A stretch of 64,000 bases of DNA from positions 1,253,260-1,317,259 of the forward strand of contig CBDCDT010000002.1 in assembly GCA_965215445.1 (NCBI GenBank), read 5' to 3'. Every line of letters begins with the position of its first letter. Positions within the stretch are counted from its first letter, which is position 1. The notes beneath the pieces were generated by a model. The model had not been told where the DNA came from, ran no database searches, and was given only the letters and a program-made list of their open reading frames with translations. Of this stretch, positions 1 to 64,000 are shown one piece after another. Source of the stretch: Bacteriovoracaceae bacterium (lineage in GTDB: Bacteria > Bdellovibrionota > Bacteriovoracia > Bacteriovoracales > Bacteriovoracaceae). Position numbers and translations under genes: made by a program.

Positions 1-3000
1 ATGCTCACAAGACTCCAAAATTATTATGAGAGAAAGGTTTCTCAAACCACGGAACGCTACCACCAGTTTATTGACAATACCACCAACGTCACCGAAGAAG
101 ATACCAAACGCTATATGGAAGCGGCATGGGAAGAGTTTACTCGTTTGAGAAATGCCAAACTCCGAGAACTTCAGGCCAAAGAAAATCAACTCAACCGAAA
201 TATTGATCTCTACAATCAATTAGTCGATGAAATCAGGCCACAAGTTGAGGAATACAAATCTCTTTCTGAACTTCAAACGCGCTTGCAAAGCAACCTTCAA
301 CAAAATGAACACCTCTACCGTGAATCCGCCCAAATCCTTGATCAAATCAACTCCATGCTCAATCCTTATATTGAACGCTATCAAGAGGCCGCAGGCCTTC
401 AAGAAACCTTAAATGGCATTATTGAGGCCTACGAATCGGGCACTCACCCTTCAGCTCAAGAAATTGCCGACATTATGGAGGATTTTGAAGCGTTCAAAGA
501 AGTGGTAGTTTTTGAACTTGAGGCCCAGGCCGACGAGTACAATGCTCTATTGGCGGCCTATAGAGAATGGCTTGAAGACATGCAAGGTTATTTGGCGAGT
601 TTGCAAAGCGAAATAACAAGTCTTGCAACGGATATTCAAGAGCAAACTGAAATCGCCAACGCCGATATTGTGGAGTATAACGATCTTGTAGATGAGCGAA
701 ACCGCTGCCGCACAAATTCTTGTGTCAGTTCCTATGACTTGGAATTGAGGCGTTTAAACGCCCGTATCAATATCCAAACGAATTATGTGGATGAACTCAA
801 AGTCAGGCATAATAATGCTGTTACCAACTACAATGGCCAATTCTCTAGGATAGAAGGAGAAAATACTGCTCAGGCAAATACCATCCAGGAACGAAGAACG
901 GTGTTGGAACGTGAAGAACAAGAGGTTTTCGAGTCCTTGGAAAACAGACAGCAGGAGGACTCTGAAGAGATTCGTGCCATTAATCTCGTTCTGGAAAATG
1001 AACTTGACGACATTCGAGAAGAAATTGAAGAGATAGAATCTTTTGTCAAGGAAGGATTGGGTGAAAACTACGCTCAAGGGATTTCGTCACACCGCGAATA
1101 TATAGATGCCATGGCAAGACACATGGCAAATCCTGAATCCTTTGTGCCCTTTCTCAACCCTATAGGGGCCACACCTGCCGTCGTTTTTTGTTCTCAGTTT
1201 CTCAAGGAAGAAAACCATACTTCCGTCTATGAATCCATTTGTGAAAATGGATACCTCGTCGATCAAAAGATGCGCACTTTTGTTGACATTTATGAAAAAC
1301 TTTCTTCGGCCAATAGAAGATTGGAGACGTTGGAAAGAGAACTCATGGCCAAGGGAGAGAAGCAACAGGAATTGGAAGGTCTTATCACCACACAACGAGA
1401 AGAGTTTTTTGCTCTTGGAGAAAGTACCAACAGGGAAATCGAGCAGTATTTACAAGATTATCAAGATGAGTTGGAAGCATTGGTACAATCTTCTGGCCAA
1501 CAAACTGGGTTGATGGCACAGATTTATCTTTTAGAGTTGAGAATCATTGAATTGGAATATCAGCTTTTGCAACAAGTAATTTTGGATACACAAGACGATG
1601 CTTCAATTCAAGAAATAAACGCTGCCAATAACGAACTCGATGCGCTCCCTCTTGTACGGGAAGGAGTGAACAACAAAGACGTTTTGGGAGAAACGAGTCT
1701 CGCCGAGGATATTTTGGCCACACAGCTAAAATCCCATACTGCCGTAGTACCATGGAGAGCTTTTTCAGGAGAAGAAAATTTCTCCGTCCAGGAAATGAGA
1801 GGAGAAGAAAAAGATGCCTTTATGGCCACTTGGTACGGAATTTTAGCGGATGCGGGAATTTTCCAGGAGAGAGCGCAAAATGGAGAACTTGAACCCTATT
1901 TTTTTGAAGTGCTTTTTAGAGAGGCGATGGGGAACGGCGTTCTTCTCAACAAGGTTTCTCTTGAAAATAACGAAGTCTCTTATCAAATTGTGGCCAATGG
2001 CAAAACCTATTGGATAGGAAGTGATGGTCAACTTTTTGAAATTCCCTTTGCCGACCTCTTTGAGTTTGAATTTAGGGCCGAATCGCGAATTGATCGAATT
2101 ATTGCGGATTATTACCAGGATTTTAAAAGTGAATTTGAACCTCTCTACGGCAATTTGGATGCTGGAAGGCAGGATGCCATCGCTTTGGCCGAAGCACTTT
2201 TGCGCGAGGCCTACGCTCTTGAAAATGAGGCCATATCCACCAGGGCCACTGGCCTTGCCGAAGGGTTGGGGCAAATTGCTCTGGGCATGACTCCGGTGGT
2301 GGGTGATGCCGTCGATCTCTACGAATTTGCCTTTGGGCGGGATATTTTTGGCAACTCAATAGGCGTGACTTCCCAAGTGGCCGCGGGGCTTGGATTTTTG
2401 TTTTTTGGCAATCGTCAAATGTGGTCATCTTTTTTAGAAAGCAGCATGGGCAGCACCATCAAACTTACCGGCAAGGGCCTTCGCAGGCCTCCTGGTGCCT
2501 TGTTAAGAGAGGCCGAAAGCATAGCGAATCTCACCACCAGAGAGGGAGCGGCGTTTCTTCAAAAGGTAGTGAAATCCGTGGATAGTGAGGTTCCCCGTGC
2601 CAAGCTGGAAAGGATTGCCCGCAGCTATAAAGCTTTGGATGAAGTGATGAAGGCAAATTTGGGCAACCTTCCCCCAAAGCAGAGTTGGGAAGTGACCAGG
2701 ACAATCAGGCAAAATGCCGATGAATCTCTTACCGCCAATGACGTATTTAGAAGCAATTATAGTGGATACGTCAGTGGTGAGGGAAGGTATGCCATTCAGG
2801 GAAATGCGGGGCTTCATGGAGCGGTGGATGCGTCAAATATGAGGGCATTGGAAACTTCCAGGGTAGAAGTTGATTTTAACCCCAATAATGAGGCAGGTTT
2901 TATTACAGGAACTAAAACCTATGAAGTCGTGACGTTGGACTTGACCAATCCAGAAATTAGGAGAAGAATTGGAGTGACAGAGAGGAATTTAATAGAACTT

Positions 3001-3147
3001 ACGGTAGACGATTCAAATGCTTATGAACTAACCCAGCAAATTGGAGACATCGCCAAAAATCTTGGTTATGAAGCAATTGTTTACCCATCAGCATCGACCA
3101 AAGGTAGAGGAAAAGCAATTGTTGTCCTCAAAGAGGAGCTTTTTTAA
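1..3147 (+). CDS. Polymorphic toxin, probably 5'-truncated by the window edge: long coiled-coil region, PT-TG-like pre-toxin motif, C-terminal RES-domain toxin
   Basis: The ORF is open from base 1. More than 750 aa are heptad-rich and E/Q/L/N-rich. 'VVGDAVDLYEFAFGRDIFGN' (nt ~2281-2355) resembles the pre-toxin TG motif. The last 123 aa (nt 2776-3144) show the RES signature: GRY..G...(ALE)...AYELTQQIGDIAKNLGYEAIVYPSAS..GKAIVV. Confidence 0.75.
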   Translation: MLTRLQNYYERKVSQTTERYHQFIDNTTNVTEEDTKRYMEAAWEEFTRLRNAKLRELQAKENQLNRNIDLYNQLVDEIRPQVEEYKSLSELQTRLQSNLQQNEHLYRESAQILDQINSMLNPYIERYQEAAGLQETLNGIIEAYESGTHPSAQEIADIMEDFEAFKEVVVFELEAQADEYNALLAAYREWLEDMQGYLASLQSEITSLATDIQEQTEIANADIVEYNDLVDERNRCRTNSCVSSYDLELRRLNARINIQTNYVDELKVRHNNAVTNYNGQFSRIEGENTAQANTIQERRTVLEREEQEVFESLENRQQEDSEEIRAINLVLENELDDIREEIEEIESFVKEGLGENYAQGISSHREYIDAMARHMANPESFVPFLNPIGATPAVVFCSQFLKEENHTSVYESICENGYLVDQKMRTFVDIYEKLSSANRRLETLERELMAKGEKQQELEGLITTQREEFFALGESTNREIEQYLQDYQDELEALVQSSGQQTGLMAQIYLLELRIIELEYQLLQQVILDTQDDASIQEINAANNELDALPLVREGVNNKDVLGETSLAEDILATQLKSHTAVVPWRAFSGEENFSVQEMRGEEKDAFMATWYGILADAGIFQERAQNGELEPYFFEVLFREAMGNGVLLNKVSLENNEVSYQIVANGKTYWIGSDGQLFEIPFADLFEFEFRAESRIDRIIADYYQDFKSEFEPLYGNLDAGRQDAIALAEALLREAYALENEAISTRATGLAEGLGQIALGMTPVVGDAVDLYEFAFGRDIFGNSIGVTSQVAAGLGFLFFGNRQMWSSFLESSMGSTIKLTGKGLRRPPGALLREAESIANLTTREGAAFLQKVVKSVDSEVPRAKLERIARSYKALDEVMKANLGNLPPKQSWEVTRTIRQNADESLTANDVFRSNYSGYVSGEGRYAIQGNAGLHGAVDASNMRALETSRVEVDFNPNNEAGFITGTKTYEVVTLDLTNPEIRRRIGVTERNLIELTVDDSNAYELTQQIGDIAKNLGYEAIVYPSASTKGRGKAIVVLKEELF

Positions 3148-3558
3148 ATGACATTTAGACTAGATAAAATTGCAAATATTATCAAACAGGAATGGGATAC
3201 AGAAAAACGATATAGGGAAATGAGAAAAGTTCTAGTTGATATATACAAAGCAGATTTTTTTGGAGATGAAGAGAAAAAATTCATTCCGACAACAAAAGAA
3301 GTCTCCACTAAAAATTTTGTTTACAAATGGAGCAATTGGTTTGGCACTCGAAGAATCTACTGGGAAGACTGGAGTGATATTTGCGAGGAAGGATTAAATT
3401 TAACATTAAAATTTATCGAGAGTGATTTTGAGGATTTTAAAGAAATAACAGAATGTAAAGAATTAATCCAAAAGCATTTTGACAGAATCGACGAACTTCA
3501 AAAAAGCAGCAAATACACTGAAGAACAAAAAATGGCATGGAATGATATGGGTTATTAA
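3148..3558 (+). CDS. Putative cognate immunity protein for the RES toxin (family unknown)
   Basis: Its ATG directly follows the toxin stop codon (TAA|ATG at 3145-3150). It is 136 aa, acidic and W-rich, and much more AT-rich than the toxin body. This position is typical of polymorphic-toxin immunity genes. I recognise no motif. Confidence 0.55.
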   Translation: MTFRLDKIANIIKQEWDTEKRYREMRKVLVDIYKADFFGDEEKKFIPTTKEVSTKNFVYKWSNWFGTRRIYWEDWSDICEEGLNLTLKFIESDFEDFKEITECKELIQKHFDRIDELQKSSKYTEEQKMAWNDMGY

Positions 3559-3630
3559 AACTTGTCTCGCAAATGCATAAAAATAAAAATTAGCCTTTTA
3601 TAAAAAACATTTCAAAAAAGAGTGCTTTTA

Positions 3631-4058
3631 ATGAAAACTGATCTTCAATCTTTTGATAATGTCGTTATTGACTTAATCGTTTTCTCTGATTCTGAAAACG
3701 AGGTTTTAATTCAAAAAAGGTCTCCCCAAAGAAGATTATTTCCCAATCAATGGGATTTCATTGGGGGCATTTAGAACCAAATGAAAGCATTGAAGAATGT
3801 ATTTCCAGAGAACTTACAGAAGAGACTTCCATGAAAGTTTCTTCTGTAAAAAAACAACTATTAACGAAAGAACAAAATGATAGAAACGCAATCAATATGG
3901 TCAATGTTGTTCAGGCCAAAGGAAACTTTGTTGCTGAAAAAGATAAAATTACTGAACACCGATGGGTAACTCAATCGAACCTCGAAGAATTAAAAAACGA
4001 CCCATGCTGTAGTGATTATATTTTTACGACACTTGAAGAATACTTCAACCATTTATAA
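3631..4058 (+). pseudogene. NUDIX hydrolase split by a -1 frameshift in a G5 run
   Basis: The frame from ATG 3631 reads ...FPNQWDFIGG and then hits TAG at 3772-3774. The ORF-track frame from 3750 continues GHLEPNESIEECISRELTEETS, a Nudix box (GX5EX7REUXEEXGU-like). Adding one G to the run at 3763-3767 restores WDFIGGHLEPNE. Confidence 0.75.
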
Positions 4059-4075
4059 GTTTTCCAAATTCAAGT

Positions 4076-4105
4076 TTGCCGTAATCTAAACGGCAAGTAT
4101 TTTTT
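4076..4105 (+). terminator. Rho-independent terminator after the NUDIX gene
   Basis: TTGCCGT / ACGGCAA stem (extendable by G-U pairs), 7-nt loop AATCTAA, followed by TATTTTTT. Confidence 0.6.
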
Positions 4106-4141
4106 GTCCAAAACGAAATTTTGTAACCGGAGTTATTTTTT

Positions 4142-4408
4142 ATGAAACTTTTTCTTTTGCTATTTTCTTTTTCCACCTGGGGAGAATTTTCTGAACTCTC
4201 ACAAAAAGAACTTTACCAACACGGCAAAAGGCGACCTTTAAAATCAAAACTAAAAACCAAGTCCAGGCTAAAACAAAAATTTAGGCCCCGAAAAAACAAA
4301 GATGTGGCACTAAAGAAATTGATTGAACAAGATCAAAAAATTTTAGGCCTTTTAGAGGCAAGTTCCAAACAACTGGTCATCAAGAGAAAGGAGGAAAAAG
4401 GTAGGTAA
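4142..4408 (+). CDS. Hypothetical small Lys/Arg-rich protein with an N-terminal hydrophobic segment
   Basis: 88-aa ORF with GGAG about 9 nt upstream of the ATG. No recognisable domain. The composition is low-complexity and basic. Confidence 0.35.
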   Translation: MKLFLLLFSFSTWGEFSELSQKELYQHGKRRPLKSKLKTKSRLKQKFRPRKNKDVALKKLIEQDQKILGLLEASSKQLVIKRKEEKGR

Positions 4409-4420
4409 GGTTAGAAATGT

Positions 4421-4444
4421 GCCGAAATATTGGGATATTTCGGC
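4421..4444. repeat. Perfect 10-bp inverted repeat (hairpin) between the small ORF and tRNA-Asp
   Basis: GCCGAAATAT-TGGG-ATATTTCGGC. No clear U-tract on either strand. Confidence 0.6.
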
Positions 4445-4530
4445 CAGATTTAGAAAATACTCCTTCGTGATTTTAAGTAGTTAGAAACATTGAGCTTCGG
4501 GTCATTTATTATATTTCGCAACGCGTAAAA

Positions 4531-4607
4531 TGGCGGGAGCGACGAGACTCGAACTCGCGACCTTCGGCGTGACAGGCCGATGTTGTAACCAACTCAACTA
4601 CGCCCCC
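4531..4607 (-). tRNA. tRNA-Asp (anticodon GUC), CCA encoded
   Basis: The reverse complement reads GGGGGCGTAGTTGAGTTGGTTACAACATCGGCCTGTCACGCCGAAGGTCGCGAGTTCGAGTCTCGTCGCTCCCGCCA. It has a cloverleaf with 7-bp acceptor stem (one G-U), anticodon stem TCGGC/GCCGA, loop CTGTCAC, and a GTTCGAGTC T-loop. Confidence 0.93.
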
Positions 4608-4644
4608 GTAAAAGAAACAATATATTTTTTTATGGGATTTTTCG

Positions 4645-5463
4645 TCAAGGGAGGGTGGGAAAAGAGAGGTAAATGGCCATAAAAATTAGCAGGCCGATGA
4701 GTGTGCGGTGAGCGTGCTTGGGGTTGATGCGCGTGCTTAGTCGCGCTGCGATAAAGGCGCTTGGCCAGCTACTGGCCACTAGCAGCGCTATCACCGCCAG
4801 GTTGAGATGGCCCCATTGGAAGGCCTGGAGGGAGATCGGGAAAGGGGGAAGGGATGGGGCAGGCGTGGCAAGGAGGACGCTCATTCCCGAAAGTGCGCTC
4901 AAGGCCATGGCGGGGTTGCTGTAGACGGATAGCCAGGCCAGCGGCATTTGGTGGAGCAAAATCAAAGTCGGGAGGATGACAAACCCTCCACCGATTCCGG
5001 TAAGTCCCGCAATAAAACCGCCGATGCTTCCCGCCGCCAGGGTGGCCAGAGTTTTGAGGGGAGTGAGGCGAATTAAATGAGGGGCCATTCCAGTTTTCGT
5101 GCTGGAAGTTTTGCTTAAGGCCAGTCTTAAAGCAGAAATTATCAAAGTTGCCGCCAGGATTTGCTTTAATCCTTGAGTGGAAATTTGCAGGGCCAGTCGG
5201 GAACCGAGTTGGGCGCCGGCCACCATGGCAATGCAGAGGGGCAGCAGGACGCGCCAGTTGGGGATGCGCCGGAGTTTCCAAAAGTGCAAAGTGTTGATGA
5301 GACCATTGCAGAAAATGACTCCCAAACAATTGGCGATGATGGTATGAGGATTCATGCTGGGATAGATGGAGTGGAAGACCGAGGCCATGATGGCGCCTCC
5401 GCCGATTCCAAAAAAGGCCGTCATTCCCCCTATCAACATTCCGGTGAGTATGAGGAGTAGCAT
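4645..5463 (-). CDS. TauE/SafE (TSUP) family anion exporter
   Basis: 272-aa polytopic membrane protein. The N-terminus LTGMLIGGMTAFFGIGGGAIM and the internal repeat GFIAGLTGIGGGFVILP are typical of the family. Confidence 0.8.
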   Translation of the reverse strand: MLLLILTGMLIGGMTAFFGIGGGAIMASVFHSIYPSMNPHTIIANCLGVIFCNGLINTLHFWKLRRIPNWRVLLPLCIAMVAGAQLGSRLALQISTQGLKQILAATLIISALRLALSKTSSTKTGMAPHLIRLTPLKTLATLAAGSIGGFIAGLTGIGGGFVILPTLILLHQMPLAWLSVYSNPAMALSALSGMSVLLATPAPSLPPFPISLQAFQWGHLNLAVIALLVASSWPSAFIAARLSTRINPKHAHRTLIGLLIFMAIYLSFPTLP

Positions 5464-5559
5464 TTGCCGACCTCCTTCGATAGAGTTGAAATTATGGCCC
5501 TTGACTTTTTTGAATCTACCCCGCTTTTCTTAACTTTTTAAAGGGGAAATAGAGAAAAT

Positions 5560-6594
5560 ATGCAAATTTTAGCGATATTGTGGGATTACCTCTTACAAAC
5601 GGCCCCTTATTTGCTCTTGGGTCTGGGAGTTGCCGGATGTATGCACGCCTTTATCAATGCCGATGCTATCAAGCGTCACCTTGGGGGCCAGGGAACCGGG
5701 GCGGTTTTGAAGGCATCGCTGGTGGGTATTCCACTACCTTTGTGTTCTTGCTCGGTGATCCCCACTGCAGTTGAGTTGCGCAAGGCCGGTGCTGGCAATG
5801 GGCCGACATCTTCCTTTCTCATTGCCACCCCCGAGTCGGGCATAGATTCCATTTCCATGACTTATGCGATGATGGATCTGCCCATGACTCTGATCCGGCC
5901 GGTGGCGGCCTTTTTGACCGCTTTTTTGGCAGGCCTGTGCCAGAATTTTTGGAACCCCTTCCAGTTTCAAGTGCCGGCCGACTCAGACCAGTGTTGTCCG
6001 GCCGCAAACGCAAAACCGCAGGAGGGGAAGGGCAATGCTTTTCTCGGTGCCCTTCGCTACGGTTATTTTGATTTAGTGGAAGATTTGGCCTTGTGGTTGA
6101 GTGTGGGCCTGTTGGCAGGGGGCCTTCTGAGCGCATTGGTGCCGGCCGATTTTTTTGAAGGGATGAGCGGTTTGGGCGGAAGGCTTTTGGTTTTGGGGGT
6201 GGGCATTCCGGTTTATATTTGCGCCTCGGCCACGACTCCCATCGCTGCCGCTTTAATTCTCAAAGGCATGAGTCCCGGCACGGCCCTGATTTTGCTTTTG
6301 GTAGGGCCTGCCACCAATGTTTCCAACCTCGCCGTTTTACAGCAATACCTTGGCAAAAGGGGGATTGTGATTAACCTGTTGGTGATTGCCTCGGTGTCGT
6401 TTGCCCTGTCCTACGCCATTGATTACGGGTATAATTACTGGGAGACTTCGCCTTTGGGGGCGAGTGCTCACCATGGTCACGCTTCCGAGAGAGGTTTGAT
6501 TTTTCAGCTTGCGGCGATAGTATTGACTTTGTTGCTGATTCGGGGAATGTATAAAGATTGGAAAAAAAAGAGGAGGATAAAATGCGGAATTTGA
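5560..6594 (+). CDS. Predicted permease (ArsP/DUF318-like, Cys-motif transporter)
   Basis: 344-aa polytopic protein. The motif GIPLPLCSCSVIPTAVELRKAGAGNGPTSSFLIATPE and a second half with ICASATTPIAAAL are as in the PF03773-type permeases. Confidence 0.7.
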   Translation: MQILAILWDYLLQTAPYLLLGLGVAGCMHAFINADAIKRHLGGQGTGAVLKASLVGIPLPLCSCSVIPTAVELRKAGAGNGPTSSFLIATPESGIDSISMTYAMMDLPMTLIRPVAAFLTAFLAGLCQNFWNPFQFQVPADSDQCCPAANAKPQEGKGNAFLGALRYGYFDLVEDLALWLSVGLLAGGLLSALVPADFFEGMSGLGGRLLVLGVGIPVYICASATTPIAAALILKGMSPGTALILLLVGPATNVSNLAVLQQYLGKRGIVINLLVIASVSFALSYAIDYGYNYWETSPLGASAHHGHASERGLIFQLAAIVLTLLLIRGMYKDWKKKRRIKCGI

Positions 6595-6785
6595 AAATTT
6601 TGAGTTTGATTCTTTGGGGCGTTTTCTTTACTGCCTGCCAAAGAGAGGCCCCGCCCGAGGCCGAGTGTGGCGACGACCCAGCATCTGCTCAACTGGATTT
6701 ATCGGCCCAGTCAAACGCAAGTGCCGATGATCCGCTCTTGGGTGCGGCGGGGTTGCAGGCCAAAGGCGGTTGTACTTTGGATTAG
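6582..6785 (+). CDS. Small putative lipoprotein
   Basis: AGGAGG lies 6 nt upstream of ATG 6582 (MRNLKILSLILWGVFFTAC, a lipobox-like FFTAC). It overlaps the permease 3' end by 13 nt and has three Cys. Confidence 0.4.
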   Translation: MRNLKILSLILWGVFFTACQREAPPEAECGDDPASAQLDLSAQSNASADDPLLGAAGLQAKGGCTLD

Positions 6786-6789
6786 GGGA

Positions 6790-7989
6790 TTAGGCCTTGG
6801 CCCTTTCTTCCAGAGATTGCTTGAGCAGATTTTTGGCGATAATCATAATCATCACCTCGTTGGTTCCCGCGCCGATTTCGTTGAGTTTGTTGTCTCGCAT
6901 GAGTCTTTCAACGGGAAATTCGCGGGCGTAGCCGTAGCCTCCGTGCAGTTGAATGGCGTCCAGGGCGATTTTGGTGGCCATTTTGGGGAGCGCTAGTTTG
7001 ACCATCGCCGCGACCGTTGGCCCGCGTTCGCCGCGGTCGTAGCGGTAAGCGGTGTTGTAGAGAAAATTGCGCATCATCTCGGTTTCAGTGGCCATTTCGG
7101 CGATCATTTTTTGAATCAGTTGAAAGTTGCCCAGGGTTTGGCCGAATTGTTTGCGTTGGTTGGCGTAACGCAGGCATTGATCCACGCAGGCCTGGGCGAC
7201 TCCCAGTGAAATTCCGGCGATGGTAATGCGTTCAATTTCCAGGTTTTTCATCATGTGATAGGTGGATTGTCCCTCTTCTCCCACCCGGTTGCTGGCGGAA
7301 ACGGAAACATTATCGAAAATCAACTCTCCGGTGGGAGAAGCGCGCATCCCCATCTTGTGGATGGGTTTGCCGGTTTTGTAGTGTTTGGCATCCTTTTCAA
7401 GAATGAAGGTGGAGAGGTCTTTTTTCTCCGGGCCAGTGCGGGCGTAAACGTAGGCCAGGTTGGAATACTCGGCGTTGGTAATCCACATTTTGCTGCCGTT
7501 TAAAATGTAGTTTTTTCCTTTGAGTTTGGCGCTGGTTTGCAGGCCCAAGGCATCGCTGCCGTATTCCGGCTCACTCATACCCATGCAGCCAATCCACTCG
7601 CCACTGATGAGCTTGGGTAAATACTTGGCCTTTTGTTTGGGGTCGGCGTTGTTTTGAATGTTGTTGACCGCCAGGATGCTGTGGGCGAGGTAGCTTAAAG
7701 TCAGTGCCGGGCAGGCCTTGGCAAACTCCTCCATCACGATGGTGGCCGCCAAGGCCCCCATCCCGGCCCCGCCGTATTCGGGATCGGCGGTAATGCCCAA
7801 CACTCCAAGCTCGCCCATTTGTCGAAAGGCATTCAGGTTAAAACTTTCTTCAGTGTCGTGCTTTTCCGCAAAAGGGGCCATCTCGCGCTCGGCGAAGGCG
7901 CGGCAAAGGCCAGTCAATTCCCTTTCTTCAGAACTAAAATACCACATGAGCTTAGCGGTCAGAATATAGTGGCCTGGAAAAAATGACAA
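6790..7989 (-). CDS. Acyl-CoA dehydrogenase (isovaleryl-CoA dehydrogenase-like)
   Basis: Full-length ACAD pattern: ...GITADPEYGGAGMG..., CMGMSEPEYGSDA, ...QLHGGYGYAREFPVERLMRDNKLNEIGAGTNEV. The start is uncertain: TTG at 7989 or ATG at 7947. Confidence 0.85.
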   Translation of the reverse strand: MSFFPGHYILTAKLMWYFSSEERELTGLCRAFAEREMAPFAEKHDTEESFNLNAFRQMGELGVLGITADPEYGGAGMGALAATIVMEEFAKACPALTLSYLAHSILAVNNIQNNADPKQKAKYLPKLISGEWIGCMGMSEPEYGSDALGLQTSAKLKGKNYILNGSKMWITNAEYSNLAYVYARTGPEKKDLSTFILEKDAKHYKTGKPIHKMGMRASPTGELIFDNVSVSASNRVGEEGQSTYHMMKNLEIERITIAGISLGVAQACVDQCLRYANQRKQFGQTLGNFQLIQKMIAEMATETEMMRNFLYNTAYRYDRGERGPTVAAMVKLALPKMATKIALDAIQLHGGYGYAREFPVERLMRDNKLNEIGAGTNEVMIMIIAKNLLKQSLEERAKA

Positions 7990-8026
7990 GAACGCCGCCT
8001 AAGGTTAAAATAAAGGAGAAAGGGAT

Positions 8027-9799
8027 GTGGTCATGGCAGAACGCAACATTTCCGTGTCGTCAGCAACTCCGCGGCCGACCTTATCGCCTTTGGTTTCTTC
8101 AGAAACGCCCACTCCCGCCAGTTCCCTGCAAAAAAGCGATATGGATTTCCTTTTTCCGGGGGAAAACTGGTTTTTTTACTGGAGAACCAGCGCTTCTTTG
8201 TGGGAGGCAAAGTTAAACCAATGCCCGGTGGGAACCCGGCTTTGCGTTCCCATTAATTGGGCCTTTCACTCAGAGACTGGTGATACTTTTGATTTTGCCG
8301 ATACCAGGCCGGAAACCGACCTCAAAAGACTTTTGGAAACTGCACGCAAGGGGGATAGGGAATTGCTTTTTCTGGTTCCTCTGGGGCCATGTCCTTTTCT
8401 TCCCAATGGAGGCCTTCCCGTTTTTTTAGCGCGCATTTTGGCGATGGATGAAGATGCCCATCCTCAGATTTTTGTGGACGGAGAGGGAAATCTCAACCGC
8501 TTTTATTCCTTTTTTGACCAACGTGTATTTAAGGGCTTTTCCAAATTTGTGCGCCAACTGGGGCGCTATTTTTCCCAGTCGGGAATTAATTGCGATGTTC
8601 TGGGATTTCACCCCGGATATTTGAAAGGAGAAGAGTTTCGACCCTATTTGCTGGATTCGTCCCGTGCTTTCAAATCGGCACTGGCCCAATATGTGCAAAT
8701 TCAAAGCAGCGAACAAAACGTGGAACCCACTCCAGAGCACGGGCAAAAGTGGGAATCGGATTTTGCTGCTACCATTGGAAACCTTTATTACCAGGAGGCG
8801 CAGACCGCACTCAAGAGCAACTGGGAAGGTACTATTCATGTCAATTTTTTGGGAGGGGGGATTCGCTCTCTCTTTGACCGCGCCTTTGAAAATGACAGTG
8901 CTCTCAGCTATTTTCTCCCGCTTTTTGAGATGGTTACTCACGGGCAATGGCCCAGTTCTGTCCTCTTGCCCGAACGTCTTAAAAAGGGGGCCTTGAAGGC
9001 CCTGTTACAAGATATTACCGATCACTCTCCATTGGCGGAATTAAAAGGCGGCGAATGTTTGAGTGACGAGGAAGATCGTTCTTTTCAGTGGCCTTTTCTC
9101 TTTGAAGTCTATGGTGATTGGGGAGAGAATGGCCTTTTAAATTATTTGAGAAAAACTCACCCCGGCCATTTTCGCCATCACTTGCGTACTTGGAAAAATA
9201 TTGATCGGGGAGAGCGTGGTCTCTATTTTTTTCAGGGGTGTGATGTCGATGAATCCCTGTTTCGTTATATGCTTAAAATTTTTACCGGCGGGGGAAAAGT
9301 CGTTTTGAACAGTTCCGGCATCAAATGCCAATACCTTGATAGATTCGAGGCCTTTTGCCTAGAAAACGATTTGTTAGTGGAACGGGTAAACTATCATGTA
9401 GAGGTTCAAAATGTGACTATGAAAGAGGGTCGTTTTTTAATTTTGGATGCAGGTGGTCTGACGGGCAAAAATAGTGACCAAACTTTGGCCTTCTGGCGCA
9501 AAATTTTAAAAACTTTTTCCGTGCGCTACCTCCCTATTCCCGAAGTTGAAGGGGTTTTTCACACTTGGAAATGGAGGGCCACACTTCACCACGAACTCAA
9601 GTATGAAGAGATCCGCCGGCTCAGTTTGTACAATCCCACTTCTTACAAAAAAAAGGTTCGCATCCCCATTCCCAAAGATTTCAGGCTTCTCAAAATTGAA
9701 GAGACGGTCAATGCCAAATTCAAAGGCCAAAGCGATATTTGGGAAATTGAACTTTGGCCCGAGGGAAGTATGGTGATGGATTTTGGGGTTATCTCGTGA
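8027..9799 (+). CDS. Hypothetical 590-aa protein (possibly a distant glycoside-hydrolase-like TIM-barrel; unverified)
   Basis: Long uninterrupted ORF with a GTG start 8 nt after AAGGAG. I recognise no firm motif. The N-terminus is S/T/P-rich. Confidence 0.6.
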   Translation: MVMAERNISVSSATPRPTLSPLVSSETPTPASSLQKSDMDFLFPGENWFFYWRTSASLWEAKLNQCPVGTRLCVPINWAFHSETGDTFDFADTRPETDLKRLLETARKGDRELLFLVPLGPCPFLPNGGLPVFLARILAMDEDAHPQIFVDGEGNLNRFYSFFDQRVFKGFSKFVRQLGRYFSQSGINCDVLGFHPGYLKGEEFRPYLLDSSRAFKSALAQYVQIQSSEQNVEPTPEHGQKWESDFAATIGNLYYQEAQTALKSNWEGTIHVNFLGGGIRSLFDRAFENDSALSYFLPLFEMVTHGQWPSSVLLPERLKKGALKALLQDITDHSPLAELKGGECLSDEEDRSFQWPFLFEVYGDWGENGLLNYLRKTHPGHFRHHLRTWKNIDRGERGLYFFQGCDVDESLFRYMLKIFTGGGKVVLNSSGIKCQYLDRFEAFCLENDLLVERVNYHVEVQNVTMKEGRFLILDAGGLTGKNSDQTLAFWRKILKTFSVRYLPIPEVEGVFHTWKWRATLHHELKYEEIRRLSLYNPTSYKKKVRIPIPKDFRLLKIEETVNAKFKGQSDIWEIELWPEGSMVMDFGVIS

Positions 9800-9801
9800 A
9801 G

Positions 9802-10206
9802 ATGAGTCGTCAAAACGCTGAAATCCTTTTTGCTATAATCGGTCACAGTCAAGGCTTTCATTCGGGGCCTTATCTGTCGGCGGTGTTTGGCCCTTGTGGA
9901 TTGGTTGAAGCAAGTGTTTGCGCCCAGGTTTTTTTTATGGCCAAGAAAACACAACCTCAAATTTCAGGGCCAGGCAAAGTCGGCCTTTTTTCCTCTTTGG
10001 AAGATATTGAAGAGTTTTGTCGCTTGCTCGCCTCAAAAATGGATAGTGAGCAGGTTTATCTCATGGATGTCCGGCAGTACGCCGATGCGCTTTCTTGCTC
10101 TGAGCATTTAAGTGACCTTCAGCGGGAACTGACCAGAAGGGGCAAGGCGGTTTATCACAGGCCTCAGTCTTCGAGGTCGGGATTTCTGGACAAAATTTTT
10201 TCTTAA
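9802..10206 (+). CDS. Hypothetical protein
   Basis: ATG lies 2 nt after the stop of the upstream gene. There are alternative internal starts (MAKKTQ...). No motif. Confidence 0.35.
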   Translation: MSRQNAEILFAIIGHSQGFHSGPYLSAVFGPCGLVEASVCAQVFFMAKKTQPQISGPGKVGLFSSLEDIEEFCRLLASKMDSEQVYLMDVRQYADALSCSEHLSDLQRELTRRGKAVYHRPQSSRSGFLDKIFS

Positions 10207-10224
10207 TGTTAGAGTGCCCAACCT

Positions 10225-11829
10225 ATGGACGTGCCAACAAAAATCATCGAGCGGGCAGAATTTGAGAAGAGGGGAAAAAACCTGGTTTTTCGCCAGGGTT
10301 CCAAACAAATTCTGGTTTTGGAAGTGGGCGACCAAATCTATGCCCTCGACAATCGTTGCCCCCACGAAGGTTATCCCCTTTCTCAGGGGGGGACGGATTC
10401 CAAGTCGTGCCTTTTGACTTGCAATTGGCACAACTGGAAATTTGACCTCAAAACCGGCGAGTGCACCACTGGCGGAGATAGAGTGAGGACTTACCCGGTG
10501 GATGTCCAAGGGGAAACTTTGCGTGTGGATTTAAGTGACCCCACGCCGGAACAGACTCGCCAAAAATTGGCGGGTGACTTGAAGATTGCCTTTCGAGAGC
10601 GCGATTACGGCAGAATTTCTCGGGAGGTTGCCCGTTGGGCCTTGCATGGGTTTGATCCATTGGAACTTTTGGGAAAGGCCATTTTGTGGTCGCACCAAAA
10701 ACTGGAGTGGGGTTCTACCCACGCCTTTGCCGCCAGTGCCGATTGGGTGGCACTTTATGGCCAGCACGATGAATGGAAGGAGAAAATTATCTGTCTCACC
10801 GAAACGATTGATTATATGGCCTTGGATGCTCTAAGGCATGCCGATTATCCCTTTGCTTCTCCCGCTCAAAATTACGACGAGGATGAATTGTTGGCGGCCA
10901 TTGAAAATGAAGATGTGGCCCGTGCCGAAGCCCTCGTTGGTGCGGCCTTTGAAGGCGGCATGAAATTTGGAGATTTAAGTAAGGCCTTTGCCAAGGCCGC
11001 GCTGGAACACTACAACGATTTTGGCCACAGTTTGATCTACACCGTGAAATCCGAGGAATTGTGCCGGTATTTGAGTGCTCTGCCCGATGCTGTTCAAATT
11101 GAGCGCGCTTTATCTTTGAGTCTGGCCAGAAGTCTTTGTTATGCCACCAGAGAAGACCTTGTGCCCGAATTTAAAACTCATGCAAAAACTTTAAAGGCCT
11201 TGGAGTCTTCCGGGGCGGGACAAAAGGATTGGGACGGGGGGGAACTAGAACGCATGAATGTGGCCCAAACCGGTACTTGGCTCGAAAATCATTATTCAAA
11301 GTACAGTGAGGCCTCTCTCTATCGGGCGCTTTTAAAAGCAAACGGTATGAATTTTTTGCGTTACGACCTCGGTTACCAAGCGGCCACCGAAGTCGGTGTT
11401 TCTTCCACCGCAAGCTGGCTCAGTTTTACCCATGCACTCACTTTTTCCAATGCCGTAAGGAGGGTGTGCGAACGCTTTCCCGAACTTTGGCCATCTGGCC
11501 TTGTGCAAATGGGCCATTTTTACGGGCGCAATACGGCCTATATTGATTCCAGCATCCAAATGGAGGATTGGCGGGTCGAATCTCCCGCCGGGTTTCGCGC
11601 TCAAACTATCGAGCAGCTTCTCGACCATGGCCTGGCGGTACCTATTTTCAGTGCGCACCTGCTCAAAACTTCCCTGGCGATCTTTGAGGAAGCGGGCCAA
11701 ACTTCAGAAGAGGTGGGGCAGGTTTTGTATGCGGCCCTTAATCGTTTTTTGCAATCTCCCCTTAAACAGCGCCACCCACGACGGATGGCCTTTCAGTCTC
11801 TTCAACTCGTTTCAAAAGACTTTCAATAA
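10225..11829 (+). CDS. Rieske [2Fe-2S] domain fused to a ~430-aa all-alpha domain of unknown function
   Basis: The N-terminus carries CPHEGYPL...(17)...CNWHNWKF, which is a CxH...CxxH Rieske ligand set. I do not recognise the remainder. Confidence 0.75.
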   Translation: MDVPTKIIERAEFEKRGKNLVFRQGSKQILVLEVGDQIYALDNRCPHEGYPLSQGGTDSKSCLLTCNWHNWKFDLKTGECTTGGDRVRTYPVDVQGETLRVDLSDPTPEQTRQKLAGDLKIAFRERDYGRISREVARWALHGFDPLELLGKAILWSHQKLEWGSTHAFAASADWVALYGQHDEWKEKIICLTETIDYMALDALRHADYPFASPAQNYDEDELLAAIENEDVARAEALVGAAFEGGMKFGDLSKAFAKAALEHYNDFGHSLIYTVKSEELCRYLSALPDAVQIERALSLSLARSLCYATREDLVPEFKTHAKTLKALESSGAGQKDWDGGELERMNVAQTGTWLENHYSKYSEASLYRALLKANGMNFLRYDLGYQAATEVGVSSTASWLSFTHALTFSNAVRRVCERFPELWPSGLVQMGHFYGRNTAYIDSSIQMEDWRVESPAGFRAQTIEQLLDHGLAVPIFSAHLLKTSLAIFEEAGQTSEEVGQVLYAALNRFLQSPLKQRHPRRMAFQSLQLVSKDFQ

Positions 11830-12491
11830 TGAAAATTGCATTTTTACTTTTTTGGAGTTCATTTATTTTTGCGCTCTCGCCTCCCCCCGAGGTTCCCGAG
11901 GGTGAACTCATAAAAGAAGATTTTATTTTAAAGACACTGGCCAAAAAAAAGGGCCAAGTCTGGCCGGAAATTGAAGTTTGGGCCTTTATCCAAGCGCCCA
12001 CTCTGGTTTCGACGGCCATTTTTGCCGCTTACGATTATCAAAAAGAGTATATTCCCAATCTTATAAGGAGTGAAGTTGTGAATCAACCTTCGCCCACGGA
12101 AGTTCACGTCAGCTACGAATTGGATTTAACCTGGCCGATTCCCAACCAGCGCTATACCCATGGACACCATCTCTCCAGTCCACAAAAGGAACACTATCGG
12201 GTGAGTTGGTTTGTGTTGCAATCCGATTCCATGAAAGCGCTGAATGGATTTGCCTACTTTCGGCCCTATCAGTTGGGAGGCCGTCAGGGCACTTTGATGA
12301 CTTACCGATCTCTTGCCGAACCCAAGGCCAGTTGGACGGGTATCCTGGGCCGCTTTATGGTCAAGGATGTCGAGCGCAGCTTGCGCACCACTGTTAAGAC
12401 CATTGAAAACTTGCATGCAGGGAAAAATCCCCTGATCGAGCGCTACTCGATCAAAATTCGCCGTGCCCTCAACGGGCAAACCGCCTATTAA
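11829..12491 (+). CDS. Secreted protein, tentatively SRPBCC/START-like
   Basis: The start overlaps the upstream stop (TAATG). It has signal peptide MKIAFLLFWSSFIFALS. The size and alternating pattern fit a START-like fold, but the assignment is weak. Confidence 0.45.
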   Translation: MKIAFLLFWSSFIFALSPPPEVPEGELIKEDFILKTLAKKKGQVWPEIEVWAFIQAPTLVSTAIFAAYDYQKEYIPNLIRSEVVNQPSPTEVHVSYELDLTWPIPNQRYTHGHHLSSPQKEHYRVSWFVLQSDSMKALNGFAYFRPYQLGGRQGTLMTYRSLAEPKASWTGILGRFMVKDVERSLRTTVKTIENLHAGKNPLIERYSIKIRRALNGQTAY

Positions 12492-15190
12492 TCGGAGAGA
12501 ATCTTGGCCACCAGCGTTTTGCAATCGGCACTTCTTGCGATTAATTTCTCGTTGGTGACCTCGGAAAAAGCGACAGTGTTTTCCAACATGGCCTGGTTAA
12601 TCAATCTTTCAAAGAAGACATCCATGCGTTCAGAGGCCCCTTCCAGTTTTTCGTGACTCATAAGGGCCAAATTTTTAATATTGTTTCTTACCCAATCGCC
12701 AAGTCTGGCACTTCTGACGCCGCGTTTTTTTAAGACGCCTACGAGCTTGTCAAACTCTTCTGCATCAATGGACGAAAAGTCGGTGAGATTTTGAAACACC
12801 ATTTCATCTACGATTTTGCGGGCCTCTTCTTTGCTGGTAAATTCTGCAAAAAATGCCTGTATGTGCCTGGCCACTGGTTCGAGGCGTTTTCCTTTTATGC
12901 TTGTAATGCTAAGAGCGCCTTTGGTAAGAATTTTTATAATTTTGTCATCGGCCATACTGCGTTTTTTCAAGGTGGCAGCCAAATTTTTAAGCTTTGCCAT
13001 ATCGGCAAAATAAAATCCATGAAGATTTTTAATAATCATTTCATCGACCGTTATTTTGGCCTTTTCAGCACTCAATCCGAGACTTTCAAAGAAGGCCTGC
13101 ATTTGGTTTGCTTTTAATTTCAGACCTTCGGCCTTGGCATAGGCAGTGCCTGCAACATTTCCCGCCAGAGTTTTTGCTATCTTGTCATCGGGGATGTTGC
13201 GCTCTCTTAGTGCGGCGACCAGCGCATCAAAGGGTTCGATTTTAATGCTTATAAAAACATCGAAATTGTTGAGCATCATTTGATCGACCACTGCGGCCCC
13301 AAAAAAGTTGTCCATGTGCTGGATCATCGGATTCAATTTTTTAAGTCTGAAGTCGGCAATGCCCTTAATATCCCCTTTGACTAATTCTTGCAGCAAAGTT
13401 TCCGAGAAACTCCGATTCCTAAGGTAGTTAAGTGTTATGTCCATCTCTCTGGGTACGATGCGGGAAATGCTGATCAAATCCTTGAGCGCAATTTGGTTGA
13501 CAATTTCTGCGGCATTTTTTTCGTCGAGAAAAAGAGCATCGAGGTGTTCGATTCCCCTCTTGAAATTTCTCGTCTTGATTTTGGAGAGGCCTTCGATATT
13601 TTTTCTAAAGGCCGGTTGTATTTTTTCTTTAGGGACATTTCGCTTTTTTAAAAAATCCTGGAGTTCGTCAAGTTCACTAGTGTCGAGATTGGTAAAGCGA
13701 GAGAGATTTTGCAGCATCATCTCGTCAGTAACCTCTTTGGCATCGCCTCCTCCACCAAAGAGGGCCTGCATATAAGTGGACACAAATTCCAAGCGTTTTT
13801 TTCTGGCCAGTGCCGTGCCTTCGGAACTTTTTATGAAGGCCTCGGCAATCCGTTTACCGGGGATGCCACGCTTTCTCAAAAAAACGGTGATTTGATCGAG
13901 TTCACGCAGGTTGATACGGGAATAACTGCCGAGATTTCCGAGCATCATTTCATTGGTGGCCGATTTGGGATTTTCAATTCCGACACTTTTAAAAAATATT
14001 TCCATGTGCCGAGTGATGGGTTTTAGGCGTTTTTCCCTGGCCGACTCTATCCCGTCGATATTTTTTCTAAAGGTTTGATTGATTCTCTCTTCGGGAATGT
14101 CTCGGTTGCGCATAAAGAGGCGCACTTTATCCAGTTCCTTAAAATTCATTGAGTAAAAATCGGTCAGATTTTTGAACATCATTTGATTGACAGCTTCCCG
14201 AACGCTTGTGAGTGCTTTGACTCCACCTCCATCAAAAAACATTTCTTCCAAGTGTCGGGCATTATTGCGTAGACGGCGGCTGCGGGCAATGGCGATGCCC
14301 TTGATATTTCTGGAAATCAGCTCTTTAATTTTATCTTCTTCGATGGGGCGACTTCTAAAAAAACGAATCACTCTTTTGAACGGTCGCAGTTTAATGCTGG
14401 CAAAATCGGCGGTGTTTTTTAACATCATGTCTTTAACAATCTCCCACGATTGCAGGTAATCATCCATAAAATCCAGGTGGTCTTCCAAACGGGAAACAAA
14501 TTCTTCCTGGTATTGCATATCCAAAGAAAAAAAGCGCTCCCACAAATGAGACATGGTCGCCTTGGGATCAAGGCCTTCCAGGCGGCCGCGTTTGTCGAAG
14601 ATATTTTGGAAAAGGCTGACCAGTTTATTTCCCTCCTTAACTTGATAGTGGCGCAAGTCTTTTTCAAGGTTTTCAAGTATGTCTTCAGGGGGTGTTTTTG
14701 TGGTTCTAAAAAAATCAATCAAAGCGAGGGCCACATTTTCATTGATATTTCTGTCCATGCCGGAAAGGGATTTCATGAGTTTGTTGGCGGCCGCCTCCTT
14801 GCCCGCCCAGGCGTAGAGCGTTTGCGTTGTTTTTTTAAAGACCCGATATTTTGTGGTTTTGAAATAGGAAGGGCGTTTCAATTGTTTCAAAGTCTCCTGC
14901 ACTCCAATTTTTTCTACCATCGACTGCAAAAATTCCCTCGCCTCCTGGGGCGTCCACCATTTGGTATTAATAGTGATTCTCGCCGACCAAAGTGGAGAGT
15001 CACCCTTGAGCTTCATCTTCTCTTCAAAGTGGGCCCCGTAATGTTTGCGGGCAAAGTCGATAAAAACTGAGGCGGCGGTCTCGCTCCTTTGAGTTTCCAC
15101 CACAAAAGGAATTTTGCCTTGCTCTTGGGCCAAAAGTAGAGAGGGCAGAAGGCCCGCTAAAAGGGAAATTTTCAATAAATTCAGCAACAT
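12488..15190 (-). CDS. Secreted tandem-repeat (alpha-helical repeat) protein, ~900 aa
   Basis: Start chosen at ATG 15190 (MLLNLLKISLLAGLLPSLLLAQEQ signal peptide, AAGGA upstream). About 8.5 copies of a ~78-aa repeat run from residue ~255 of the mature call to the C-terminus. Confidence 0.75.
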   Translation of the reverse strand: MLLNLLKISLLAGLLPSLLLAQEQGKIPFVVETQRSETAASVFIDFARKHYGAHFEEKMKLKGDSPLWSARITINTKWWTPQEAREFLQSMVEKIGVQETLKQLKRPSYFKTTKYRVFKKTTQTLYAWAGKEAAANKLMKSLSGMDRNINENVALALIDFFRTTKTPPEDILENLEKDLRHYQVKEGNKLVSLFQNIFDKRGRLEGLDPKATMSHLWERFFSLDMQYQEEFVSRLEDHLDFMDDYLQSWEIVKDMMLKNTADFASIKLRPFKRVIRFFRSRPIEEDKIKELISRNIKGIAIARSRRLRNNARHLEEMFFDGGGVKALTSVREAVNQMMFKNLTDFYSMNFKELDKVRLFMRNRDIPEERINQTFRKNIDGIESAREKRLKPITRHMEIFFKSVGIENPKSATNEMMLGNLGSYSRINLRELDQITVFLRKRGIPGKRIAEAFIKSSEGTALARKKRLEFVSTYMQALFGGGGDAKEVTDEMMLQNLSRFTNLDTSELDELQDFLKKRNVPKEKIQPAFRKNIEGLSKIKTRNFKRGIEHLDALFLDEKNAAEIVNQIALKDLISISRIVPREMDITLNYLRNRSFSETLLQELVKGDIKGIADFRLKKLNPMIQHMDNFFGAAVVDQMMLNNFDVFISIKIEPFDALVAALRERNIPDDKIAKTLAGNVAGTAYAKAEGLKLKANQMQAFFESLGLSAEKAKITVDEMIIKNLHGFYFADMAKLKNLAATLKKRSMADDKIIKILTKGALSITSIKGKRLEPVARHIQAFFAEFTSKEEARKIVDEMVFQNLTDFSSIDAEEFDKLVGVLKKRGVRSARLGDWVRNNIKNLALMSHEKLEGASERMDVFFERLINQAMLENTVAFSEVTNEKLIARSADCKTLVAKILSD
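12491..14428 (-). repeat. Protein-level tandem repeat region (~8.5 x ~75-82 aa)
   Basis: Units begin MMLKNTADF / MMFKNLTDF / MMLGNLGSY / MMLQNLSRF / IALKDLISI / MMLNNFDVF / MIIKNLHGF / MVFQNLTDF / AMLENTVAF. Each contains ..ELD....FL(R/K)(K/N)R.IP...I...F.KNI.G.......L.P...HM..FF. Confidence 0.7.
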
Positions 15191-15346
15191 AAGCTCGATC
15201 CTTTGGTTATTGGTTCGCTTGAAGGCGCAAAGCATAATTTGCTATTTTTGCCAAGTCAATATTTTTTTACCGAATGTGAAAAAAAGTATAGACAAGGCCC
15301 TTGACTCAGCCTATAAACAGCGCATCTATCGGAACATAGGAGAGAA

Positions 15347-16045
15347 ATGATGCTTTTTATTCTTGCCGCCTTCGTTCTTTTCACACCATTTGGCCATGCC
15401 GAAGAGCGGGCATTGTTGCTCTTCGATGAAGAAGAAAGGCCTCGCTGTCATATCAGCGGCCAATACAAAAATGACTTTTCTTCGGAAAAGATCGCCGATT
15501 TTGTCCGGGAAGGGGATTTGACGCAAGATTTGAGAGAGTGCGGCCGGGAAGACGTTCTCTACGCCAGCCTGGTTTTAAGCCAAGAAGGCCCCGTCTCCGA
15601 TACAACCTTGGTGCTTGCCACCGCCGTTCCCCTGGCCACCGCCCTGGGGTTGTCCACTTTTGCCCACAGAACGGGCCTGGCCTGGCCATTGCGCCTTTCG
15701 ATGGGGGTGATTGTCGGGACAAACGCCATGGCCTCTTGTTACGGGGGCAAGCTCTACTCCGAAGGGCCATCACAGTCAAACCACTGGTCTGCGGCGGGAG
15801 CGATAGGATTGCTCTCGGGATTTTATGCAACCACGCTTAGGTATGCGGATATGCCTAAAAGTATGAAATCAGTGTCGGGCCATGCGCTCAAAGATCAGGC
15901 CGTCAACCTGGCCGTCGCTTTGCTTGCCTATTGGTCGTGTCAGCGTATTTCTGCAAAAGAAGACGGCGAAGAAGACCAAGAAGTTTCTGGAACCTTTATC
16001 CTTTACGGGGAAGACGGCGAAGGCCCGGATTATATCGAACCTTAA
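15347..16045 (+). CDS. Hypothetical secreted/membrane protein, paralog 1
   Basis: AGGAGAGAA is followed by ATGATG. It has a signal peptide, the conserved N-domain LLLFDEEERPRCH...LRECGREDVLY, Gly/Ala-rich hydrophobic segments, and ends ..LLAYWSCQRI plus an acidic tail. Confidence 0.6.
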   Translation: MMLFILAAFVLFTPFGHAEERALLLFDEEERPRCHISGQYKNDFSSEKIADFVREGDLTQDLRECGREDVLYASLVLSQEGPVSDTTLVLATAVPLATALGLSTFAHRTGLAWPLRLSMGVIVGTNAMASCYGGKLYSEGPSQSNHWSAAGAIGLLSGFYATTLRYADMPKSMKSVSGHALKDQAVNLAVALLAYWSCQRISAKEDGEEDQEVSGTFILYGEDGEGPDYIEP

Positions 16046-16059
16046 AAACTGCGGGAAAT

Positions 16060-16641
16060 ATTATCAACCCTTTAAAAATCGCTCTCTGCTCAATTTTCCT
16101 GGCAAACCTTGCTCTACCGGCAAATGCCACCCCTCTCTTTTTATTGGATGAAGAGGGAAGGCCGCGCTGTCGGATGGGAGATTTTCACGAGCGGGAAAGT
16201 GACGAGACCCGTGCCTTGCGAGAATGTGACCAAAGCGACCTTCTCTACGGGGAAGTTTTGCAAGCGGGAGTTGGGGGAAAGGTCGCCGGCGTGGGCCTGG
16301 CCGCATTGAAGGCGATTATGAGCATGAGTCCCAGGGCCAGTATGCTTTTTTTGTCGGGACTCAACGTCGGAATGGTTTGCGCTGCCACCAGAATAAAAAA
16401 ACCGGGCGACCCCAAGAAAACTGAAAACGGAGTGGAAATTCTTCCGATCGACGAGGCGGTTACCCGCGGAGTGGACTACGGCTCTACCTACGCCCTGTGG
16501 AAGTATTTTGCGGAAATTGACCGTATGGCCAAGCTCTCCCGAACACAGGCGGCAAAAACGGTGGGCCAAAACCTCTTCAAGGGCCTTGGGGTGCAAATTC
16601 CGGTGAGTTTACTGGCCTTTTGGGCATGTCAGCGTTTTTAG
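16060..16641 (+). CDS. Hypothetical secreted/membrane protein, paralog 2 (start codon uncertain)
   Basis: It shares LFLLDEEGRPRCR...LRECDQSDLLY and the C-terminal LLAFWACQRF with paralog 1. There is no ATG/GTG/TTG ahead of the signal-like KIALCSIFLANLALPANA except far upstream inside paralog 1. ATT at 16060 or ATC at 16063 are the only nearby candidates. Confidence 0.5.
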   Translation: MINPLKIALCSIFLANLALPANATPLFLLDEEGRPRCRMGDFHERESDETRALRECDQSDLLYGEVLQAGVGGKVAGVGLAALKAIMSMSPRASMLFLSGLNVGMVCAATRIKKPGDPKKTENGVEILPIDEAVTRGVDYGSTYALWKYFAEIDRMAKLSRTQAAKTVGQNLFKGLGVQIPVSLLAFWACQRF

Positions 16642-16665
16642 CTTCGCCCTTTTTGCTAAATTGAA

Positions 16666-19600
16666 GTGATGCCAAAAGAATCAGCACCACCTTCAGACTC
16701 ATTTGACTTCGTCAAAGCGGAACACCAGATTTTACAATTCTGGAGAAAAGAGCGGATTTTTGAGCGTTCGCTGGAACAAACCCGGGATAAACCACCCTAT
16801 GTTTTCTACGACGGCCCTCCCTTTGCCACGGGACTGCCCCACCACGGCCATTTGGTGGCGGGTACTCTCAAGGACATCATTCCCCGCTATTGGACGATGA
16901 AAGGCCGCTACGTCAAAAGGCGTTTTGGCTGGGACTGCCATGGCCTTCCCATCGAGCACGAAATCGACAAAAAATTGTGCCTTTCGGCCCAGGAGGCGGT
17001 CAAAAAACTGGGCGTGGCCACTTATAATGCAGAGTGTCGTTCAATTGTCCACCGCTACGTCGCCGAGTGGAGAAAGACCACCGAGCGCCTCGGCCGCTGG
17101 GTGGATTTCGACAACGATTACAAGACCATGGACACCTCCTTTATGGAGTCGGTGTGGTGGGTGTTCAAGCAACTGTGGGATAAAAAACTCATCTATCGCG
17201 GCACCCGCGTTTTGCCCTTTTCCACCGCTTTGGGCACGGTGCTTTCCAACTTTGAGGCGGGACTCAATTACCGAGAGGTTCAAGACCCGGCGGTGACCGT
17301 TTTGTTTCAACTCGAAGACGAAGATGCTTTTTTGGCCGCCTGGACGACCACGCCCTGGACGCTTCCCTCCAACCTGGGATTGTGTGTGGGTGGCGATATA
17401 GACTACGTTTTGGTGGAAGATGGAGAGCAAAAGATTTACCTCGCAGAGGCGGCCCTTGAGCGCTATGCCGGCAAATCAAAGCAAGCGCTTCCCGTTTTAA
17501 AGCGTCTGCGAGGCAGTGACCTGACCGGCAGGCACTACCGGCCGTTGTTTGCCGACTTCGTCGAATATGAAAAAGACGGGGCCTTTTGTGTTTTTCAAGA
17601 CGATTATGTAAGCACTGACACCGGAACCGGCATTGTGCATCTAGCGCCTGCTTTTGGGGAAGACGACCATCGCATTTTTGAGTGCGCCAAACTGGGTATC
17701 GACTACCCCTGCCCCATCGACACTGCCGGAAAATTCACAGTGGAAGTGGCCGAGTTTGCAGGCCTGTACGTCAAAGATGCCGACAAAGAAATTATCGAAA
17801 ACCTTAAAACGCGCGGATTGCTTTACCGTCGGGACAGTATTCTTCACAACTACCCCTACTGTTACCGTTCGGATACTCCTTTGATTTATAGAATGATTCC
17901 CTCTTGGTACGTCAGCGTGGAGTCGATCAAAGACAAACTCTTGAAGAATAATTCCCAAATCCACTGGGTGCCCGGACACATCCGCGACGGGCGCTTTGGC
18001 AATTGGCTTGCGGAGGCCAAAGATTGGTCGATTTCGCGCAACCGCGTGTGGGGTACGCCCTTGCCCATTTGGCACAACGAGACTACCGACGAATATATGT
18101 GCATAGGCTCGACCTCCGAACTCAAAGAATATACCGGTGTCAGCGTTTCCGACCTCCACCGAGAAACGGTGGACGATCTCGATTTTCAAATTGAGGGAAA
18201 GGAGGGCACGTTTAAGCGTATCAGTGAAGTTCTCGACTGCTGGTTTGAATCCGGTTCCATGCCCTACGCTCAATTGCACTATCCCTTTGAAAATCGAGAA
18301 GTCTTTGAACGGGGCTTTCCCGCCGAGTTTATCGCCGAGGGGTTGGATCAAACCCGCGGCTGGTTTTATACCTTGACGGTTTTGGCCAGCGCTTTGTTTG
18401 ACAAACCGGCCTTCAAAAATGTCATCGTCAATGGCATTGTGATGGCCAAAGATGGCAAGAAAATGTCCAAACGTCTGCAAAACTACACTCCACCCATGGA
18501 CTTGATGGAGGCCCACGGTGCCGACGCAGTCCGTCTCTATCTTATCAATTCGGGTCTGGTGCGCGCTGAAGAAATGCACTTTTCTGACGATGGGGTCAAA
18601 GACATGGTTCGCAGGGCCTTGCTTCCGTGGTACAACTCTTTCAAATTTTTCTCTACCTATGCCGAACTGGACGATTGGAATTGCCGCGATCACTGGCAGA
18701 CTTCTGAAAATATCACTGACAATTGGATTGTCTCGCGTTTGCAAACCCTCAAACAAAAAATATCCCGCGAGATGGAAGTCTATCAGCTATACAATGTGGT
18801 TCCGGCACTGTTCGATTTTATCGAAGAGTTGACCAACTGGTACATCCGTCTCAACCGCACGCGGTTTTGGGCCAAGGGACTGGAGAGCGACAAAAAGGCC
18901 GCCTATAGCACACTCTATACCTGCCTTAGAGAAGTCAGTGTGATTATGGCCCCCTTTGCTCCCTTTTTGAGTGAATACCTCTACCGTCGCTTGAGAGATT
19001 TTGCTCCCGGAACAAAGGCCCCGGCCTCGGTGCATTTATGTGACTATCCCCAGGCCGATTCCTCGCAAATCAACCCGTTGTTGGAACGGGCGATGGATCG
19101 CATGGAACAGGTGATTTTACTGGGCAGGCAAAAGCGCGCACAAAGAAAGATCAAAGTTAAAACACCTCTCTCGCATTTGGTTTGCATCCACCGCGACTCG
19201 GAGTTATTAAAAGAAATTGAGAAATTGGAAATCTATTTGAAATCCGAACTCAACATTAAAAATATTGAATACAGCACTTGCGAAGAAGATTATATTAAAT
19301 TGTATGCCAAACCCAATCTTCCCGTACTGGGCAAGCGCCTGGGCAAGCGCTTGGGCAAGTACACCTCCTTGATTAAAAATTTAAGCAGTGAGGAGTTGCA
19401 AGCGTTCGAGCAAAGTGGAGAAATGGAGTTGGACGGCGAATCTTTTGCGGAGGGTGACCTGCTGGTTTACAGGGAGGCCAAAATCAACGAGAACTCTCAA
19501 ACGGAAGTGCTCTCCAATCGCTTTATTTCCGTTGCTCTGGATTGCTTTTTGACTCCCGAGCTTACACGCGAAGGCATGGCGCGCGAAGTGATCTCTCGCA

Positions 19601-19818
19601 TACAGCGTGCGCGCAAAGAGGAAAATTTGCGGGTTGAAAACCATATCCGCGTCTCTTATGCCTGTTCTGAAGGATTACAGACCGTCATTGAGGCCCATCG
19701 GGATACTATCGCCAGTGAAACCTTGAGTGTCGAATTGACTATCGTTTCGGGAGATCATCCCCACCAATGCCAAATAGACGGCGAAACTTTGAGTTTCGCT
19801 ATTGCAAAGGTTTCGTAA
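16666..19818 (+). CDS. ileS: Isoleucine--tRNA ligase, long eukaryote-like (type 2) form
   Basis: HIGH-type motif PPFATGLPHHGHL, KMSKR motif (KKMSKRLQNY), WTTTPWTLPSN editing-domain motif, ~1050 aa. Confidence 0.95.
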   Translation: MMPKESAPPSDSFDFVKAEHQILQFWRKERIFERSLEQTRDKPPYVFYDGPPFATGLPHHGHLVAGTLKDIIPRYWTMKGRYVKRRFGWDCHGLPIEHEIDKKLCLSAQEAVKKLGVATYNAECRSIVHRYVAEWRKTTERLGRWVDFDNDYKTMDTSFMESVWWVFKQLWDKKLIYRGTRVLPFSTALGTVLSNFEAGLNYREVQDPAVTVLFQLEDEDAFLAAWTTTPWTLPSNLGLCVGGDIDYVLVEDGEQKIYLAEAALERYAGKSKQALPVLKRLRGSDLTGRHYRPLFADFVEYEKDGAFCVFQDDYVSTDTGTGIVHLAPAFGEDDHRIFECAKLGIDYPCPIDTAGKFTVEVAEFAGLYVKDADKEIIENLKTRGLLYRRDSILHNYPYCYRSDTPLIYRMIPSWYVSVESIKDKLLKNNSQIHWVPGHIRDGRFGNWLAEAKDWSISRNRVWGTPLPIWHNETTDEYMCIGSTSELKEYTGVSVSDLHRETVDDLDFQIEGKEGTFKRISEVLDCWFESGSMPYAQLHYPFENREVFERGFPAEFIAEGLDQTRGWFYTLTVLASALFDKPAFKNVIVNGIVMAKDGKKMSKRLQNYTPPMDLMEAHGADAVRLYLINSGLVRAEEMHFSDDGVKDMVRRALLPWYNSFKFFSTYAELDDWNCRDHWQTSENITDNWIVSRLQTLKQKISREMEVYQLYNVVPALFDFIEELTNWYIRLNRTRFWAKGLESDKKAAYSTLYTCLREVSVIMAPFAPFLSEYLYRRLRDFAPGTKAPASVHLCDYPQADSSQINPLLERAMDRMEQVILLGRQKRAQRKIKVKTPLSHLVCIHRDSELLKEIEKLEIYLKSELNIKNIEYSTCEEDYIKLYAKPNLPVLGKRLGKRLGKYTSLIKNLSSEELQAFEQSGEMELDGESFAEGDLLVYREAKINENSQTEVLSNRFISVALDCFLTPELTREGMAREVISRIQRARKEENLRVENHIRVSYACSEGLQTVIEAHRDTIASETLSVELTIVSGDHPHQCQIDGETLSFAIAKVS

Positions 19819-19820
19819 AG

Positions 19821-19916
19821 AAACCCACTTCTCTTTACCCAACCAAGGAGGAGTTTATGAACTTTGAAAAAAGCTGGCCCTAAAGGCCGACAAAAAAGCA
19901 AAGAGAAAGTGGGTTT
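19821..19916 (+). repeat. Long-range inverted repeat just downstream of ileS, enclosing an SD-preceded 8-codon mini-ORF
   Basis: AAACCCACTTCTCTTT (19821-19836) pairs with AAAGAGAAAGTGGGTTT (19900-19916), with one bulge. The loop holds AAGGAGG followed by ATGAACTTTGAAAAAAGCTGGCCCTAA (19857-19883). Confidence 0.5.
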
Positions 19917-20217
19917 GGGAGATTTAGCATATTGGCACTCATTTGCAAGGCATTTTTCCTTTTTTATTTTTTATTTTTGAAAATTTGGTTAAATATAGGG
20001 TTAAGAAACTCTAAACTTGCTCATGGTGCGATTAGTTATCTTAAAAACATGGCCCATTGCATCAATAGCGCCAAAGAGGCCTTTAACCGGCAGTGGCAAA
20101 ATTTTTTGGAAAAAAAGTGTACCTGACTGAATTTCTATAATTAAATCCCTTTTTCTCATGGATTGACCTTTTTTGCCGATATAGAGAAATGTAACCATTT
20201 TTTGCGAAGGGGGGGCC

Positions 20218-20838
20218 ATGGGCCAAAAAATTTACCTCAAGGGAAAGGTATTTTTTTGCAAAGGCAATACCGTTCAAAAAAATAAAACTCAAAGATTTGA
20301 TTTTCAAATCAGCGTGCCCTTGCATGGCATGGCCGAAACATTAATGGGCAATTTTGCGGGCCTTAAGTTTGGCCGCGAGGAAAAACGCTTATTAACTCAG
20401 GAAGCGCGCCGAAAAATTCAACAGTTTCAAGATTTAAACTCGCGCCCCATCCCCGTCCAAAAGGCCGTCGCCAAACTGGTCAAAAGGTTATCGGCCCACA
20501 AGGAAAGGCCCTTGCTTATTTGGGCCGATGGCATAGGGGCCTATTTATGCCTGGTGGCCATCGTCTCGGGAGAACTGCCCCAGACAAAGCATTGGCAGTT
20601 TAAACTCGATTCCGTTCCTTTGGCACTTTTTCCCGCATCTTTGATTAAAGACCGCAAGGCCATCATCAAACAAAAAATTCAATTTACTTTTGAGCAAAAT
20701 TGTTGGCCACATCCTTTCAAAAAACTCTACCGTATTCCCCGGCATTTGCGTTTGGCAGGCCTTTCCAAGGTTCACGTTTCAGGCCAGGAAACCAAAAGGC
20801 CCGTGCCTGCAAAACGACGCTTGCGCAAAGCCGCCTGA
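20218..20838 (+). CDS. Hypothetical protein with a basic C-terminus
   Basis: 206-aa ORF. The ATG is preceded by AAGGGGGGG (a G7 run at 20209-20215). No motif recognised. Confidence 0.45.
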   Translation: MGQKIYLKGKVFFCKGNTVQKNKTQRFDFQISVPLHGMAETLMGNFAGLKFGREEKRLLTQEARRKIQQFQDLNSRPIPVQKAVAKLVKRLSAHKERPLLIWADGIGAYLCLVAIVSGELPQTKHWQFKLDSVPLALFPASLIKDRKAIIKQKIQFTFEQNCWPHPFKKLYRIPRHLRLAGLSKVHVSGQETKRPVPAKRRLRKAA

Positions 20839-20954
20839 AATTGTTTGCTAAGATAATTTCTTCGGAAAAGCTTACCCCGATACCGGAAAAGGGGGGGCAA
20901 TTGATAGCATGAGAGAATAGCGGCCTTTTGATTTGAATACTCAAGGAAAAAATA

Positions 20955-21257
20955 TTGGAATTTTACCACCGAAGCGATCAATCCATTAAATCTCTCATCG
21001 AAATGGGTGTGCGGGGATTTTTTCCTCTCTTTGAAAAGGAATGGATTGCAGAGCTTTCAGAAAATTCCAAAAAATTAAGCGGCAACGAAAAACTCAAGGC
21101 CAAACAGTTGTTCAAAAGAATTTGTCAGTATCCTACCCTGCAACGGAAAAAAATTGTACTGATGGCCTTTAATCAGAGCGAACGCGACCTTTTTATCTGC
21201 GCTTTTATGAAAATGGTGGAGAATAAGGCCCTCGACCTCAATCCAGAACTCCAGTAA
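20955..21257 (+). CDS. Hypothetical protein (first gene of a 3-gene overlapping operon)
   Basis: TTG start (an alternative ATG is at 21003). Its stop overlaps the next start (TAATG at 21254-21259). Confidence 0.45.
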   Translation: MEFYHRSDQSIKSLIEMGVRGFFPLFEKEWIAELSENSKKLSGNEKLKAKQLFKRICQYPTLQRKKIVLMAFNQSERDLFICAFMKMVENKALDLNPELQ

Positions 21258-21598
21258 TGAAAGAGGGAAAGCGAACCGCCATTTTTTTTCTCGGTTTTTT
21301 AAGTGTGACTTCAAGTTTGGCAGAGTATCGGGTCTATCAATATTATGTGAGAAGTGCCGTGCCTTCACCGAGAGATGCAAATTCCTACATGGTGACCAGC
21401 ACCCTTCATCCGGTTGCCTATCAGGCCTATCACGGGGGTGCTCAAAGTCTTCGCGTGGATTTATTGCATTCCTGGATGTGTTTTGGATCGACTTCGCGGC
21501 GCCCCGTTTGTCCTTCTCCTTTGGAAGAATTGCAGAAAAAATTGAACTCAGAAAATCAAGACCGGGGTAGGGATTTGGCGGGAGAGGAGACACCTTGA
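21257..21598 (+). CDS. Hypothetical secreted protein
   Basis: Signal peptide MKEGKRTAIFFLGFLSVTSSLA. It overlaps both neighbouring genes. Confidence 0.5.
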   Translation: MKEGKRTAIFFLGFLSVTSSLAEYRVYQYYVRSAVPSPRDANSYMVTSTLHPVAYQAYHGGAQSLRVDLLHSWMCFGSTSRRPVCPSPLEELQKKLNSENQDRGRDLAGEETP

Positions 21599-22773
21599 AA
21601 ACAGACTCTGCAAGTATGCGCCCTTCGGAAAGTGCTGTTGCCAAGTGGACTCGCAAAAAAGCAGAGCTGCGCAAGAGTCAAGAAAGGGAAATAGAAAAGC
21701 TCAAAAGTGCCCACAAGAAGCGCGTTGAAAATTTGCGGTCAGAGGAGCGGGCGCAAATTTTTCAAATCAAGAGTCAGAACAGTCAAAAATTGGCACAGGA
21801 ATGGGATAACAAACAAAAAAAACTGGATTCTTTCAAACAAGATTTTCAAAGATTTGAGGAATACCTCGACCGGCAAAAAGAAATTCTCAAACAAGGTCAT
21901 GGTCAGCAAATTGATAACTCCAAAAGAGAGCACGCTGAACACCTGCGCGACATAAGTTATAAAGGCGAAGAGCAGGCGTTGGATTTACGCCACCAAATTG
22001 ATCAAAAAGTTGAGCAATTAGAATCAAAATCCGAAGTGGAGCTTGATTCTCTGAGGCGTGATACCGCATCTCAATTGGGGCGGATGACACAAAAGAGTCA
22101 AATCAAATTGGATACCACGCGCTCCCAAAACAAGGAGGAAGTCGGTCATCTCAAATTTAAACAGGACGCTCAAAAAAAACAAATGGAACTCGAACACAAG
22201 AAATTTCTGGAGAGACAGGTCGAGCGCCACAACCGGCAATACGACCTCCATCGCAAAACCTATCAAGATGCGCTGGAAAATCAGCAAAAATTACAGCAAA
22301 ATTCTCTGGACGGGCGCAAACAGGATTTTTCCAAAAGCTACGCTCAACTTACGCAAAAACACAAAGAAACGCTGGACAATCTGGACGTTCATTTTAATAA
22401 AAAATGGCGTGACATCAACCTTTCCATCGCCAAAAAATTGCAATTAAAAGAGCAGCAAATAAATGACCAATTTTATCATATCAACCGATTGGAGCCTCGC
22501 ATAGAAGACAAGGGCGATCACTACCTGGTTTCTTTGCCTGTTCCTCAACACGAAAAAGGAAATTTTGTGTTGAGTGGAGACAAGCGCACTTTGAGACTCT
22601 CTATGGCCCGTCGTTTTCAAGATCAGGTGAGAGATAAGCAAGGAGGGTTACACCGCACAGGCCGCTCCGAGAGCTTTACCAAAGAGTTTCAGGTTCCCGA
22701 CTTAATCAATTCTCATGGTATCTCCCATAAATGGGATAGAGGGGAGCTTTTTTACAAGGTTCCCAAGGCCTAA
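21595..22773 (+). CDS. Coiled-coil protein with a C-terminal alpha-crystallin (Hsp20) domain
   Basis: About 290 aa are K/E/Q-rich coiled coil. Then comes LEPRIEDKGDHYLVSLPVPQHEKGNFVLSGDKRTLRLSMARR...RSESFTKEFQVPDLINSHGISHKWDRGELFYKVPKA, the classic ACD pattern. The start is TTG 21595 or ATG 21616. Confidence 0.75.
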   Translation: MKTDSASMRPSESAVAKWTRKKAELRKSQEREIEKLKSAHKKRVENLRSEERAQIFQIKSQNSQKLAQEWDNKQKKLDSFKQDFQRFEEYLDRQKEILKQGHGQQIDNSKREHAEHLRDISYKGEEQALDLRHQIDQKVEQLESKSEVELDSLRRDTASQLGRMTQKSQIKLDTTRSQNKEEVGHLKFKQDAQKKQMELEHKKFLERQVERHNRQYDLHRKTYQDALENQQKLQQNSLDGRKQDFSKSYAQLTQKHKETLDNLDVHFNKKWRDINLSIAKKLQLKEQQINDQFYHINRLEPRIEDKGDHYLVSLPVPQHEKGNFVLSGDKRTLRLSMARRFQDQVRDKQGGLHRTGRSESFTKEFQVPDLINSHGISHKWDRGELFYKVPKA

Positions 22774-22797
22774 ATTTTCAGCGAATATGGTTTAGAG

Positions 22798-23925
22798 ATG
22801 AAAAGGCCTGTCTTGGTTCACTTTCTGCCGATTATGACGGAAGAATTTTTGAGTATTCGGGCCTCGATTACTTTGCAAAAATACCGCATAGATAAGAATT
22901 TTTCCTGGCAGCAGGAACACGAAAAAAACTGGGAATTGGGTTTGGAAATGCCTTCGCTGGGCCTTCCCATTGAGGCGCATCGCCTGCTTCGCCGTAATAC
23001 CTTTAAAATGTTACTTCTGGGAATCAATCAAAAACAACGTCAAGTTTACGAAAAAATTTTTGAATCGGATGCTTTTGGAAATCTGAATTTCAAGATTTCT
23101 CTGGATTCGCAGCTCAAAGACATCACTCTTCTCAAGTCTTATGAAGTGAGTGACGACAGTGGCCTTGAGATCAATCTGGGTAGTTTTGTTCCTACAAAAA
23201 TTAAAAACCCAAAAAAAATTTTGATCTGTGATTTTGATAAAACTTTAGTCGATACCAAATACTCCACTACGCGGGAAATGTATCATTCGCTGACCAGGCC
23301 TTTGGATGCTTTTCCCACTGTTCCCCACTCCGTCGAGATTATTAAAAACCACACCGAACTTGGATACCATCCCTTTATTTTGTCCTCCTCTCCACATTTT
23401 TATGAAAACGCCATCCGCGATTGGTTGTCCAAAAATGAAATTGCCACAGTGGGCATTTTTCTCAAAGATTACCGCAAAGTGTTTAGCTTGTTTGAAAACC
23501 ACCTCACTCCCAAAGACCTCAAATTGCAAGGGCCTTACAAACTGGGCCATCTGCTCGACATCTTGCTGATGACCGGCCCTCCCGAGGAATTAATTCTGAT
23601 GGGGGACAATTACGAGGCCGACCCCGTCATTTACCTGGGACTGGCCAAACTGCTGTTGGAACAATTGCCGCCCTGGGAAACCTGGAATTTGCTCAAAAAA
23701 CAAAAGGTTTTTCAGGCCAACCGCAAACAACATTCCCAAATATTGAGCAAAATTTACCAACTCGCAGGCCAGATCAAGGCCTGGAGAAAAGAACGGGCGC
23801 AGGGCATTCAGTTAAAAATTTATATCCGCAAGAAAAAACGTGAAAATCAATGGCAAATTCCCCCCGAACTGGAGTCAAATTTAGATTTGGTCAAACTTTT
23901 TGATGAACCTTCACAAGACGGGTAA
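22798..23925 (+). CDS. App1-like (DUF2183) HAD-type phosphatase
   Basis: DxDxT motif ILICDFDKTLVD, FILSSSPHFY, and the distal LMGDNYEADPVIY motif match the APP1 catalytic-domain pattern. Confidence 0.7.
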   Translation: MKRPVLVHFLPIMTEEFLSIRASITLQKYRIDKNFSWQQEHEKNWELGLEMPSLGLPIEAHRLLRRNTFKMLLLGINQKQRQVYEKIFESDAFGNLNFKISLDSQLKDITLLKSYEVSDDSGLEINLGSFVPTKIKNPKKILICDFDKTLVDTKYSTTREMYHSLTRPLDAFPTVPHSVEIIKNHTELGYHPFILSSSPHFYENAIRDWLSKNEIATVGIFLKDYRKVFSLFENHLTPKDLKLQGPYKLGHLLDILLMTGPPEELILMGDNYEADPVIYLGLAKLLLEQLPPWETWNLLKKQKVFQANRKQHSQILSKIYQLAGQIKAWRKERAQGIQLKIYIRKKKRENQWQIPPELESNLDLVKLFDEPSQDG

Positions 23926-23945
23926 AAGTTGCTAGAAGTGAGATC

Positions 23946-25601
23946 GTGAAAAAACTTCCCATGTACGCCTTATCCGGGGATTCTCTCGATTGCTTCCATG
24001 AACTGGGAGTTTGCGATCGGGCATTGGCCAGGCCTTTGATCGACCACAACCGCAGTTTGCTTGCGACCTCTTTAAAAAAATTAAACCGCTTTGCCGACAA
24101 GATTTCAAGGCCCTTTCTCCGAAAATTGATGGCGGCCAACCCTTCTTTTGCCAAGCATACCGAGGCCTACGCGGAAGGGCTGCATCTCGGCCACGACCCC
24201 TACTTGCTGGTTCAGGCCGCATTGATACCCGAATTGGCCAGTGCTGTGAATGTCTGGGCACCTCGCTTTTTTTCAGGCCTTTTGGGTTGTTCCAGTTTTT
24301 TTATGTGGGATGACAAGCGCGATGCTCTAGTGCATGGCCGCATCCTCGATTTCCCCTTGATGGGAAGTTTTGACAACGCCGAACGGGCATTGCTCACCCA
24401 GTTTAATGGTGGCCCCAAAATCCTCTCTTTTGGCAGTGCCGGTTTTCCCTATCCTTCCCTGACTTGCCAAACTTCGGAGGGAATGACTTTTGCTCTCCAC
24501 CAGAAGTTCACCCAAGTCTTCGACCCCAAGGGAACTCCCATTTTTGAACTGGTTTTGCAAATGCTCCAGTCCTGCGGTGACCTTGAAAGCGTGCTCCAAT
24601 TTTTGAAAAAGAGTCGCACCCTCACTTGCTGGGGATTTTATATGGGATTTCAAAACGGAGAGGTTTTGGCCGCTGAAATGGCCGGTTCGCAAGTCCACAC
24701 CCGGCGCTATCAATTGGGGCCGAAAGAAAAAATGCTCTATTTTTCCAATCAAGTGGACAATCCCGAGTGGAGTTGCCCCAGTTTCCTCTATCCACTGGGG
24801 TCAAACCACCACAATCAAATGCGCTGTTCGGTGGCCAGCAAAAAAATCGCTCAGCATTTTAACACTTCTGGAAAACGCCAAACACATACTATGGAGAAAT
24901 TGGCGCGCTTGATGAGTTCGCCGTGGACTTCCGAAAGTATTTCCCCGAGTGATTGGGAGAGTGATAACCTGACTCCCAGTTCCCTGCAAATCGTCGCCCT
25001 CTGCCCCGCCAAGCAAAGTGCCCTGTTTGTTCCCGGGCCTGCGCCTAAACATTTTCAGGGCAAGCTGATTGAAATCACCAACGCTTTCGGGCGTATTGAA
25101 CAAAAAACCCGCTCCCTCGCCGGAAAACGCGAACCTCGGGAAATCTGGCAGGGATGGCAAAGTTTAATGGCCGCCCAAATGGCGCTGCAAACAGAAAGCG
25201 GGCTAGATCGCCACCACATGGCCTGCCACCATTTGCAAATGGCCGAGGTTTATTTCAAGGGCCACGTCGAGGAAAGTATCGCTCGCTTTTTTGTGTTGGC
25301 GATTCACTATCTGGACAAAGTGGGCCGCAGGGAATTAGAGCAACTCTTAAGCGAGTTTGAGCAACTTGAATCCAAACTTCCGGCCCACTTGGAAGACCAT
25401 CGCTTACTGTTTATCGCGCGTTTGGAGAGAAGACTTCAAGGCGGCACTTTCGTGCGAGTCGAACAAATTCAAAACCAGAATTTACAAAAACTCTATCATT
25501 TGGAAAAGAAAATTCCCCATCGGCTTTTGTACCTTTCGGGAAAATATTTGATTATTCCGCGCCTTGATTTGCTCGATATTGTCGTTCCTCTGCGTCTTTA
25601 G
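23946..25601 (+). CDS. Peptidase C45 / acyl-CoA:6-APA acyltransferase-like Ntn hydrolase with a helical C-terminal extension (tentative)
   Basis: 'LLGCSSFFMWDDKRDALVHGRILDFPL' resembles the Gly-Cys nucleophile region of C45-family proteins. The rest is unverified. Confidence 0.5.
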   Translation: MKKLPMYALSGDSLDCFHELGVCDRALARPLIDHNRSLLATSLKKLNRFADKISRPFLRKLMAANPSFAKHTEAYAEGLHLGHDPYLLVQAALIPELASAVNVWAPRFFSGLLGCSSFFMWDDKRDALVHGRILDFPLMGSFDNAERALLTQFNGGPKILSFGSAGFPYPSLTCQTSEGMTFALHQKFTQVFDPKGTPIFELVLQMLQSCGDLESVLQFLKKSRTLTCWGFYMGFQNGEVLAAEMAGSQVHTRRYQLGPKEKMLYFSNQVDNPEWSCPSFLYPLGSNHHNQMRCSVASKKIAQHFNTSGKRQTHTMEKLARLMSSPWTSESISPSDWESDNLTPSSLQIVALCPAKQSALFVPGPAPKHFQGKLIEITNAFGRIEQKTRSLAGKREPREIWQGWQSLMAAQMALQTESGLDRHHMACHHLQMAEVYFKGHVEESIARFFVLAIHYLDKVGRRELEQLLSEFEQLESKLPAHLEDHRLLFIARLERRLQGGTFVRVEQIQNQNLQKLYHLEKKIPHRLLYLSGKYLIIPRLDLLDIVVPLRL

Positions 25602-25607
25602 CAGAGT

Positions 25608-26906
25608 CTATTTTTTAAGTCTTTGCGAAATCATTTTTATGCCGCGTACGATTTTATTTTTGACTTTGGGGTCAAACAAGTCTGAGTACGCAATTGTTTT
25701 CCAAACTTCGCTTTTGAGTTGTTCTAAAATATGGTCGATAATTTGTGCCCCTCTCTTTTGCGTTATTTGGCAAATTTTGGCGGTTTCAAGAAAATGCTTT
25801 CTCGCTATCTTGTTTGCTCGGTAGTGGTTTGAGTTTCCTACAGACAGGGCCATTTTATATTTGGCCGCAGAAATTTCTTTTATTGTCAGTGCCGGGAAGA
25901 TAGAGAGAATGTCATACAAAGGGGCCAGTTGGTGTCCTGTCTTGGCGTATTCAAGAGAGTAATTTTTGGCGTGTCCATCTATGGCCCCCAGGGCATAATA
26001 GGTCACCAGAGATTTAAAGAGAGTTTCTAAATCTTCTTTTCTTTTCAGGCTGGTTTCCAAGACTGATACAAAATCTTTTATATTTGGGCCTTGGTCGGAT
26101 TGGTATTTTTGGTTTGAGAAATATCCCAGTGCTTGACACATATCTTCCTGGTGTTTGCGGTAGATGATTCCGTCCTCGATGTAGCGATCAAATCTTTCTA
26201 CTGCCAAAACCAATTCTCCATCGAAATTTTTTAAATCGACATTGGCGACGTTAAGGCCCAGTTTCCGACACAATTTCATGCAGAAATATTCATTGTGAAC
26301 ACTGGATTTAAAACTGTATCCACCCATTTTAAAACTGATGGGAGGTTTTATAATATGGGTGGTAGGGGTTATTCCTATTGGCCTTTGCCACTTGTTCTTC
26401 CAAAATAAAAGCGCCGTCTTTTGTTGGACTCCGGCCAGGGAAATTCTAAAGTCTTCCAGGTTTATTTTCATTCCCAAAGGCCATGATTGTAGGTTCCTTA
26501 TCATTTCGCCAATTTCTGAATCAGTAAGCACGGTTCCCTGCGGGGCCTTGCCTTTAAATTCGAGGTTTTTTTCATCAATTCTAGCAAAAAGTAGTGCCCC
26601 CACGCAGTCGCGGCCGATTTTGGCCAAAAGATCAAAGGGCCTTGAACTGTCTGCGGCAAGTTTGGCGGCAATGAGTTCTCTTTCCTCCCTTAAGTCGGGT
26701 AAGAGATTTTCAAACCAGGTGCGGACATTTTCTCCCTTATAAGGAACTGTCCCGAGGGGCAGTATTTGAGAGATGGGAAAACCATTTTGAACCCAAGCGC
26801 GGTTATAGCTAAAGGAAGTTAAACCCTGCGGGCCTTTGGTATATTTTCCCACCAAATCTCCCTGTAAAAAAACGTTTAGTTCTATGGTCTCCGACTTCCT
26901 TCCCAT
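25608..26906 (-). CDS. hipA: HipA-family serine/threonine kinase toxin
   Basis: 432 aa. The N-terminal coupling domain (VFLQGDLVGKY...RDCVGALLF), the catalytic IDGHAKNYSL motif and the LAPLYDILS motif are present. Confidence 0.9.
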   Translation of the reverse strand: MGRKSETIELNVFLQGDLVGKYTKGPQGLTSFSYNRAWVQNGFPISQILPLGTVPYKGENVRTWFENLLPDLREERELIAAKLAADSSRPFDLLAKIGRDCVGALLFARIDEKNLEFKGKAPQGTVLTDSEIGEMIRNLQSWPLGMKINLEDFRISLAGVQQKTALLFWKNKWQRPIGITPTTHIIKPPISFKMGGYSFKSSVHNEYFCMKLCRKLGLNVANVDLKNFDGELVLAVERFDRYIEDGIIYRKHQEDMCQALGYFSNQKYQSDQGPNIKDFVSVLETSLKRKEDLETLFKSLVTYYALGAIDGHAKNYSLEYAKTGHQLAPLYDILSIFPALTIKEISAAKYKMALSVGNSNHYRANKIARKHFLETAKICQITQKRGAQIIDHILEQLKSEVWKTIAYSDLFDPKVKNKIVRGIKMISQRLKK

Positions 26907-26909
26907 GGA

Positions 26910-27131
26910 TTATGTGTCCTTTTCAATTTCGATAAAAATGTGTAGCTCCAGTGCCGCGGCGATAACCAACAAGAGGTCGAGTCTCGGCGAGGCAGTGAGA
27001 TTTTCGAGCATGGCGATTTTTTTTTGACTCATTCCGGTCAGTTCCCCCAATTGGGCCTGAGTGAGTCCTTTGTCTACGCGCGCCTGCTTGAAGGCGGCGA
27101 GAAATTGTTTGGTTGTCCTTACTTGAGGCAT
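26910..27131 (-). CDS. hipB: HipB-like XRE-family antitoxin/repressor
   Basis: 73-aa HTH protein (LTQAQLGELTGMSQKKIAMLENL). It lies 3 nt upstream of hipA and downstream of the TATCC-N8-GGATA operators. Confidence 0.85.
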   Translation of the reverse strand: MPQVRTTKQFLAAFKQARVDKGLTQAQLGELTGMSQKKIAMLENLTASPRLDLLLVIAAALELHIFIEIEKDT

Positions 27132-27150
27132 AATTCTCCTACGAAAATCT

Positions 27151-27222
27151 TATCCCAAAAACTGGATAAATTCATTATATCCCAAAAATTGGATATTTCA
27201 AGTTTATCCCGAAAAAGGGATA
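27151..27222. promoter_or_regulatory. Three HipB-type operators, TATCC-N8-GGATA
   Basis: TATCCCAAAAACTGGATA (27151-27168), TATCCCAAAAATTGGATA (27178-27195) and TATCCCGAAAAAGGGATA (27205-27222). All are perfect for the E. coli hipBA operator half-sites and spacing. Confidence 0.8.
27174..27201 (-). promoter_or_regulatory. Sigma70-type hipBA promoter
   Basis: The minus strand reads TTGAAA-16 nt-TATAAT. Operator 2 fills the spacer, operator 1 lies just downstream of -10, and operator 3 lies upstream of -35. GGAG lies 4 nt before the hipB ATG. Confidence 0.65.
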
Positions 27223-27274
27223 AATGGGAGATTTTCTAGCAATTTCTACTGACGAAATGATAGTAAATTAACTA

Positions 27275-27303
27275 TTGACAGGCTCGTTTAAAAGTGATAG
27301 TAT
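27275..27303 (+). promoter_or_regulatory. Sigma70-type promoter for the higBA-like pair
   Basis: TTGACA (27275-27280), a 17-nt spacer, then TAGTAT (27298-27303). AAGGAG follows at 27314-27319. Confidence 0.6.
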
Positions 27304-27325
27304 ATTTACATTCAAGGAGTTAGAT

Positions 27326-27649
27326 TTGAAAATAGTACAATTGGAGGTCTTTAAAAAGGAGATTAAAAAATTCCCTACCGAAACCAGGGAAGATATTTGA
27401 TCTCTTGTAGGTAAGTTTATCGAAGGTGAACAACTTACCTCAAAACAGTTTAAGACGTTTAAAATCGACAAGGAAACAAAAATTCAAGAGTTTAGGGTAA
27501 AAGACCGCAAAGGAAATTGGCGAGTTATAAGTTGTATAGTTCAGAGTGATATTTTGGTGTTTGTATATGCCTTTCATAAAAAATCTCAGGCGCTACTTGA
27601 AAAAGACAAAAACACCATAAGAAAACGTATTAAGAGAATTAAATTGTAA
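27326..27649 (+). pseudogene. higB: HigB/RelE-type (Gp49-like) toxin with an in-frame TGA at codon 25
   Basis: From TTG 27326 the frame reads KIVQLEVFKKEIKKFPTETREDI-TGA(27398-27400)-SLVGKFIEGEQL..FKIDKETKIQEFRVKDRKGNWRVISCIVQSDILVFVYAFHKKSQALLEKDKNTIRKRIKRIKL. This is a full-length family pattern in one frame, interrupted only by the stop. Confidence 0.75.
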
Positions 27650-27669
27650 AGAAAAAATTACAACTATTA

Positions 27670-28158
27670 ATGGAAAAGGATTTCAGTATGAAAACAGAAA
27701 AATTAAAAATAGTATCCCTAAGAGAGATGGCCGAAGAATGGGGTATCAATTATGAGGTTTGCAAAATTAAATCAGAACTCATTGAGTGCATTAAAAATTA
27801 TTGCAAAAGGGAGAAAATTTCTCAAAGAGCATTGGCCAAGAAAGTGCCTGGCCTCTCCCAAGATAGAATTTCAAAAATTTTTAATGACCAAATTGGGCAC
27901 ATGACAATTGATAAACTAATTCAAACTCTATCTGCTCTTGGTATCAAAGTTAGTGTTAAACCAAAAAAACTATTTAGTGATAAGAAGACAACAACAAAAC
28001 GAAAATCATTCTTGCCGGCCAGCAAAAATACATCAGTTGTCTCTTCTTTAAGACAAAACACTTTACTCCAGTCAGGGGCAGGAAAATTTCAAAGCGTAGT
28101 TACAAGAAAATCTTCGACTAGGCGGTTTGCTAATAAGAAGCGGAGATTAAAGTCATAA
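27670..28158 (+). CDS. higA: HigA-like XRE antitoxin with a ~65-aa basic C-terminal tail
   Basis: HTH core ISQRALAKKVPGLSQDRISKIFNDQIGHMTIDKLIQTLSALGIKVSV, then a K/R/S/T-rich tail. It lies 20 nt downstream of the higB remnant. Confidence 0.75.
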   Translation: MEKDFSMKTEKLKIVSLREMAEEWGINYEVCKIKSELIECIKNYCKREKISQRALAKKVPGLSQDRISKIFNDQIGHMTIDKLIQTLSALGIKVSVKPKKLFSDKKTTTKRKSFLPASKNTSVVSSLRQNTLLQSGAGKFQSVVTRKSSTRRFANKKRRLKS

Positions 28159-28165
28159 AAAATTA

Positions 28166-28951
28166 TCACTCCCTTGCGCCCGTGACAACGCTTTCATCGA
28201 AATAATTGCAACTCATCCCCGCGTCCACCACGATGCCGGAAGCGTTGATGCCACTGGAAAGGGGAGAGAGTAGGAAGGCCACCACGTTGGCGACTTCCTC
28301 GGTTTGCAAGGCCTTTTTTCTCAAGGTCAATTTTTCGGCAAATAGGTAGTTGTCAATGTAGTTGGGGATGCCCGCCGAAGCGCTGGTTTTTAAAGGCCCG
28401 CTTTGAACGGCGTTGAAGCGTACATCGGAAAAAGCACTAAAGCTTTTTGCCAAGTAGGCCACGGTGGCGTCCAGCGCGGCCTTGATCGGCCCCATGTATC
28501 CGTAGTTGGTGGCGCGGGTGTTGGAAATAGAGACGGTCACCACCGAGGCCTTTTGGTCAAAGACATTTTTGAGGGCATTGCTCAGGGCAATCAGGGAAAA
28601 GTGACTGACCCGTTCGGCCTGGGCGTAGTCTTCCCAGGAGGTTTCGTGAAAGGGTTTGGGTGCGGAAAAGTTGGCGAAGGCCATGGAGTGAAGCAATCCA
28701 TCCAGGGGTTTCCCCCTTAATACATCTTCGAGTTGGCAGGGCAGTTTTTGGATGTGTTCCCGGTTTTCGACGTCCAAAAGCAAAACCTTGGCGCCGGGAA
28801 ACAACTTTTCCACTTGGGTGCGGGCCTTGTCGTGCTGAACCGAAAAGACCAGTTCGGCGCCCGCCGCTTGTAAGGCCTTGGCCGAGTGACAGGCCACCGA
28901 CTTTTTGTTGGCCACGCCGGTAATCAGAACCTTTTTTCCATTGAATTGCAT
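28166..28951 (-). CDS. fabI: Enoyl-[acyl-carrier-protein] reductase (NADH), FabI type
   Basis: Start taken at MQFNGKKVLITGVANKKSVA. SDR fold with the FabI-type Y..M....K arrangement (NYGYMGPIKAALD). Confidence 0.88.
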   Translation of the reverse strand: MQFNGKKVLITGVANKKSVACHSAKALQAAGAELVFSVQHDKARTQVEKLFPGAKVLLLDVENREHIQKLPCQLEDVLRGKPLDGLLHSMAFANFSAPKPFHETSWEDYAQAERVSHFSLIALSNALKNVFDQKASVVTVSISNTRATNYGYMGPIKAALDATVAYLAKSFSAFSDVRFNAVQSGPLKTSASAGIPNYIDNYLFAEKLTLRKKALQTEEVANVVAFLLSPLSSGINASGIVVDAGMSCNYFDESVVTGARE

Positions 28952-29103
28952 TAAACGTAACTGCTCACACTTCAGACCATCTTGTGGGTCAGCTACACTG
29001 TCGCTCCCTGCGACGTGCCGGGAGCACGCCTCAGTCGCTCCAGTTTGCTTCCCCCCAACCTGGCCTAAATTGTGAGCACTTACCTTGCCTTTATAATGGT
29101 TTT

Positions 29104-29562
29104 TCATTTGGATACAACCTTTTCTTTGGGGAGGAAGGCCCCGGTAAAGCGGATGAGCATGACTGGTTTTTCATTCACGCAGGTTTTGCCCGACATATAA
29201 AAGGCCCTTTTTAAGCGCTGGTCGAGGGAAATGTGCATGGTGAGCAGGTCGCCGGGACGGACAAAACTTTTGAATTTGGCGTCACTCACCCGGCTGATGA
29301 CTCCCAGTCCCTCTTTTTCTTCCCGGCCAATGAGCAAGGCCCCGGTCTGGAAGGCCGCCTCTTGCAAAATTACTCCGGGAACGATCGGGTTGCCGGGAAA
29401 ATGGCCTTTGAAAAAATCTTCCTCGCCGCTGACTTGATAAGAGGTGATGATGCTTTTTTGGTCGCCATCGAGAGATAAATCCACAATGTGATCGACAAAT
29501 AAAAAGGGAGGCCTTTGGGGAAGGCCGTCCAAAACTTCCCGATCGGTTTTCCTTGATGACAT
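29104..29562 (-). CDS. fabZ: 3-hydroxyacyl-ACP dehydratase, FabZ family
   Basis: LPQRPPFLFVDHIV...FFKGHFPGNPIVPGVILQEAAFQTGALL is the hot-dog dehydratase signature. Confidence 0.88.
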   Translation of the reverse strand: MSSRKTDREVLDGLPQRPPFLFVDHIVDLSLDGDQKSIITSYQVSGEEDFFKGHFPGNPIVPGVILQEAAFQTGALLIGREEKEGLGVISRVSDAKFKSFVRPGDLLTMHISLDQRLKRAFYMSGKTCVNEKPVMLIRFTGAFLPKEKVVSK

Positions 29563-30303
29563 TTACAATCCTCCGGTTACTTCCAGGCTGGCCCCGGTGA
29601 CATAGGATGCTTCGGGTGAGGCCAAAAAGAGTACCGCCGCCGCCACTTCCTGGCCAGTGCCAAAACGGCGCACGGGCACTTGTTTTTTGTACCCGGAAAC
29701 CTGTTCTTCGGGCAAATCGGAAATCAATTCGGTTTCGATAAAACCGGGCAAGACGTTGTTGACGGTAATGCCTTTGCGTGCCACTTCCTTGCTCAAGCTC
29801 TTGGCCAAAGCGACTTGCCCTGCCTTGGAGGCGGCGTAGGAGGCCTGGCCGGGAAGTCCCATGATTCCCCCCACTGAACTGATGTTGACGATTCTGCCGA
29901 AGCGCTTGGAGAGCATCAACAAAACCGCTCCTTGAGACATGAGATAGGTTCCCTTTAAATTGGTGTCGAGAACGGCGTCCCAATCGCCCTCCTTGAGAGA
30001 AACCAAAATTTGATCCCGGCGAATCCCGGCGTTGTTGACCAAAACGTCGAGACTGGAATAATTTTCTTTAAGCCATTGGTAGAAGGCCTTGATCTGCTCG
30101 GAGTCCACCACGTCACATTGCCTGACCTCCAATCTGGAAGACCATTCCCCCAGCGAGGTCTGAAACTGAGTGGCGGCCTCTTTTTGCCCGCGATAGGTGG
30201 CGATGACTTGTGCCCCTTGCTCCAAAAAGGCGCGGGTAATCGCCGCTCCAATGCCACGGGTTCCTCCGGTGACGATGGCCACTTTCTTTTCAAATTTATG
30301 CAT
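29563..30303 (-). CDS. fabG: 3-oxoacyl-ACP reductase, FabG family
   Basis: KVAIVTGGTRGIGAAI, NNAG, and S...YAASKAG catalytic motifs. AAGGAG lies 7 nt upstream of ATG 30303. The stop abuts the fabZ start. Confidence 0.88.
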   Translation of the reverse strand: MHKFEKKVAIVTGGTRGIGAAITRAFLEQGAQVIATYRGQKEAATQFQTSLGEWSSRLEVRQCDVVDSEQIKAFYQWLKENYSSLDVLVNNAGIRRDQILVSLKEGDWDAVLDTNLKGTYLMSQGAVLLMLSKRFGRIVNISSVGGIMGLPGQASYAASKAGQVALAKSLSKEVARKGITVNNVLPGFIETELISDLPEEQVSGYKKQVPVRRFGTGQEVAAAVLFLASPEASYVTGASLEVTGGL

Positions 30304-31756
30304 GACAATCTCCTTTTTTCTCCAAACGCGAGAGATAAGTTTCAATTTGGTGGGATTGGATCGCCCCGTAATTGGCGGCGCCCAGCCATCCCGACATAAT
30401 AATTCCCACGGAACCAGCGTGAAAAAGCCCCGGGATTGCTTTGTGCATTTCCCTGCTCAGGGGAAGGCCTTCAAACTTGGTTCCAAAACTCGAACCTCGC
30501 TGGTGGCGGGTATAGCGTTCTACCGTCAGAGGGGTGGAAGAGTCAATAAAGTCGATTTTTTCCCGCACTCCCGGAATAATTTTTTCCAATCCCTGCAAGG
30601 CCCGTTCCACCGTATGTTTTTTGCGCGCGAGATAGGTCGATTCGTCGAGTCCGTGCCAGTCTTCGTAGCGGGCGTTGGAGCTGGAAACCACTGCGTAGCG
30701 ATTGTCCAGATGGGGGCGCATTTCGGGATAGTAAAAGCTAAAGGTTTGGGAAGTGACTTTGGGGGAGAGCAGCCCCTCGGTGCTAAATGTCTGGTCTTCA
30801 GAGTAAAAAATGAGTTCCCCCACATTGGGGAGGTGTTCTCCCTTTTTGATGCCCATGAACACCTGGCACGAAGAGGTGTTGGGGCGCACTTTTTGAGCGC
30901 AATCGGCATATTCCGCGGGCCATTGTTGGCGGCCCACCAGTTTGAAAATGGTGCTTTTTAAATCGGCGTTGGAAACTACCGCCTTGCTTTCTACAGTCTC
31001 GCCGTTTTGCAGGCGCACGCCACGAGTAGAACCCCCTTCCACGATAATTTTTTCTACGTTGGAGTGTAGTTTTATGTCCACTCCATTTTCCAGCATTTGC
31101 GTTTTCAACAGGTGCACCAGTTGATCGGTTCCGCCGTTGAAAATATAAACCCCCTTGTTCATAAAATTGCCAAAGACGATGCCGTAGGCGATGGCCGGGT
31201 CTTCCAGTGTTGAGCCGTTGGCGTAGGCAATCGGCTCCAGCAAAAAACGGATGACTTCGTTTCTGGCCCCAAAATATTTTTCAAAAAATTGTTGGGTGGA
31301 GGGGGAGTTGTCATCGTAAAAATTCATTGAAAGAAGCGCGCTAAAAAAATCCTCTACGGTTTTCAAGGGAATACCAAAATGGCCGTGTAACAAACGGATG
31401 TAGTCGGTGCGGGTGAAATCGGTTTCGAGTTGGTATTGGGGGTTGATAAAGCGCACTTTCTGCACTTGCCGAATGCGATCGGCGATATTGCGGTTCCAAT
31501 AGCGGCGGCAGGTTTTAATCATGCCGACGGGAAAGCCGTGCAAAGAGACATCAAAAATGTGTTCTCCACGGCGGCGACGAAACCAGGTGGCCAGGCCTCC
31601 GAGTTTGTTGTGCCCTTCGAGCAGGAGTACGCGGCGACCGCCTCTACCCAACAGGTTGGCGGCGGTCATACCCGCCCATCCCGAGCCAATCACTACCACA
31701 TCGTAGGCGCGAACAATTTTCTCTTTTTTGGAGTAGAGTTTTCCCGCATAGTCCAT
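30296..31756 (-). CDS. FAD-dependent oxidoreductase of the phytoene desaturase (CrtI)/amine-oxidase superfamily
   Basis: Dinucleotide-binding YDVVVIGSGWAGMTAANLLGRGGRRVLLLEGHNKLGG. The C-terminal GLFHAGSVGIIMSGWLGA motif is present. Its stop overlaps the fabG start by 8 nt (ATGCATGA). Confidence 0.8.
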   Translation of the reverse strand: MDYAGKLYSKKEKIVRAYDVVVIGSGWAGMTAANLLGRGGRRVLLLEGHNKLGGLATWFRRRRGEHIFDVSLHGFPVGMIKTCRRYWNRNIADRIRQVQKVRFINPQYQLETDFTRTDYIRLLHGHFGIPLKTVEDFFSALLSMNFYDDNSPSTQQFFEKYFGARNEVIRFLLEPIAYANGSTLEDPAIAYGIVFGNFMNKGVYIFNGGTDQLVHLLKTQMLENGVDIKLHSNVEKIIVEGGSTRGVRLQNGETVESKAVVSNADLKSTIFKLVGRQQWPAEYADCAQKVRPNTSSCQVFMGIKKGEHLPNVGELIFYSEDQTFSTEGLLSPKVTSQTFSFYYPEMRPHLDNRYAVVSSSNARYEDWHGLDESTYLARKKHTVERALQGLEKIIPGVREKIDFIDSSTPLTVERYTRHQRGSSFGTKFEGLPLSREMHKAIPGLFHAGSVGIIMSGWLGAANYGAIQSHQIETYLSRLEKKGDCHA

Positions 31757-31799
31757 CGCCGGCCACGATGGCCTGTCTTGCTCTCCTTTGTAAAGCCTA

Positions 31800-32708
31800 T
31801 TGACGTCACTGCACTACTGCGGGCAAACTGAAACTATTGTGGTGTTAAAGTTTATAGTGCTTTTCCTGATTTTATTTCCGCAAACTGGCCTTGGCACCAG
31901 TTCAAAGCAGGCCCCTTCGAGCAGTTATTACCTTTATGACGGCAAACCTTTGCGCATCAGCGAAAGCAGTTTTCGGCGTTATGTTGTGCCCCAACTGCGG
32001 ACGATGGGGCGCGAATACCTCAACATCCTCAAAAAGCTTCATCCCCTCCAGGAATCCCTGATCGCTTTGAAAAGTGAATTGGCGGGGATGCACGAATCTC
32101 TCGCCGCCTTTCAAAATGCCTGTTGGGGTTCTCCCCCTTTGCGCAAAAATTGCGCCCCCAAACTTGCCGAACTCCAGCGCCGTTCGCGCCAGGTCGATCG
32201 TTCCCTATTGGCCCTCTATCACCACCCGAAACTGGATTTTTCCCTCTCAAAAAATCAGCGAGAAATCACTGCTTTAATGGCACTCATTCGCTCTCTCGAC
32301 GAAATGGCGGGGGTCAATCACCACTTTTTGCACGCTCTGGAAAAATTCCTCATCACCTCCGGGAGCGACTCCTTTCCCCCCTCCAGTGAGGCCAAATCGC
32401 TGGAATTGTCTCTCCGCAAAATATCTTCCAGCGCGGAAATGCTGCAAACCTTGCTGTTGCAAAATGAACTCAAGCGCGATTTTGATTTTGCTTGGCAGCA
32501 TTTTTTCCGGCCATTGGAAAAACACGTTCTCGGGGGGGAGGGGATTCCCTTTATGCTACGCACTCTCGAACCCCTCAACATCGCCTGGAATACCTTTCAC
32601 ATGAAGGTTACCACAGAGGGCCATAAACTTCCCTCCAATGTTCTCTCCATCGCCAAAACTATGCACAATCGCTGGAACTCGGTTCTCAAAATTATCCTCA
32701 ACAACTAG
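31800..32708 (+). CDS. Hypothetical secreted helical protein
   Basis: 302-aa ORF. A likelier start is GTG at 31839 or 31842, giving signal peptide (M)LKFIVLFLILFPQTGLG. No motif. Confidence 0.55.
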   Translation: MTSLHYCGQTETIVVLKFIVLFLILFPQTGLGTSSKQAPSSSYYLYDGKPLRISESSFRRYVVPQLRTMGREYLNILKKLHPLQESLIALKSELAGMHESLAAFQNACWGSPPLRKNCAPKLAELQRRSRQVDRSLLALYHHPKLDFSLSKNQREITALMALIRSLDEMAGVNHHFLHALEKFLITSGSDSFPPSSEAKSLELSLRKISSSAEMLQTLLLQNELKRDFDFAWQHFFRPLEKHVLGGEGIPFMLRTLEPLNIAWNTFHMKVTTEGHKLPSNVLSIAKTMHNRWNSVLKIILNN

Positions 32709-32749
32709 AGTATTCACAAAGCTGCACCACCGCCTTATCCTGCTATTCA

Positions 32750-32926
32750 ATGAGAATCTCGACTCTTTTGGCGGTGGCCTATGGTTTGCAACTCATCGGT
32801 TTTGTCACGGTGGGGGCGTGTTTGGCGACGGGCCTGATTGAGGGAGATTATGGACAGCTTGAATTGATTCAACTGGTCGCCGGTTCCGTGCTCTTTTATC
32901 TGGGTTCTTACTTGAGGGGAAGGTGA
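32750..32926 (+). CDS. Small two-TM membrane protein (58 aa, below the ORF-track cutoff)
   Basis: MRISTLLAVAYGLQLIGFVTVGACLATGLIEGDYGQLELIQLVAGSVLFYLGSYLRGR. Its TGA is immediately followed by the ruvC ATG. Confidence 0.35.
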   Translation: MRISTLLAVAYGLQLIGFVTVGACLATGLIEGDYGQLELIQLVAGSVLFYLGSYLRGR

Positions 32927-33445
32927 ATGATCATTCTTGGCATTGACCCCGGTTCTCTCAAAACCGGCCACGCCGTCATTGAAGTCAAAAATGGGCGCGC
33001 CATTTACAAGTCCTCAGGGGTTTTGCGCTACGACCAATCCAGTCCGTTCCTCGAACGCATCGGTGAAATTTACCACTCGTTTCGCCAAATTGCGGAACGC
33101 TACAGGCCCCACGAAATTGCCATTGAATCGCTGATTCACGTCCGCAATATAAGCTCGCTGGCCAAATTGGCCCAGGCGCGGGGAGTAATCCTTTCGGCCT
33201 TGATGGATACCCATCAGGGTAAAATTTTTGAATATTTGCCCAATCAAATCAAGGCGGCGGTCACCGGGCATGGCCACGCCGACAAAAAAACGGTGGATCA
33301 AACCCTGCGCATGATTTTTGCCAGGCAAATGAATTTTGAAAGTGATGACGAATCCGATGCCCTGGCGATTGCCTTGGGGCATCATTTATTGGGTGGCAAT
33401 ACCCGCGGCCTACTTGCGTCGCCCAAGAGGAGTTTGCGGCCATGA
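32927..33445 (+). CDS. ruvC: Holliday junction resolvase RuvC
   Basis: MIILGIDPGSLKTGHAVIE..., ...IAIESLIH..., and DESDALAIALGH are the RuvC catalytic acidic residues and pattern. Confidence 0.93.
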   Translation: MIILGIDPGSLKTGHAVIEVKNGRAIYKSSGVLRYDQSSPFLERIGEIYHSFRQIAERYRPHEIAIESLIHVRNISSLAKLAQARGVILSALMDTHQGKIFEYLPNQIKAAVTGHGHADKKTVDQTLRMIFARQMNFESDDESDALAIALGHHLLGGNTRGLLASPKRSLRP

Positions 33446-34053
33446 TTGGGTATTTGAGCGGGGAAATTCTCACTTCCGACGGCGATTCTGCCGTTGTCAA
33501 AACCGCTTCTGGAATTGGTTATCAGGTTTATTTTCAAGGCCGTGTGGAAAGTGGCCAAAAGGTGGGCTGGTACATCTCCTTTATAGTGCGGGAAAATGGC
33601 CATTTCCTCTACGCCTTTCCGGAACTTAGGGATAAAAAACTCTTTGAGGCGCTGGTTGAAATCAAGGGAGTCGGCCCAAAGTCGGCCTATGCCCTATGGG
33701 GCAACCTGGGGTTTGAAGACATTGTGTTTTCGCTACAAAGGGAAGACAAAAAAAAACTCACCCAGGCCCCGGGAATAGGCCCGAAGGCGGCGGCCCAAAT
33801 TTTGTTGGACTTTGGCCCTAAAAGTCAGAAATTGGCCCAATTGATACCCTTGACCTCCGCTCCCCTTAGACCCTCTTTGCGCCAAACGCCTTCCCCCATT
33901 ATCAGCGATGCCCTGATGGCCTTTGCCGAATTGGGTTTTAGAGAAGAGAAAGTGGGGCCGGTTATTCAGCGATTGATGGAGGAGTATTCCGCTTCCGGTC
34001 GCGCCATTACCAAGGCGGAACATTTGGTGGAATTGGCACTCAAGGAATTGTGA
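33442..34053 (+). CDS. ruvA: Holliday junction DNA helicase subunit RuvA
   Basis: MIGYLSGEI...GIGYQVY, the HhH motifs (IKGVGPKSA, APGIGPKAA), and an ATGA overlap with ruvC. Confidence 0.93.
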   Translation: MIGYLSGEILTSDGDSAVVKTASGIGYQVYFQGRVESGQKVGWYISFIVRENGHFLYAFPELRDKKLFEALVEIKGVGPKSAYALWGNLGFEDIVFSLQREDKKKLTQAPGIGPKAAAQILLDFGPKSQKLAQLIPLTSAPLRPSLRQTPSPIISDALMAFAELGFREEKVGPVIQRLMEEYSASGRAITKAEHLVELALKEL

Positions 34054-34054
34054 A

Positions 34055-35041
34055 GTGGAAAATGAGCATCTATTCAGGCCCAACGCCTATAGGAACGAAG
34101 GCCAGACAGAAAGGGGATTGAGGCCGGCCCAGTTTTCCGAATTTGTGGGCCAAAAAAAAGTTCTCGACAATATTAACGTGATGATTGAGTCGGCCAATAT
34201 TCGGGGCCAGGCGATGGATCACTGCTTGCTTTCAGGGCCTCCCGGGTTGGGAAAAACTTCGTTGGCGATGATTATCGCCAGGGAATTGGGAAGCGAGCTT
34301 CAAGTTATTTCCGGGCCGGCACTCGACAAAAAGGGAGATTTGGCGGCCATTTTAGGACAGCTTGCCCCTCGGGACGTTCTCTTTATCGACGAGATTCACC
34401 GCCTGCACATCGCCGTCGAAGAAGTGCTCTATTCGGCGATGGAAGATTTTAGGCTGGACATCGTTTTGGGCCAGGGTGTGGCGGCCCGAACCATGCGCAT
34501 AGAACTTGCACCCTTTACCTTGATTGGTGCCACCACTCGCTCCGGGCTTTTATCCAATCCCCTGCGCACGCGCTTTATGGCCAACCTGCACTTCGATTTT
34601 TATCAAACGCAAGATTTGGTTCGCATTGTCGAATTAAACGCTCAAAAATTGGGTGTCAAACTCGCCCCCAACGCCGCTCTTCACATTGCCCAGTGCGGGC
34701 GGGGAACACCCCGTATCGCCAACCGCATCCTGCGCCGGGTGAGGGATTTTGCTCTAGTGGACGGAACCAATCAACTGGGCAAAGAGCAGGTGGAAAAATC
34801 TCTCTCCACCATGGACATTGACCGCTACGGACTCGACCGGATGGATCGCAAAATCTTAAATGTTATTAAGGACTATTATTCCGGCGGCCCGGTGGGCATC
34901 GAGGCCCTGTGTGCAACACTGGCCGAAGATCGGGTGACCATTGAAGACGTCTTTGAGCCGTACCTTCTCAAAGAAGGGCTTTTAGTGCGTACCCCCAGAG
35001 GCAGGGAGATCACCGATAAGGCGAGAAATTACCTTATATAA
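34055..35041 (+). CDS. ruvB: Holliday junction DNA helicase RuvB
   Basis: LRPAQFSEFVGQ, Walker A GPPGLGKTS, Walker B LFIDEIHRL, and the RGTPRIANRILRRVRD sensor region. Confidence 0.95.
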   Translation: MENEHLFRPNAYRNEGQTERGLRPAQFSEFVGQKKVLDNINVMIESANIRGQAMDHCLLSGPPGLGKTSLAMIIARELGSELQVISGPALDKKGDLAAILGQLAPRDVLFIDEIHRLHIAVEEVLYSAMEDFRLDIVLGQGVAARTMRIELAPFTLIGATTRSGLLSNPLRTRFMANLHFDFYQTQDLVRIVELNAQKLGVKLAPNAALHIAQCGRGTPRIANRILRRVRDFALVDGTNQLGKEQVEKSLSTMDIDRYGLDRMDRKILNVIKDYYSGGPVGIEALCATLAEDRVTIEDVFEPYLLKEGLLVRTPRGREITDKARNYLI

Positions 35042-35192
35042 ACAGCACTTATTTAAAAAAAGTTATGTAAGTTTGTTCTTTTAAGAAATTTTTTTTCTTT
35101 CGGACTTGACCGAAAACAATTGATGGAAGAGACTTTCTTGGCGCTGGTAAACGCCAGATGCTTGAAAATTCACCATCCATAAGGAGGACACC

Positions 35193-36005
35193 GTGAAAAT
35201 CTTGACCAATCTCTTGTTCGCTTTTTCCCTGCTCTTTTCCATTTATGCCCGAGGCGATGAGGCCCGTAACGACAGGGCCGCAAAAACTGTAGAAAAGAGA
35301 CTGTTTGGGGTTAATCCGATGGCCCGTTCCGGGAACGACGACGGTGGTCTTTATCTCTCCGTAGACTTTGGTTCCGCACAAGTTGGCGAAGACCCGGTCA
35401 ACGAGTTTGGTGTTTATGGCGGTCAGGGAACCCGTGCAGGTACGATTCCCATCGACAACCAGGGAGTTTTTGGCGACATTGGTGCCAATCTGGGGTTTCA
35501 ACAAGTACTTACAGACGGTATTAGCGTTCGTGTTGAAGGTGGCTATCGCTGGATGCGCTTTGATTTAAACAATCCCACCTATTCTCACATTGAGGTGGCC
35601 CCCGTTCCTCTCGATTTGGTCAACGACTTGATTCAGATTGATGGAGACGTTGAGTTGAGAGGCCCTCGCGGAGGTGTTTTCCTGGATTTGGGGATGGGCA
35701 ATTCGGGAAGTTTTGCCTACGTCGGTTCCAGCTTTGGTCTGGTTAATGTCGCTGGTCAATACAACGCGACAATCGGCCCCGATATTTCCATATCCATGGA
35801 CGATGACACCACGACGACAATGCTGTCTTGGGAAGCGGGAATAGTGGCCCGGCTTGGCAGTCGCGTGGGCGTGCGCTTGGGTTATGAGTGGACTCGCATC
35901 AGTGATTTTGATTGGAGAACCATGACAAATGGCTCTCTTAGTGTCACTCCCGGTGATCGACACATGCTCAAGCTCGGCCTGTTCCACTTTTTCCGCAGAA
36001 GATAA
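35193..36005 (+). CDS. OMP-like beta-barrel protein, novel family, paralog A1
   Basis: GTG start 6 nt after AAGGAGG. Signal peptide KILTNLLFAFSLLFSIYA. Alternating beta-strand pattern with family motifs RVEGGYRWMRFDL, GPRGGVFLDL, FAYVGSSFGLVN, DRH, and C-terminus LFHFFRRR. Confidence 0.75.
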   Translation: MKILTNLLFAFSLLFSIYARGDEARNDRAAKTVEKRLFGVNPMARSGNDDGGLYLSVDFGSAQVGEDPVNEFGVYGGQGTRAGTIPIDNQGVFGDIGANLGFQQVLTDGISVRVEGGYRWMRFDLNNPTYSHIEVAPVPLDLVNDLIQIDGDVELRGPRGGVFLDLGMGNSGSFAYVGSSFGLVNVAGQYNATIGPDISISMDDDTTTTMLSWEAGIVARLGSRVGVRLGYEWTRISDFDWRTMTNGSLSVTPGDRHMLKLGLFHFFRRR

Positions 36006-36035
36006 CGAACTCGAAGACTCATATTTTTAAGTTTT

Positions 36036-36065
36036 ACGGCCACTCTTTGCAGTGGCCGTTTTTTG
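36036..36065 (+). terminator. Rho-independent terminator of A1
   Basis: ACGGCCACT-CTTTGC-AGTGGCCGT followed by TTTTT. Confidence 0.8.
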
Positions 36066-36130
36066 CTTGACGGGTGTGCGTAAAAAAGAGACACTGTTAA
36101 AGTCGTCTGCAATGCACAAGGAGGTTTTTT

Positions 36131-36916
36131 GTGAGAATTTTAACGACTCTTTTTTTTGCCTTTTCTTTCCTTTGTTCCGTTCATGCCGAAAAAGAATCCA
36201 GCAATGCCGAGGCGGTCAAAGTTCTCAAACGCAGGCTTTTTGAATCTAATCCCGACGGTGGCCTTTATATTTCCATCGACTTTGGTGCCAGACAGATGGG
36301 AGAAGGCCCGGTCAACAGCTTTAGCACTGATACCGATGAGGGCGTGCGCGCAGGCACGGTTCCCATCGACAATCGGGGTGTTTTTGGCGACTTAGGAGTC
36401 ACTGTCGGCCATCAGGCGGCGGTATCAAACAGACTCAGTTTTCGCGCCGAAGGTGGCCTGCGCTGGATGCGCTTTGATCTGGACAACCCGGTTTATTCCC
36501 GCGTTGACTTTGCCCCCGTACCCTTGGCATTAATCAACGAAATGGTTCAATTTGAAGGGACTGCCGAGGCCAGGGGAATGCGCATGGGCGCTTTTCTCGA
36601 TCTTCACTACGGCAATTCCGGGAGCTTTGCCTACGTCGGTTCCAGTTATGGCCTGGTCAATATGTCCGCCCAGTACAACCTCTCCGTCGGAGATAGGGGA
36701 AGTGCGCTGGACGACAGTCATTACATCAATCTAAAACCCGGTTTTGAAGCGGGAACAGTCATCCGCTTTGGGCGTACGGGTTTGCGGATAGGCTACGAGC
36801 TGACCCGCTTTGGCCAGGTTGACCTGACAACCAATGGCGGTAGTCCACTCGCTGTCATGCTCGGCAATCGACATATGCTTAAAGTCGGTCTTTTCCACTT
36901 CTTTCGCAAAAGATAG
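36131..36916 (+). CDS. OMP-like beta-barrel protein, paralog A2
   Basis: GTG start after AAGGAGG. Signal peptide RILTTLFFAFSFLCSVHA. Motifs RAEGGLRWMRFDL, FAYVGSSYGLVN, NRH, and C-terminus LFHFFRKR. Confidence 0.75.
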   Translation: MRILTTLFFAFSFLCSVHAEKESSNAEAVKVLKRRLFESNPDGGLYISIDFGARQMGEGPVNSFSTDTDEGVRAGTVPIDNRGVFGDLGVTVGHQAAVSNRLSFRAEGGLRWMRFDLDNPVYSRVDFAPVPLALINEMVQFEGTAEARGMRMGAFLDLHYGNSGSFAYVGSSYGLVNMSAQYNLSVGDRGSALDDSHYINLKPGFEAGTVIRFGRTGLRIGYELTRFGQVDLTTNGGSPLAVMLGNRHMLKVGLFHFFRKR

Positions 36917-36946
36917 TTTTTTAAAATACTCGGTTTTATAAATCTC

Positions 36947-36982
36947 ACGGCCATTCTGCTCAAAGAGTGGCCGTTTTTTTTT
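36947..36982 (+). terminator. Rho-independent terminator of A2
   Basis: ACGGCCATTCT-GCTCAA-AGAGTGGCCGT followed by T9. Confidence 0.8.
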
Positions 36983-37081
36983 GAAATTTTTTTCTTTTTT
37001 GCTTGACGTGAACGCACATGGCAAGGGAAACTATTTAGGCAACCTTGGACGTTGCTATTGCTCACAATTAAGGAGGCCATC

Positions 37082-37903
37082 GTGAGAATTCTGTCTACTA
37101 TCCTGTTCACTTTTTCTCTGCTCTTTTCCGCTCACGCCCGAGATGAAGAACCCAAAAATGCTGAAGCAGTTAAAGCTGTAAAGCGCAACCTGTTTGGAGT
37201 TAACCCCTTGGCAAGAGGCGGCAGCGGCGGCGGTCTTTACGTTTCCGTTGACTTCGGTTCACGACAAATGGGTGAAGACCCGGTCAACAACTTCAGTGCC
37301 GTCGGTGACGATGGTACGCGCGAAGGAACAGTCCCCATCCACAACCGCAGCGCCTTTGCCGACCTTGTAGGTGGCGATATGGCGGCCAGCATGGGTTATC
37401 AAGCGGCAATTTCTGGCGGTGCGAGTTTTCGCGTGGAAGGCGGTTATCGCTATATGCGTTTTGACCTCGACAATCCTTCTTATACCCGCTTTGACTTCGC
37501 TCCCATCTCTCTCGACCAGCTCAACCAATTGGTGGAGTTTTCGGGAACTGCCGAAGCGAGTGGATTTCGCGGAGGTGCTTTCCTCGACCTTCACCTCGGA
37601 GATTCGGGAAGCTTTATTTATGTCGGTTCCACTTATGGCCTTCTCAACGTGGCCGCCCAATACGATTTGGCGATTGGCTCCCAAGGTGCATCGCTGGATG
37701 ACAACAACAACGCAAGCGTGATGACCGGCGAAGTGGGAACAGTGATTCGCTTTGGTGGCCGTACAGGTCTGCGCATTGGCTATGAGCTTACCCGCTTTGG
37801 CCAGGTTGATCTTACCACCACTGACGGCAGCGCTTTGGCGGTTACTCCCGGCAATCGCCACATGGTCAAGATTGGCCTTTTTCACTTCTTCCGCCGAAGA
37901 TAA
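37082..37903 (+). CDS. OMP-like beta-barrel protein, paralog A3
   Basis: GTG at 37082, 6 nt after AAGGAGG (the ORF-track start 37052 is upstream of the SD). Signal peptide RILSTILFTFSLLFSAHA. Motifs RVEGGYRYMRFDL, FIYVGSTYGLLN, NRH, and LFHFFRRR. Confidence 0.75.
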   Translation: MRILSTILFTFSLLFSAHARDEEPKNAEAVKAVKRNLFGVNPLARGGSGGGLYVSVDFGSRQMGEDPVNNFSAVGDDGTREGTVPIHNRSAFADLVGGDMAASMGYQAAISGGASFRVEGGYRYMRFDLDNPSYTRFDFAPISLDQLNQLVEFSGTAEASGFRGGAFLDLHLGDSGSFIYVGSTYGLLNVAAQYDLAIGSQGASLDDNNNASVMTGEVGTVIRFGGRTGLRIGYELTRFGQVDLTTTDGSALAVTPGNRHMVKIGLFHFFRRR

Positions 37904-37936
37904 TCTCTCAAAAAGAGAAGTCGATAAATCTTAAAA

Positions 37937-37968
37937 ATGGCCGCTGCTTGCAGTGGCCGTTTTTTTTT
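37937..37968 (+). terminator. Rho-independent terminator of A3
   Basis: ATGGCCGCTG-CTTG-CAGTGGCCGT followed by T9. It lies inside the 5' end of the ORF-track call for the deaminase, so the deaminase start was moved to 37985. Confidence 0.8.
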
Positions 37969-37984
37969 GCTAATACCCACATTG

Positions 37985-38497
37985 ATGAATAAAACGCCCT
38001 CCACTCCCCGAACTCCTCCCGGTTGGGACGAATATTTTATGCTTCAGGCATTGATCGTCTCGCTCAGGAGCAAAGACCCCAGCACTCAGGTCGGTGCGGT
38101 CTTTGTCGATGCCGACAACCGCCAAATCGGGATGGGCTACAACGGCTTCGTGGCGGGAATCGACGAATCCCAGTTGCCCTGGGGAAAGGGGCAAGATGCC
38201 AAGCTGGAAGAGACGAAATACGCCTACGTCGTTCACGCCGAGGCCAATGCCATTTTACAGGCCAGGCACTCCCTGAAAGATTCTCGTTGCTATGTGACCC
38301 TTTTTCCCTGCAACGAGTGCGCCAAACTCATCGCCACCGCCAAAATCAGTGAAGTCATCTACCTTTCCGACGGCCGGGACGAGGCGAACGCCCGCATCAC
38401 CAAAAAAATTCTCTCCCTCTCGGGGGTTAAATGCCGCCAATTCTCCCTCTCGACCCATCTGATTTCAGAGGTTTGTGAGCGCCTGAAAAATCTATGA
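37985..38497 (+). CDS. dCMP deaminase (ComEB-type cytidine/deoxycytidylate deaminase)
   Basis: WDEYFM..A...S.RSKDPSTQVGAV, the zinc motifs HAEANAI and PCNECAKLI. The present C-terminus (LKNL) is encoded by cassette DNA (see findings). Confidence 0.88.
   Translation: MNKTPSTPRTPPGWDEYFMLQALIVSLRSKDPSTQVGAVFVDADNRQIGMGYNGFVAGIDESQLPWGKGQDAKLEETKYAYVVHAEANAILQARHSLKDSRCYVTLFPCNECAKLIATAKISEVIYLSDGRDEANARITKKILSLSGVKCRQFSLSTHLISEVCERLKNL
38467..38484 (+). repeat. Left copy of the 18-bp direct repeat flanking the hicAB cassette
   Basis: AGAGGTTTGTGAGCGCCT, identical to 39140-39157. Confidence 0.9.
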
Positions 38498-38673
38498 AAA
38501 AAAGAGATTTGGAGCATTATCTCAAAAGTTTAGGTTGGGTACTGGAAAGAGAAGGTTCTCGGCATGAGGTGTGGAGTAAGGGCAGAGGAAAAATTGCCGT
38601 TCCAAGGCATCGAGAAATCAGAGAGGGAACGGCCAAGAAAATTATGAAACAGGCAAAAGGCCATTTCTGTTGA
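38494..38673 (+). CDS. hicA: HicA-family mRNA interferase toxin (59 aa, below the ORF-track cutoff)
   Basis: MKKRDLEHYLKSLGWVLEREGSRHEVWSKGRGKIAVPRHREIREGTAKKIMKQAKGHFC shows the YcfA/HicA pattern (L...G.....GS.H......-.VPrH.ei..GT...I.kQA). Its ATG overlaps the deaminase TGA (ATGA). Confidence 0.85.
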   Translation: MKKRDLEHYLKSLGWVLEREGSRHEVWSKGRGKIAVPRHREIREGTAKKIMKQAKGHFC

Positions 38674-38698
38674 CATTCTATAAATTCTTTTGTATACT
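38670..38698 (+). promoter_or_regulatory. Sigma70-type promoter internal to the hicAB cassette
   Basis: TTGACA (38670-38675, overlapping the hicA stop), a 17-nt spacer, then TATACT (38693-38698). Confidence 0.6.
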
Positions 38699-38722
38699 AA
38701 TAAGTATATTTCGGAGGTGGCC

Positions 38723-39139
38723 ATGAAAATACAAGGCAGGTTGGTCAAAGAGAAGGGAGAAAAGTGTTGGGGAGTCGAGATTCCTGCAATAGGGGTTTAC
38801 ACTCAAGGAAAGACAAAAAAAGATGCGTATGACATGGCCAAAGACGCAATAGAAATTTTGGTGAATAAAGACGATTTTAAGGTAGAGATTGAACCTGGAC
38901 GCAATTCAGATTTCTTCATTATTCCCAGTAAAATAGGCCCTATTTTATCCCTCATTTTAAAACAAAAAAGAATTGACAGGGGGCTGACCATTGAAAAAGT
39001 CGTCGAAAACCTTGGCCAGACTTCTCAAAATGCTTACTGGCGTTATGAATCTGGGGCGAGTTCTCCAAGTTTTGAAAAATTTGACCAAATTCTAAAGGCG
39101 ATCAACCCGAAATCTTCGGCGGTTTTAATCATCTCATAG
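38723..39139 (+). CDS. hicB: HicB-family antitoxin with a C-terminal XRE-type HTH
   Basis: GGAGG lies 7 nt upstream of the ATG. The N-terminal HicB fold pattern is (W)GVEIPAIGVYTQGKTKKDAYDMAKDAIE, and the C-terminal HTH is LKQKRIDRGLTIEKVVENLGQTSQNAYWRYESG. Confidence 0.85.
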   Translation: MKIQGRLVKEKGEKCWGVEIPAIGVYTQGKTKKDAYDMAKDAIEILVNKDDFKVEIEPGRNSDFFIIPSKIGPILSLILKQKRIDRGLTIEKVVENLGQTSQNAYWRYESGASSPSFEKFDQILKAINPKSSAVLIIS

Positions 39140-39157
39140 AGAGGTTTGTGAGCGCCT
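39140..39157 (+). repeat. Right copy of the 18-bp direct repeat, followed by the orphaned original deaminase 3' end
   Basis: AGAGGTTTGTGAGCGCCT starts at the base after the hicB stop. In the deaminase frame it reads on to ...EVCERLQGI-TGA (39168-39170). Confidence 0.9.
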
Positions 39158-39222
39158 TCAGGGCATTTGACACAAACTCGCCTTTCAGGGTAGAAGTTTG
39201 ACTCTAAAGGTCAGTGAATAAT

Positions 39223-40056
39223 ATGAAATTCTTTTTTGCTCTTTTTCTCATTCTGCTTTTCCATCCACTCTTTGCCCAATCTGCTGGGCCACCAGAGGGA
39301 ATCTACTTTTCGGCCGATCTTCGCGCGGGCCTTACGGGTGGGGCAAGGGGTGACTCTCAGGGCGGTTTGTTTCTGGTTGGAAAAACGAGTTCTGGTTTGA
39401 GGCAAGATGTGGGAATTGTGGGTTCGGTGTTTGGCCTCTACAGGAGATTCGTTGGGGACAACTTGCCTGTTACGCTAGACCCGGGCGACCTGGATTTTCA
39501 TGTTGGTTTCAAAAAATTTTTTTCAAGTCCTGCTGCAAAACAACGGGTGGGAATGCGCTTTGAGGGCGGCCTTAAATGGATGCGTACCGAATTGGGCACT
39601 CCCGTTCCTTTTCTTTCCAGGGAGCAACTGTCTTCCACCTCTTTTTCAGAATTTTTGCAGCAGTTTGAAATTAAAATAGAGGGTGAAGCGCACATTTTTG
39701 GTCCTCGTGGGGGAATGTTCCTCGATTTGCGTTTGTATGAAACAGACCATTTTGTCTATTTGGGCACTTCCTTTGGGCTGGTGAATTTAGGGCTTGAATA
39801 CGATGTTCACTCCGACCGCCTTCCCCTCACTGCCTCAACCGATGATTCGGCCTGGATTTCCATGTTCCAATACGATGCGGGGCTGGGCATACAACTAAGA
39901 GAGCGCTTAGGCCTAAAATTGGGCTACCAATTTGCAACATTCCAGGACGCTTTGATGGCCACACCTTTTGCCGGCACAATTGAAGCATCTCCCAATAATC
40001 GGCACACCCTAAGAATCAGTTTTGTGCATTGGTTCCGCAGAAAGCAGGCCATTTGA
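39223..40056 (+). CDS. OMP-like beta-barrel protein, paralog B1 (divergent subfamily)
   Basis: Signal peptide MKFFFALFLILLFHPLFAQ. Motifs RFEGGLKWMRTEL, GPRGGMFLDL, FVYLGTSFGLVN, NRH, and C-terminus VHWFRRKQAI. Confidence 0.7.
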   Translation: MKFFFALFLILLFHPLFAQSAGPPEGIYFSADLRAGLTGGARGDSQGGLFLVGKTSSGLRQDVGIVGSVFGLYRRFVGDNLPVTLDPGDLDFHVGFKKFFSSPAAKQRVGMRFEGGLKWMRTELGTPVPFLSREQLSSTSFSEFLQQFEIKIEGEAHIFGPRGGMFLDLRLYETDHFVYLGTSFGLVNLGLEYDVHSDRLPLTASTDDSAWISMFQYDAGLGIQLRERLGLKLGYQFATFQDALMATPFAGTIEASPNNRHTLRISFVHWFRRKQAI

Positions 40057-40118
40057 CAAAGGCCCGGGCCTCGGGGTAAAAAATGATCTCCCTATCCACC
40101 AAAACAAAAGGAAATGGT

Positions 40119-40961
40119 ATGAAATTCTCTTATTTCGTCCTGATGGCCCTGCTTTTCGCTCCAGTTTTTGCCCAGTCCAACGAACCGCCGGAGGGATTTT
40201 ACTTCTCGATGGGTTTCCACACTCCACCCATGAGTGGCAAATCCAACCCCGATTCCGAGGGGCGCGTTTTTCTCGTCGGAGAGATCAGTCCTTTGGCGGC
40301 CACGGAATTTGGAGTGGCCAATTCAAAGTTCGGCCTCTCTGAAACTCGCGAAGGGGGAAATGCTCCCATCGCCATGAACTTGAACGATCTGGATTTCAAT
40401 ATCGGTTTTAAAAGGCTTTCTTCCAAAGTGGGTTTGAATGACCGGCGCATAGGGCTTCGTATTGAGGGCGGCGTTAAGTGGTTGCGCACCAACTTGGGGA
40501 TTCCAACACCCATTGGGGAGGGCCTAGAAGTGGCCCCCATGTTTATCGAAGAACTCTTCGAGGAACTCGAGATTAAAATGAATGGAAGGGCCAGTATGCT
40601 CGGCGTTCGTGGAGGGGTTTTTGTCGATTGGCATCTGACCAACTCCGATCACTTTGTCTACTTGGGAACTTCTCTGGGGTTGGTAAATTTGGGATTGGAG
40701 TACACGATACATGCTCCCGACCCCTTGTTGTCTGCTTTTAGCACGGAAGATTCGGGACTAACTTCTATGCTCCAGTATGATGCCGGAATGGGTTTTCAAC
40801 TGGGTAAACGCTTAGGCCTGAAGGTGGGTTATGAATTTTCAAAATTTAAGGGAGCCGGCCTGGTGACGCCTTTTAGTCTCGCTTTGGGCAAAGTTGATGT
40901 AACTCCCACCAACCGGCACACCGTAAAAATCAGTCTTTTACACTGGTTCCGCAGGCGGTAA
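40119..40961 (+). CDS. OMP-like beta-barrel protein, paralog B2
   Basis: Signal peptide MKFSYFVLMALLFAPVFAQ. Motifs RIEGGVKWLRTNL, GVRGGVFVDW, FVYLGTSLGLVN, NRH, and C-terminus LHWFRRR. Confidence 0.7.
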   Translation: MKFSYFVLMALLFAPVFAQSNEPPEGFYFSMGFHTPPMSGKSNPDSEGRVFLVGEISPLAATEFGVANSKFGLSETREGGNAPIAMNLNDLDFNIGFKRLSSKVGLNDRRIGLRIEGGVKWLRTNLGIPTPIGEGLEVAPMFIEELFEELEIKMNGRASMLGVRGGVFVDWHLTNSDHFVYLGTSLGLVNLGLEYTIHAPDPLLSAFSTEDSGLTSMLQYDAGMGFQLGKRLGLKVGYEFSKFKGAGLVTPFSLALGKVDVTPTNRHTVKISLLHWFRRR

Positions 40962-41040
40962 GTTTATCCATTTAAAAAGGCCTAACTTCAGCGCTTAAGG
41001 CCAATCCTCCAACATCCGATAGGGTAACAAGGAGGGCAAA

Positions 41041-41790
41041 ATGAAGTTGAGTCTTTTACAAAACACGTCTTTGGGTTTGTTGACCACAGTTTGCGTTTTG
41101 GCCTGTGATTCTCCTTCTTCTACGCGGAGTAGGGGGGGACGAGGTATCGACCAGAACAACCCGGCCTACGGCGGTGGAACCTTTTCCAATTATAATTCGG
41201 ATTCCCACTACTATTTAAAAAATGCCGGGCAGAGTGGAGACGACCCCTATTTAGACCCCAATCTTTCTCAAGTTCCCGATGAGATTTCCCATTGTTCGTG
41301 GTCGAGGGACGGTTCTAGCGGATATACTTTTTCCAGTGGACATTTTTCTCGTGGGGAAATCGACTCCGTCGAAAAAAATGTCAATTTATGCCAGCACCGG
41401 GGAGAAGAACTCAAAATCTATTTGCAACTCAAACACCCATTTAGAGAGGGAGTGTGTTTATTGCCTACTTTTCACAACGAACAAGACGGCAAACAGGTGA
41501 GCATTGGCAATTTCCGTTGCCAACGCATGACTTCTGACAATACCAAGGCCCAGCTTTATGAGTTGGTCAAAGATCGGGTGGGAATGACCCAATTTCCCGT
41601 CACCGGCGTGATGCTGATGAAAGACAAGCAATACGTCTACCCGCCACCTTATCCGACCCACCCCATTTCCAGTTTGGCGGCCTATGGCCACTGTATTAAG
41701 GAACTGGCGCAAAAGCGCAATCCCAGCTTTTGCATTGCTTTTAAGAACGCCGGGCACTACCTCTACCATCAGTTTCCACAATCACAGTGA
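41041..41790 (+). CDS. Hypothetical lipoprotein
   Basis: Lipobox LTTVCVLAC, 249 aa, several Cys. No known motif. Confidence 0.6.
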   Translation: MKLSLLQNTSLGLLTTVCVLACDSPSSTRSRGGRGIDQNNPAYGGGTFSNYNSDSHYYLKNAGQSGDDPYLDPNLSQVPDEISHCSWSRDGSSGYTFSSGHFSRGEIDSVEKNVNLCQHRGEELKIYLQLKHPFREGVCLLPTFHNEQDGKQVSIGNFRCQRMTSDNTKAQLYELVKDRVGMTQFPVTGVMLMKDKQYVYPPPYPTHPISSLAAYGHCIKELAQKRNPSFCIAFKNAGHYLYHQFPQSQ

Positions 41791-42762
41791 GAGAGAGAGT
41801 CCGCCGTAAAGAGAATTGCCGTAGCTTCCTTGAAAATTCCACAACCTGGCGGCAATGAGATTTTTATCTCTCAGGCGGCCAGAGCGAAAAGATGCCCCCA
41901 ATTCCATTTTAAGAGAGGGGTGCAGGGAAAAGATATTCAGTTGAAGTTTGGGACTCAATACTGAAAACTTAACTTTCTTCTTTAGCGCCAAAGACGGGGC
42001 AGAAATGCCCGTCTCTGGGTTAAGGGAATAGTGAAAGGCATTGATTAGCAGTCTGGAGCCAGGCCCGAGTTGCAGACCTAAACTGGCAGAGGCCCTGGAA
42101 AGGTTGCCTATCCGCATTTCGTCTGGTTGAACAGAAGTTCCAGTCAAATGCATTTCGTAACCAAGACCTAGGGCCATTTTGGAAAAGCGCTTGGCGGTGG
42201 AAAGTCCCAAAATGTGGTCTGTCCTGCCGCTGGCGAGATATGATTTTTTGGACTTCCACCTAAAACCGCCGTAGAGGTCGAGGTTGACCTGCCCTTGGAG
42301 CGGGCCTAACTGCAACCAGTGAAACCCCACCAGTAACAGGGGATTTCCCGCCTGCCAACCGCCCCTGGGGGCCAACACCGGCGAAGACGATTGGGCCTGC
42401 CAGTAGCGGCCTTCAAAAAAGAACTGGCCGGCAATCTGGCCTTGGGCCGCAAAGCGCATAAAGCGTACCTCTGGCCCTCGTAAGTCCTGCAAGTCCACGC
42501 CCACCGTCTCAAAGCTCGCGCCCAGATTGAAGTGCTTCTGTGTCCCTGAAGTTTTGGAAACTGTTTTATTGCTGACAATGCGCGGGCGAATTTTGACTTG
42601 GGGAGGTGGCGCTTGGGGTGGTTTTGGTCGGGGAGAAACCACCCTCGCCCCCGAACTTTGCGGGCGAATATTTTCGGGAACGCTGTAATCCACCAAGGCC
42701 TGCGCCTGGCCGGTTAAACCCCATGCCAAACCTAAAACCGCCAATTTCTCGCATACCTTCAT
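41782..42762 (-). CDS. Hypothetical outer-membrane-like protein with a Pro-rich linker
   Basis: The start at ATG 42762 overlaps the sixA stop (ATGA). Signal peptide MKVCEKLAVLGLAWGLTGQAQA, a PRPKPPQAPPPQ linker, then an alternating beta pattern. Confidence 0.55.
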   Translation of the reverse strand: MKVCEKLAVLGLAWGLTGQAQALVDYSVPENIRPQSSGARVVSPRPKPPQAPPPQVKIRPRIVSNKTVSKTSGTQKHFNLGASFETVGVDLQDLRGPEVRFMRFAAQGQIAGQFFFEGRYWQAQSSSPVLAPRGGWQAGNPLLLVGFHWLQLGPLQGQVNLDLYGGFRWKSKKSYLASGRTDHILGLSTAKRFSKMALGLGYEMHLTGTSVQPDEMRIGNLSRASASLGLQLGPGSRLLINAFHYSLNPETGISAPSLALKKKVKFSVLSPKLQLNIFSLHPSLKMELGASFRSGRLRDKNLIAARLWNFQGSYGNSLYGGLSLSL

Positions 42763-43184
42763 GGCCAACTCCTGTTTATCAACGTCCAATTTTGTGCTTT
42801 TTTCTCTAAGATCACTGCCTGAGCGGTGGGGAAATCCATCCATTGGTCAATCAGTGTTTTGGCCATAATCGGCATGTAGGGCATGTGTCCCACCAGCATG
42901 AGGTTTTCACGCCAATCATTTAAACGTTCATGCCAGTGGGAAACCGGACTTTCCGGCCTTAAATCTTCGCTGATTTCCAAAGGGATGTCGGTGAAGGACT
43001 CTTGCAAAAGGCGCGCTGTCTGTTCCGCTCGCAAAAGGTCTGAGTGAAAAATTCTCTCGGGAAGAAAACCTTTTTGGTTTAAATATTCGGCCAAGGCCCG
43101 CACTTCTTCCTCGCCCCGTTCGGAAAGCGAGCGCTTTCCCTCTCGGTGGGGTGCATGGCCGTGCCTGACTAAAATCAGCTTCAT
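42759..43184 (-). CDS. sixA: Phosphohistidine phosphatase SixA
   Basis: MKLILVRHGHA...SERGEEE...LVGHMPY is the histidine-phosphatase RHG motif, and the size matches SixA. Confidence 0.8.
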   Translation of the reverse strand: MKLILVRHGHAPHREGKRSLSERGEEEVRALAEYLNQKGFLPERIFHSDLLRAEQTARLLQESFTDIPLEISEDLRPESPVSHWHERLNDWRENLMLVGHMPYMPIMAKTLIDQWMDFPTAQAVILEKKAQNWTLINRSWP

Positions 43185-43270
43185 GGCCTTATTATAGCGC
43201 TTGGTCAAAGTTGCGTGAAGTGTCAATAACTGATTTGGAAAAATACGCTCCGGCGTGTTAGCTTTCCCAA

Positions 43271-43708
43271 ATGAGCTTGAACCAGAGAAAGGCCCAAATT
43301 GTGAGCGACTTCCAAACGCTTTCGAGCTGGGAAGAGCGTTACCAAAGGATCATTGAAATGGGAAAGAATCTCCCTCCCATGCCCGAAGCTCAAAAAATCG
43401 AGGCCAATAAAGTTAAGGGCTGCCAAAGCCAATTGTGGTTGTCTGCCGAAACCCACGAGGGAAAAGTTTATTTTCACGCCGACAGTGATGCCTCCATTTC
43501 CAAGGGAATTGTGGCCCTGTTGATAGCACTTTATAGCGATGCCACCCCCGGAGATATTTTAGGCCTGGGCCAGGACTTCGTCGATGAAATGGAATTGCGC
43601 CAGCATCTTTCCATGAGTCGCGCCAACGGATTGGCCAGCGTACTCAAACAAATTCAATTTTACGCCCTGGCCTTTCAGGCCAAACAAGGAAATGTGCCGT
43701 GTCCCTAA
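43271..43708 (+). CDS. sufE: SufE-family cysteine desulfuration protein
   Basis: WEERYQRIIEMGK..., VKGCQSQLWL, and DSDASISKGIVALL are the SufE/CsdE signature. Confidence 0.85.
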   Translation: MSLNQRKAQIVSDFQTLSSWEERYQRIIEMGKNLPPMPEAQKIEANKVKGCQSQLWLSAETHEGKVYFHADSDASISKGIVALLIALYSDATPGDILGLGQDFVDEMELRQHLSMSRANGLASVLKQIQFYALAFQAKQGNVPCP

Positions 43709-44691
43709 TCCAGCGCCCGCGCAGAAACCGCAAGTGCGAAAACATCCGCCGCCTGACTCAGGAATCCCGCTTGAGTTGTCACGACCTGGTGGCCCCCCTC
43801 TTTGTTATCGGTGGGGAAGACCAGCGCGAGACTATAACCTCCATGCCGGGCCAATACCGCTTGGGCCTTAAACCCCTTCTCAAGGAAGTGGAAGAACTGC
43901 AAGAACTGGGCATTCCCGGAGTGGCGTTGTTTCCCGTCATCCCGGACGCTCTCAAAACTCCCGATGCGGTTTGTGCTTTCGACCCCGAAGGCCTCTATCC
44001 CCAGGCCATCCGCGCTCTCAAAAAAACTTTCCCAGATATGTTGTTGGTCACCGATGTGGCCCTCGACCCCTATTCCAGCGACGGCCACGACGGACTTCTC
44101 GACCGAGAGAGCGGGGAGATTTTAAACGACGAAACTCTCACTCTTCTCTCTCAAATGGCGGTTTTACAGGCCCGGGCGGGAAGCGATGTCATCGGCGCCA
44201 GCGATATGATGGACGGCCGTGTGGCGGCCATCCGCAAGGCCCTCGACAGCGAAGGTTACATTCAAACTTCGATTATGAGTTATACCGCCAAATATGCCTC
44301 GGCCTTTTATTCTCCCTTCCGGGACGCCCTCGCCAGTGCCCCACGCTCGGGGGACAAAAAAACCTATCAAATGAATCCCGCCAACGTGCGCGAGGCAGTG
44401 CTTGAAACCAAACTTGACCAATCCGAGGGCGCGGATATGGTGATGGTCAAGCCGGCGCTTTGCTACCTCGATGTCATCCGGGCGATCAGGGAAAGCACTA
44501 CGCTGCCTGTCGCTGCCTATAATGTCAGTGGAGAGTACGCCATGGTCAAGGCCGCCGCCGAAAATGGTCTGCTCGACGAAGACTTGGCCATCTCCGAAAT
44601 TCTGACGGGTATGAAGCGCGCCGGTTGCGATGTCATTTTCACCTATTTTGCCAAAAAGGCGGCACACCTCTTAAAGGCAAGGCCCTTCTAA
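43699..44691 (+). CDS. hemB: Porphobilinogen synthase (delta-aminolevulinate dehydratase)
   Basis: RPRRNRK..., ...DVALDPYSSDGHDG, MVKPAL.YLD, and AYNVSGEYAM. GTG start. Confidence 0.95.
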   Translation: MSLIQRPRRNRKCENIRRLTQESRLSCHDLVAPLFVIGGEDQRETITSMPGQYRLGLKPLLKEVEELQELGIPGVALFPVIPDALKTPDAVCAFDPEGLYPQAIRALKKTFPDMLLVTDVALDPYSSDGHDGLLDRESGEILNDETLTLLSQMAVLQARAGSDVIGASDMMDGRVAAIRKALDSEGYIQTSIMSYTAKYASAFYSPFRDALASAPRSGDKKTYQMNPANVREAVLETKLDQSEGADMVMVKPALCYLDVIRAIRESTTLPVAAYNVSGEYAMVKAAAENGLLDEDLAISEILTGMKRAGCDVIFTYFAKKAAHLLKARPF

Positions 44692-44828
44692 GCACCCGCT
44701 CGCTGCTTTTTTTTGGTGGGGGAAACTTTGACCGGAGCAGTGGCCTTTTTGCGGTTTTGGTGTGAAATCAGGAGGCCACAGGCCAGTCCGCCCAGCGCCA
44801 GACCTGTTAAAATTGGTAAATTCCCCAT
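44688..44828 (-). CDS. Possible 46-aa single-TM protein
   Basis: GGGAGAAGAAA followed by ATG. The sequence is MGNLPILTGLALGGLACGLLISHQNRKKATAPVKVSPTKKKQRAGA. Support is only ORF plus SD. Confidence 0.3.
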   Translation of the reverse strand: MGNLPILTGLALGGLACGLLISHQNRKKATAPVKVSPTKKKQRAGA

Positions 44829-44927
44829 TTTCTTCTCCCGTTGAGGATTTATTCTCGTATCGGTCTTTTTGGGCCTGTAATTAAGTTTTTCATTGAAAGA
44901 ATGGGGCATATTTTTTAAACTTGATTC

Positions 44928-45671
44928 ATGCAGTTTGTGGCAGTTTTTTTTGCTTTTTTTCTCTTGAGTCTTCAGGCCACTGAGACTCTCGATAAAAAAG
45001 TTCACCTTTATGCGCATATAAATCCCTATATTTCCCAGTGTTTAAATCGGGTTCCTGAAAGAACCCGTGCCAATATTGACCACTATTGGCACGAGGATTG
45101 CCGATCGTCCGAAAACCACGAGATTACCTATTTGGAAAACAAGAAATACCGACTCGAAATCAAAAACGGCGCCATCGAGTTGTCCACCAGAATTTGCTTT
45201 TCCTATCGAGGAGACGAGAGCAAGCGCCTTATATCCACCAATGCGCTGGAAGGGACTCTTCCGTGCATCCGCAATTTTTTTGCCCGCCACGGAATCAAGC
45301 TCAATTTGAGTTTTGCTTTTGAATCCGATGATCAATCTTCACTTGAATGTGACCATTCCTCCACTTTTCACTATCATTACAACAATCAAAAAAATCAGTT
45401 GGCCAACTCCCAAAATTGGGTCACTTATCACAGTACCAACTCAATCAGAAGCAGGGACTACAACCCCAACAGTAGATGCGCTCTGGCGATTCATGAATTT
45501 GGGCACTTTCTCGGTCTGGCCGACACTTCGCCAAGTTCCAGCTGTGTTAACAGAAAAAGAGTTATGCCCAGCAATGACATTATGAACGCTATTTTTCTGG
45601 AAAGTCCCTACATCAAAAAATTCTATCCCTACGCCATCGAAGAATTGTTGGCACCCTTATGTAGCTTGTGA
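44928..45671 (+). CDS. Secreted zinc metalloprotease (metzincin-like)
   Basis: Signal peptide MQFVAVFFAFFLLSLQA, and the HEFGHFLGLAD zinc-binding motif (HExxHxxGxxD). Confidence 0.7.
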   Translation: MQFVAVFFAFFLLSLQATETLDKKVHLYAHINPYISQCLNRVPERTRANIDHYWHEDCRSSENHEITYLENKKYRLEIKNGAIELSTRICFSYRGDESKRLISTNALEGTLPCIRNFFARHGIKLNLSFAFESDDQSSLECDHSSTFHYHYNNQKNQLANSQNWVTYHSTNSIRSRDYNPNSRCALAIHEFGHFLGLADTSPSSSCVNRKRVMPSNDIMNAIFLESPYIKKFYPYAIEELLAPLCSL

Positions 45672-45913
45672 AATTCTTCCAAAGCGTTTTCCATCATTAA
45701 GATCAGCCGGTTGGTGAGGGCAAAGGGGTCTTCGCCGGCGTCGATGCCGAGTTCTTCCAATTGTTCTCGAACCTCGGAGTTTAGCGGGGCGTAGGGGTCG
45801 ATCTCCTGACAAAGAGAGCGCAAAACTTCGATGCGGCCTTGGAGTTTTCCCAAATGGGCCTGGTGGTGTGGCATTTGTCCCATAAAGTCATGGTCAGGCC
45901 CTAAAGTTGGCAT
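45629..45913 (-). CDS. Hypothetical 94-aa protein (shortened from the ORF-track call)
   Basis: Only the C-terminal 94 codons avoid overlap with the divergent 45935 gene. No SD and no motif. Confidence 0.3.
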   Translation of the reverse strand: MPTLGPDHDFMGQMPHHQAHLGKLQGRIEVLRSLCQEIDPYAPLNSEVREQLEELGIDAGEDPFALTNRLILMMENALEEFHKLHKGANNSSMA

Positions 45914-45934
45914 GTCAATTGCAGGGGAAAGGCC

Positions 45935-46831
45935 ATGAATTTTTCTTCGCATTGGCCTTTTCTTTTGCTCGCCGCCCACTTTTTCATTCTGGGGGGACTC
46001 TATTTTTTCCCCGAGTGCAAAAATTTGGGGAAAATTTGTCTTAGAGACCTCAAAATGAGCAAAAAGGGAGAAAATTTGCTGCGCGAGATGTCGCTTTATT
46101 TTCCCGGAGCGGGAAAAAGGCACGCTCCCGACTGGGGTGCTGCTTCTCTCCAATACAAATTTTACCCCTCGACTGTCAAAGAATTGATGGCCCTCAACCA
46201 AAAGTGGGGCACTCCCCTCAAAGCGCCCTGGAAGCAACTCAAACGCGACCTCTATTCTGATCTTCAGTGGCACAAGCGCGCCCGCGCTATCGTCATTGAG
46301 GCGCTTTTCCAACAGGGCACCATGAGCGGGTTTGTATTGCTTTTTGCCTATTCCCTGGAATCACTCAATCCCGGCGGCCCTTCTTCCCTGCCCGGACTCT
46401 CCGCCTTTTATCTGTTGGGGTTGGTGACCTTGCTTGCGACCGCCCAGTATTGGGAGCACAAAACTCTGGCCGAAGGGCATCTGTTTTGGCGCGGGCTGAT
46501 TCGTCTGGAAGTTTTCATTTGCGCACGTCTTTCCGTGCGCGAAACCCTCGCGAAAAGTGGCCTTGCCGATGCTCTAAGCGGCCGCGATAAAGACTTGGAA
46601 TTTATGCGCCGGATGCTGGGGGAATCCCTCGAATCCTGGCAAAAGTGGGGCCACCCCCTGGGGGAAACACTTTCGGATTTGCGCCAGGAATATGCCTTCG
46701 TCACCGAACAAAAAATGGGGCAATTACTCAAGTACTTAAAGGCCCTGCAAATGGCGGCCGCCTTTATCTTCATCCTGCCATCATTTTTTTACTTAATGGC
46801 CGCTCACATGACCCGGTTTTTTGGGGAGTGA
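45935..46831 (+). CDS. Hypothetical polytopic membrane protein
   Basis: 298 aa with four or more hydrophobic helices. GGGGAAAGG lies upstream of the ATG. Confidence 0.55.
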   Translation: MNFSSHWPFLLLAAHFFILGGLYFFPECKNLGKICLRDLKMSKKGENLLREMSLYFPGAGKRHAPDWGAASLQYKFYPSTVKELMALNQKWGTPLKAPWKQLKRDLYSDLQWHKRARAIVIEALFQQGTMSGFVLLFAYSLESLNPGGPSSLPGLSAFYLLGLVTLLATAQYWEHKTLAEGHLFWRGLIRLEVFICARLSVRETLAKSGLADALSGRDKDLEFMRRMLGESLESWQKWGHPLGETLSDLRQEYAFVTEQKMGQLLKYLKALQMAAAFIFILPSFFYLMAAHMTRFFGE

Positions 46832-46904
46832 CAAAAAAATTTTGACTCGTCAATTTGTACGAGGTATATTTGATGACCAAGGATCACAACAAAGGAGTTT
46901 GATA

Positions 46905-47264
46905 ATGAAAAAGTGGATTGGGTTTTTGGTGTTTTGTACGATGATGGTATCCATGGCCAGCGAAAGAGATCGTATCTATGTTTTTAATATGTCGGAATCG
47001 ACTTCTTTTCGACTCAATCATTGCTCAGGTTGGACAGATAATGTGCTTGTTGAACCTGGAGAATCCGCTTCGTGCCTATCGGGACGTGTTATTGTCACCT
47101 CGCTCTATGGGATAAAAAAAGGATTTTATGATGAAGTTTCCTGCCCGGCCCCTAAAGTATTTTTTATCGTTGTTGACGATAATCATATTACCGGCGAGTG
47201 TGGTACTGAATCGGCAATGAACCTGTATTATCAGCAGGTCATATATCCCGCTCTATATCGCTAG
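46905..47264 (+). CDS. Small secreted protein
   Basis: AAAGGAG lies upstream of ATG 46905. Signal peptide MKKWIGFLVFCTMMVSMASE, four Cys. Confidence 0.5.
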   Translation: MKKWIGFLVFCTMMVSMASERDRIYVFNMSESTSFRLNHCSGWTDNVLVEPGESASCLSGRVIVTSLYGIKKGFYDEVSCPAPKVFFIVVDDNHITGECGTESAMNLYYQQVIYPALYR

Positions 47265-47297
47265 CTATAATTTTGGGTTTAAATTTTTAGAGATAGT

Positions 47298-47339
47298 GGC
47301 CGTTTTCGACCAAATTCGCATCTTATCGTAAAATGGTCG
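47298..47339 (+). repeat. Direct repeat copy 1 (with internal CGACCA..TGGTCG inverted repeat)
   Basis: GGCCGTTTTCGACCAAATTCGCATCTTATCGTAAAATGGTCG. The 32-nt core at 47308-47339 is identical to 47393-47424. Confidence 0.85.
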
Positions 47340-47380
47340 TGCGCACTTAAAGCTGACAGCATCTCCATTTTGGTCAATGT

Positions 47381-47424
47381 GGCCCTCGTTTTGACCAAAT
47401 TCGCATCTTATCGTAAAATGGTCG
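47381..47424 (+). repeat. Direct repeat copy 2, ending 3 nt before the ATPase start codon
   Basis: GGCCCTCGTTTTGACCAAATTCGCATCTTATCGTAAAATGGTCG. The period relative to copy 1 is 85 bp. Confidence 0.85.
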
Positions 47425-47427
47425 CGT

Positions 47428-48636
47428 ATGCACAAAAGGAATCTGACAGTCTCTATTAAGTCTTTGGCCCTGGCGAGGGGAAAAATGGCCTTTATTTCCG
47501 GCCCCCGGCAAGTGGGAAAAACCACTTTGGCGAAGATACTTTTGAAACCTTCAAAAGGCCTTTACGGGAACTGGGACGATTTGGACTTTCGCCGGCGTTG
47601 GGCCAAATCCCCCAAGAGCATTGTGTGGCCACTGCCGGAAAACTCGCGCCTCATCCTCGATGAAATTCACAAAGCGCCCCGCTGGAAACAAAACCTGAAG
47701 GGCCTCTACGATACTCTGGAAAAAAAACTGGGCATCATCGTCACCGGAAGTGCCAGACTCGACCTTTACAAAAAGGGTTCCGACAGCCTTATGGGCCGTT
47801 ACTTGGGGTTTCGGCTACATCCCTTTTCGATTGGGGAAATTATCGGCACAAAACCGCTTTCCCCCGTAAAAGTGGAGCAGCTTTTGAGGGAGGGATTGTC
47901 CCTGTCTTCGTCCAAAGATTATTGGAATGACCTCAAGGCCTACGGCGGTTTTCCCGAACCTCTCTGGGGTGGCTCCCAAAAAATCCTGCGCCTCTGGCAA
48001 AAGGGCCGTATTGATAAAATCGTACGGGAAGACATCCGAGACTTGGGGAGAATACCCGAAATGGGCAAAATGGAAATGTTGATCTCCCTTCTTCCCGAAA
48101 GAGTTGCTTCCCCCCTGTCTCTTAAATCTCTGGGGGAAGATTTGGAGGTCAGTTACGACACCGCCAAGAGGTGGACGGATTATCTCAAAACTCTGTACTA
48201 TTTTTTTGAAGTACGGCCTTGGTCTAAGCGCATTGCCAGGTCTTTAAAAAAAGAAAAGAAAATTTATCTGTGGGATTGGTCGGAAGTTACAGACCCAGGG
48301 GCCAGGTTTGAAAATATGGTTGCCTCTCACCTTCTCAAGGCGTGCCATTTCTGGACGGATACGGGGGAGGGAAAATTTGAACTCTTCTACTTGAAAACCA
48401 AGGATAAGAGAGAAGTCGATTTTTTAGTCATCAAGGACGGAAATCCATGGTTGCCAATTGAGTGCAAATTAAAAGATACGTCCCCAACTTCTCACTTGCA
48501 GGCCTTCACTTCTGCGCTCAAAGTTCCGGTTTGTTTGCAACTTGTGGAGAAAGACAAGGTTTTGAAAAAAAGGCGTGACTCCGAATACGTCACCTACATT
48601 TGTAGTGCTTCTTCTTTTTTGCGCCATCTTCCCTAA
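47428..48636 (+). CDS. AAA_14 / DUF4143-family ATPase
   Basis: Walker A GPRQVGKTTL, Walker B LILDEIHK, and the C-terminal E(V)DFL..........IE(C)K pattern typical of the DUF4143 (restriction-endonuclease-like) tail. Confidence 0.85.
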   Translation: MHKRNLTVSIKSLALARGKMAFISGPRQVGKTTLAKILLKPSKGLYGNWDDLDFRRRWAKSPKSIVWPLPENSRLILDEIHKAPRWKQNLKGLYDTLEKKLGIIVTGSARLDLYKKGSDSLMGRYLGFRLHPFSIGEIIGTKPLSPVKVEQLLREGLSLSSSKDYWNDLKAYGGFPEPLWGGSQKILRLWQKGRIDKIVREDIRDLGRIPEMGKMEMLISLLPERVASPLSLKSLGEDLEVSYDTAKRWTDYLKTLYYFFEVRPWSKRIARSLKKEKKIYLWDWSEVTDPGARFENMVASHLLKACHFWTDTGEGKFELFYLKTKDKREVDFLVIKDGNPWLPIECKLKDTSPTSHLQAFTSALKVPVCLQLVEKDKVLKKRRDSEYVTYICSASSFLRHLP

Positions 48637-48678
48637 ACACAAGGCCGCACGCTCTCGCACGGCCGTTATGTTATCTTC

Positions 48679-49197
48679 TTATCTTTGCGGACGGTAGAAA
48701 AAACATGTAATTCTATTTGGTATCATAACAGACTTGCGTTGCACACCTGTAGTACTCGAGACAAGACCGGTTGCAACGAGAAAGGATTTTTCTTCTCCAT
48801 CATAACAATTTGCCAAAACCATGCCTTGGGAAATAACTCCCTTAATTGCATCACCGGCTACATCAAGGGGGTGGAATGTTGGATCATTGTTTCTCCAGGA
48901 AGAATGCGTTAAAACTTCCATTGAACTCTGGTTACCATTATTATATTTCCCTGAACATGCGTATGCTATATCAACGCTTGTACTGGGGTGAGCGGGTGCT
49001 CCTTGATAAATACTCACTCGACAGAAATTGCTTTCTCTCAGTATTTGTTTTGCCGACCCTCTAAGATTGACAGAGGCAACTTGTCGTCCCTTGAGTATTT
49101 CTGGCCTTGAGGTCTGTGATAATGTTCCCCTCTGCATAGCGCAACCCGCTTGTAGCAATACAGCTGTGGCGATGGTGAATAAAACGAATTTGTGCAT
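48679..49197 (-). CDS. Hypothetical secreted protein/lipoprotein
   Basis: Signal peptide MHKFVLFTIATAVLLQAGC (lipobox-like), 172 aa. No motif. Confidence 0.55.
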   Translation of the reverse strand: MHKFVLFTIATAVLLQAGCAMQRGTLSQTSRPEILKGRQVASVNLRGSAKQILRESNFCRVSIYQGAPAHPSTSVDIAYACSGKYNNGNQSSMEVLTHSSWRNNDPTFHPLDVAGDAIKGVISQGMVLANCYDGEEKSFLVATGLVSSTTGVQRKSVMIPNRITCFFYRPQR

Positions 49198-49354
49198 GGC
49201 TTCCTCCTTTGGAAGTTAAAGCCTTAAAAGCAAGGCCTTGGTTTAAACAGGATAAACCAGGGAGATTGTAAAAAAAAACCGACTGCGTCAAAAACTTGCC
49301 CATGTGCAAGCACACGGGGTAGATTCCCATTTTTAAAATACTCGGGGGGCGGCA

Positions 49355-51031
49355 GTGAATGACAAGCGCATTATCTACTCTATGGACGGCGTGGGGAAGG
49401 TCTACAGACAAAAGCACGTCTTAAAAGACATCAACCTCTCTTATTATTACGGGGCCAAAATCGGGGTCTTGGGCCTTAACGGTTCTGGAAAATCTACACT
49501 CTTAAAAATCATGGCCGGAGTGGACAGCGAACATCTGGGCAAAACCCATATCAGCAAGGGATTTTCGGTGGGGTATCTGGAACAGGAGCCAGAGCTACCC
49601 TTGGATAAAACTGTGCGCGAAGTGGTCGCCGGGGGGATGCAGGAAGTTGTTGATCTGTTGGATCAGTTCAACGCCATTTCAGAGCGCTTTGCCGAACCGA
49701 TGAGTGACGAGGAAATGCAGGGGTTGCTGGACAAACAGGCCAAACTGCAAGACCAACTGGATGCCCTGGACGCCTGGGATTTGGATGCCCACCTGGATTT
49801 GGCGATGGAGGCCCTGAACTGCCCTCCCGCCGGACAAAAGTGCGACACGCTTTCTGGGGGAGAAAAGCGCCGCGTGGCCTTGTGCCGCCTACTATTGAGT
49901 GAACCCGATATTTTACTGCTCGACGAACCCACCAACCACTTGGATGCGGAAACGGTCTACTGGTTGGAGCGCCACCTGCAAAACTATCGGGGCACAGTGA
50001 TTGCCGTCACCCACGACCGCTATTTTTTGGACAATGTCGCCGGCTGGATTTTAGAACTCGACCGCGGCAAGGGTATTCCCTTTCAGGGCAATTATACCGC
50101 CTGGCTTGAAGCTAAGGCGAAGCGCTTGGCCCAGGAGGAAAAACAGGAATCCAAACGGCAAAAATCTCTCAAAGAAGAATTGGAGTGGATTCGCGCTGGG
50201 GCCAAGGCCCGGCAGGCCAAATCCAAAGCGCGTATTCGGGACTATCAAAAACGAGTTGCCGAGTCCAAAGAACGCTATTCTGAAACCAACGAAATCTACA
50301 TCCCCCCAGGCCCAAGGCTCGGCGACGTGGTGGTCGAGGCCCGGGGAGTGAGTAAGAGTTTTGCAGACAAAAAACTCTACAGTGATCTCAATTTTAAACT
50401 TCCCGCAGGGGGCATCGTCGGAATCATCGGCCCCAACGGGGCGGGCAAGACCACCCTCTTTAAAATGATTACCGGCCAGGAAAATCCCGATAACGGCACT
50501 TTTAAGTTGGGAGAAACGGTCAAGCTCGCCTACGTCGATCAAAACCGCACCCTCGATCCCAAAAGCGACATTATCTCAGTGGTTTCGGGGGGACTCGAAC
50601 ACATTGAACTAGGTGGGCGCAGTGTTCACGCCCGTGCCTATATCGGCAAATTCAATTTCACCGGCGACGATCAAAAGAAAAAAGTTTCCGAACTCTCCGG
50701 TGGAGAAAGAAACCGGGTGCATCTGGCCTGTGTTCTCAAGGAGGGGGGCAATCTCTTATTGCTCGACGAACCCACCAACGATTTGGACGTCAATACCTTG
50801 CGCGCTCTGGAGAAGGCCTTGATTGACTTTGCCGGCTGTGCAGTAGTCATTTCCCACGACCGCTATTTTTTGGATCGCATTGCCACTCACATTTTGGCCT
50901 TTGAAGGCGAGCAACAGGTGACTTGGTTTGACGGCAACTTTTCCGAATATGAAGAAGATAAAAGGCGCCGTTTGGGCGATCAGGCGATGGAATCCAAACG
51001 CCTAACCTATAAAAAACTCAAGCGGGATTGA
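49355..51031 (+). CDS. ettA: Energy-dependent translational throttle protein EttA (ABC-F ATPase)
   Basis: Two ABC cassettes (GLNGSGKST / LSGGEKRR; GPNGAGKTT / LSGGERNR) with the inter-domain linker and EttA-length arm. GTG start. Confidence 0.93.
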   Translation: MNDKRIIYSMDGVGKVYRQKHVLKDINLSYYYGAKIGVLGLNGSGKSTLLKIMAGVDSEHLGKTHISKGFSVGYLEQEPELPLDKTVREVVAGGMQEVVDLLDQFNAISERFAEPMSDEEMQGLLDKQAKLQDQLDALDAWDLDAHLDLAMEALNCPPAGQKCDTLSGGEKRRVALCRLLLSEPDILLLDEPTNHLDAETVYWLERHLQNYRGTVIAVTHDRYFLDNVAGWILELDRGKGIPFQGNYTAWLEAKAKRLAQEEKQESKRQKSLKEELEWIRAGAKARQAKSKARIRDYQKRVAESKERYSETNEIYIPPGPRLGDVVVEARGVSKSFADKKLYSDLNFKLPAGGIVGIIGPNGAGKTTLFKMITGQENPDNGTFKLGETVKLAYVDQNRTLDPKSDIISVVSGGLEHIELGGRSVHARAYIGKFNFTGDDQKKKVSELSGGERNRVHLACVLKEGGNLLLLDEPTNDLDVNTLRALEKALIDFAGCAVVISHDRYFLDRIATHILAFEGEQQVTWFDGNFSEYEEDKRRRLGDQAMESKRLTYKKLKRD

Positions 51032-51034
51032 GCG

Positions 51035-51796
51035 ATGGAAAATGGAACCCCTAGGCCTTTTGAAAAGTTTCTGGGGATGCATACCAACAATGCCGATGAG
51101 AAGTTGGATGTTAGTGCCAATTGGAGTTTTGCCGGAACAACTCCCCAGCATTTCGACCAACACGTCGAAAAATCCATTCCCTTTTATAAGGAGGGACACG
51201 ATTTGGTCGCCAAATTGAGCGATTATTTTGTGCAGGAAACTTCCATTTGTTACGAATTGGGAACTTCGACCGGAACTTTGCTTTCCCTCCTGGCCGCGCG
51301 CCATCGGCACCGAACCCAGGTTCGTTGGGTGGGCATTGATTGCGTAGAGGCGATGGTTTCCAAAGCGCGTGAGAAGACTGCCTCTGAGTTTGAAAACGCC
51401 TCTTTTGTTCGCGATGACGTGAGCACTTTTCCCTATCAAAAATCCGATTTTATGGTGGCCTATTATTGTGTTCAGTTTATTTCCCCTTGCCAGAGGCAAG
51501 AACTCATCAGTCGCATTTACCAATCCCTCAACTGGGGTGGGGCCTTTGTCATGTTTGAAAAAGTGCGCGCTTCCGACGCTCGTTTTCAAGACTATATGAC
51601 CGGAATTTATACTGATTACAAACTCGACCAAGGCCATACGGCAGAAGAAATTGTCGCCAAGTCGAGAAGCCTCAAGCGGGTTTTGGAACCTTTTTCCACT
51701 CAGGGCAATCTCGATCTCTTTGAGCGCGCCGGATTTGTGGACGTTATGAGCGTGATGAAGTATGCCTGCTTTGAGGGATTTTTGGCCATCAAATAA
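51035..51796 (+). CDS. cmoA: Carboxy-S-adenosyl-L-methionine synthase CmoA
   Basis: FDQHVEKSIPFYKEGHDL, the SAM-binding YELGTSTG, VQFISPCQRQELISRIYQSLNWGGAFVMFEK, and the C-terminus CFEGFLAIK, as in CmoA. Confidence 0.85.
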   Translation: MENGTPRPFEKFLGMHTNNADEKLDVSANWSFAGTTPQHFDQHVEKSIPFYKEGHDLVAKLSDYFVQETSICYELGTSTGTLLSLLAARHRHRTQVRWVGIDCVEAMVSKAREKTASEFENASFVRDDVSTFPYQKSDFMVAYYCVQFISPCQRQELISRIYQSLNWGGAFVMFEKVRASDARFQDYMTGIYTDYKLDQGHTAEEIVAKSRSLKRVLEPFSTQGNLDLFERAGFVDVMSVMKYACFEGFLAIK

Positions 51797-52883
51797 TACG
51801 TTTATAATAAGGAGTGTCCCCCTCACTCCCCAAAACCTGAATGATTTCCACCACTCGCTTGGATTCAACATAAACGATTGTTTCGATCCCCTGGCAAATC
51901 AATTTTAAAACTTCGGGAAAACTCAGGCCCTTTTGGGGCGAATAAATTTGAAACAGCAAAGCGAGTCGTGTTAGAGCGTCGGCCGCAGAATTGGCGTGTA
52001 CACTGGCCATTAATCCCTTGTGTCCGGTGTTGCAGGCGAGCAGGAAGGGAACCACTTCACCAGAGCGGATTTCTCCGACGATGAGGCGGTCGGGTTTCAT
52101 GCGCAAGGCATAGGCACAATATTGTTCCAGTGATTTTTCTTTGCCATCTCCTGCCAGCAAATGGGTGGTGCTCTGGTCGTTGTCAAAGAGTTCGTGGGTA
52201 TCTTCCAAAATAATGACGTGTTCGGAAGGGCAAATGGATTTTGTGAGCAGATGCAAGAATGTGGTTTTCCCCGATCCGGTTGGCCCCACCAAGAGCATAT
52301 TTTTCTTTTGTTTCAAACTTTCCTCAAAAAACGAGGCGGTTTGTTCTTCAATGCCAAAATCTTGCAGGGAAAAAACCTGGGGGCGCAAGGCCCGAAAAAA
52401 GGCCTTGGAATTTTTCGCTGGAGTGAGACAGGAGTGGCACAAGGTGACTCTGAAAGAACGATCGAATATTTTGGCCTGAAAACTGCAAAAAGGTCTGGCG
52501 TAATTCCAGCTTTGGTGGTGTCTTTGGGCAAAGATTTCCAAGGCCATTTGAAAGTCGTCTTCTCCCAGTTTTTCTATCTGGCCATATTCTCTGATCTTGG
52601 TTTGAATTTGAAAAATCTTTGGTGAGTGCAAAATGAGTTCTTGGAGTTCGGGATTTAGTAAGGGTTCTTTCAAGAATTTTAATTGGTAGATATTTTCCAG
52701 CCAATCCAAAACTTCATCGCCAAGGGCACAACGGGGAGGAAGGCCCATGTGTTCTAAAATGTGAGAGCAGAGCTTTTCCAAGCCCACGTCTTCTCCGCGT
52801 TTGACTGCATCTAAAAAGTACTCTCTGGCCTTTTGCATGACCGGTCTTCGCCAGGACTCAAAATCGTAGATGACTTCAGTCAT
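51789..52883 (-). CDS. Tad/Flp pilus secretion ATPase (CpaF/TadA, VirB11 superfamily)
   Basis: Walker A LVGPTGSGKTT, IILEDTHEL, Walker B-region DRLIVGEIRSGE, and the His-box NTGHKGLMASVHANS. It overlaps the secretin stop by 8 nt. Confidence 0.85.
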   Translation of the reverse strand: MTEVIYDFESWRRPVMQKAREYFLDAVKRGEDVGLEKLCSHILEHMGLPPRCALGDEVLDWLENIYQLKFLKEPLLNPELQELILHSPKIFQIQTKIREYGQIEKLGEDDFQMALEIFAQRHHQSWNYARPFCSFQAKIFDRSFRVTLCHSCLTPAKNSKAFFRALRPQVFSLQDFGIEEQTASFFEESLKQKKNMLLVGPTGSGKTTFLHLLTKSICPSEHVIILEDTHELFDNDQSTTHLLAGDGKEKSLEQYCAYALRMKPDRLIVGEIRSGEVVPFLLACNTGHKGLMASVHANSAADALTRLALLFQIYSPQKGLSFPEVLKLICQGIETIVYVESKRVVEIIQVLGSEGDTPYYKRII

Positions 52884-54381
52884 TCATTTTTTCCAGGGTG
52901 ACTATGGCCATGATTTTTTTATAGCTTTGTTGCTTTTGGCGGGAACGGAGTAAATTTTTAAGTATGGGGATTTTGGCAATAACTGGCAGTGCTGTGTAGT
53001 GATTATTTAAAGCACGGTAACCGATTTCAAACAATTTGAAGGGTTTTTGGGGTGTGACCAAAACTTGAGAGGACTTGCGGCCGCCGGAAATGGAACCTTC
53101 GGGAGAGGGATAGGTCAATTCCGCCTGATACTGCAATAAAACCTTATCTCCCTGATGGGCCGCTTCGAGTTCGATTTTGAGTCCGGCAAATCTCCAACCC
53201 AGAGTGATCTCTTCTTCTCTCTTGGATTGGAAAGGAATGTCTGAACCAATACTCACGCTTCCCTTCTTTCCCGGTCGAATCACCAGTTGGGGTTCGGCCA
53301 GTGTTGATGCGTGAGTGGATTGCTGATTGAACAAGGCCTGATTTTGTTTGATAAAAAATACCGGGCCACGGTCAAAAATATCTTCCAGACGCCCCTGAAG
53401 CAAGTCGAATCCCAGTTGAATGGAATCGCCTTCATGGTTTTCAAACTGAAAGAGTACCATTTTGACTTTGAATTGTTCCTGAGGATCGGCGGATAGGGAT
53501 GGCCAGCGCATCAGTGCCTTGGATTCCATTTGCCTTTTTAAATTTTCATCCAGTTTCAAGTGGGAGTAATGGGAACACTCCAAAAAAACGTCCTGAAAAT
53601 GGCAGTTGAGGTCTTCCCGATAGGATTTGAGGGCAATGTAGAAAACTTCGGCCTGAATTTTCTTTTTGAGTGTGGGGCTCAAGCGGAGCCGGCCGGTTTC
53701 CCACAGGGGAATAAAATTTTTCTGGGAAGTTTTGGCATGGGCGGCGTGAAAAAGTTTTTTGAAATTCAGATATTGAGCGTAGTCTTGAAGTTCGCCTTCG
53801 AGCTTGAGTTCTCCGGCGTGGTAGTGGGCCATAATTCCCAATGGGGAAAGCAATGGCCGCCACTTGGCCCACTTGAGTTGCTCGCGCTTGCCCACCACGA
53901 TGACCTGATACAGGACTGATGGGCCTTTTTTGGGCCAGATGAAAAGGTCGCTACTTCCCAGGCTCACTCCCTTGAGCACCAGAGAAGAGGGGCCATCCTT
54001 GGCCCAAACTCGTAAGACTTCCTTGTTTCCCACCGTATATTTTTTGATGTCGGGCAGGGTGATTTTTCTCACTTCCCCCCTGCCCAAAATGAGAGGTCGG
54101 CGCTCTGTTTCGGCCCAAACCGGGGTAAAAAGGCCATCAAAAAGGGCAAAAGACACCCACGGGACAATTTTGACGAACTGGCCAATTCGGGGTAAGACAG
54201 AGGGCAACCCATAAAATATGAAAGTAAGGAGTTGAAAAATGGTTTCCAGAACCCGCGTCACCCGCAATCGCCGGGCCAACAAAAAGACGAAATTGGGCAA
54301 AAAGAGAAAGGCGCAGAACAACAACAAGGGCAGCACCCCCAAATTTGCCATCCATCCCAATAAGTAGACCATCTGCATCAT
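52876..54381 (-). CDS. Secretin (CpaC/RcpA-like) with an unusual hydrophobic N-terminal extension
   Basis: The pilus N-domain pattern is LILGRGEVRKITLPDIKKYTVGNKEVLRV...LVLKGVSLGSSDLFIW. The secretin C-terminus is LPVIAKIPILKNLLRSRQ. The start at ATGATG 54381 overlaps the upstream stop (ATGA) after AAGGAG. Confidence 0.8.
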   Translation of the reverse strand: MMQMVYLLGWMANLGVLPLLLFCAFLFLPNFVFLLARRLRVTRVLETIFQLLTFIFYGLPSVLPRIGQFVKIVPWVSFALFDGLFTPVWAETERRPLILGRGEVRKITLPDIKKYTVGNKEVLRVWAKDGPSSLVLKGVSLGSSDLFIWPKKGPSVLYQVIVVGKREQLKWAKWRPLLSPLGIMAHYHAGELKLEGELQDYAQYLNFKKLFHAAHAKTSQKNFIPLWETGRLRLSPTLKKKIQAEVFYIALKSYREDLNCHFQDVFLECSHYSHLKLDENLKRQMESKALMRWPSLSADPQEQFKVKMVLFQFENHEGDSIQLGFDLLQGRLEDIFDRGPVFFIKQNQALFNQQSTHASTLAEPQLVIRPGKKGSVSIGSDIPFQSKREEEITLGWRFAGLKIELEAAHQGDKVLLQYQAELTYPSPEGSISGGRKSSQVLVTPQKPFKLFEIGYRALNNHYTALPVIAKIPILKNLLRSRQKQQSYKKIMAIVTLEKMND

Positions 54382-54695
54382 TTTGACTCCTTCTTTTGGG
54401 GAGTGGAATAAATGATTTTTCCTAGCGTTTTGCGCAAGATTTCGGGGCGGTTTTGTACCACTGCAAATTCCTGTTCGAGAAGGCAAATTTGCAGCAGAGG
54501 TTTGCCTTGAGGATGGCAGGGATTTTGCATTTTTTTCCAGGTCAAATATTTTGCGGGAACCTTTAAATCTTCAATGATGATTTTTTCAACCTTTTCTTTA
54601 AAGGCAGAGTTTTTCTCATAAGTTATCAAGACAAGCTCGCGGGAGTGGCCATAAAATGTCCACCAACACGCCAGCAAGCTAAAAATCCACTTCAT
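54378..54695 (-). CDS. Small secreted protein in the Tad operon
   Basis: Signal-like MKWIFSLLACWWTFYGHS. It is translationally coupled to the secretin. Confidence 0.45.
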   Translation of the reverse strand: MKWIFSLLACWWTFYGHSRELVLITYEKNSAFKEKVEKIIIEDLKVPAKYLTWKKMQNPCHPQGKPLLQICLLEQEFAVVQNRPEILRKTLGKIIYSTPQKKESK

Positions 54696-55173
54696 AAATG
54701 GGCCTCCTTTTTTGAAGTAATGGATTGTTTTTTCGGGAGTGGTCGCGGGGAGTAACCACGATGCCTGATTTTTGCCATTTCAAAATTTTGGGAAGTCTAA
54801 AGTCAGCTATTTCCAAAGAAATGGCCTGTGTTTCTCCATCTGGATAAGTGCCCCCTACGTCGTGAAGATAGGCATGGGATAAAAAATCTCCGCTCTCGCT
54901 AAAAAGAGAGACTGGACTTTTTCCCGAAACAAAATGTTTTAAAAGGGACTTGCCTTGTACTTGGATTAAAACGTATCCCTTTTGCACTACGGGAAGAGCA
55001 TGGTGCTTTGATTGCGTGGGAAAAAAGAGCAGAAAACTCAATCCGTGAGATGCCAAAAGGGCGATGAGGAGGCGAAAGATTTCTCTTCGACGCCACTCTT
55101 TTTTGAGTTCTTGTGGGGAAACCCAGTCGATCTTTTCCGCTGATTTATCTAATTCCGTTCCATTCCGATTCAA
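54679..55173 (-). CDS. Membrane-anchored Tad operon protein (in the position of CpaB/RcpC; unverified)
   Basis: N-terminal TM segment IFRLLIALLASHGLSFLLFF, 164 aa. It overlaps both neighbouring genes. Confidence 0.45.
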   Translation of the reverse strand: MNRNGTELDKSAEKIDWVSPQELKKEWRRREIFRLLIALLASHGLSFLLFFPTQSKHHALPVVQKGYVLIQVQGKSLLKHFVSGKSPVSLFSESGDFLSHAYLHDVGGTYPDGETQAISLEIADFRLPKILKWQKSGIVVTPRDHSRKNNPLLQKRRPIYEVDF

Positions 55174-55417
55174 ATTTGCTTACCTCCTTTTGGATGCGTT
55201 GGTGGGATTTTGCAAGGCCTTGCATGGTGAAAACAAAGAGTGAAAAAAAGACTCCGCTCCAAATTAATGCCTCCACCAAAACACTGCCGCGAGTCTCGAA
55301 AGCTTTCTTTCTCGGTAATTTAAAACCGGATAAGAGGCCACCCATTGAGAAGAGCGAAAGCGTGCCTCCAGTTGAAAAGGGTAGAGACTTTGTTTTCTTG
55401 TGACGATAACTTTCCAT
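55145..55417 (-). CDS. Possible TadE-like pseudopilin (start uncertain)
   Basis: It contains RGSVLVEALIWSGVFFSLFVF, which resembles the TadE N-terminal motif. The 5' part overlaps the upstream ORF out of frame. Confidence 0.35.
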   Translation of the reverse strand: MESYRHKKTKSLPFSTGGTLSLFSMGGLLSGFKLPRKKAFETRGSVLVEALIWSGVFFSLFVFTMQGLAKSHQRIQKEVSKFESEWNGIR

Positions 55418-55794
55418 ACCTTCTCCTTGAAACGGGCCAGGCCCACGATGTTGCGTTTGATTTTGATTCCAAAGGGAGACCTAAAAGGCCCCCAGGAACA
55501 CCCTTTGGTGGGGAAAAAATAGTGCTTGTTGAGCAGAGATTGCATGCTTTGTGCTCCCTTGACCATCGCTTTGCCCGCAGCATAGGTTTTGGGTGTCAAC
55601 ATCAAAAGGCGTCCCGCTTTGATGGCCCGGTTAAGCTGCACGACTCTTTTAATAAGCTTGAATTGTTTAAAAACCTGCCGCTTAAAACACAAATATGTTT
55701 TGGCCCTGTTTTTCACCTCCCACTCGGTGAGTTTTTGCAATTGCAAAAGAAAAGTAATCATCATCACCAAGAGAAAGGCCCAAAATAAACTCAT
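55264..55794 (-). CDS. Membrane-anchored Tad operon protein
   Basis: Start moved to ATG 55794 (GGGAG upstream), giving MSLFWAFLLVMMITFLLQL. No motif. Confidence 0.4.
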   Translation of the reverse strand: MSLFWAFLLVMMITFLLQLQKLTEWEVKNRAKTYLCFKRQVFKQFKLIKRVVQLNRAIKAGRLLMLTPKTYAAGKAMVKGAQSMQSLLNKHYFFPTKGCSWGPFRSPFGIKIKRNIVGLARFKEKVWKVIVTRKQSLYPFQLEARFRSSQWVASYPVLNYRERKLSRLAAVFWWRH

Positions 55795-55816
55795 CACGCT
55801 TGCACTCCCGGAGGAA

Positions 55817-55978
55817 TTAGCGCAAATTGCGGGGCAGTTTTTGCAAAAGTTTTCGAGTCGATTTTTCAAATTGTTTCCTCTGTGTTTTCAGGCCTTTCCA
55901 CCCCCGCAACAAACCCTTTTCGATTTGAAAACAAGTGAGTGCGAGAGTGAATATGGCGATGATCCAAACGGGGTTCAT
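55817..55978 (-). CDS. 53-aa single-TM protein immediately after flp (below the ORF-track cutoff)
   Basis: The ATG lies 2 nt after the flp stop. The sequence is MNPVWIIAIFTLALTCFQIEKGLLRGWKGLKTQRKQFEKSTRKLLQKLPRNLR. Confidence 0.35.
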   Translation of the reverse strand: MNPVWIIAIFTLALTCFQIEKGLLRGWKGLKTQRKQFEKSTRKLLQKLPRNLR

Positions 55979-55980
55979 GC

Positions 55981-56172
55981 CTACCTGAGATTGATGTGCC
56001 TTTCAATCTGCGCATTCATGTTTCTAATGCGCGTTTTGAGGCGTTCTCCAAACTGCTTGATGCCGACGAGGCAAAAAATGCCAATCAAGCTGGTGAGGAT
56101 GACGTACTCCAGGACGGACTGGCCGTTTTTGTCACTCAAAGCGGCCCTTAAAAAATTTTGACGAGTTTTCAC
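55981..56172 (-). CDS. flp: Flp-family type IVb prepilin
   Basis: 63 aa. The Flp motif G/QSVLEYVILTSLIGIF (G-X4-EY followed by a hydrophobic helix) is present. Confidence 0.85.
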   Translation of the reverse strand: MKTRQNFLRAALSDKNGQSVLEYVILTSLIGIFCLVGIKQFGERLKTRIRNMNAQIERHINLR

Positions 56173-56352
56173 GGTATCTCCCTTGTTTTTGGCAAATTTT
56201 CGTCAGGGAGGATTATGCAAGTGGAAAAAGAGAAAAGTTGAGACAAAATTTTACTTATTTCATTTTTGAACAAAATCGGAGCTATGCGTCTTAATTTATG
56301 CTATTCTTAGAAATGTTTTGCATCGCTTGCAAAGCGGCCTTAAAATGGCACT

Positions 56353-57033
56353 ATGAACGAAAAAACAAAGCTTTACATCTTCACCAAGCTCGAAATGGCC
56401 CTCATCTTTCTTTTTACTCTCATCATCGCCACCATTTCTTTTACTTTTGGCGTTAGACTCGGTAGGTCTTATTCTTTCCAATACGCCGATTTGTCTCCTG
56501 CAGATCAGCAACAAATTGAACTTTTGTCCGGGCAAGAGGAAAAAATTAACGAATTGGTCGAAAATCAAAATGAGATCAACGACGAAAACGTGATTAAAAT
56601 GGATGAGATTAACCGGCAATTAGAGGAAAAAATTAAGGCCGAACTTTCTGCTAATTCGGCCCAGGTCGTGGCCCAAGTACCTTCTGAGGTTGAAGTTCTT
56701 GACGAAGCGCCGAGTGCCAGTGCTCCCGAACCCGCCCCTTCCGAACCAGAAGCTACTGAAAATGTTCAAGGACGAGAAAATAAAAGTTATTTAGGAAAAC
56801 ACACAGTGCAACTCAGTTCTCACCGCAGCAGGGCGGAGGCGGAGGCCTTCGCCGAAGGTTTTAAAGTGCGGGGTTACGATCCCATTATTCACCCGGTCGA
56901 GCTTCCCGATCGGGGAGTCTGGTACCGAGTCTGCATCGGTGTTTTTGACAGCGTCAGCGAGGCCAAGGAATTTGTCAAAAGGGAGCGCACTCTCTTTCAG
57001 GGACAAGACCACACTTTCGCCCGCTTTGAATAA
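56353..57033 (+). CDS. SPOR-domain (peptidoglycan-binding) membrane protein
   Basis: N-terminal TM, a coiled or low-complexity linker, and the C-terminal SPOR pattern HTVQLSSHRSRAEAEAFAEGFKVRGYDPIIHPVELPDRGVWYRVCIGVFDSVSEAKEF. Confidence 0.8.
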   Translation: MNEKTKLYIFTKLEMALIFLFTLIIATISFTFGVRLGRSYSFQYADLSPADQQQIELLSGQEEKINELVENQNEINDENVIKMDEINRQLEEKIKAELSANSAQVVAQVPSEVEVLDEAPSASAPEPAPSEPEATENVQGRENKSYLGKHTVQLSSHRSRAEAEAFAEGFKVRGYDPIIHPVELPDRGVWYRVCIGVFDSVSEAKEFVKRERTLFQGQDHTFARFE

Positions 57034-57060
57034 TTGGCCCAATTGCTTATACTGGCCGGT

Positions 57061-58149
57061 ATGACCAGCGGCCCACATTCAAACCTTTATGCCCTGATTA
57101 TGGCCGGAGGCCAGGGAACCCGTTTTTGGCCGGGTTCGACTTCTGCCAGGCCCAAGCAGTATCTCAATCTTGTCTCCAAGCATTCTCTTTTATACGAAAC
57201 ACTGGTGCGCTTTGAAGGCCTTGTTCCCTCGCAAAGAAGATATGTTGTGACCCTCAAAGATCAGGCCGAGCTTGCCCGCCAGTGTGTCCAAACGGCCATG
57301 AACGATAAGGGAATGATTTTTGAACCCTCGGGACGCAATACTGCTGCCTGCATTTTGTTGGGCCTTTGTTCTCTCCTGCAAAGAGGTGCTGGCCTCGAAG
57401 ACGTGGTGGTGGCCACGCCCAGCGATCACGTCGTTTGCGACCAAAAGTCTTTTTGCGATACTGTCAAACGCGCCAGCGAAGTAGCGCTTTCTTCCCATAA
57501 AATAGTAACCATTGGTATTCCTCCCACCCATGCGCACACCGGTTTTGGATATATTCGCCGTGGTGAAGAATTGGCCAAGGGAGTTTACAATGCTTTTCGC
57601 TTTGTAGAAAAACCCAATTTGGAAACCGCCAAATCCTATTTGGCCTCTGGGGAGTATTATTGGAATGCAGGCCTTTTTATCAGCACCATCAAAACCTGGT
57701 TTCGCGAGTTTGAAGAACACGCCCCCGAAGTTTATCAATATAAAGAAAAACTTTGCGAGTGTGAAAACGATTTTGAAAAACTTTCACACGTCTACAATCA
57801 AATTCCGATAGACTCGATAGATTATGCCGTCATGGAAAAATCCCGCGAGGTAGCGCTCATTCCCGCCGCATTTGACTGGAGTGATCTCGGTTCGTGGGAT
57901 GCTCTCGAAGGACTGTGCGAGAGCAGAGAGGACAATACCGTAGTTGATTGTCGCGATGTCTATTCTTCGGATGCCAGGAACAATATTGTTTACGCTCCAG
58001 AGCGTTTTGTTTCTCTGATTGGTGTCGAAAACCTCATTGTTGTGGCAAACGGGAATAGTGTGATGGTCTTGCCCAAATCCAGAGCACAGGAGATTAAGGG
58101 TGTGGTGGAATTTCTCAAATCCCGCAAGCATCTCCATGACTTGCTATGA
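57061..58149 (+). CDS. Mannose-1-phosphate guanylyltransferase (ManC/CpsB-like)
   Basis: ALIMAGGQGTRFWPGS, ...ATPSDH..., TIGIPPTHAHTGFGYI, YYWNAGLF, and DWSDLGSWDAL. The start is taken at ATG 57061. Confidence 0.85.
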   Translation: MTSGPHSNLYALIMAGGQGTRFWPGSTSARPKQYLNLVSKHSLLYETLVRFEGLVPSQRRYVVTLKDQAELARQCVQTAMNDKGMIFEPSGRNTAACILLGLCSLLQRGAGLEDVVVATPSDHVVCDQKSFCDTVKRASEVALSSHKIVTIGIPPTHAHTGFGYIRRGEELAKGVYNAFRFVEKPNLETAKSYLASGEYYWNAGLFISTIKTWFREFEEHAPEVYQYKEKLCECENDFEKLSHVYNQIPIDSIDYAVMEKSREVALIPAAFDWSDLGSWDALEGLCESREDNTVVDCRDVYSSDARNNIVYAPERFVSLIGVENLIVVANGNSVMVLPKSRAQEIKGVVEFLKSRKHLHDLL

Positions 58150-59246
58150 ACGAACACTCCAAAACGATCATTTTTTGTGGTGGCGGATCGGGTGGACACG
58201 TCATTCCCGCCCTGACTGTCATTCGCAAAATTGAGCGAGAGCATCCTTGGAAGGTGGCCTATATTGGTGCTTACGCCGGTATAGAAAGAAAGCTGGTCGA
58301 AGCGCGAAATCTCCCCTATTACCCCATTTCCACCGGAAAACTGCGCCGCTACTGGAGTTGGCAAAACTTTGCCGACATTTTTAGAATTTTAAGAGGCCTT
58401 TTGCAATCTTTTATTTTACTTGCCTCCTATTCCAAAAACGATTGTTTGATTTTTTCTTTTGGTGGCTTTGTCTCCGTTCCAGTCGTTTTGGCCGCCTGGT
58501 TGCAAGGTAAAAGCATTTATCTCCACGAGCAAACCACTCGTGCAGGTCTGGCCAATAAAATCAGTTCACAGTTTGCCCACAAGGTTTTTTTAAGTTTTGA
58601 AGATTCACTTTCTTATTTTCCCGCACATAAATCTGTCTATACGGGTTATCCCGTGCGCGAGGAATGTTTTTCCAAGTCTCTCAATCCTGTAAGTGTCGGG
58701 GGCAAAACTTTTGATTTTCAAGGAAAAGACTTGTTGTTTGTCACTGGTGGTGCTAACGGCTCTTTGCTCCTCAATACAATGATAAAAAATAATCTTTCTG
58801 TACTCAAAGAGAAGTTCCAAATTCTCCACCAAGTCGGGAAAAAATTCATTCAGGAATACCAAAAACTCAACGATGATCTCTACACGGCCGTCGATTTTAT
58901 AGGTGAAGGCATGGTCGATCTTTTTAAAGGGGCCAAAGTTGTGGTTGGCCGTTCGGGTGCGGGAACTGTGGCCGAACTTTTGGCCTGCCAGAAGCCCAGT
59001 TTGTTCATTCCCCTAAAAATTTCTCAAAAAAATGAACAATTCCACAACGCTTGCCAGGCCCAAAAAAAGTTGGGAAGTTTGATTTTGGAAGAAGACTATT
59101 TAAACGATGAAAACTTTTTGAGTGCCATTGAAACCTTGAGAACAAAAAGCACTGTCGAGCAAAAACAAGCAAGTCTCAAAGATGGCCTTGGATCAATTGT
59201 CGCCGAGCTTTCTCGTGCCAAAGCTTTGCGGGAGAAAACTTCTTGA
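58146..59246 (+). CDS. murG: MurG-family (GT28) UDP-GlcNAc transferase
   Basis: IFCGGGSGGHVIPAL, GGFVSVPVVLAAWLQGKSIYLHEQTTRAGLANK, and the C-terminal GRSGAGTVAELLACQKPSLFIP. It lies outside any dcw context in this window. Confidence 0.8.
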   Translation: MNEHSKTIIFCGGGSGGHVIPALTVIRKIEREHPWKVAYIGAYAGIERKLVEARNLPYYPISTGKLRRYWSWQNFADIFRILRGLLQSFILLASYSKNDCLIFSFGGFVSVPVVLAAWLQGKSIYLHEQTTRAGLANKISSQFAHKVFLSFEDSLSYFPAHKSVYTGYPVREECFSKSLNPVSVGGKTFDFQGKDLLFVTGGANGSLLLNTMIKNNLSVLKEKFQILHQVGKKFIQEYQKLNDDLYTAVDFIGEGMVDLFKGAKVVVGRSGAGTVAELLACQKPSLFIPLKISQKNEQFHNACQAQKKLGSLILEEDYLNDENFLSAIETLRTKSTVEQKQASLKDGLGSIVAELSRAKALREKTS

Positions 59247-59596
59247 ACGTCAAAAAATGGCAGGCCAAAATCCGTAACTTCGTCCATGAAAGAGACTGGG
59301 AGCAGTTCCACAGTCCCAAAAATCTGGCCATGGCCCTCAACGTGGAGGCGGCGGAGTTGATGGAAATTTTTCAATGGATGAAGGAAAGCGACTCCCGCCA
59401 TATCCAGAGCAGGGAAGTGCAAACCCAAATTGAAGATGAGGTGGCGGACGTGGCAATTTACCTGCTGCGTTTGTGCGACCTGCTAGGAGTGGACTTAAAC
59501 GCCGCTATGGAAAATAAAATACAAAAAAACGCTGCCAAATACCCGGCCGAGAAAGTGCGCGGAAATTCGCGCAAATACAACGAATATAAAAGCTAA
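59243..59596 (+). CDS. MazG-like nucleotide pyrophosphohydrolase (dCTPase-like)
   Basis: FVHERDWEQFHSPKNLAMALNVEAAELMEIFQW...EVADVAIYLLRL is the EExxE/ExxD all-alpha NTP-PPase pattern. Confidence 0.8.
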   Translation: MNVKKWQAKIRNFVHERDWEQFHSPKNLAMALNVEAAELMEIFQWMKESDSRHIQSREVQTQIEDEVADVAIYLLRLCDLLGVDLNAAMENKIQKNAAKYPAEKVRGNSRKYNEYKS

Positions 59597-59634
59597 GTCA
59601 TTGAAATTGCAAGATTATTGGCCAAAAAGAGAGT

Positions 59635-59778
59635 TTTTCTACAACTTTTTGTCAAATTTATTGTAAAAATAAAAACTCAAAGTACTAAAATTGTTGTAAT
59701 TATAAACTATTGAATTTATTAAATTTTTTAATAAAATTGTAGTTTTCTACAACTTTTAAGTAAAAAAATTGTAGAAAA
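59635..59778. promoter_or_regulatory. Repeated TTTTCTACAA(C/T)TTTT motif (3 copies, one inverted) in the AT-rich leader of fic
   Basis: 59635-59649 (+), 59743-59757 (+, forming the palindrome TTGTAG-TTTT-CTACAA at 59737-59752), and 59764-59778 (-). Confidence 0.6.
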
Positions 59779-59808
59779 TGCTCTATGATACTAAAATAGT
59801 AGGTTGTT

Positions 59809-61059
59809 ATGGATGCACGAGAAGAATTTAATTTTTTAAACGGCGAGTTATGGCCCAAGTACACCCACGACCGCTACGTTCCTTTGGAAGATATAAAATA
59901 CCGGCTGGAAAACCTTGGTATCTCTCACAATGATTGGCCCGAATTAAAACGCAAAATTCAGACTTTGAGAAAAATGGGGGCCATCCCTTTTTTCTTGAGG
60001 TCGATTGATAAAAAATTTTGGTACTTTCCGTCAGACTCTATTAATAAAAAAATTCATCTCGTTGAAAGCTTGGGGAACAAGCTCTACCAGAAAATAGAGG
60101 CCTATAGTTCTCTTAAAAAGGGGTTTTTGGCCAATTCCAACGTGGAAGAAGCGATCACCTCCGCTATTTATGAAGGTGCCAATAGTACGCGCGCAAAAGC
60201 AAAAGCTTTTCTTGCCTCTCAAAACCGACCTAAAAATAAAGATGAGTTAATGCTCGTCAACAATCACCGGGCCATGTGCTGGATTAAGGAACATTCCACA
60301 GAACCAGTTTCAAATCAACTCATTCTTACAATACACAGAATTGTATCTCAAAGTGTTCTTCGAGGAGACGATGCCAATTTTTGTGGAAAATTTAGAGATG
60401 CGCCTGTTTACGTTGGAAAGCATGAAGGAATTTATCACACAAAAATAGAAGAAACGCTCAACGAAGTAATTGAGATTATCAGTCATCACTCGAGGTTTCT
60501 TCACGGTTTGATTAAAGGCATTTTGCTTCATTACTTTATTGCTTATATTCATCCTTTCTTTGATGGAAATGGCAGAACTGCAAGAACGCTCTTTTATTTT
60601 GAAATGATAAAAAATAACCTTAAATTTGTTGAATTACTGGCCATTTCTGCAAACCTCAAAGAACACGGAAAGAGATACGAAAAGTCATTTGAACTGGTCA
60701 AAGAGCATGAATGGGATATGACTTTTTTTATTGATTTTTGTCTCGATTCATTACTTATGGCGCTGGAAAAGGCCGAAAGGAAAGTGAACTTTTTAATAAG
60801 CTTTTCTAAATTTAAAGATTTAATGGGAATTAATTCAAGTCAGGTTCTGCTTCTTCAGCGTATGGCATTGAACAAACATAGTTTTATAACCATAGAGAAG
60901 TATGCTGGTGATATTGGCAAATCTCGCGAAATTGCCAGAAGAGAACTCAAAGGTTTATTGAAAAAAAGTTTGCTTAGAGAAAAAAAGAAAGGGAAAAAGT
61001 TTATTTACTTTATTGAGAGCAAAAAAATTAAAGCATTATTGGGTATAAAAAAGGCCTAA
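59809..61059 (+). CDS. Fic-family protein (AMPylase-type) with a C-terminal winged-helix-like region
   Basis: Canonical Fic motif [12 protein letters not shown] (HxFx[D/E]GNGRxxR). 416 aa, AT-rich. Confidence 0.9.
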
Positions 61060-61610
61060 TCGGCCGCAGTGTCGAGGTTGAGAGATACGGAATTGATGCA
61101 ATACCTGAGTCCTGTGGGTTTTGGCCCGTCTTTGAAGACGTGTCCGAGATGGGCCTTGCAGCGACGGCAGGTCACTTCAGTTCTGGTCATGCCGAGGGAG
61201 TGGTCGGGAACTTCTTCGATATTGCCTTGGGAAATCGGTGAGTGAAAACTCGGCCAGCCCGTGCCCGAATCAAATTTGGTACTGGCATCAAACAGGGGAA
61301 GGCCGCAGTTGCTGCAAAGAAATTTTCCCTCACCTTTATAGTCATCATATTTCCCGGTAAAGGCCCGTTCGGTTCCCTTTTTTCTGGTCACTTTATACTG
61401 CATGGGAGTGAGAACTTTTTTCCAATAGGTGTCGTCTTTTGCCGTCCAATCTACTCTTTCGGCATCAATTCCCTGAAGATGGGGGGAAAGTTCTGGAGCG
61501 CCTTTGTCGCCGGCATCTGACCTGAAAATATTAAACACACACCCTCCCGTAAGAGCGATTATTATGGTTAAAGAGATGGCCCATGTTATAGCATTTTTTT
61601 TCAACATCAA
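61056..61610 (-). CDS. msrB: Peptide-methionine (R)-S-oxide reductase MsrB with an N-terminal membrane/signal anchor
   Basis: [16 protein letters not shown], and [16 protein letters not shown] (CxxC x2 plus the catalytic region). Confidence 0.9.
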
Positions 61611-61621
61611 AAAGCATTATC

Positions 61622-62167
61622 TCATACTTTCTGAGTTTCCCGAAGTTTTTTATAAATTTTTACCGTGGCAAATAATATAAAAGCGACCAAAGCAAACGCC
61701 AGCAAGGCATACCCCAAGGAGAAAGTCCTTTTAAACACCGCCAGGAAGACAATGAAAAGCAAAAAGAGCACGGGAACTTCGTTCCAAAGCCTTAACTGCT
61801 CGGAAGTCCAGAAGATAACTCCATTTTGCAGTTGTCGGTTAATTCTTCCCAAAGAGAGGTGGTAGAAAAAGAGCAATAAGACCAGACCCAACTTGGCCAG
61901 TGGCCAGCCGGCGATGGTCGAGGGTTCCCATTGTACTAGGAGTCCCACGCCAAAACCCATCGCCAGAATACAACTGGGCCAGGTAATTCCATACCAAAGT
62001 CTATTTTGCATTACTTTAAATTGCCCTTGCAAAATCGAGCGTTCATGGGAAGGGCGCGCTTGTGCCTCTACAAAGTAGACGAAAAGACGTGGCAAATAAA
62101 AGAGTCCGGCAAACCAGGTAATCACGAAGATGAGGTGCAAGGCCTTGCCTGCCAAATAGAAATCCAT
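61622..62167 (-). CDS. hemJ: Protoporphyrinogen IX oxidase HemJ
   Basis: KALHLIFVITWFAGLFYLPRLFVY is the HemJ N-terminal signature. There are four or five TM helices. Confidence 0.85.
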   Translation of the reverse strand: MDFYLAGKALHLIFVITWFAGLFYLPRLFVYFVEAQARPSHERSILQGQFKVMQNRLWYGITWPSCILAMGFGVGLLVQWEPSTIAGWPLAKLGLVLLLFFYHLSLGRINRQLQNGVIFWTSEQLRLWNEVPVLFLLFIVFLAVFKRTFSLGYALLAFALVAFILFATVKIYKKLRETQKV

Positions 62168-62176
62168 GAAGGAAAG

Positions 62177-63769
62177 TTACCCTTTATAGAGAGGGGCACC
62201 TCCCATGTGAGCATGGTAAAAATCGCCAAATTTTTGCATTTGTTGGTGGAAACTGGTGGCCAATTTGCGTGCTTCAGTCTGGTAGGCATTGGGGTCGGGC
62301 CAACTGTCCTGCGGGTGGAGAAAAGAAGTGGGAACATTTCTTACCGCATGGGGAACTTCAAATCCAAAAATGGGGTCGGTTTCCGTCGGTACCATATTGA
62401 GGGTATTTTTCTGTACTGTTCTTATAATCTGGCGGGTGACATTGAGGGGAAAACGCTGGCCCTCTCCGTAGGCCCCACCCGTCCAGCCGGTGTTGATAAG
62501 CCAGACGTTGACGTTGTACTGATTTAAATACCGGCCCAAAAGTTCGGCGTAAACGCTGGGATGTCTCAACATAAAGGGAGCACCAAAGCAAGGAGAAAAA
62601 GTCGTCTGGGGTCGCTTGATGCCAATTTCGGTTCCGGCCACTTTGGCGGTATAACCCAAGACAAAATAAAACATCGCCTGTTCTTTGGAGAGCTTGGCCA
62701 GGGGAGGAAGGATGCCGAAGGCATCGGCACTTAAAAAGAAAATGTGGCGGGGAACTTCTCCTTGAGAAGATGGCTCCAGTTCGTCGATAAAATCGAGAGG
62801 GTAGGAGCAGCGGCCGTTTTCTGTAATGGTGTCGTTGTAGTAATCGGGCTCTCCCGTTTTTTCCGTCAAAACCACATTTTCCAACATGGCCCCAAAAGTA
62901 GTAGCGGCCTTGAAAATTTCCGGCTCTCCCGTGCGCGAAAGTTTATAAGTTTTGGCGTAACACCCTCCTTCAAAATTAAAAACGCCCTCTCCAGAGAGTC
63001 CGTGCTCATCGTCGCCGATTAAATAGGTTCCCTGGTCGGTAGACAGTGTCGTTTTGCCCGTTCCCGAAAGGCCGAAAAAAACCGAAGTTTGTCCGTTGTC
63101 GAGCCGGTTGGCCCCGGCATGCATGGGAAGAATATTTTTTTCGGGAAGCAGGTAGTTCATCACACAAAACATACTCTTTTTGATCTCGCCAGCGTAGAGA
63201 GTTCCCACAATAATCGTCGTTTTGGTATCAAAGCAAGTGGTAATCACCGTCCCGGTTTTGACTCCAAAATGCTGGGGATCAATCTCCAGTTCGGGAGCGT
63301 GGAGAATGGTAAAGTCGTCCTGATTGTCGCTCCATTTATGCAACAAATGGCGGAAGAGATATTTGGAAAAGAGCGAATGTTGAGGGTGAGTGGTAATCAG
63401 ACGGACGCCGATATTGTGTTGTGGGCAGGCGCCTACACTTCTCTCGGTAATATACAGATGTTGGCCGTCATTTAAGTATTGAATCACTCGAGTTTTAAGT
63501 TTTTCAAAATGTTCGGGAGTCATTTTGTGGATGGAATTTTCCCACCAGACTTTTCCCTCGGTGGAAGGGGAGCAAACGATATATTTGTCTTTCGCTGAGC
63601 GCCCGGTATGTTCCCCCGTTTTTACGACCAAGGCCCCGTTTTTACTCAATCTTCCCTGGCCCCTGGAAACGGCATCTTCGACCAAAGTGTTGAGAGGGGA
63701 ATCAAAAAAGAAGCGTTGATTTTTTTGGTCAAGTTTCAATCCCAAGCTTTCATAAAGGGCGTGATCCAT
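62177..63769 (-). CDS. pckA: Phosphoenolpyruvate carboxykinase (ATP)
   Basis: TGRSAKDKYIV, the kinase-1a motif FFGLSGTGKTTLS, GDDEHG, and the NTGWTGG motif. The start is taken at ATG 63769 (MDHALYESLGL) rather than the upstream TTG at 63856. Confidence 0.93.
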   Translation of the reverse strand: MDHALYESLGLKLDQKNQRFFFDSPLNTLVEDAVSRGQGRLSKNGALVVKTGEHTGRSAKDKYIVCSPSTEGKVWWENSIHKMTPEHFEKLKTRVIQYLNDGQHLYITERSVGACPQHNIGVRLITTHPQHSLFSKYLFRHLLHKWSDNQDDFTILHAPELEIDPQHFGVKTGTVITTCFDTKTTIIVGTLYAGEIKKSMFCVMNYLLPEKNILPMHAGANRLDNGQTSVFFGLSGTGKTTLSTDQGTYLIGDDEHGLSGEGVFNFEGGCYAKTYKLSRTGEPEIFKAATTFGAMLENVVLTEKTGEPDYYNDTITENGRCSYPLDFIDELEPSSQGEVPRHIFFLSADAFGILPPLAKLSKEQAMFYFVLGYTAKVAGTEIGIKRPQTTFSPCFGAPFMLRHPSVYAELLGRYLNQYNVNVWLINTGWTGGAYGEGQRFPLNVTRQIIRTVQKNTLNMVPTETDPIFGFEVPHAVRNVPTSFLHPQDSWPDPNAYQTEARKLATSFHQQMQKFGDFYHAHMGGAPLYKG

Positions 63770-64000
63770 AGGGGCATCTCCAGTTAAGATTTCAAGACAA
63801 GACTTATTGCACAAAAACCATGGGGCATTATAACTCTTTTTTGAAGAAAGTGCCAATAATGCCCACTCCCGAGCTTTTCAGGGGGGGTATATTTTGACCA
63901 GTAGGTGCTTTTCCCGCTCTTTTTTTAAAGCAGAAGACACGACGGGTCGATAGTTTGGTTGACCAAATTGGAAGACTCGCGGGAGGAAAGCATGGATATC

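Follow-up and report, generated by a model that had tools for sequence, protein, structure and literature searches.

The first genes of the window, the stretch of 64,000 nucleotides that was analysed, most likely encode a Sec-exported polymorphic toxin with a RES domain at its tip, followed by a cognate immunity protein. The source is probably a relative of Bacteriovoracaceae (Bdellovibrionota). A preliminary description of this DNA had proposed such a toxin, exported and ending in a RES domain, together with a downstream partner. This reading is supported by a signal peptide, by swapping of C-termini among relatives and by the adjacency of the two genes; neutralization by the partner is presumed. 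The features by which polymorphic toxins are recognized by Zhang, de Souza, Anantharaman, Iyer & Aravind 2012 (Biol Direct 7:18; PMC3482391) are found here, namely a trafficking signal, variable C-termini, and an adjacent immunity gene with orphan cassettes in relatives.

The toxin would consist, in order, of a signal peptide, a long stalk that is helical and in part coiled coil, a middle region, a PT-TG-type module and the C-terminal RES domain. Sec would export it, with a further route past Sec and a target organism that are presumed. By analogy with known RES toxins, the RES domain would then destroy NAD+, and perhaps NADP+ too, within the cytoplasm of whichever cell it reaches. The 136-aa cytoplasmic helical protein would bind and block the toxin, and so protect the producer and its kin. 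The features of the locus are as follows.

1..3147, + strand: toxin gene, the last 1048 codons and stop of a 1097-aa protein (residues 50-1097 of its database copy, P0004, are identical to the window translation)
151..1362, + strand: helical, Glu/Gln/Lys-rich region with heptad-like segments at aa 51-79, 167-232, 239-269, 322-351 and 419-454
1696..2271, + strand: middle region, not coiled coil (aa ~566-757), rich in aromatics, Gly and Pro
2272..2400, + strand: PT-TG-like pre-toxin module (aa 758-800, IALGMTPVVGDAVDLYEFAFGRDIFGN)
2401..2691, + strand: linker from the pre-toxin module to the RES domain, with a conserved helix RIARSYKALDEVM (alignments with P0005, P0007, P0008 and P0009)
2692..3144, + strand: predicted RES (Tox-RES) domain (aa 898-1048), from PF08808, AlphaFold and Foldseek
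3148..3558, + strand: candidate immunity gene for a 136-aa, predicted cytoplasmic (without signal peptide), all-helical protein
3631..4058, + strand: NUDIX hydrolase gene, in two frames split at a run of five G (3763-3767)
4074..4098, no strand assigned: terminator-like hairpin and T-run, the first such site past the toxin, immunity and NUDIX genes
4531..4607, - strand: tRNA-Asp (GTC), at the border of the AT-rich islet and a flank of ~0.5-0.56 GC

Gene layout and toxin architecture

The toxin ORF (1..3147, +) has no start within the window, is open at base 1 and ends with a TAA at 3145-3147. The preliminary description noted that the next ORF abuts this stop and is AT-rich, and indeed its ATG is at 3148, the base directly after the stop, and the ORF is AT-rich. 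GC is 0.49-0.54 in nt 2001-2800, 0.39 in 2801-3200 and 0.31 in 3201-3600, and this fall across the toxin/immunity cassette was counted toward polymorphic-toxin behaviour. The window contains one toxin/immunity pair and no orphan cassettes.

The NUDIX gene may share a transcript with the toxin and immunity genes. Inserting one G into it restores a 142-aa product that scores 58 bits on PF00293, and the frameshift may be an assembly error, its position being a homopolymer. A NUDIX hydrolase as a conserved third component was rejected as a general feature because the gene is missing from four related loci (L001-L003 and L005). Integration of an island at tRNA-Asp was also considered and rejected; direct repeats were sought, and just short, chance-level ones were seen.

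The toxin had been called giant, but its full length in the database copy is 1097 aa, and only 49 codons are missing upstream. These codons supply the trafficking signal that was expected there: the N-terminus of P0004, MKYLLTFTALFPLFSLSAQK, includes a Sec-type signal peptide (MKYLLTFTALFPLFSLSA/QK cleavage) at residues 19-37. This signal peptide is known from the database copy, outside the window, and was called by eye and by hydropathy. The earlier statement that no secretion marker lies in the part of the protein inside the window thus holds for that part, but not for the 49 residues just outside it. In 32 of 49 long homologues the N-terminus is hydrophobic, whereas a control position is so in 5 of 49, and the same hydropathy check found none among the immunity proteins. 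Pfam profiles revealed no T5SS, T6SS or T7SS marker, and no device for crossing an outer membrane or for entering a target was seen in the toxin.

Coiled coil was previously assigned to everything upstream of the pre-toxin module. Heptad segments do occur in parts of aa 50-455, but ~580-720 is rich in aromatics, Gly and Pro, and the rest of the assignment was overstated. In a heptad-register scan, 27% of aa 1-720 falls in high-scoring windows, compared with 2% +/- 3% in shuffled sequences, and Pfam gave weak coiled-coil-type matches on the helical region and nothing more. The middle region is ~30% identical to the 1138-aa toxin of a Bacteriovoracaceae MAG (L002), with the tblastn match beginning at nt 1696.

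The pre-toxin module includes VVGDAVDLYEFAFGRDIFGN at aa 766-785 (nt 2296), where the PT-TG motif had been placed. Its own PF14449 score is 14.1 bits (E=0.047), below the cut-off of 23.5, and its TG motif reads FG. However, phmmer ties it to modules in P0028, P0054, P0089, P0045 and P0005 (E from 1e-15 to 1e-6, in the local set) that all exceed the PT-TG cut-off, at 24-39.7 bits. The assignment therefore stands as homology to PT-TG modules, not as a profile match of its own. These toxin homologues come from exhaustive phmmer; a word-index search with aa 734-1048 had missed even the protein itself. The module in aa 734-845 recurs in P0022, P0028, P0042, P0054, P0089 and P0073 before non-RES C-termini, which in P0073 is a Colicin-DNase/WHH domain. 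It is from this module onward that the protein resembles toxins whose N-termini differ, as well as proteins that end in a different toxin. The toxin of L003 aligns to the window only from nt 2275 onward, and the L003 and L002 toxins have related toxin ends and unrelated N-terminal regions. By these alignments, the pre-toxin module marks an exchange point of C-terminal cassettes.

Immunity protein and related loci

The candidate immunity protein has the conserved core WFGTRxIxFEDWSDICEEGLxLTLKFIESD, and its structural model has six helices (pLDDT 93). No match to it was found in Pfam, NCBIfam or PDB sequences, and a Foldseek search of the model against PDB and BFVD revealed no structural neighbour (best E=0.56, TM <=0.45). 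Imm-family Pfam matches at E<=1 were found for none of 14 members of the family, nor in the further downstream partners of L005, L006 and L007. Imm51 (PF15595) was rejected as the family, there being no profile match and the model being all-alpha versus the alpha+beta fold described for Imm51. The earlier proposals of a non-Xre partner and of an undescribed immunity family are both upheld: Pfam and NCBIfam gave no Xre, DUF2384 or HTH match, and the gene lies downstream of the toxin. Judged by these searches and the model, the family is rare, all-helical and not yet described, and it is the new part of the locus. Its sequence context suggests that the 136-aa protein protects against the toxin.

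In five other contigs (L001, L002, L003, L005 and L006), members of this family always sit immediately 3' of a related RES toxin end. For the window, L001, L002, L003 and L005, the immunity ORF begins right at the toxin stop or overlaps it, and in L006 it begins 16 nt past the stop. L001 and L002 also carry orphan cassettes of toxin end and immunity gene, and diversified immunity paralogues are seen in L001, a 29-kb ENA contig and L002. Outside the toxin/immunity pair, no synteny with related loci was found. Genome contigs scanned with the immunity alignment gave a single locus, in a Bacteriovoracaceae MAG, and those scanned with the whole toxin gave none. There was likewise no match in JGI metagenomes with the immunity alignment, or in PLSDB plasmids by tblastn with the immunity protein and RES domain.

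Bacteriovoracaceae is a family of bacterial predators, and perhaps, though we consider it rather doubtful, the same molecular system is a predatory or host-directed weapon that kills prey, rather than a weapon of kin competition, with the downstream protein serving only to shield the producing cell against toxin that has folded ahead of export. IFS guards against SPN and IFT against TNT, which are precedents for such self-protection. The Bacteriovoracaceae MAG that provides a relative's contig, the Sec-type export combined with the lack of T5SS, T6SS and T7SS markers, and the cytoplasmic location predicted for the immunity protein are all consistent with this role. However, the orphan arrays and diversified paralogues described above are the signature of an arms race between strains, and no mechanism of prey entry is evident.

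The RES domain and its predicted activity

The preliminary description located a RES domain in the last 123 codons. The PF08808 match and the GRY, ALE and YPSAS motifs are in place there, but the domain starts ~30 codons earlier (aa 898, nt 2692). The isolated domain (aa 898-1048) scores 26.9 bits on PF08808 (E=5.4e-6) against a cut-off of 23.2, aa 834-1048 scores 26.3 bits, also above the cut-off, and the whole protein is just under it at 22.8 bits. RES matches occur in 35 of 38 family C-termini (best E=2e-20), and the RES signal is well above chance. Searched directly against PDB sequences, the single toxin sequence gave no meaningful match; the best match of the family (A1) profile is MbcT (6fkg).

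The AlphaFold model of the domain (pLDDT 90.9, pTM 0.85) has RES toxins as its best nine Foldseek matches in the PDB (NatT, Xre-RES, MbcT and ParT), with probabilities of 0.96-1.00 for ranks 1-5, then 0.93, 0.77, 0.69 and 0.57, and with modest E-values of 4e-3 to 0.17. On this sequence and model evidence, the last ~150 codons are a genuine RES domain with an ART-like fold.

Among 66 sequences, R929 (GRY; nt 2785-2787) and E956 (RVEVD; nt 2866-2868) are invariant, and S1030 (YPSAS; nt 3088-3090) is kept in 64. The Glu of ALE, E951, was earlier taken as the motif Glu, but it is kept in just 28 of the 66, and E956 is the invariant one. Candidates for the beta1 Arg are R900 or R903, in a part where the alignment is unreliable. 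The corresponding motif in MbcT is R47-E69-S126. At position 939 (nt 2815-2817), the window toxin has His where 62 of 66 relatives have Tyr, and at position 1039 it has Ala where 57 of 66 have Asn. The first position is equivalent to Y58 of MbcT, and MbcT Y58A is non-toxic (PMC6436930).

We infer that the domain degrades NAD+ (and possibly also NADP+) by analogy with NatT, the P. putida RES toxin and MbcT, the last of these an NAD+ phosphorylase (PMC6436930). RES domains are members of the ART superfamily (PMC9503650), and ADP-ribosylation of a protein, as ParT does to Prs, or another altered specificity without bulk depletion of NAD+, is a possible but unlikely alternative. ParT (6d0h) is indeed among the Foldseek matches, and the His and Ala substitutions could be read in the same way. 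However, ParT (TM 0.43, probability 0.77) is outranked by NAD+ degraders such as MbcT (TM 0.62, probability 1.0), MbcT is also the best profile match, and specificity is not readable from sequence.

The Tyr to His939 (MbcT Y58A being non-toxic) and Asn to Ala1039 changes count against the explanation of the locus as an exported toxin with its immunity protein. So do the PT-TG score under the cut-off, the position of the signal peptide outside the window, the failure to find a translocation or target-entry device, and the single pair without orphan cassettes.

These two substitutions, together with the frameshift in the neighbouring NUDIX gene, might instead indicate a toxin that is decaying or catalytically dead, the pair being a relic in an AT-rich islet. 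This is improbable: the 3.3-kb toxin ORF and the immunity ORF are both intact, R929, E956 and S1030 are kept, and the NUDIX frameshift, which falls within a homopolymer, could stem from faulty assembly. Moreover, His at the Tyr position also occurs in P0005/L003, which retain the immunity gene, and the conserved-Asn position is Gly in the highly active MbcT (PMC6436930).

Relation to known systems and possible role

An exported RES domain, which the preliminary description treated as a new departure, has precedents. Tox-RES (PF08808) was catalogued among polymorphic-toxin domains in 2012, with T2SS, T5SS and T6SS trafficking, RHS or FilH repeats, and Imm51 immunity; the signal-peptide ('T2SS') trafficking class was already given for it (PMC3482391). 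Tfe2 of P. fluorescens F113 is a predicted Rhs-RES T6SS effector (PMC7970981), and Rhs-linked RES relatives of the window toxin were also found (P0079/L008, P0091, P0094 and P0095). Like the catalogued Tox-RES systems, the locus places a PF08808 domain at the C-terminus of a long exported protein and an immunity gene behind it, and its relatives likewise show exchange of cassettes and orphan modules. In contrast to them, it has a coiled-coil stalk at the N-terminus instead of RHS or filamentous-haemagglutinin repeats, its predicted all-helical immunity protein lacks a PF15595 match, whereas theirs is Imm51, an alpha+beta family marked by the motifs W and Dx[DE] (PMC3482391), and its lineage is Bdellovibrionota-like. 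The design of secreted RES toxin plus immunity protein is thus known since 2012, and novelty is limited to the immunity family.

The domain shares its fold, the R...E...S order and the presumed substrate NAD+ with the Xre-RES toxins MbcT (6FKG), P. putida RES (6GW6/9R35), NatT (8QNL/8QNQ) and ParT (6D0H). Those toxins are cytoplasmic proteins of 145-250 aa whose active site is plugged by an upstream-encoded Xre/DUF2384 antitoxin, whereas the window domain sits at the end of a secreted protein of 1097 aa, and its partner, encoded downstream, is unrelated. Such Xre-RES (COG5654-COG5642) pairs are the best-known setting of RES domains, but a classical intracellular type II toxin-antitoxin module fused by chance to a long structural protein is highly improbable here, with a partner that is neither Xre, DUF2384 nor HTH and is encoded downstream instead of upstream, a toxin of 1097 aa that has a signal peptide, about 900 aa of non-toxin sequence and a PT-TG-type module, swapped C-termini in relatives, and orphan cassettes at related loci.

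The locus also resembles CpnT/TNT-IFT of M. tuberculosis, SPN-IFS of S. pyogenes and Tse6-Tsi6 of P. aeruginosa, in which an exported NAD+-destroying C-terminus is paired with an adjacent small cytoplasmic inhibitor; these systems are mentioned in PMC6436930. The toxin folds and families differ, as do the secretion routes (ESX, CMT and T6SS). This secreted NADase logic is established. RES enzymology is known from the cytoplasmic toxin-antitoxin toxins MbcT, NatT, P. putida RES and ParT, and a literature search found no experimentally characterized secreted RES toxin.

Predictions of secreted RES toxins go back to 2012, and the general picture of RES domains and polymorphic toxins is unchanged by this locus. 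It is a compact, testable toxin/immunity pair in an under-studied and probably predatory lineage. More speculatively, the 136-aa protein might found a new helical-fold immunity family with a non-plug mechanism, the signal-peptide RES toxins might form a lineage-specific arsenal of Bdellovibrionota-like predators that drains the NAD+ of prey or rivals, and the NUDIX hydrolase might clear ADP-ribose-type products. Because the immunity protein has no relative in sequence or structure, the structure of its complex with the toxin could uncover a mode of inhibition that is new for NAD+ consumers with an ART fold.

The toxin and its RES domain

The toxin gene, on the forward strand, is open at window base 1 and ends with a TAA stop codon at 3145-3147. 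Its full-length product is P0004, a protein of 1097 aa recovered by a phmmer search that was exhaustive over 1.84 billion representative proteins. Residues 50-1097 of P0004 are identical to the window translation. The preliminary description called the protein "giant", which is wrong, as just 49 codons fall outside the window; their product reads MRQESTNPAHKHIRRTDH-MKYLLTFTALFPLFSLSAQKV. This N-terminus is positively charged at first, then hydrophobic, and includes a cleavage motif of small residues, and so resembles a signal peptide of the Sec type; a lipobox is absent. In a crude hydropathy test, similar N-termini occur in 32 of 49 long homologues, compared with 5 of 49 at an internal control position, and in none of the downstream 136-aa proteins. 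Thus, although the part of the protein inside the window carries no trafficking marker, as originally noted, a putative Sec-type signal peptide lies just upstream of base 1.

The region preceding the proposed pre-toxin module was described as coiled coil. Heptad-like segments, far above shuffled controls, are indeed present at aa 51-79, 167-232, 239-269, 322-351 and 419-454 (numbered from window base 1), but residues ~580-720 look globular. Exhaustive HMMER searching yielded 92 relatives. A word-index search with toxin aa 734-1048 as query gave no match even though the identical P0004 is in the collection, so negative results of word-index searches need caution.

The Pfam RES family (PF08808, cut-off 23.2 bits) scores 22.8 bits on the whole toxin, just below the cut-off, and 26.3 to 26.9 bits when the C-terminus is taken alone. 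Among 38 aligned C-terminal domains from phmmer matches, 35 match RES (best 2e-20), and the best PDB sequence match of the profile built from all 38 is the RES toxin MbcT (6FKG, E=0.013). An AlphaFold2 model of aa 898-1048 on this alignment has a pLDDT of 90.9 and a pTM of 0.85. When this model is compared with the PDB, Foldseek places RES toxins in all of the first nine ranks (NatT, the P. putida Xre-RES toxin, MbcT and ParT), with MbcT at TM 0.62 and probability 1.0; matches past the ninth are noise. Profile scores and predicted structure therefore indicate that the RES domain is real, as first proposed.

The motifs initially quoted are present in the window sequence where they were placed, but one of the three proposed residues has to be reassigned. 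Among 66 family C-termini, R929 (in GRY) and E956 (in RVEVD) are invariant and S1030 (in YPSAS) is found in 64, whereas E951, the Glu of ALE that had been proposed, is conserved in 28. In stand-alone RES-like members the motif Glu occurs 11 residues past a Tyr, a spacing that maps to E956 and that MbcT shares (Y58 and E69; PMC6436930). The window toxin has His939 at the position of MbcT Y58, where the consensus is Tyr (His in 3 of 66, including the window), and Ala1039 where the family has a C-terminal Asn. The MbcT mutant Y58A is non-toxic, and MbcT, which is fully active, has Gly as the "region 3" residue that corresponds to the Asn (PMC6436930). The closest homologues also have His at the Tyr position and retain an immunity gene. 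Because of this recurrence and the tolerance of Gly in active MbcT, the window RES domain is likely to be active.

Exchangeable toxin ends and a candidate immunity family

A pre-toxin PT-TG module (PF14449) had been proposed upstream of the RES domain. Toxin residues 758-800 score 14.1 bits (E=0.047), which is sub-threshold, and the eponymous TG is FG. However, phmmer aligns this stretch to modules of P0028, P0054, P0089, P0045 and P0005, all homologous proteins whose modules exceed the PT-TG cut-off (24 to 39.7 bits). Several proteins with the same pre-toxin module have other C-termini, such as the Colicin-DNase/WHH nuclease of P0073, and some relatives are the ends of Rhs/YD-repeat proteins (P0079 at locus L008, P0091, P0094 and P0095). 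In the opposite direction, two related toxins have N-terminal regions unrelated to that of the window protein: alignment begins only at nt 2275, at the PT-TG module, for the 1114-aa toxin of L003, and only at nt 1696 for the 1138-aa toxin of L002. GC content falls from 0.49-0.54 at nt 2001-2800 to 0.39 at 2801-3200 and 0.31 at 3201-3600, so that the downstream ORF is AT-richer, as described. The drop spans the immunity gene and the final ~350 nt of the toxin gene, a pattern consistent with a recombined cassette. As judged from these alignments, the window toxin behaves as a polymorphic toxin.

The downstream ORF has 136 codons and, as previously noted, begins at the base after the toxin stop codon (ATG at 3148). 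Its product has no match in Pfam, NCBIfam or PDB sequences, either singly or as a 14-member profile. A collection of 5.8 billion proteins contains 13 relatives in all, none with a Pfam domain; their sources are two NCBI assemblies and a few metagenome contigs in ENA. Among GTDB species representatives, one carries the family (a Bacteriovoracaceae MAG); it was not found in JGI metagenomes or PLSDB plasmids. At every locus with readable context, the gene immediately follows a RES toxin end on its 3' side:

L001 (ENA contig), 1-3900: array in which immunity paralogues (at least four) and RES C-terminal fragments alternate
L002 (Bacteriovoracaceae MAG): full-length toxin and immunity gene; after them come an orphan RES fragment (101 aa) and another immunity paralogue
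L003: full-length toxin and immunity gene, overlapping by 4 nt
L005: 839-aa toxin and immunity gene
L006: toxin ~25-30% identical to the window toxin across the shared region; a downstream 164-aa ORF matches the immunity profile (8.7e-15)

Several copies in the L001 array are frameshifted, which could reflect decay of orphan cassettes or long-read errors. Partners of more distant toxins are marginally similar (L007, L009) or unrelated (the Rhs-linked L008).

The AlphaFold model of the 136-aa protein (pLDDT 93) has six helices, and Foldseek, run against the PDB and BFVD, finds no neighbor for it (best E 0.56, TM <=0.45). Imm51, known from its description as an alpha+beta fold (PMC3482391), appears to be a different family, because its Pfam model does not match the downstream protein. 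The 136-aa protein is thus a good candidate for an immunity protein of an undescribed family, as had been suggested.

The AT-rich islet

The immunity gene lies in an AT-rich islet (~3200-4400) that also includes a NUDIX gene and a small ORF, and that ends near a tRNA gene. The features downstream of the immunity gene are:

3631-4058, forward strand: gene for a NUDIX hydrolase, immediately following the immunity gene
4074-4098: hairpin followed by a T-run, 3' of the NUDIX gene
4142-4408, forward strand: 88-aa Lys-rich ORF with hydrophobic N-terminus MKLFLLLFSFSTWG, between the NUDIX gene and tRNA-Asp; no Pfam family
4531-4607, reverse strand: tRNA-Asp

GC content in the islet is 0.30-0.35 (about 0.30-0.34 from nt 3600 to roughly nt 4400), in contrast to 0.48-0.56 in the housekeeping genes beyond tRNA-Asp. 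This difference and the nearby tRNA suggest that the islet was horizontally acquired. A flanking direct repeat was not found within the window, which excludes the islet's upstream end.

The NUDIX gene is in two frames (3622-3774 and 3750-4058), split at a run of five G residues (3763-3767). With one G added, the gene encodes a protein of 142 aa that has an intact Nudix box and scores 58 bits on PF00293. Either the assembly is in error at this homopolymer or the gene is a recent pseudogene. Between it and the immunity gene there is no terminator. A role in clearing ADP-ribose-type products is attractive. However, the NUDIX gene is absent beside homologous toxin/immunity pairs at other loci, and for this reason it was not counted as a component of the system.

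Elsewhere in the window, a 915-aa ORF (12488-15235, reverse strand) matches the Pfam mTERF family (PF02536, 26.5 bits, cut-off 23.1). Because mTERF is mainly an organellar and eukaryotic family, this match is unusual in a bacterium.

Known RES toxins and a proposed mechanism

The preliminary description took RES domains to be normally small, stand-alone toxins and their export to be new. This premise is out of date, because "Tox-RES; PF08808" is explicitly catalogued as a polymorphic-toxin domain (trafficking by T2SS/T5SS/T6SS, RHS/FilH repeats, immunity by Imm51, and DUF2384 as the antitoxin in TA systems; PMC3482391), and a T6SS effector of the Rhs-RES type is predicted for P. fluorescens F113 (PMC7970981). 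The RES family has been assigned to the ART superfamily (PMC9503650). Compared with catalogued Tox-RES proteins, this locus differs in its coiled-coil N-terminal architecture, its Bdellovibrionota-like lineage and its unannotated immunity family.

In the mechanism that we infer at every step, Sec would export the precursor, and the helical stalk and middle region would present or deliver the warhead, an exchangeable module extending from PT-TG onward. The RES domain, by analogy with MbcT, NatT and the P. putida toxin, would then consume NAD+ in the target cytoplasm through phosphorolysis or hydrolysis. In the producer and its kin, the cytoplasmic 136-aa protein would bind and block the RES domain.

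At three loci with more distant toxins that have a signal peptide, the toxin gene directly follows one or two large genes encoding 364-601 aa (L006, 545-1639; L007, 545-4004; L009, 1-2999), and stop and start codons often overlap. These genes have no Pfam match or family assignment, and may encode accessory factors or export partners.

The reading of the locus as a largely ordinary polymorphic toxin/immunity pair is well supported. Beyond that, the pair is of modest interest because its orphan immunity family has no structural relative and because it may play a part in a predatory lineage.

Follow-up and report, generated by a model that had tools for sequence, protein, structure and literature searches.

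A hicAB toxin–antitoxin insert flanked by an 18-bp target duplication at the 3' end of a dCMP deaminase gene

Introduction

The routes by which toxin–antitoxin (TA) modules are acquired are poorly characterised, including their entry into chromosomes without an attached mobile element (PMC13617665). The closest described parallel is found in restriction–modification (R-M) insertions, in which a foreign addiction-type unit enters a genome without transposase, integrase or inverted repeats and leaves its target gene intact (Nobusato 2000, Gene 259:99; Furuta, Abe & Kobayashi 2010, PMC2853133). These units are bracketed by long target duplications that vary in length between events, often span a stop or start codon, are single at the empty site of a relative and come without mobility genes (PMC2853133; PMC3874152). 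The operational threshold for a 'long target duplication' is >30 bp (PMC2853133). This 'insertion with long target duplication' was reported for R-M units in 2000 and again in 2010, and its mechanism has yet to be established.

Other compact TA units depend on a recombinase. Those in integron cassettes, in the XerC/D-dependent pdif modules of Acinetobacter and in Tn3 elements with a linked res site measure about 0.6-1 kb, carry the recombination site on the element and are present or absent between strains (PMC13617665). In a further group, which comprises the CIMEs at fda in Streptococcus thermophilus and phage 21/e14 at icd, the element sits in the last codons of a gene, repeats the gene end and supplies a substitute tail, and elements may accumulate in tandem, separated by gene-end copies. 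Gene 3' ends are well-known integrase targets, as for phage 21 at icd and ICESt1 at fda.

HicA is a ribosome-independent mRNA-cleaving toxin that is neutralised by HicB. HicAB systems are patchily and horizontally distributed, including on plasmids, and have a second promoter with a palindromic operator for hicB; Makarova et al. 2006 are said to have used the term 'HicAB cassette'. Here we describe a hicAB locus that belongs to an already described kind and reveals no new system, but is a very clean TA example of entry without an attached mobile element. Its footprint comprises junctions at base level, an empty site in a sister genome, a fossil gene end and a later stage of decay in which the toxin is lost.

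Results

The window analysed here is a 64-kb stretch of DNA from an uncultured Bdellovibrionota-like bacterium, in which a dCMP deaminase gene is joined at its 3' end to hicA and hicB (Table 1). The deaminase is recognised by Pfam, and its matches to the NCBIfam ComEB and deaminase-domain models lie below the cut-off. Its start is likely at 37985 (MNKTPS...), since the ATG of a longer open reading frame, at 37937, falls within the terminator hairpin (37933-37964) of the upstream OMP gene; the relatives P0122 and P0002 start at MSE/MNT. In a search of genome contigs with the deaminase protein, the matches listed were distant relatives of at most 63% identity, with neither the window genome nor its sister among them.

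Table 1 Coordinates of the deaminase–hicAB locus within the 64-kb window
Feature	Position	Strand	Basis or remark
dCMP deaminase gene, ComEB/dCMP_cyt_deam_1 type, present form	37985..38497	+	Pfam PF00383, E 6.9e-23
Direct repeat copy 1, AGAGGTTTGTGAGCGCCT	38467..38484	+	Native deaminase coding (..S E V C E R L)
Leader GAAAAATCT, 9 nt, came with the insert	38485..38493	+	Read from sequence
hicA, 59-aa HicA-family toxin gene	38494..38673	+	Pfam PF07927, E 3e-13
Sigma-70-like promoter TTGACA-17-TATACT for hicB	38670..38698	+	11/12 consensus positions
Palindrome TATACTAATAAGTATA over the -10 box, putative HicB (HTH) operator	38693..38708	+	Read from sequence
hicB, 138-aa antitoxin gene	38723..39139	+	Pfam HTH_3, E 1.9e-6
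Direct repeat copy 2, AGAGGTTTGTGAGCGCCT	39140..39157	+	First base directly after the hicB stop
Orphaned original deaminase tail TCAGGGCATTTGA	39158..39170	+	Identical to L002 fossil; 12/15 nt match to L004 end
Conserved module CAGGGCATTTGACA-N17-GGTAGAA upstream of the next OMP gene	39160..39194	+	Paralogous module comparison
First downstream OMP paralogue, beta-barrel family, intact	39226..40056	+	Directly after the deaminase in the empty-site genome

The 18-mer that brackets the insert occurs exactly twice in the window, with no third copy even when three mismatches are allowed, and none of 100 shuffles gave two or more matches to it. It is exactly 18 bp long, because the neighbouring bases differ on both sides (C versus G before, G versus T after), and the flanks share no similarity beyond it. 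Read in the deaminase frame, copy 2 continues into the orphan tail as E V C E R L Q G I stop, with the TGA at 39168-39170. A first-pass annotation of the window had interpreted these features as insertion of hicAB into the deaminase 3' end with duplication of the target, the second copy heading the displaced gene end. The deaminase ends of three related loci (L001, L002 and L004), with which copy 1 aligns, agree with this interpretation. Comparison with an empty site had been set beforehand as a check, the predicted form being ...GAGCGCCTTCAGGGCATTTGA contiguous with the deaminase. In L004, the closest genome with an empty site, the gene ends in CTTCAGGGCCTTTAA (QHLQGL*, LQGL*), against CTTCAGGGCATTTGA (LQGI*) in the window orphan, a match of 12/15 nt; the L002 fossil has exactly the sequence of the orphan (CTTCAGGGCATTTGA), and the gene in L001, which is free of hicAB, ends in ...CQRLKGI*.

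Insert DNA makes up the last 13 nt of the present deaminase gene (38485-38497; codons K N L stop). The gene has thus exchanged three residues of its tail, QGI for KNL, and kept a full-length frame. This equality of length is not significant, since a frame that runs through a 9-nt leader would stop in the ATGA by chance in about 1 of 3 cases. We also considered LKNL as the native deaminase end of a donor (the family consensus is HLKxLL) and rejected it, as no deaminase–hicAB adjacency without an orphan end was found. The leader provides the new tail, so that hicA lacks both a promoter and a Shine-Dalgarno sequence of its own; the junction of the leader, TAAAAATCTAT, is retained in L002. As the annotation had recorded, the hicA ATG (38494-38496) and the deaminase stop TGA (38495-38497) overlap as ATGA (38494-38497), which suggests that the two genes may be translationally coupled. 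This promoterless hicA, ATGA-joined to a housekeeping gene of the host, sets the locus apart from known HicAB systems.

Between the repeats lie 655 bp (38485-39139) that contain only hicA, the hicB promoter and hicB, as the annotation had it. HicA reaches 50.1 bits against PF07927 (cut-off 27) over profile positions 2-56 of 58. The conserved His after a Gly-rich turn is the catalytic residue of characterised HicA proteins, and the His of GSRH in the present protein aligns with that of KGGH in the HicA-like protein 1WHZ. HicB combines an N-terminal HicB fold with a C-terminal Xre-type HTH domain. By sequence it scores below the cut-off of 27 against PF15919 HicB_lk (E 0.0021, 18.6 bits) and reaches only E 0.13-0.33 with the PDB HicB sequences 6G1C and 6G1N. 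The top Foldseek matches of its AlphaFold model (pLDDT 89) are E. coli HicB 6HPB_B (E 2.9e-5, probability 1.0, 141 columns) and HicB3 6U0I, both over the full length. We place the protein among HicB antitoxins from its predicted fold and context, as a divergent subfamily with only 14 database relatives. The E. coli HicAB system (PDB 6HPB) shares the toxin-first order, a dsRBD-like HicA with the conserved His, and a HicB with N-domain and HTH.

The hicB promoter begins within the last hicA codons, and its -35 and -10 boxes are conserved in the hicAB loci L003, L085 and L087. The palindrome over the -10 box, which may serve as the HicB operator, is identical in the L087 homologue and replaced in L085 by TACACTAATAAGTGAA, with both arms changed. 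A GGAGG Shine-Dalgarno sequence (38713-38717) precedes hicB, whose stop codon TAG (39137-39139) abuts repeat copy 2. The insert is AT-richer than its surroundings, in line with the annotation (GC about 0.39-0.43 versus 0.50-0.56 in the flanks), and GC3 is 0.38 in hicA and 0.40 in hicB versus 0.67 in the deaminase gene and 0.60 in ruvB. This foreign composition points to horizontal acquisition of hicAB.

We then compared hicAB modules at other sites. A hicAB with 72% identity is found at an unrelated locus of the sister genome, the L087 homologue lies on a T4SS-bearing contig, and L088-L091 lie in ParA/IS66 contexts. The annotation had proposed looking for the cassette at other sites with similar repeats; the 18-mer was not found adjoining any of these homologues. 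A 10-nt repeat around the sister hicAB (L085, 4440 and 5440) is best regarded as a coincidence. No match to HicB came from tblastn of PLSDB plasmids or INPHARED phages, and a search of metagenome contigs for GYGCCTTCAGGGCATTTGACA gave no further relatives, only one chance match in an unrelated 1857-aa ORF (L092). When mobile elements decay, TA modules are typically what survives last (PMC13617665), and the plasmid-like and T4SS contigs of the homologues would fit a larger plasmid, ICE or prophage that has decayed here to an addictive hicAB. We nevertheless regard such a remnant as highly improbable. The insert ends coincide with gene ends, with 9 nt of non-coding DNA before hicA and 0 nt after hicB, so that deletions would have needed to stop exactly at both repeat copies; homology to the sister hicAB likewise runs from the hicA start to 11 nt before the hicB stop.

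Several classes of element were examined and set aside. An attC site, an imperfect palindrome of about 60-140 nt, would have to lie at the cassette's 3' end, and the junction directly after hicB leaves no room for one; the ends carry no inverted repeat either, which speaks against an integron cassette. A transposon or MITE does not fit, as terminal inverted repeats are absent from the inserts of the window, L001 and L002 and the duplications are not of one fixed length. A Xer/dif-type module would require an 11-6-11 palindrome, which the 18-mer is not. For a tRNA-targeted island, the sole tRNA gene (Asp) lies at 4531-4607, with nothing else found in Rfam. In contrast to the recombinase-dependent TA units, which have an element-borne site, the locus thus shows no attC hairpin, dif-like 11-6-11 site, res site or inverted repeats, and its flanking repeat is native coding sequence of the target. 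The annotation's remark that no recombinase lies nearby also stands: the inserts of the window, L001 and L002 and the ORFs tested at 25.6-52.9 kb gave no match to integrase or transposase families, and the surrounding core genes keep the order that they have in the empty-site genome (ruvCAB upstream; His_Phos, sufE and ALAD downstream).

Only five related loci were found in the databases searched, and polarity and event count rest on these few sequences. At the empty site in L004, where the deaminase is 74% identical, an OMP gene directly follows the deaminase. L003, from an independent ENA assembly and 99% identical, shows the same structure with both repeat copies, so the arrangement is not an assembly artefact. 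The hicAB junctions are also the same in L002, whose deaminase differs from that of the window by ~12%. Only a single insertion event is visible, common to the window, L003 and L002. In L002, hicA has been deleted at a TAT microhomology, and L086 retains only a hicA remnant; the inserted allele thus appears to be eroding already through toxin loss in L002. Of the annotation's statement that the module moves as a discrete cassette, the insertion is borne out; movement goes beyond the one event visible, for which descent and homologous recombination suffice. Its claim that the cassette splits an array of OMP paralogues had to be dropped, because in the empty-site genome the deaminase is already flanked by an OMP of one subfamily on one side and of the other subfamily on the other, and identity between upstream and downstream OMPs is only ~32%.

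The deaminase 3' end is a multi-cargo hotspot, in that related strains carry unrelated cargo at or near the gene end. Sister strains have at least 4 further insertions with flanking duplications within about 6 kb. L001 carries an AT-rich 1.8-kb insert bracketed by ..CATTTGACA (about 8-14 nt). L002 carries a subtilase-like island whose 147-nt duplication is 77-78% identical. Two further inserts in L002 lie between the OMP genes that come next and are flanked by copies of the promoter-like module described below; three copies of the gene end separate two cargo blocks in this strain. Searches of the L001 and L002 cargo with Pfam and PADLOC gave a weak subtilase match only. The flanking duplications thus vary by cargo between about 8-14, 18 and 147 nt. 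Neither the hotspot nor the overlap of the orphan tail with the OMP promoter-like module had been noticed in the first-pass annotation.

Repeated use of one site by differing cargo would fit site-specific integration, with the 18-mer as att core and hicAB as a CIME-like minimal element. A tyrosine or serine recombinase whose gene lies elsewhere, perhaps on a conjugative element, would insert this element and could also excise it. The tandem in L002 would then reflect accretion of elements at one att site, consistent with its three gene-end copies between two cargo blocks. The last codons of a conserved gene, replaced by a substitute tail of equal length, are a classical integrase target; 18 bp falls in the range of att cores, and a T4SS-bearing contig is among the places where hicAB relatives occur. 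The copies in L002 are of mixed type: the left one has the native CQ form (TGCCAG), and the one that follows hicB (TGTTAG) is nearer the CE type of the window (TGTGAG), as expected if a core carried by the cassette had crossed over close to its 3' end. However, no integrase was found in any insert or in the syntenic neighbourhood, and the 0-nt and 9-nt ends leave no space for arm-type binding sites. The flanks are dissimilar outside the 18 bp. The duplications also differ in extent: the 18-mer and the L001 repeat (..CAGGGCATTTGACA) adjoin and overlap little if at all, leaving no evident common core, and the 147-nt repeat of L002 spans both positions. We consider integration by a recombinase encoded elsewhere fairly unlikely.

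Illegitimate capture of hicAB has awkward points of its own. The duplication falls short of the >30 bp used to define a long one. An 18-bp repeat in the 3' end of a conserved gene also looks like an integrase att core, and the copy types in L002 demand extra recombination steps, for which a cassette-borne repeat is the simpler fit.

The differences between the window and L003 are unevenly spread, in keeping with recombination. The cassette has 1 difference in 743 bp, versus about 2-4% in most flanking DNA. Such near-identity might reflect re-insertion without an integrase: the 18-bp repeats would recombine to release a 673-bp circle of hicAB plus one repeat, with the junction hicB TAG-AGAGGTTTGTGAGCGCCT-GAAAAATCTATG (hicB stop, 18-mer, GAAAAATCT), which would re-enter any genome with the deaminase tail in a Campbell-type event over short homology, so that the cassette would be repeatedly mobile. 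This would also account for the same junctions in lineages ~12% apart in the deaminase (window and L002) and for an L002 left copy of native type beside a right copy nearer the window type. Divergence between the window and L003 is, however, also low in other tracts, of 480-600 bp, so ordinary mosaic recombination accounts for the near-identity, and cassette-only transfer cannot be deduced from it. Moreover, the usual minimum for RecA-mediated exchange exceeds 18 bp, and the 18-mer was not found beside hicAB homologues elsewhere. We regard re-entry as a circle as very unlikely.

The second repeat copy is followed by a conserved module whose TTGACA (39166-39171) overlaps the orphan deaminase stop. 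A paralogous counterpart, CAGGCCATTTGACA-N17-GGTAAAA, precedes the following OMP gene (40046-40082) and is also found in L001 and L002. Judging from this conservation, the module at 39160-39194 is probably the promoter region of the downstream OMP gene, although a consensus promoter scan called no promoter there. The duplication preserves this promoter-like module for the OMP gene. It is conceivable, if rather unlikely, that the deaminase tail and the CATTTGACA OMP modules act as docking sites at which hicAB, the L001 pair and the three L002 inserts loop out as circles and, without an integrase, re-enter other strains by short-homology recombination at the same module or a paralogous one. If true, this would amount to cassette exchange independent of a recombinase, and the TA pair would be an autonomous mobile unit of about 670 bp.

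Discussion

The explanation that we favour, and think on balance probable, is that the 655-bp hicAB was captured without a recombinase 13 nt before the end of the deaminase gene, with an 18-nt duplication, and subsequently spread by homologous recombination. We hold with moderate confidence that no integrase or transposase carried by the insert was responsible and that the event belongs to a class of 'insertion with variable target duplication'. Illegitimate capture and site-specific recombination acting in trans would look alike on sequence alone.

In the capture that we propose, the foreign DNA, whose source was probably a plasmid or conjugative element, would have been joined illegitimately where two breaks or joints lay 18 nt apart. 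Survival would have been limited to harmless products, namely those in which the gene remained intact and the promoter of the neighbour was kept, and the inserted allele would have spread or persisted among strains through homologous recombination in the conserved flanks. By analogy with its family, HicA would act here as a ribosome-independent mRNA-cleaving toxin and HicB would neutralise it. Translation of HicA may be coupled to that of the deaminase through the ATGA overlap. HicB would be made from its own promoter, and probably represses itself through the palindrome on the -10 box; an own promoter with autorepression would keep the antitoxin in excess.

Among described systems, the R-M insertions resemble this locus most in form: both involve a foreign addiction-type unit in an intact target gene, and flanking repeats in the window and L003 stand against a single gene end in L004 and L001. 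They differ in cargo, which is R-M there and a type II TA module here, and in the length of the hicAB repeat, which at 18 bp lies below the 30-bp threshold, whereas the 147-nt repeat of the neighbouring L002 island lies above it. They differ also in that several events cluster here at one locus. The CIMEs and icd elements share the position in the last codons, the repeated gene end, the substitute tail and, as seen in L002, the tandem arrangement. Unlike them, the present locus yielded no integrase in its inserts or neighbourhood and has no demonstrable common core and no non-coding arms.

The clustered insertions provide a compact natural series for weighing break repair, short-homology recombination or an unseen recombinase. 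The arrangement of the locus also suggests how an insertion may remain harmless, with the length of the host gene kept, the promoter-like module of the neighbour kept and the toxin apparently tied by translation to a housekeeping gene.

A hicAB insertion with target duplication at the deaminase 3' end

The 64-kb window contains exactly two copies of the 18-mer AGAGGTTTGTGAGCGCCT, with no third found when up to three mismatches are tolerated, and 0/100 shuffles contained two matches to it. Because the bases bordering the two copies differ, the repeat is exactly 18 bp; 655 bp lie between the copies. The first-pass annotation had described a hicAB toxin-antitoxin cassette inserted into the end of the dCMP deaminase gene, and our reading of the window indeed bore out all its junction details. 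Past the left copy (copy 1) the deaminase frame continues as GAAAAATCTATGA (K N L stop), and its TGA overlaps the hicA ATG, while the right copy (copy 2) lies immediately 3' of the hicB TAG and reads on, in the deaminase frame, ...E V C E R L Q G I stop. The insert is foreign in composition, with a GC3 of 0.38-0.40 compared with 0.67 for the deaminase and 0.60 for ruvB. Both copies and identical junctions are present in an independent ENA assembly of a related strain (L003, 99% identical across the locus), so the structure is not an assembly artefact. As judged from sequence, the locus is a real, cleanly resolved hicAB insertion footprint, belonging both to the known HicAB family and to the known class of insertions with target duplication.

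Features of the deaminase locus and related loci (window coordinates unless a locus is named)
Feature	Locus	Position	Detail
HipA-family kinase toxin gene	window	25608-26906 (-)	12 kb upstream of hicAB
Upstream OMP (outer-membrane-protein) genes	window	35193-37903	three copies
Upstream OMP terminators	window	36038, 36966, 37939	GGCC..GGCCGTTTTTT
Low-divergence tracts, window against L003	window	37169-37771, 38453-39195, 41316-41794	second is the cassette
Repeat copies 1 and 2	window	38467-38484, 39140-39157	18 bp
DNA between copies	window	38485-39139	655 bp
hicA	window	38494-38673	
Putative hicB promoter	window	38670-38698	TTGACA-17-TATACT
hicB	window	38723-39139	
OMP modules	window	39160-39194, 40046-40082	CAG(G/C)(G/C)CATTTGAC(A/G)-N17-GGTA(A/G)AA
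TTGACA of first downstream module	window	39166-39171	
Orphan TGA	window	39168-39170	
Downstream OMP genes	window	39226-40961	two copies
36-nt direct repeats	window	47304-47339, 47389-47424	85 nt apart
AAA_14/DUF4143 ATPase gene	window	47428-48636	
Insert after deaminase	L001	1348-3142	
Antitoxin kept, toxin gene lost	L002	6500-6540	compare window 38494-38695
Subtilase-like island	L002	6984-9132	195 + 327 aa (apparently split) and 149-aa protein
Extra genes between module copies	L002	9920-11400	254 aa (-), 150 aa (+)
hicA remnant ahead of hicB	L086	4870-4918	49 nt
Palindromic units flanking hicAB	L088	3341-3397, 4605-4674	~57-70 nt, inverted orientation

The ancestral gene end and the probable OMP promoter module

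The host gene encodes a dCMP/cytidine deaminase (PF00383, E 6.9e-23), and its position beside ruvCAB is conserved in relatives. It likely starts at ATG 37985 rather than ATG 37937, because the latter is located in the upstream gene's terminator hairpin. The longest ORF (186 aa; extra stretch 37937-37984) begins within this hairpin of the upstream OMP gene; since the start in relatives corresponds to ATG 37985 (170-171 aa), the 186-aa database entry is probably an over-extended gene call.

Only four close deaminase relatives were found in protein databases, and their contigs settled the polarity of the insertion; related loci for comparison numbered only five. In the sister genome L004 (GCA_965243145.1; deaminase 74% identical) the site is empty and an OMP gene directly follows the deaminase, which ends in CTTCAGGGCCTTTAA (L Q G L stop), compared with CTTCAGGGCATTTGA in the window's orphan tail. 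The related strain L001, which has no hicAB, ends in ...C Q R L K G I stop, and the fossil gene end of another strain, L002, is CTTCAGGGCATTTGA, identical to the orphan. These ends identify copy 2 plus 13 nt as the displaced original gene end, as had been predicted. Contrary to a further proposal, the OMP array is not split by the cassette, since the deaminase stands between one OMP of each subfamily even where the site is empty; the two subfamilies are only ~32% identical. The beta-barrel paralogues are tandemly expanded in the window, where a near-identical terminator follows each upstream copy; L004 has a single OMP of the upstream type and one of the downstream type.

Each downstream OMP paralogue has a conserved module ahead of it, which overlaps the stop codon of the gene before (QGI-stop and QAI-stop). 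The modules of the first and second downstream OMP genes are paralogous, and the module is the probable OMP promoter. Since the TTGACA of the first overlaps the orphan stop codon, the 18-bp duplication kept the deaminase frame intact and, with it, this probable promoter.

Predicted control of hicA and hicB

hicA encodes a toxin of the HicA family (PF07927, E 3e-13, above cut-off), whose conserved histidine lines up with the one in 1WHZ. The hicB product has an Xre-type HTH and matches the HicB profile below threshold only; its confident structure model (pLDDT 89) has E. coli HicB (6HPB_B, E 2.9e-5) and HicB3 (6U0I) as best full-length matches. By analogy with the family, HicA would cleave mRNA and HicB would neutralise it and act as a repressor. 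The hicA leader, only 9 nt, has neither promoter nor Shine-Dalgarno sequence, and hicA is probably co-transcribed with and translationally coupled to the deaminase. hicB is preceded by GGAGG and has its own predicted promoter (11/12 positions match), whose -10 box sits within the palindrome TATACTAATAAGTATA, a putative operator; this arrangement would favour antitoxin excess. Boxes and palindrome are kept in homologous cassettes, that of the sister genome (L085) being altered in both palindrome arms.

Elsewhere in the window, the DNA immediately 5' of an ATPase gene holds a pair of 36-nt direct repeats that are 97% identical and both contain a GACCA...TGGTC dyad; they may be duplicated operator sites.

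Insertion and spread

The insert ends are tight, which speaks against a decayed large element, as the absence of inverted repeats does against a transposon and the lack of space for attC against an integron cassette. The insert probably belongs to the class of insertion with target duplication, described for restriction-modification units, in which the repeats likewise often extend across a stop or start codon (PMC2853133; PMC3874152). A serious rival is that a recombinase acting in trans, as for a cis-mobilisable element (CIME), inserted the cassette; in its favour, the L002 copy before hicB is of native type (TGCCAG) and the one following hicB resembles the window type more closely. No terminal inverted repeats or recognisable recombinase were found in any of the window, L001 and L002 inserts.

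No special mobility has to be invoked for strain-to-strain spread of the inserted cassette. The window and L003 diverge in a strongly mosaic pattern, in which the cassette, with 1 difference in 743 bp, makes up one of three tracts of low divergence. This mosaicism fits homologous recombination via conserved flanks and points to such recombination being frequent in the population. Across 36253-44494 difference-free runs of 285-533 bp lie inside these tracts against a background of 2-4%, and a block upstream of 36850 diverges by >30%.

A busy small hotspot

The deaminase-end site holds other cargo in sister strains, and the locus stands out as an unusually busy small hotspot. In L001, a 1.8-kb insert (35% GC) starts directly after the deaminase stop and carries two minus-strand genes (368 and 179 aa) without Pfam or PADLOC match. 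It is bracketed by ..ATTTGACA (also given as ..CATTTGACA repeats), exact over 8 nt and matching at 11/14 positions over CAGGGCATTTGACA, the right copy being nearer the ancestral sequence than the left.

Of the pair, L002 retains only hicB. A deletion between TAT microhomologies removed hicA together with the -35 box, and the deaminase consequently ends LKNLY. hicB is followed by a decayed orphan and then by a subtilase-like island, whose 149-aa protein has internal repeats of ~106 nt. The island is flanked by a 147-nt duplication (77-78% identity) that extends from 53 nt inside the deaminase across the intergenic module into the OMP signal-peptide codons, and it thus acquires the promoter region and signal peptide of the OMP gene. 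Between the following two OMP genes are two further inserts, bracketed by three copies of the CATTTGAC(A/G)-N17-GGTAAAA module; the first of these inserts has its left junction directly after CATTTGACA, matching the relative position seen in L001. These copies suggest repeated insertion with duplication of the promoter-like module, and more than one number and order of L002 events fits.

Relatives of the cassette

Only 14 HicB relatives were found in databases, and none in PLSDB or INPHARED. The sister genome carries a 72% DNA-identical hicAB at an unrelated locus, homologous from the hicA start codon to 11 nt short of the hicB stop and without a meaningful flanking repeat. Further relatives map to a 37.6-kb contig bearing T4SS genes (L087); one is located beside DDE transposases, with hicA a remnant (L086), and others form a 1-kb module common to four ParA/IS66/defence contexts (L088-L091). 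This distribution shows that the family is mobile and often carried on mobile elements; the recurring unit is essentially the two genes. In L088-L091, four different contexts from one sample, HicB is 71% identical. The palindromic units in L088 may represent a MITE- or REP-like mobilisation route, unlike that in the window. L002 and L086 are examples of TA erosion via toxin loss. The window holds a second TA-type gene, for a HipA-family kinase toxin (HipA_C, E 4.5e-48; Couple_hipA, E 3.3e-22).
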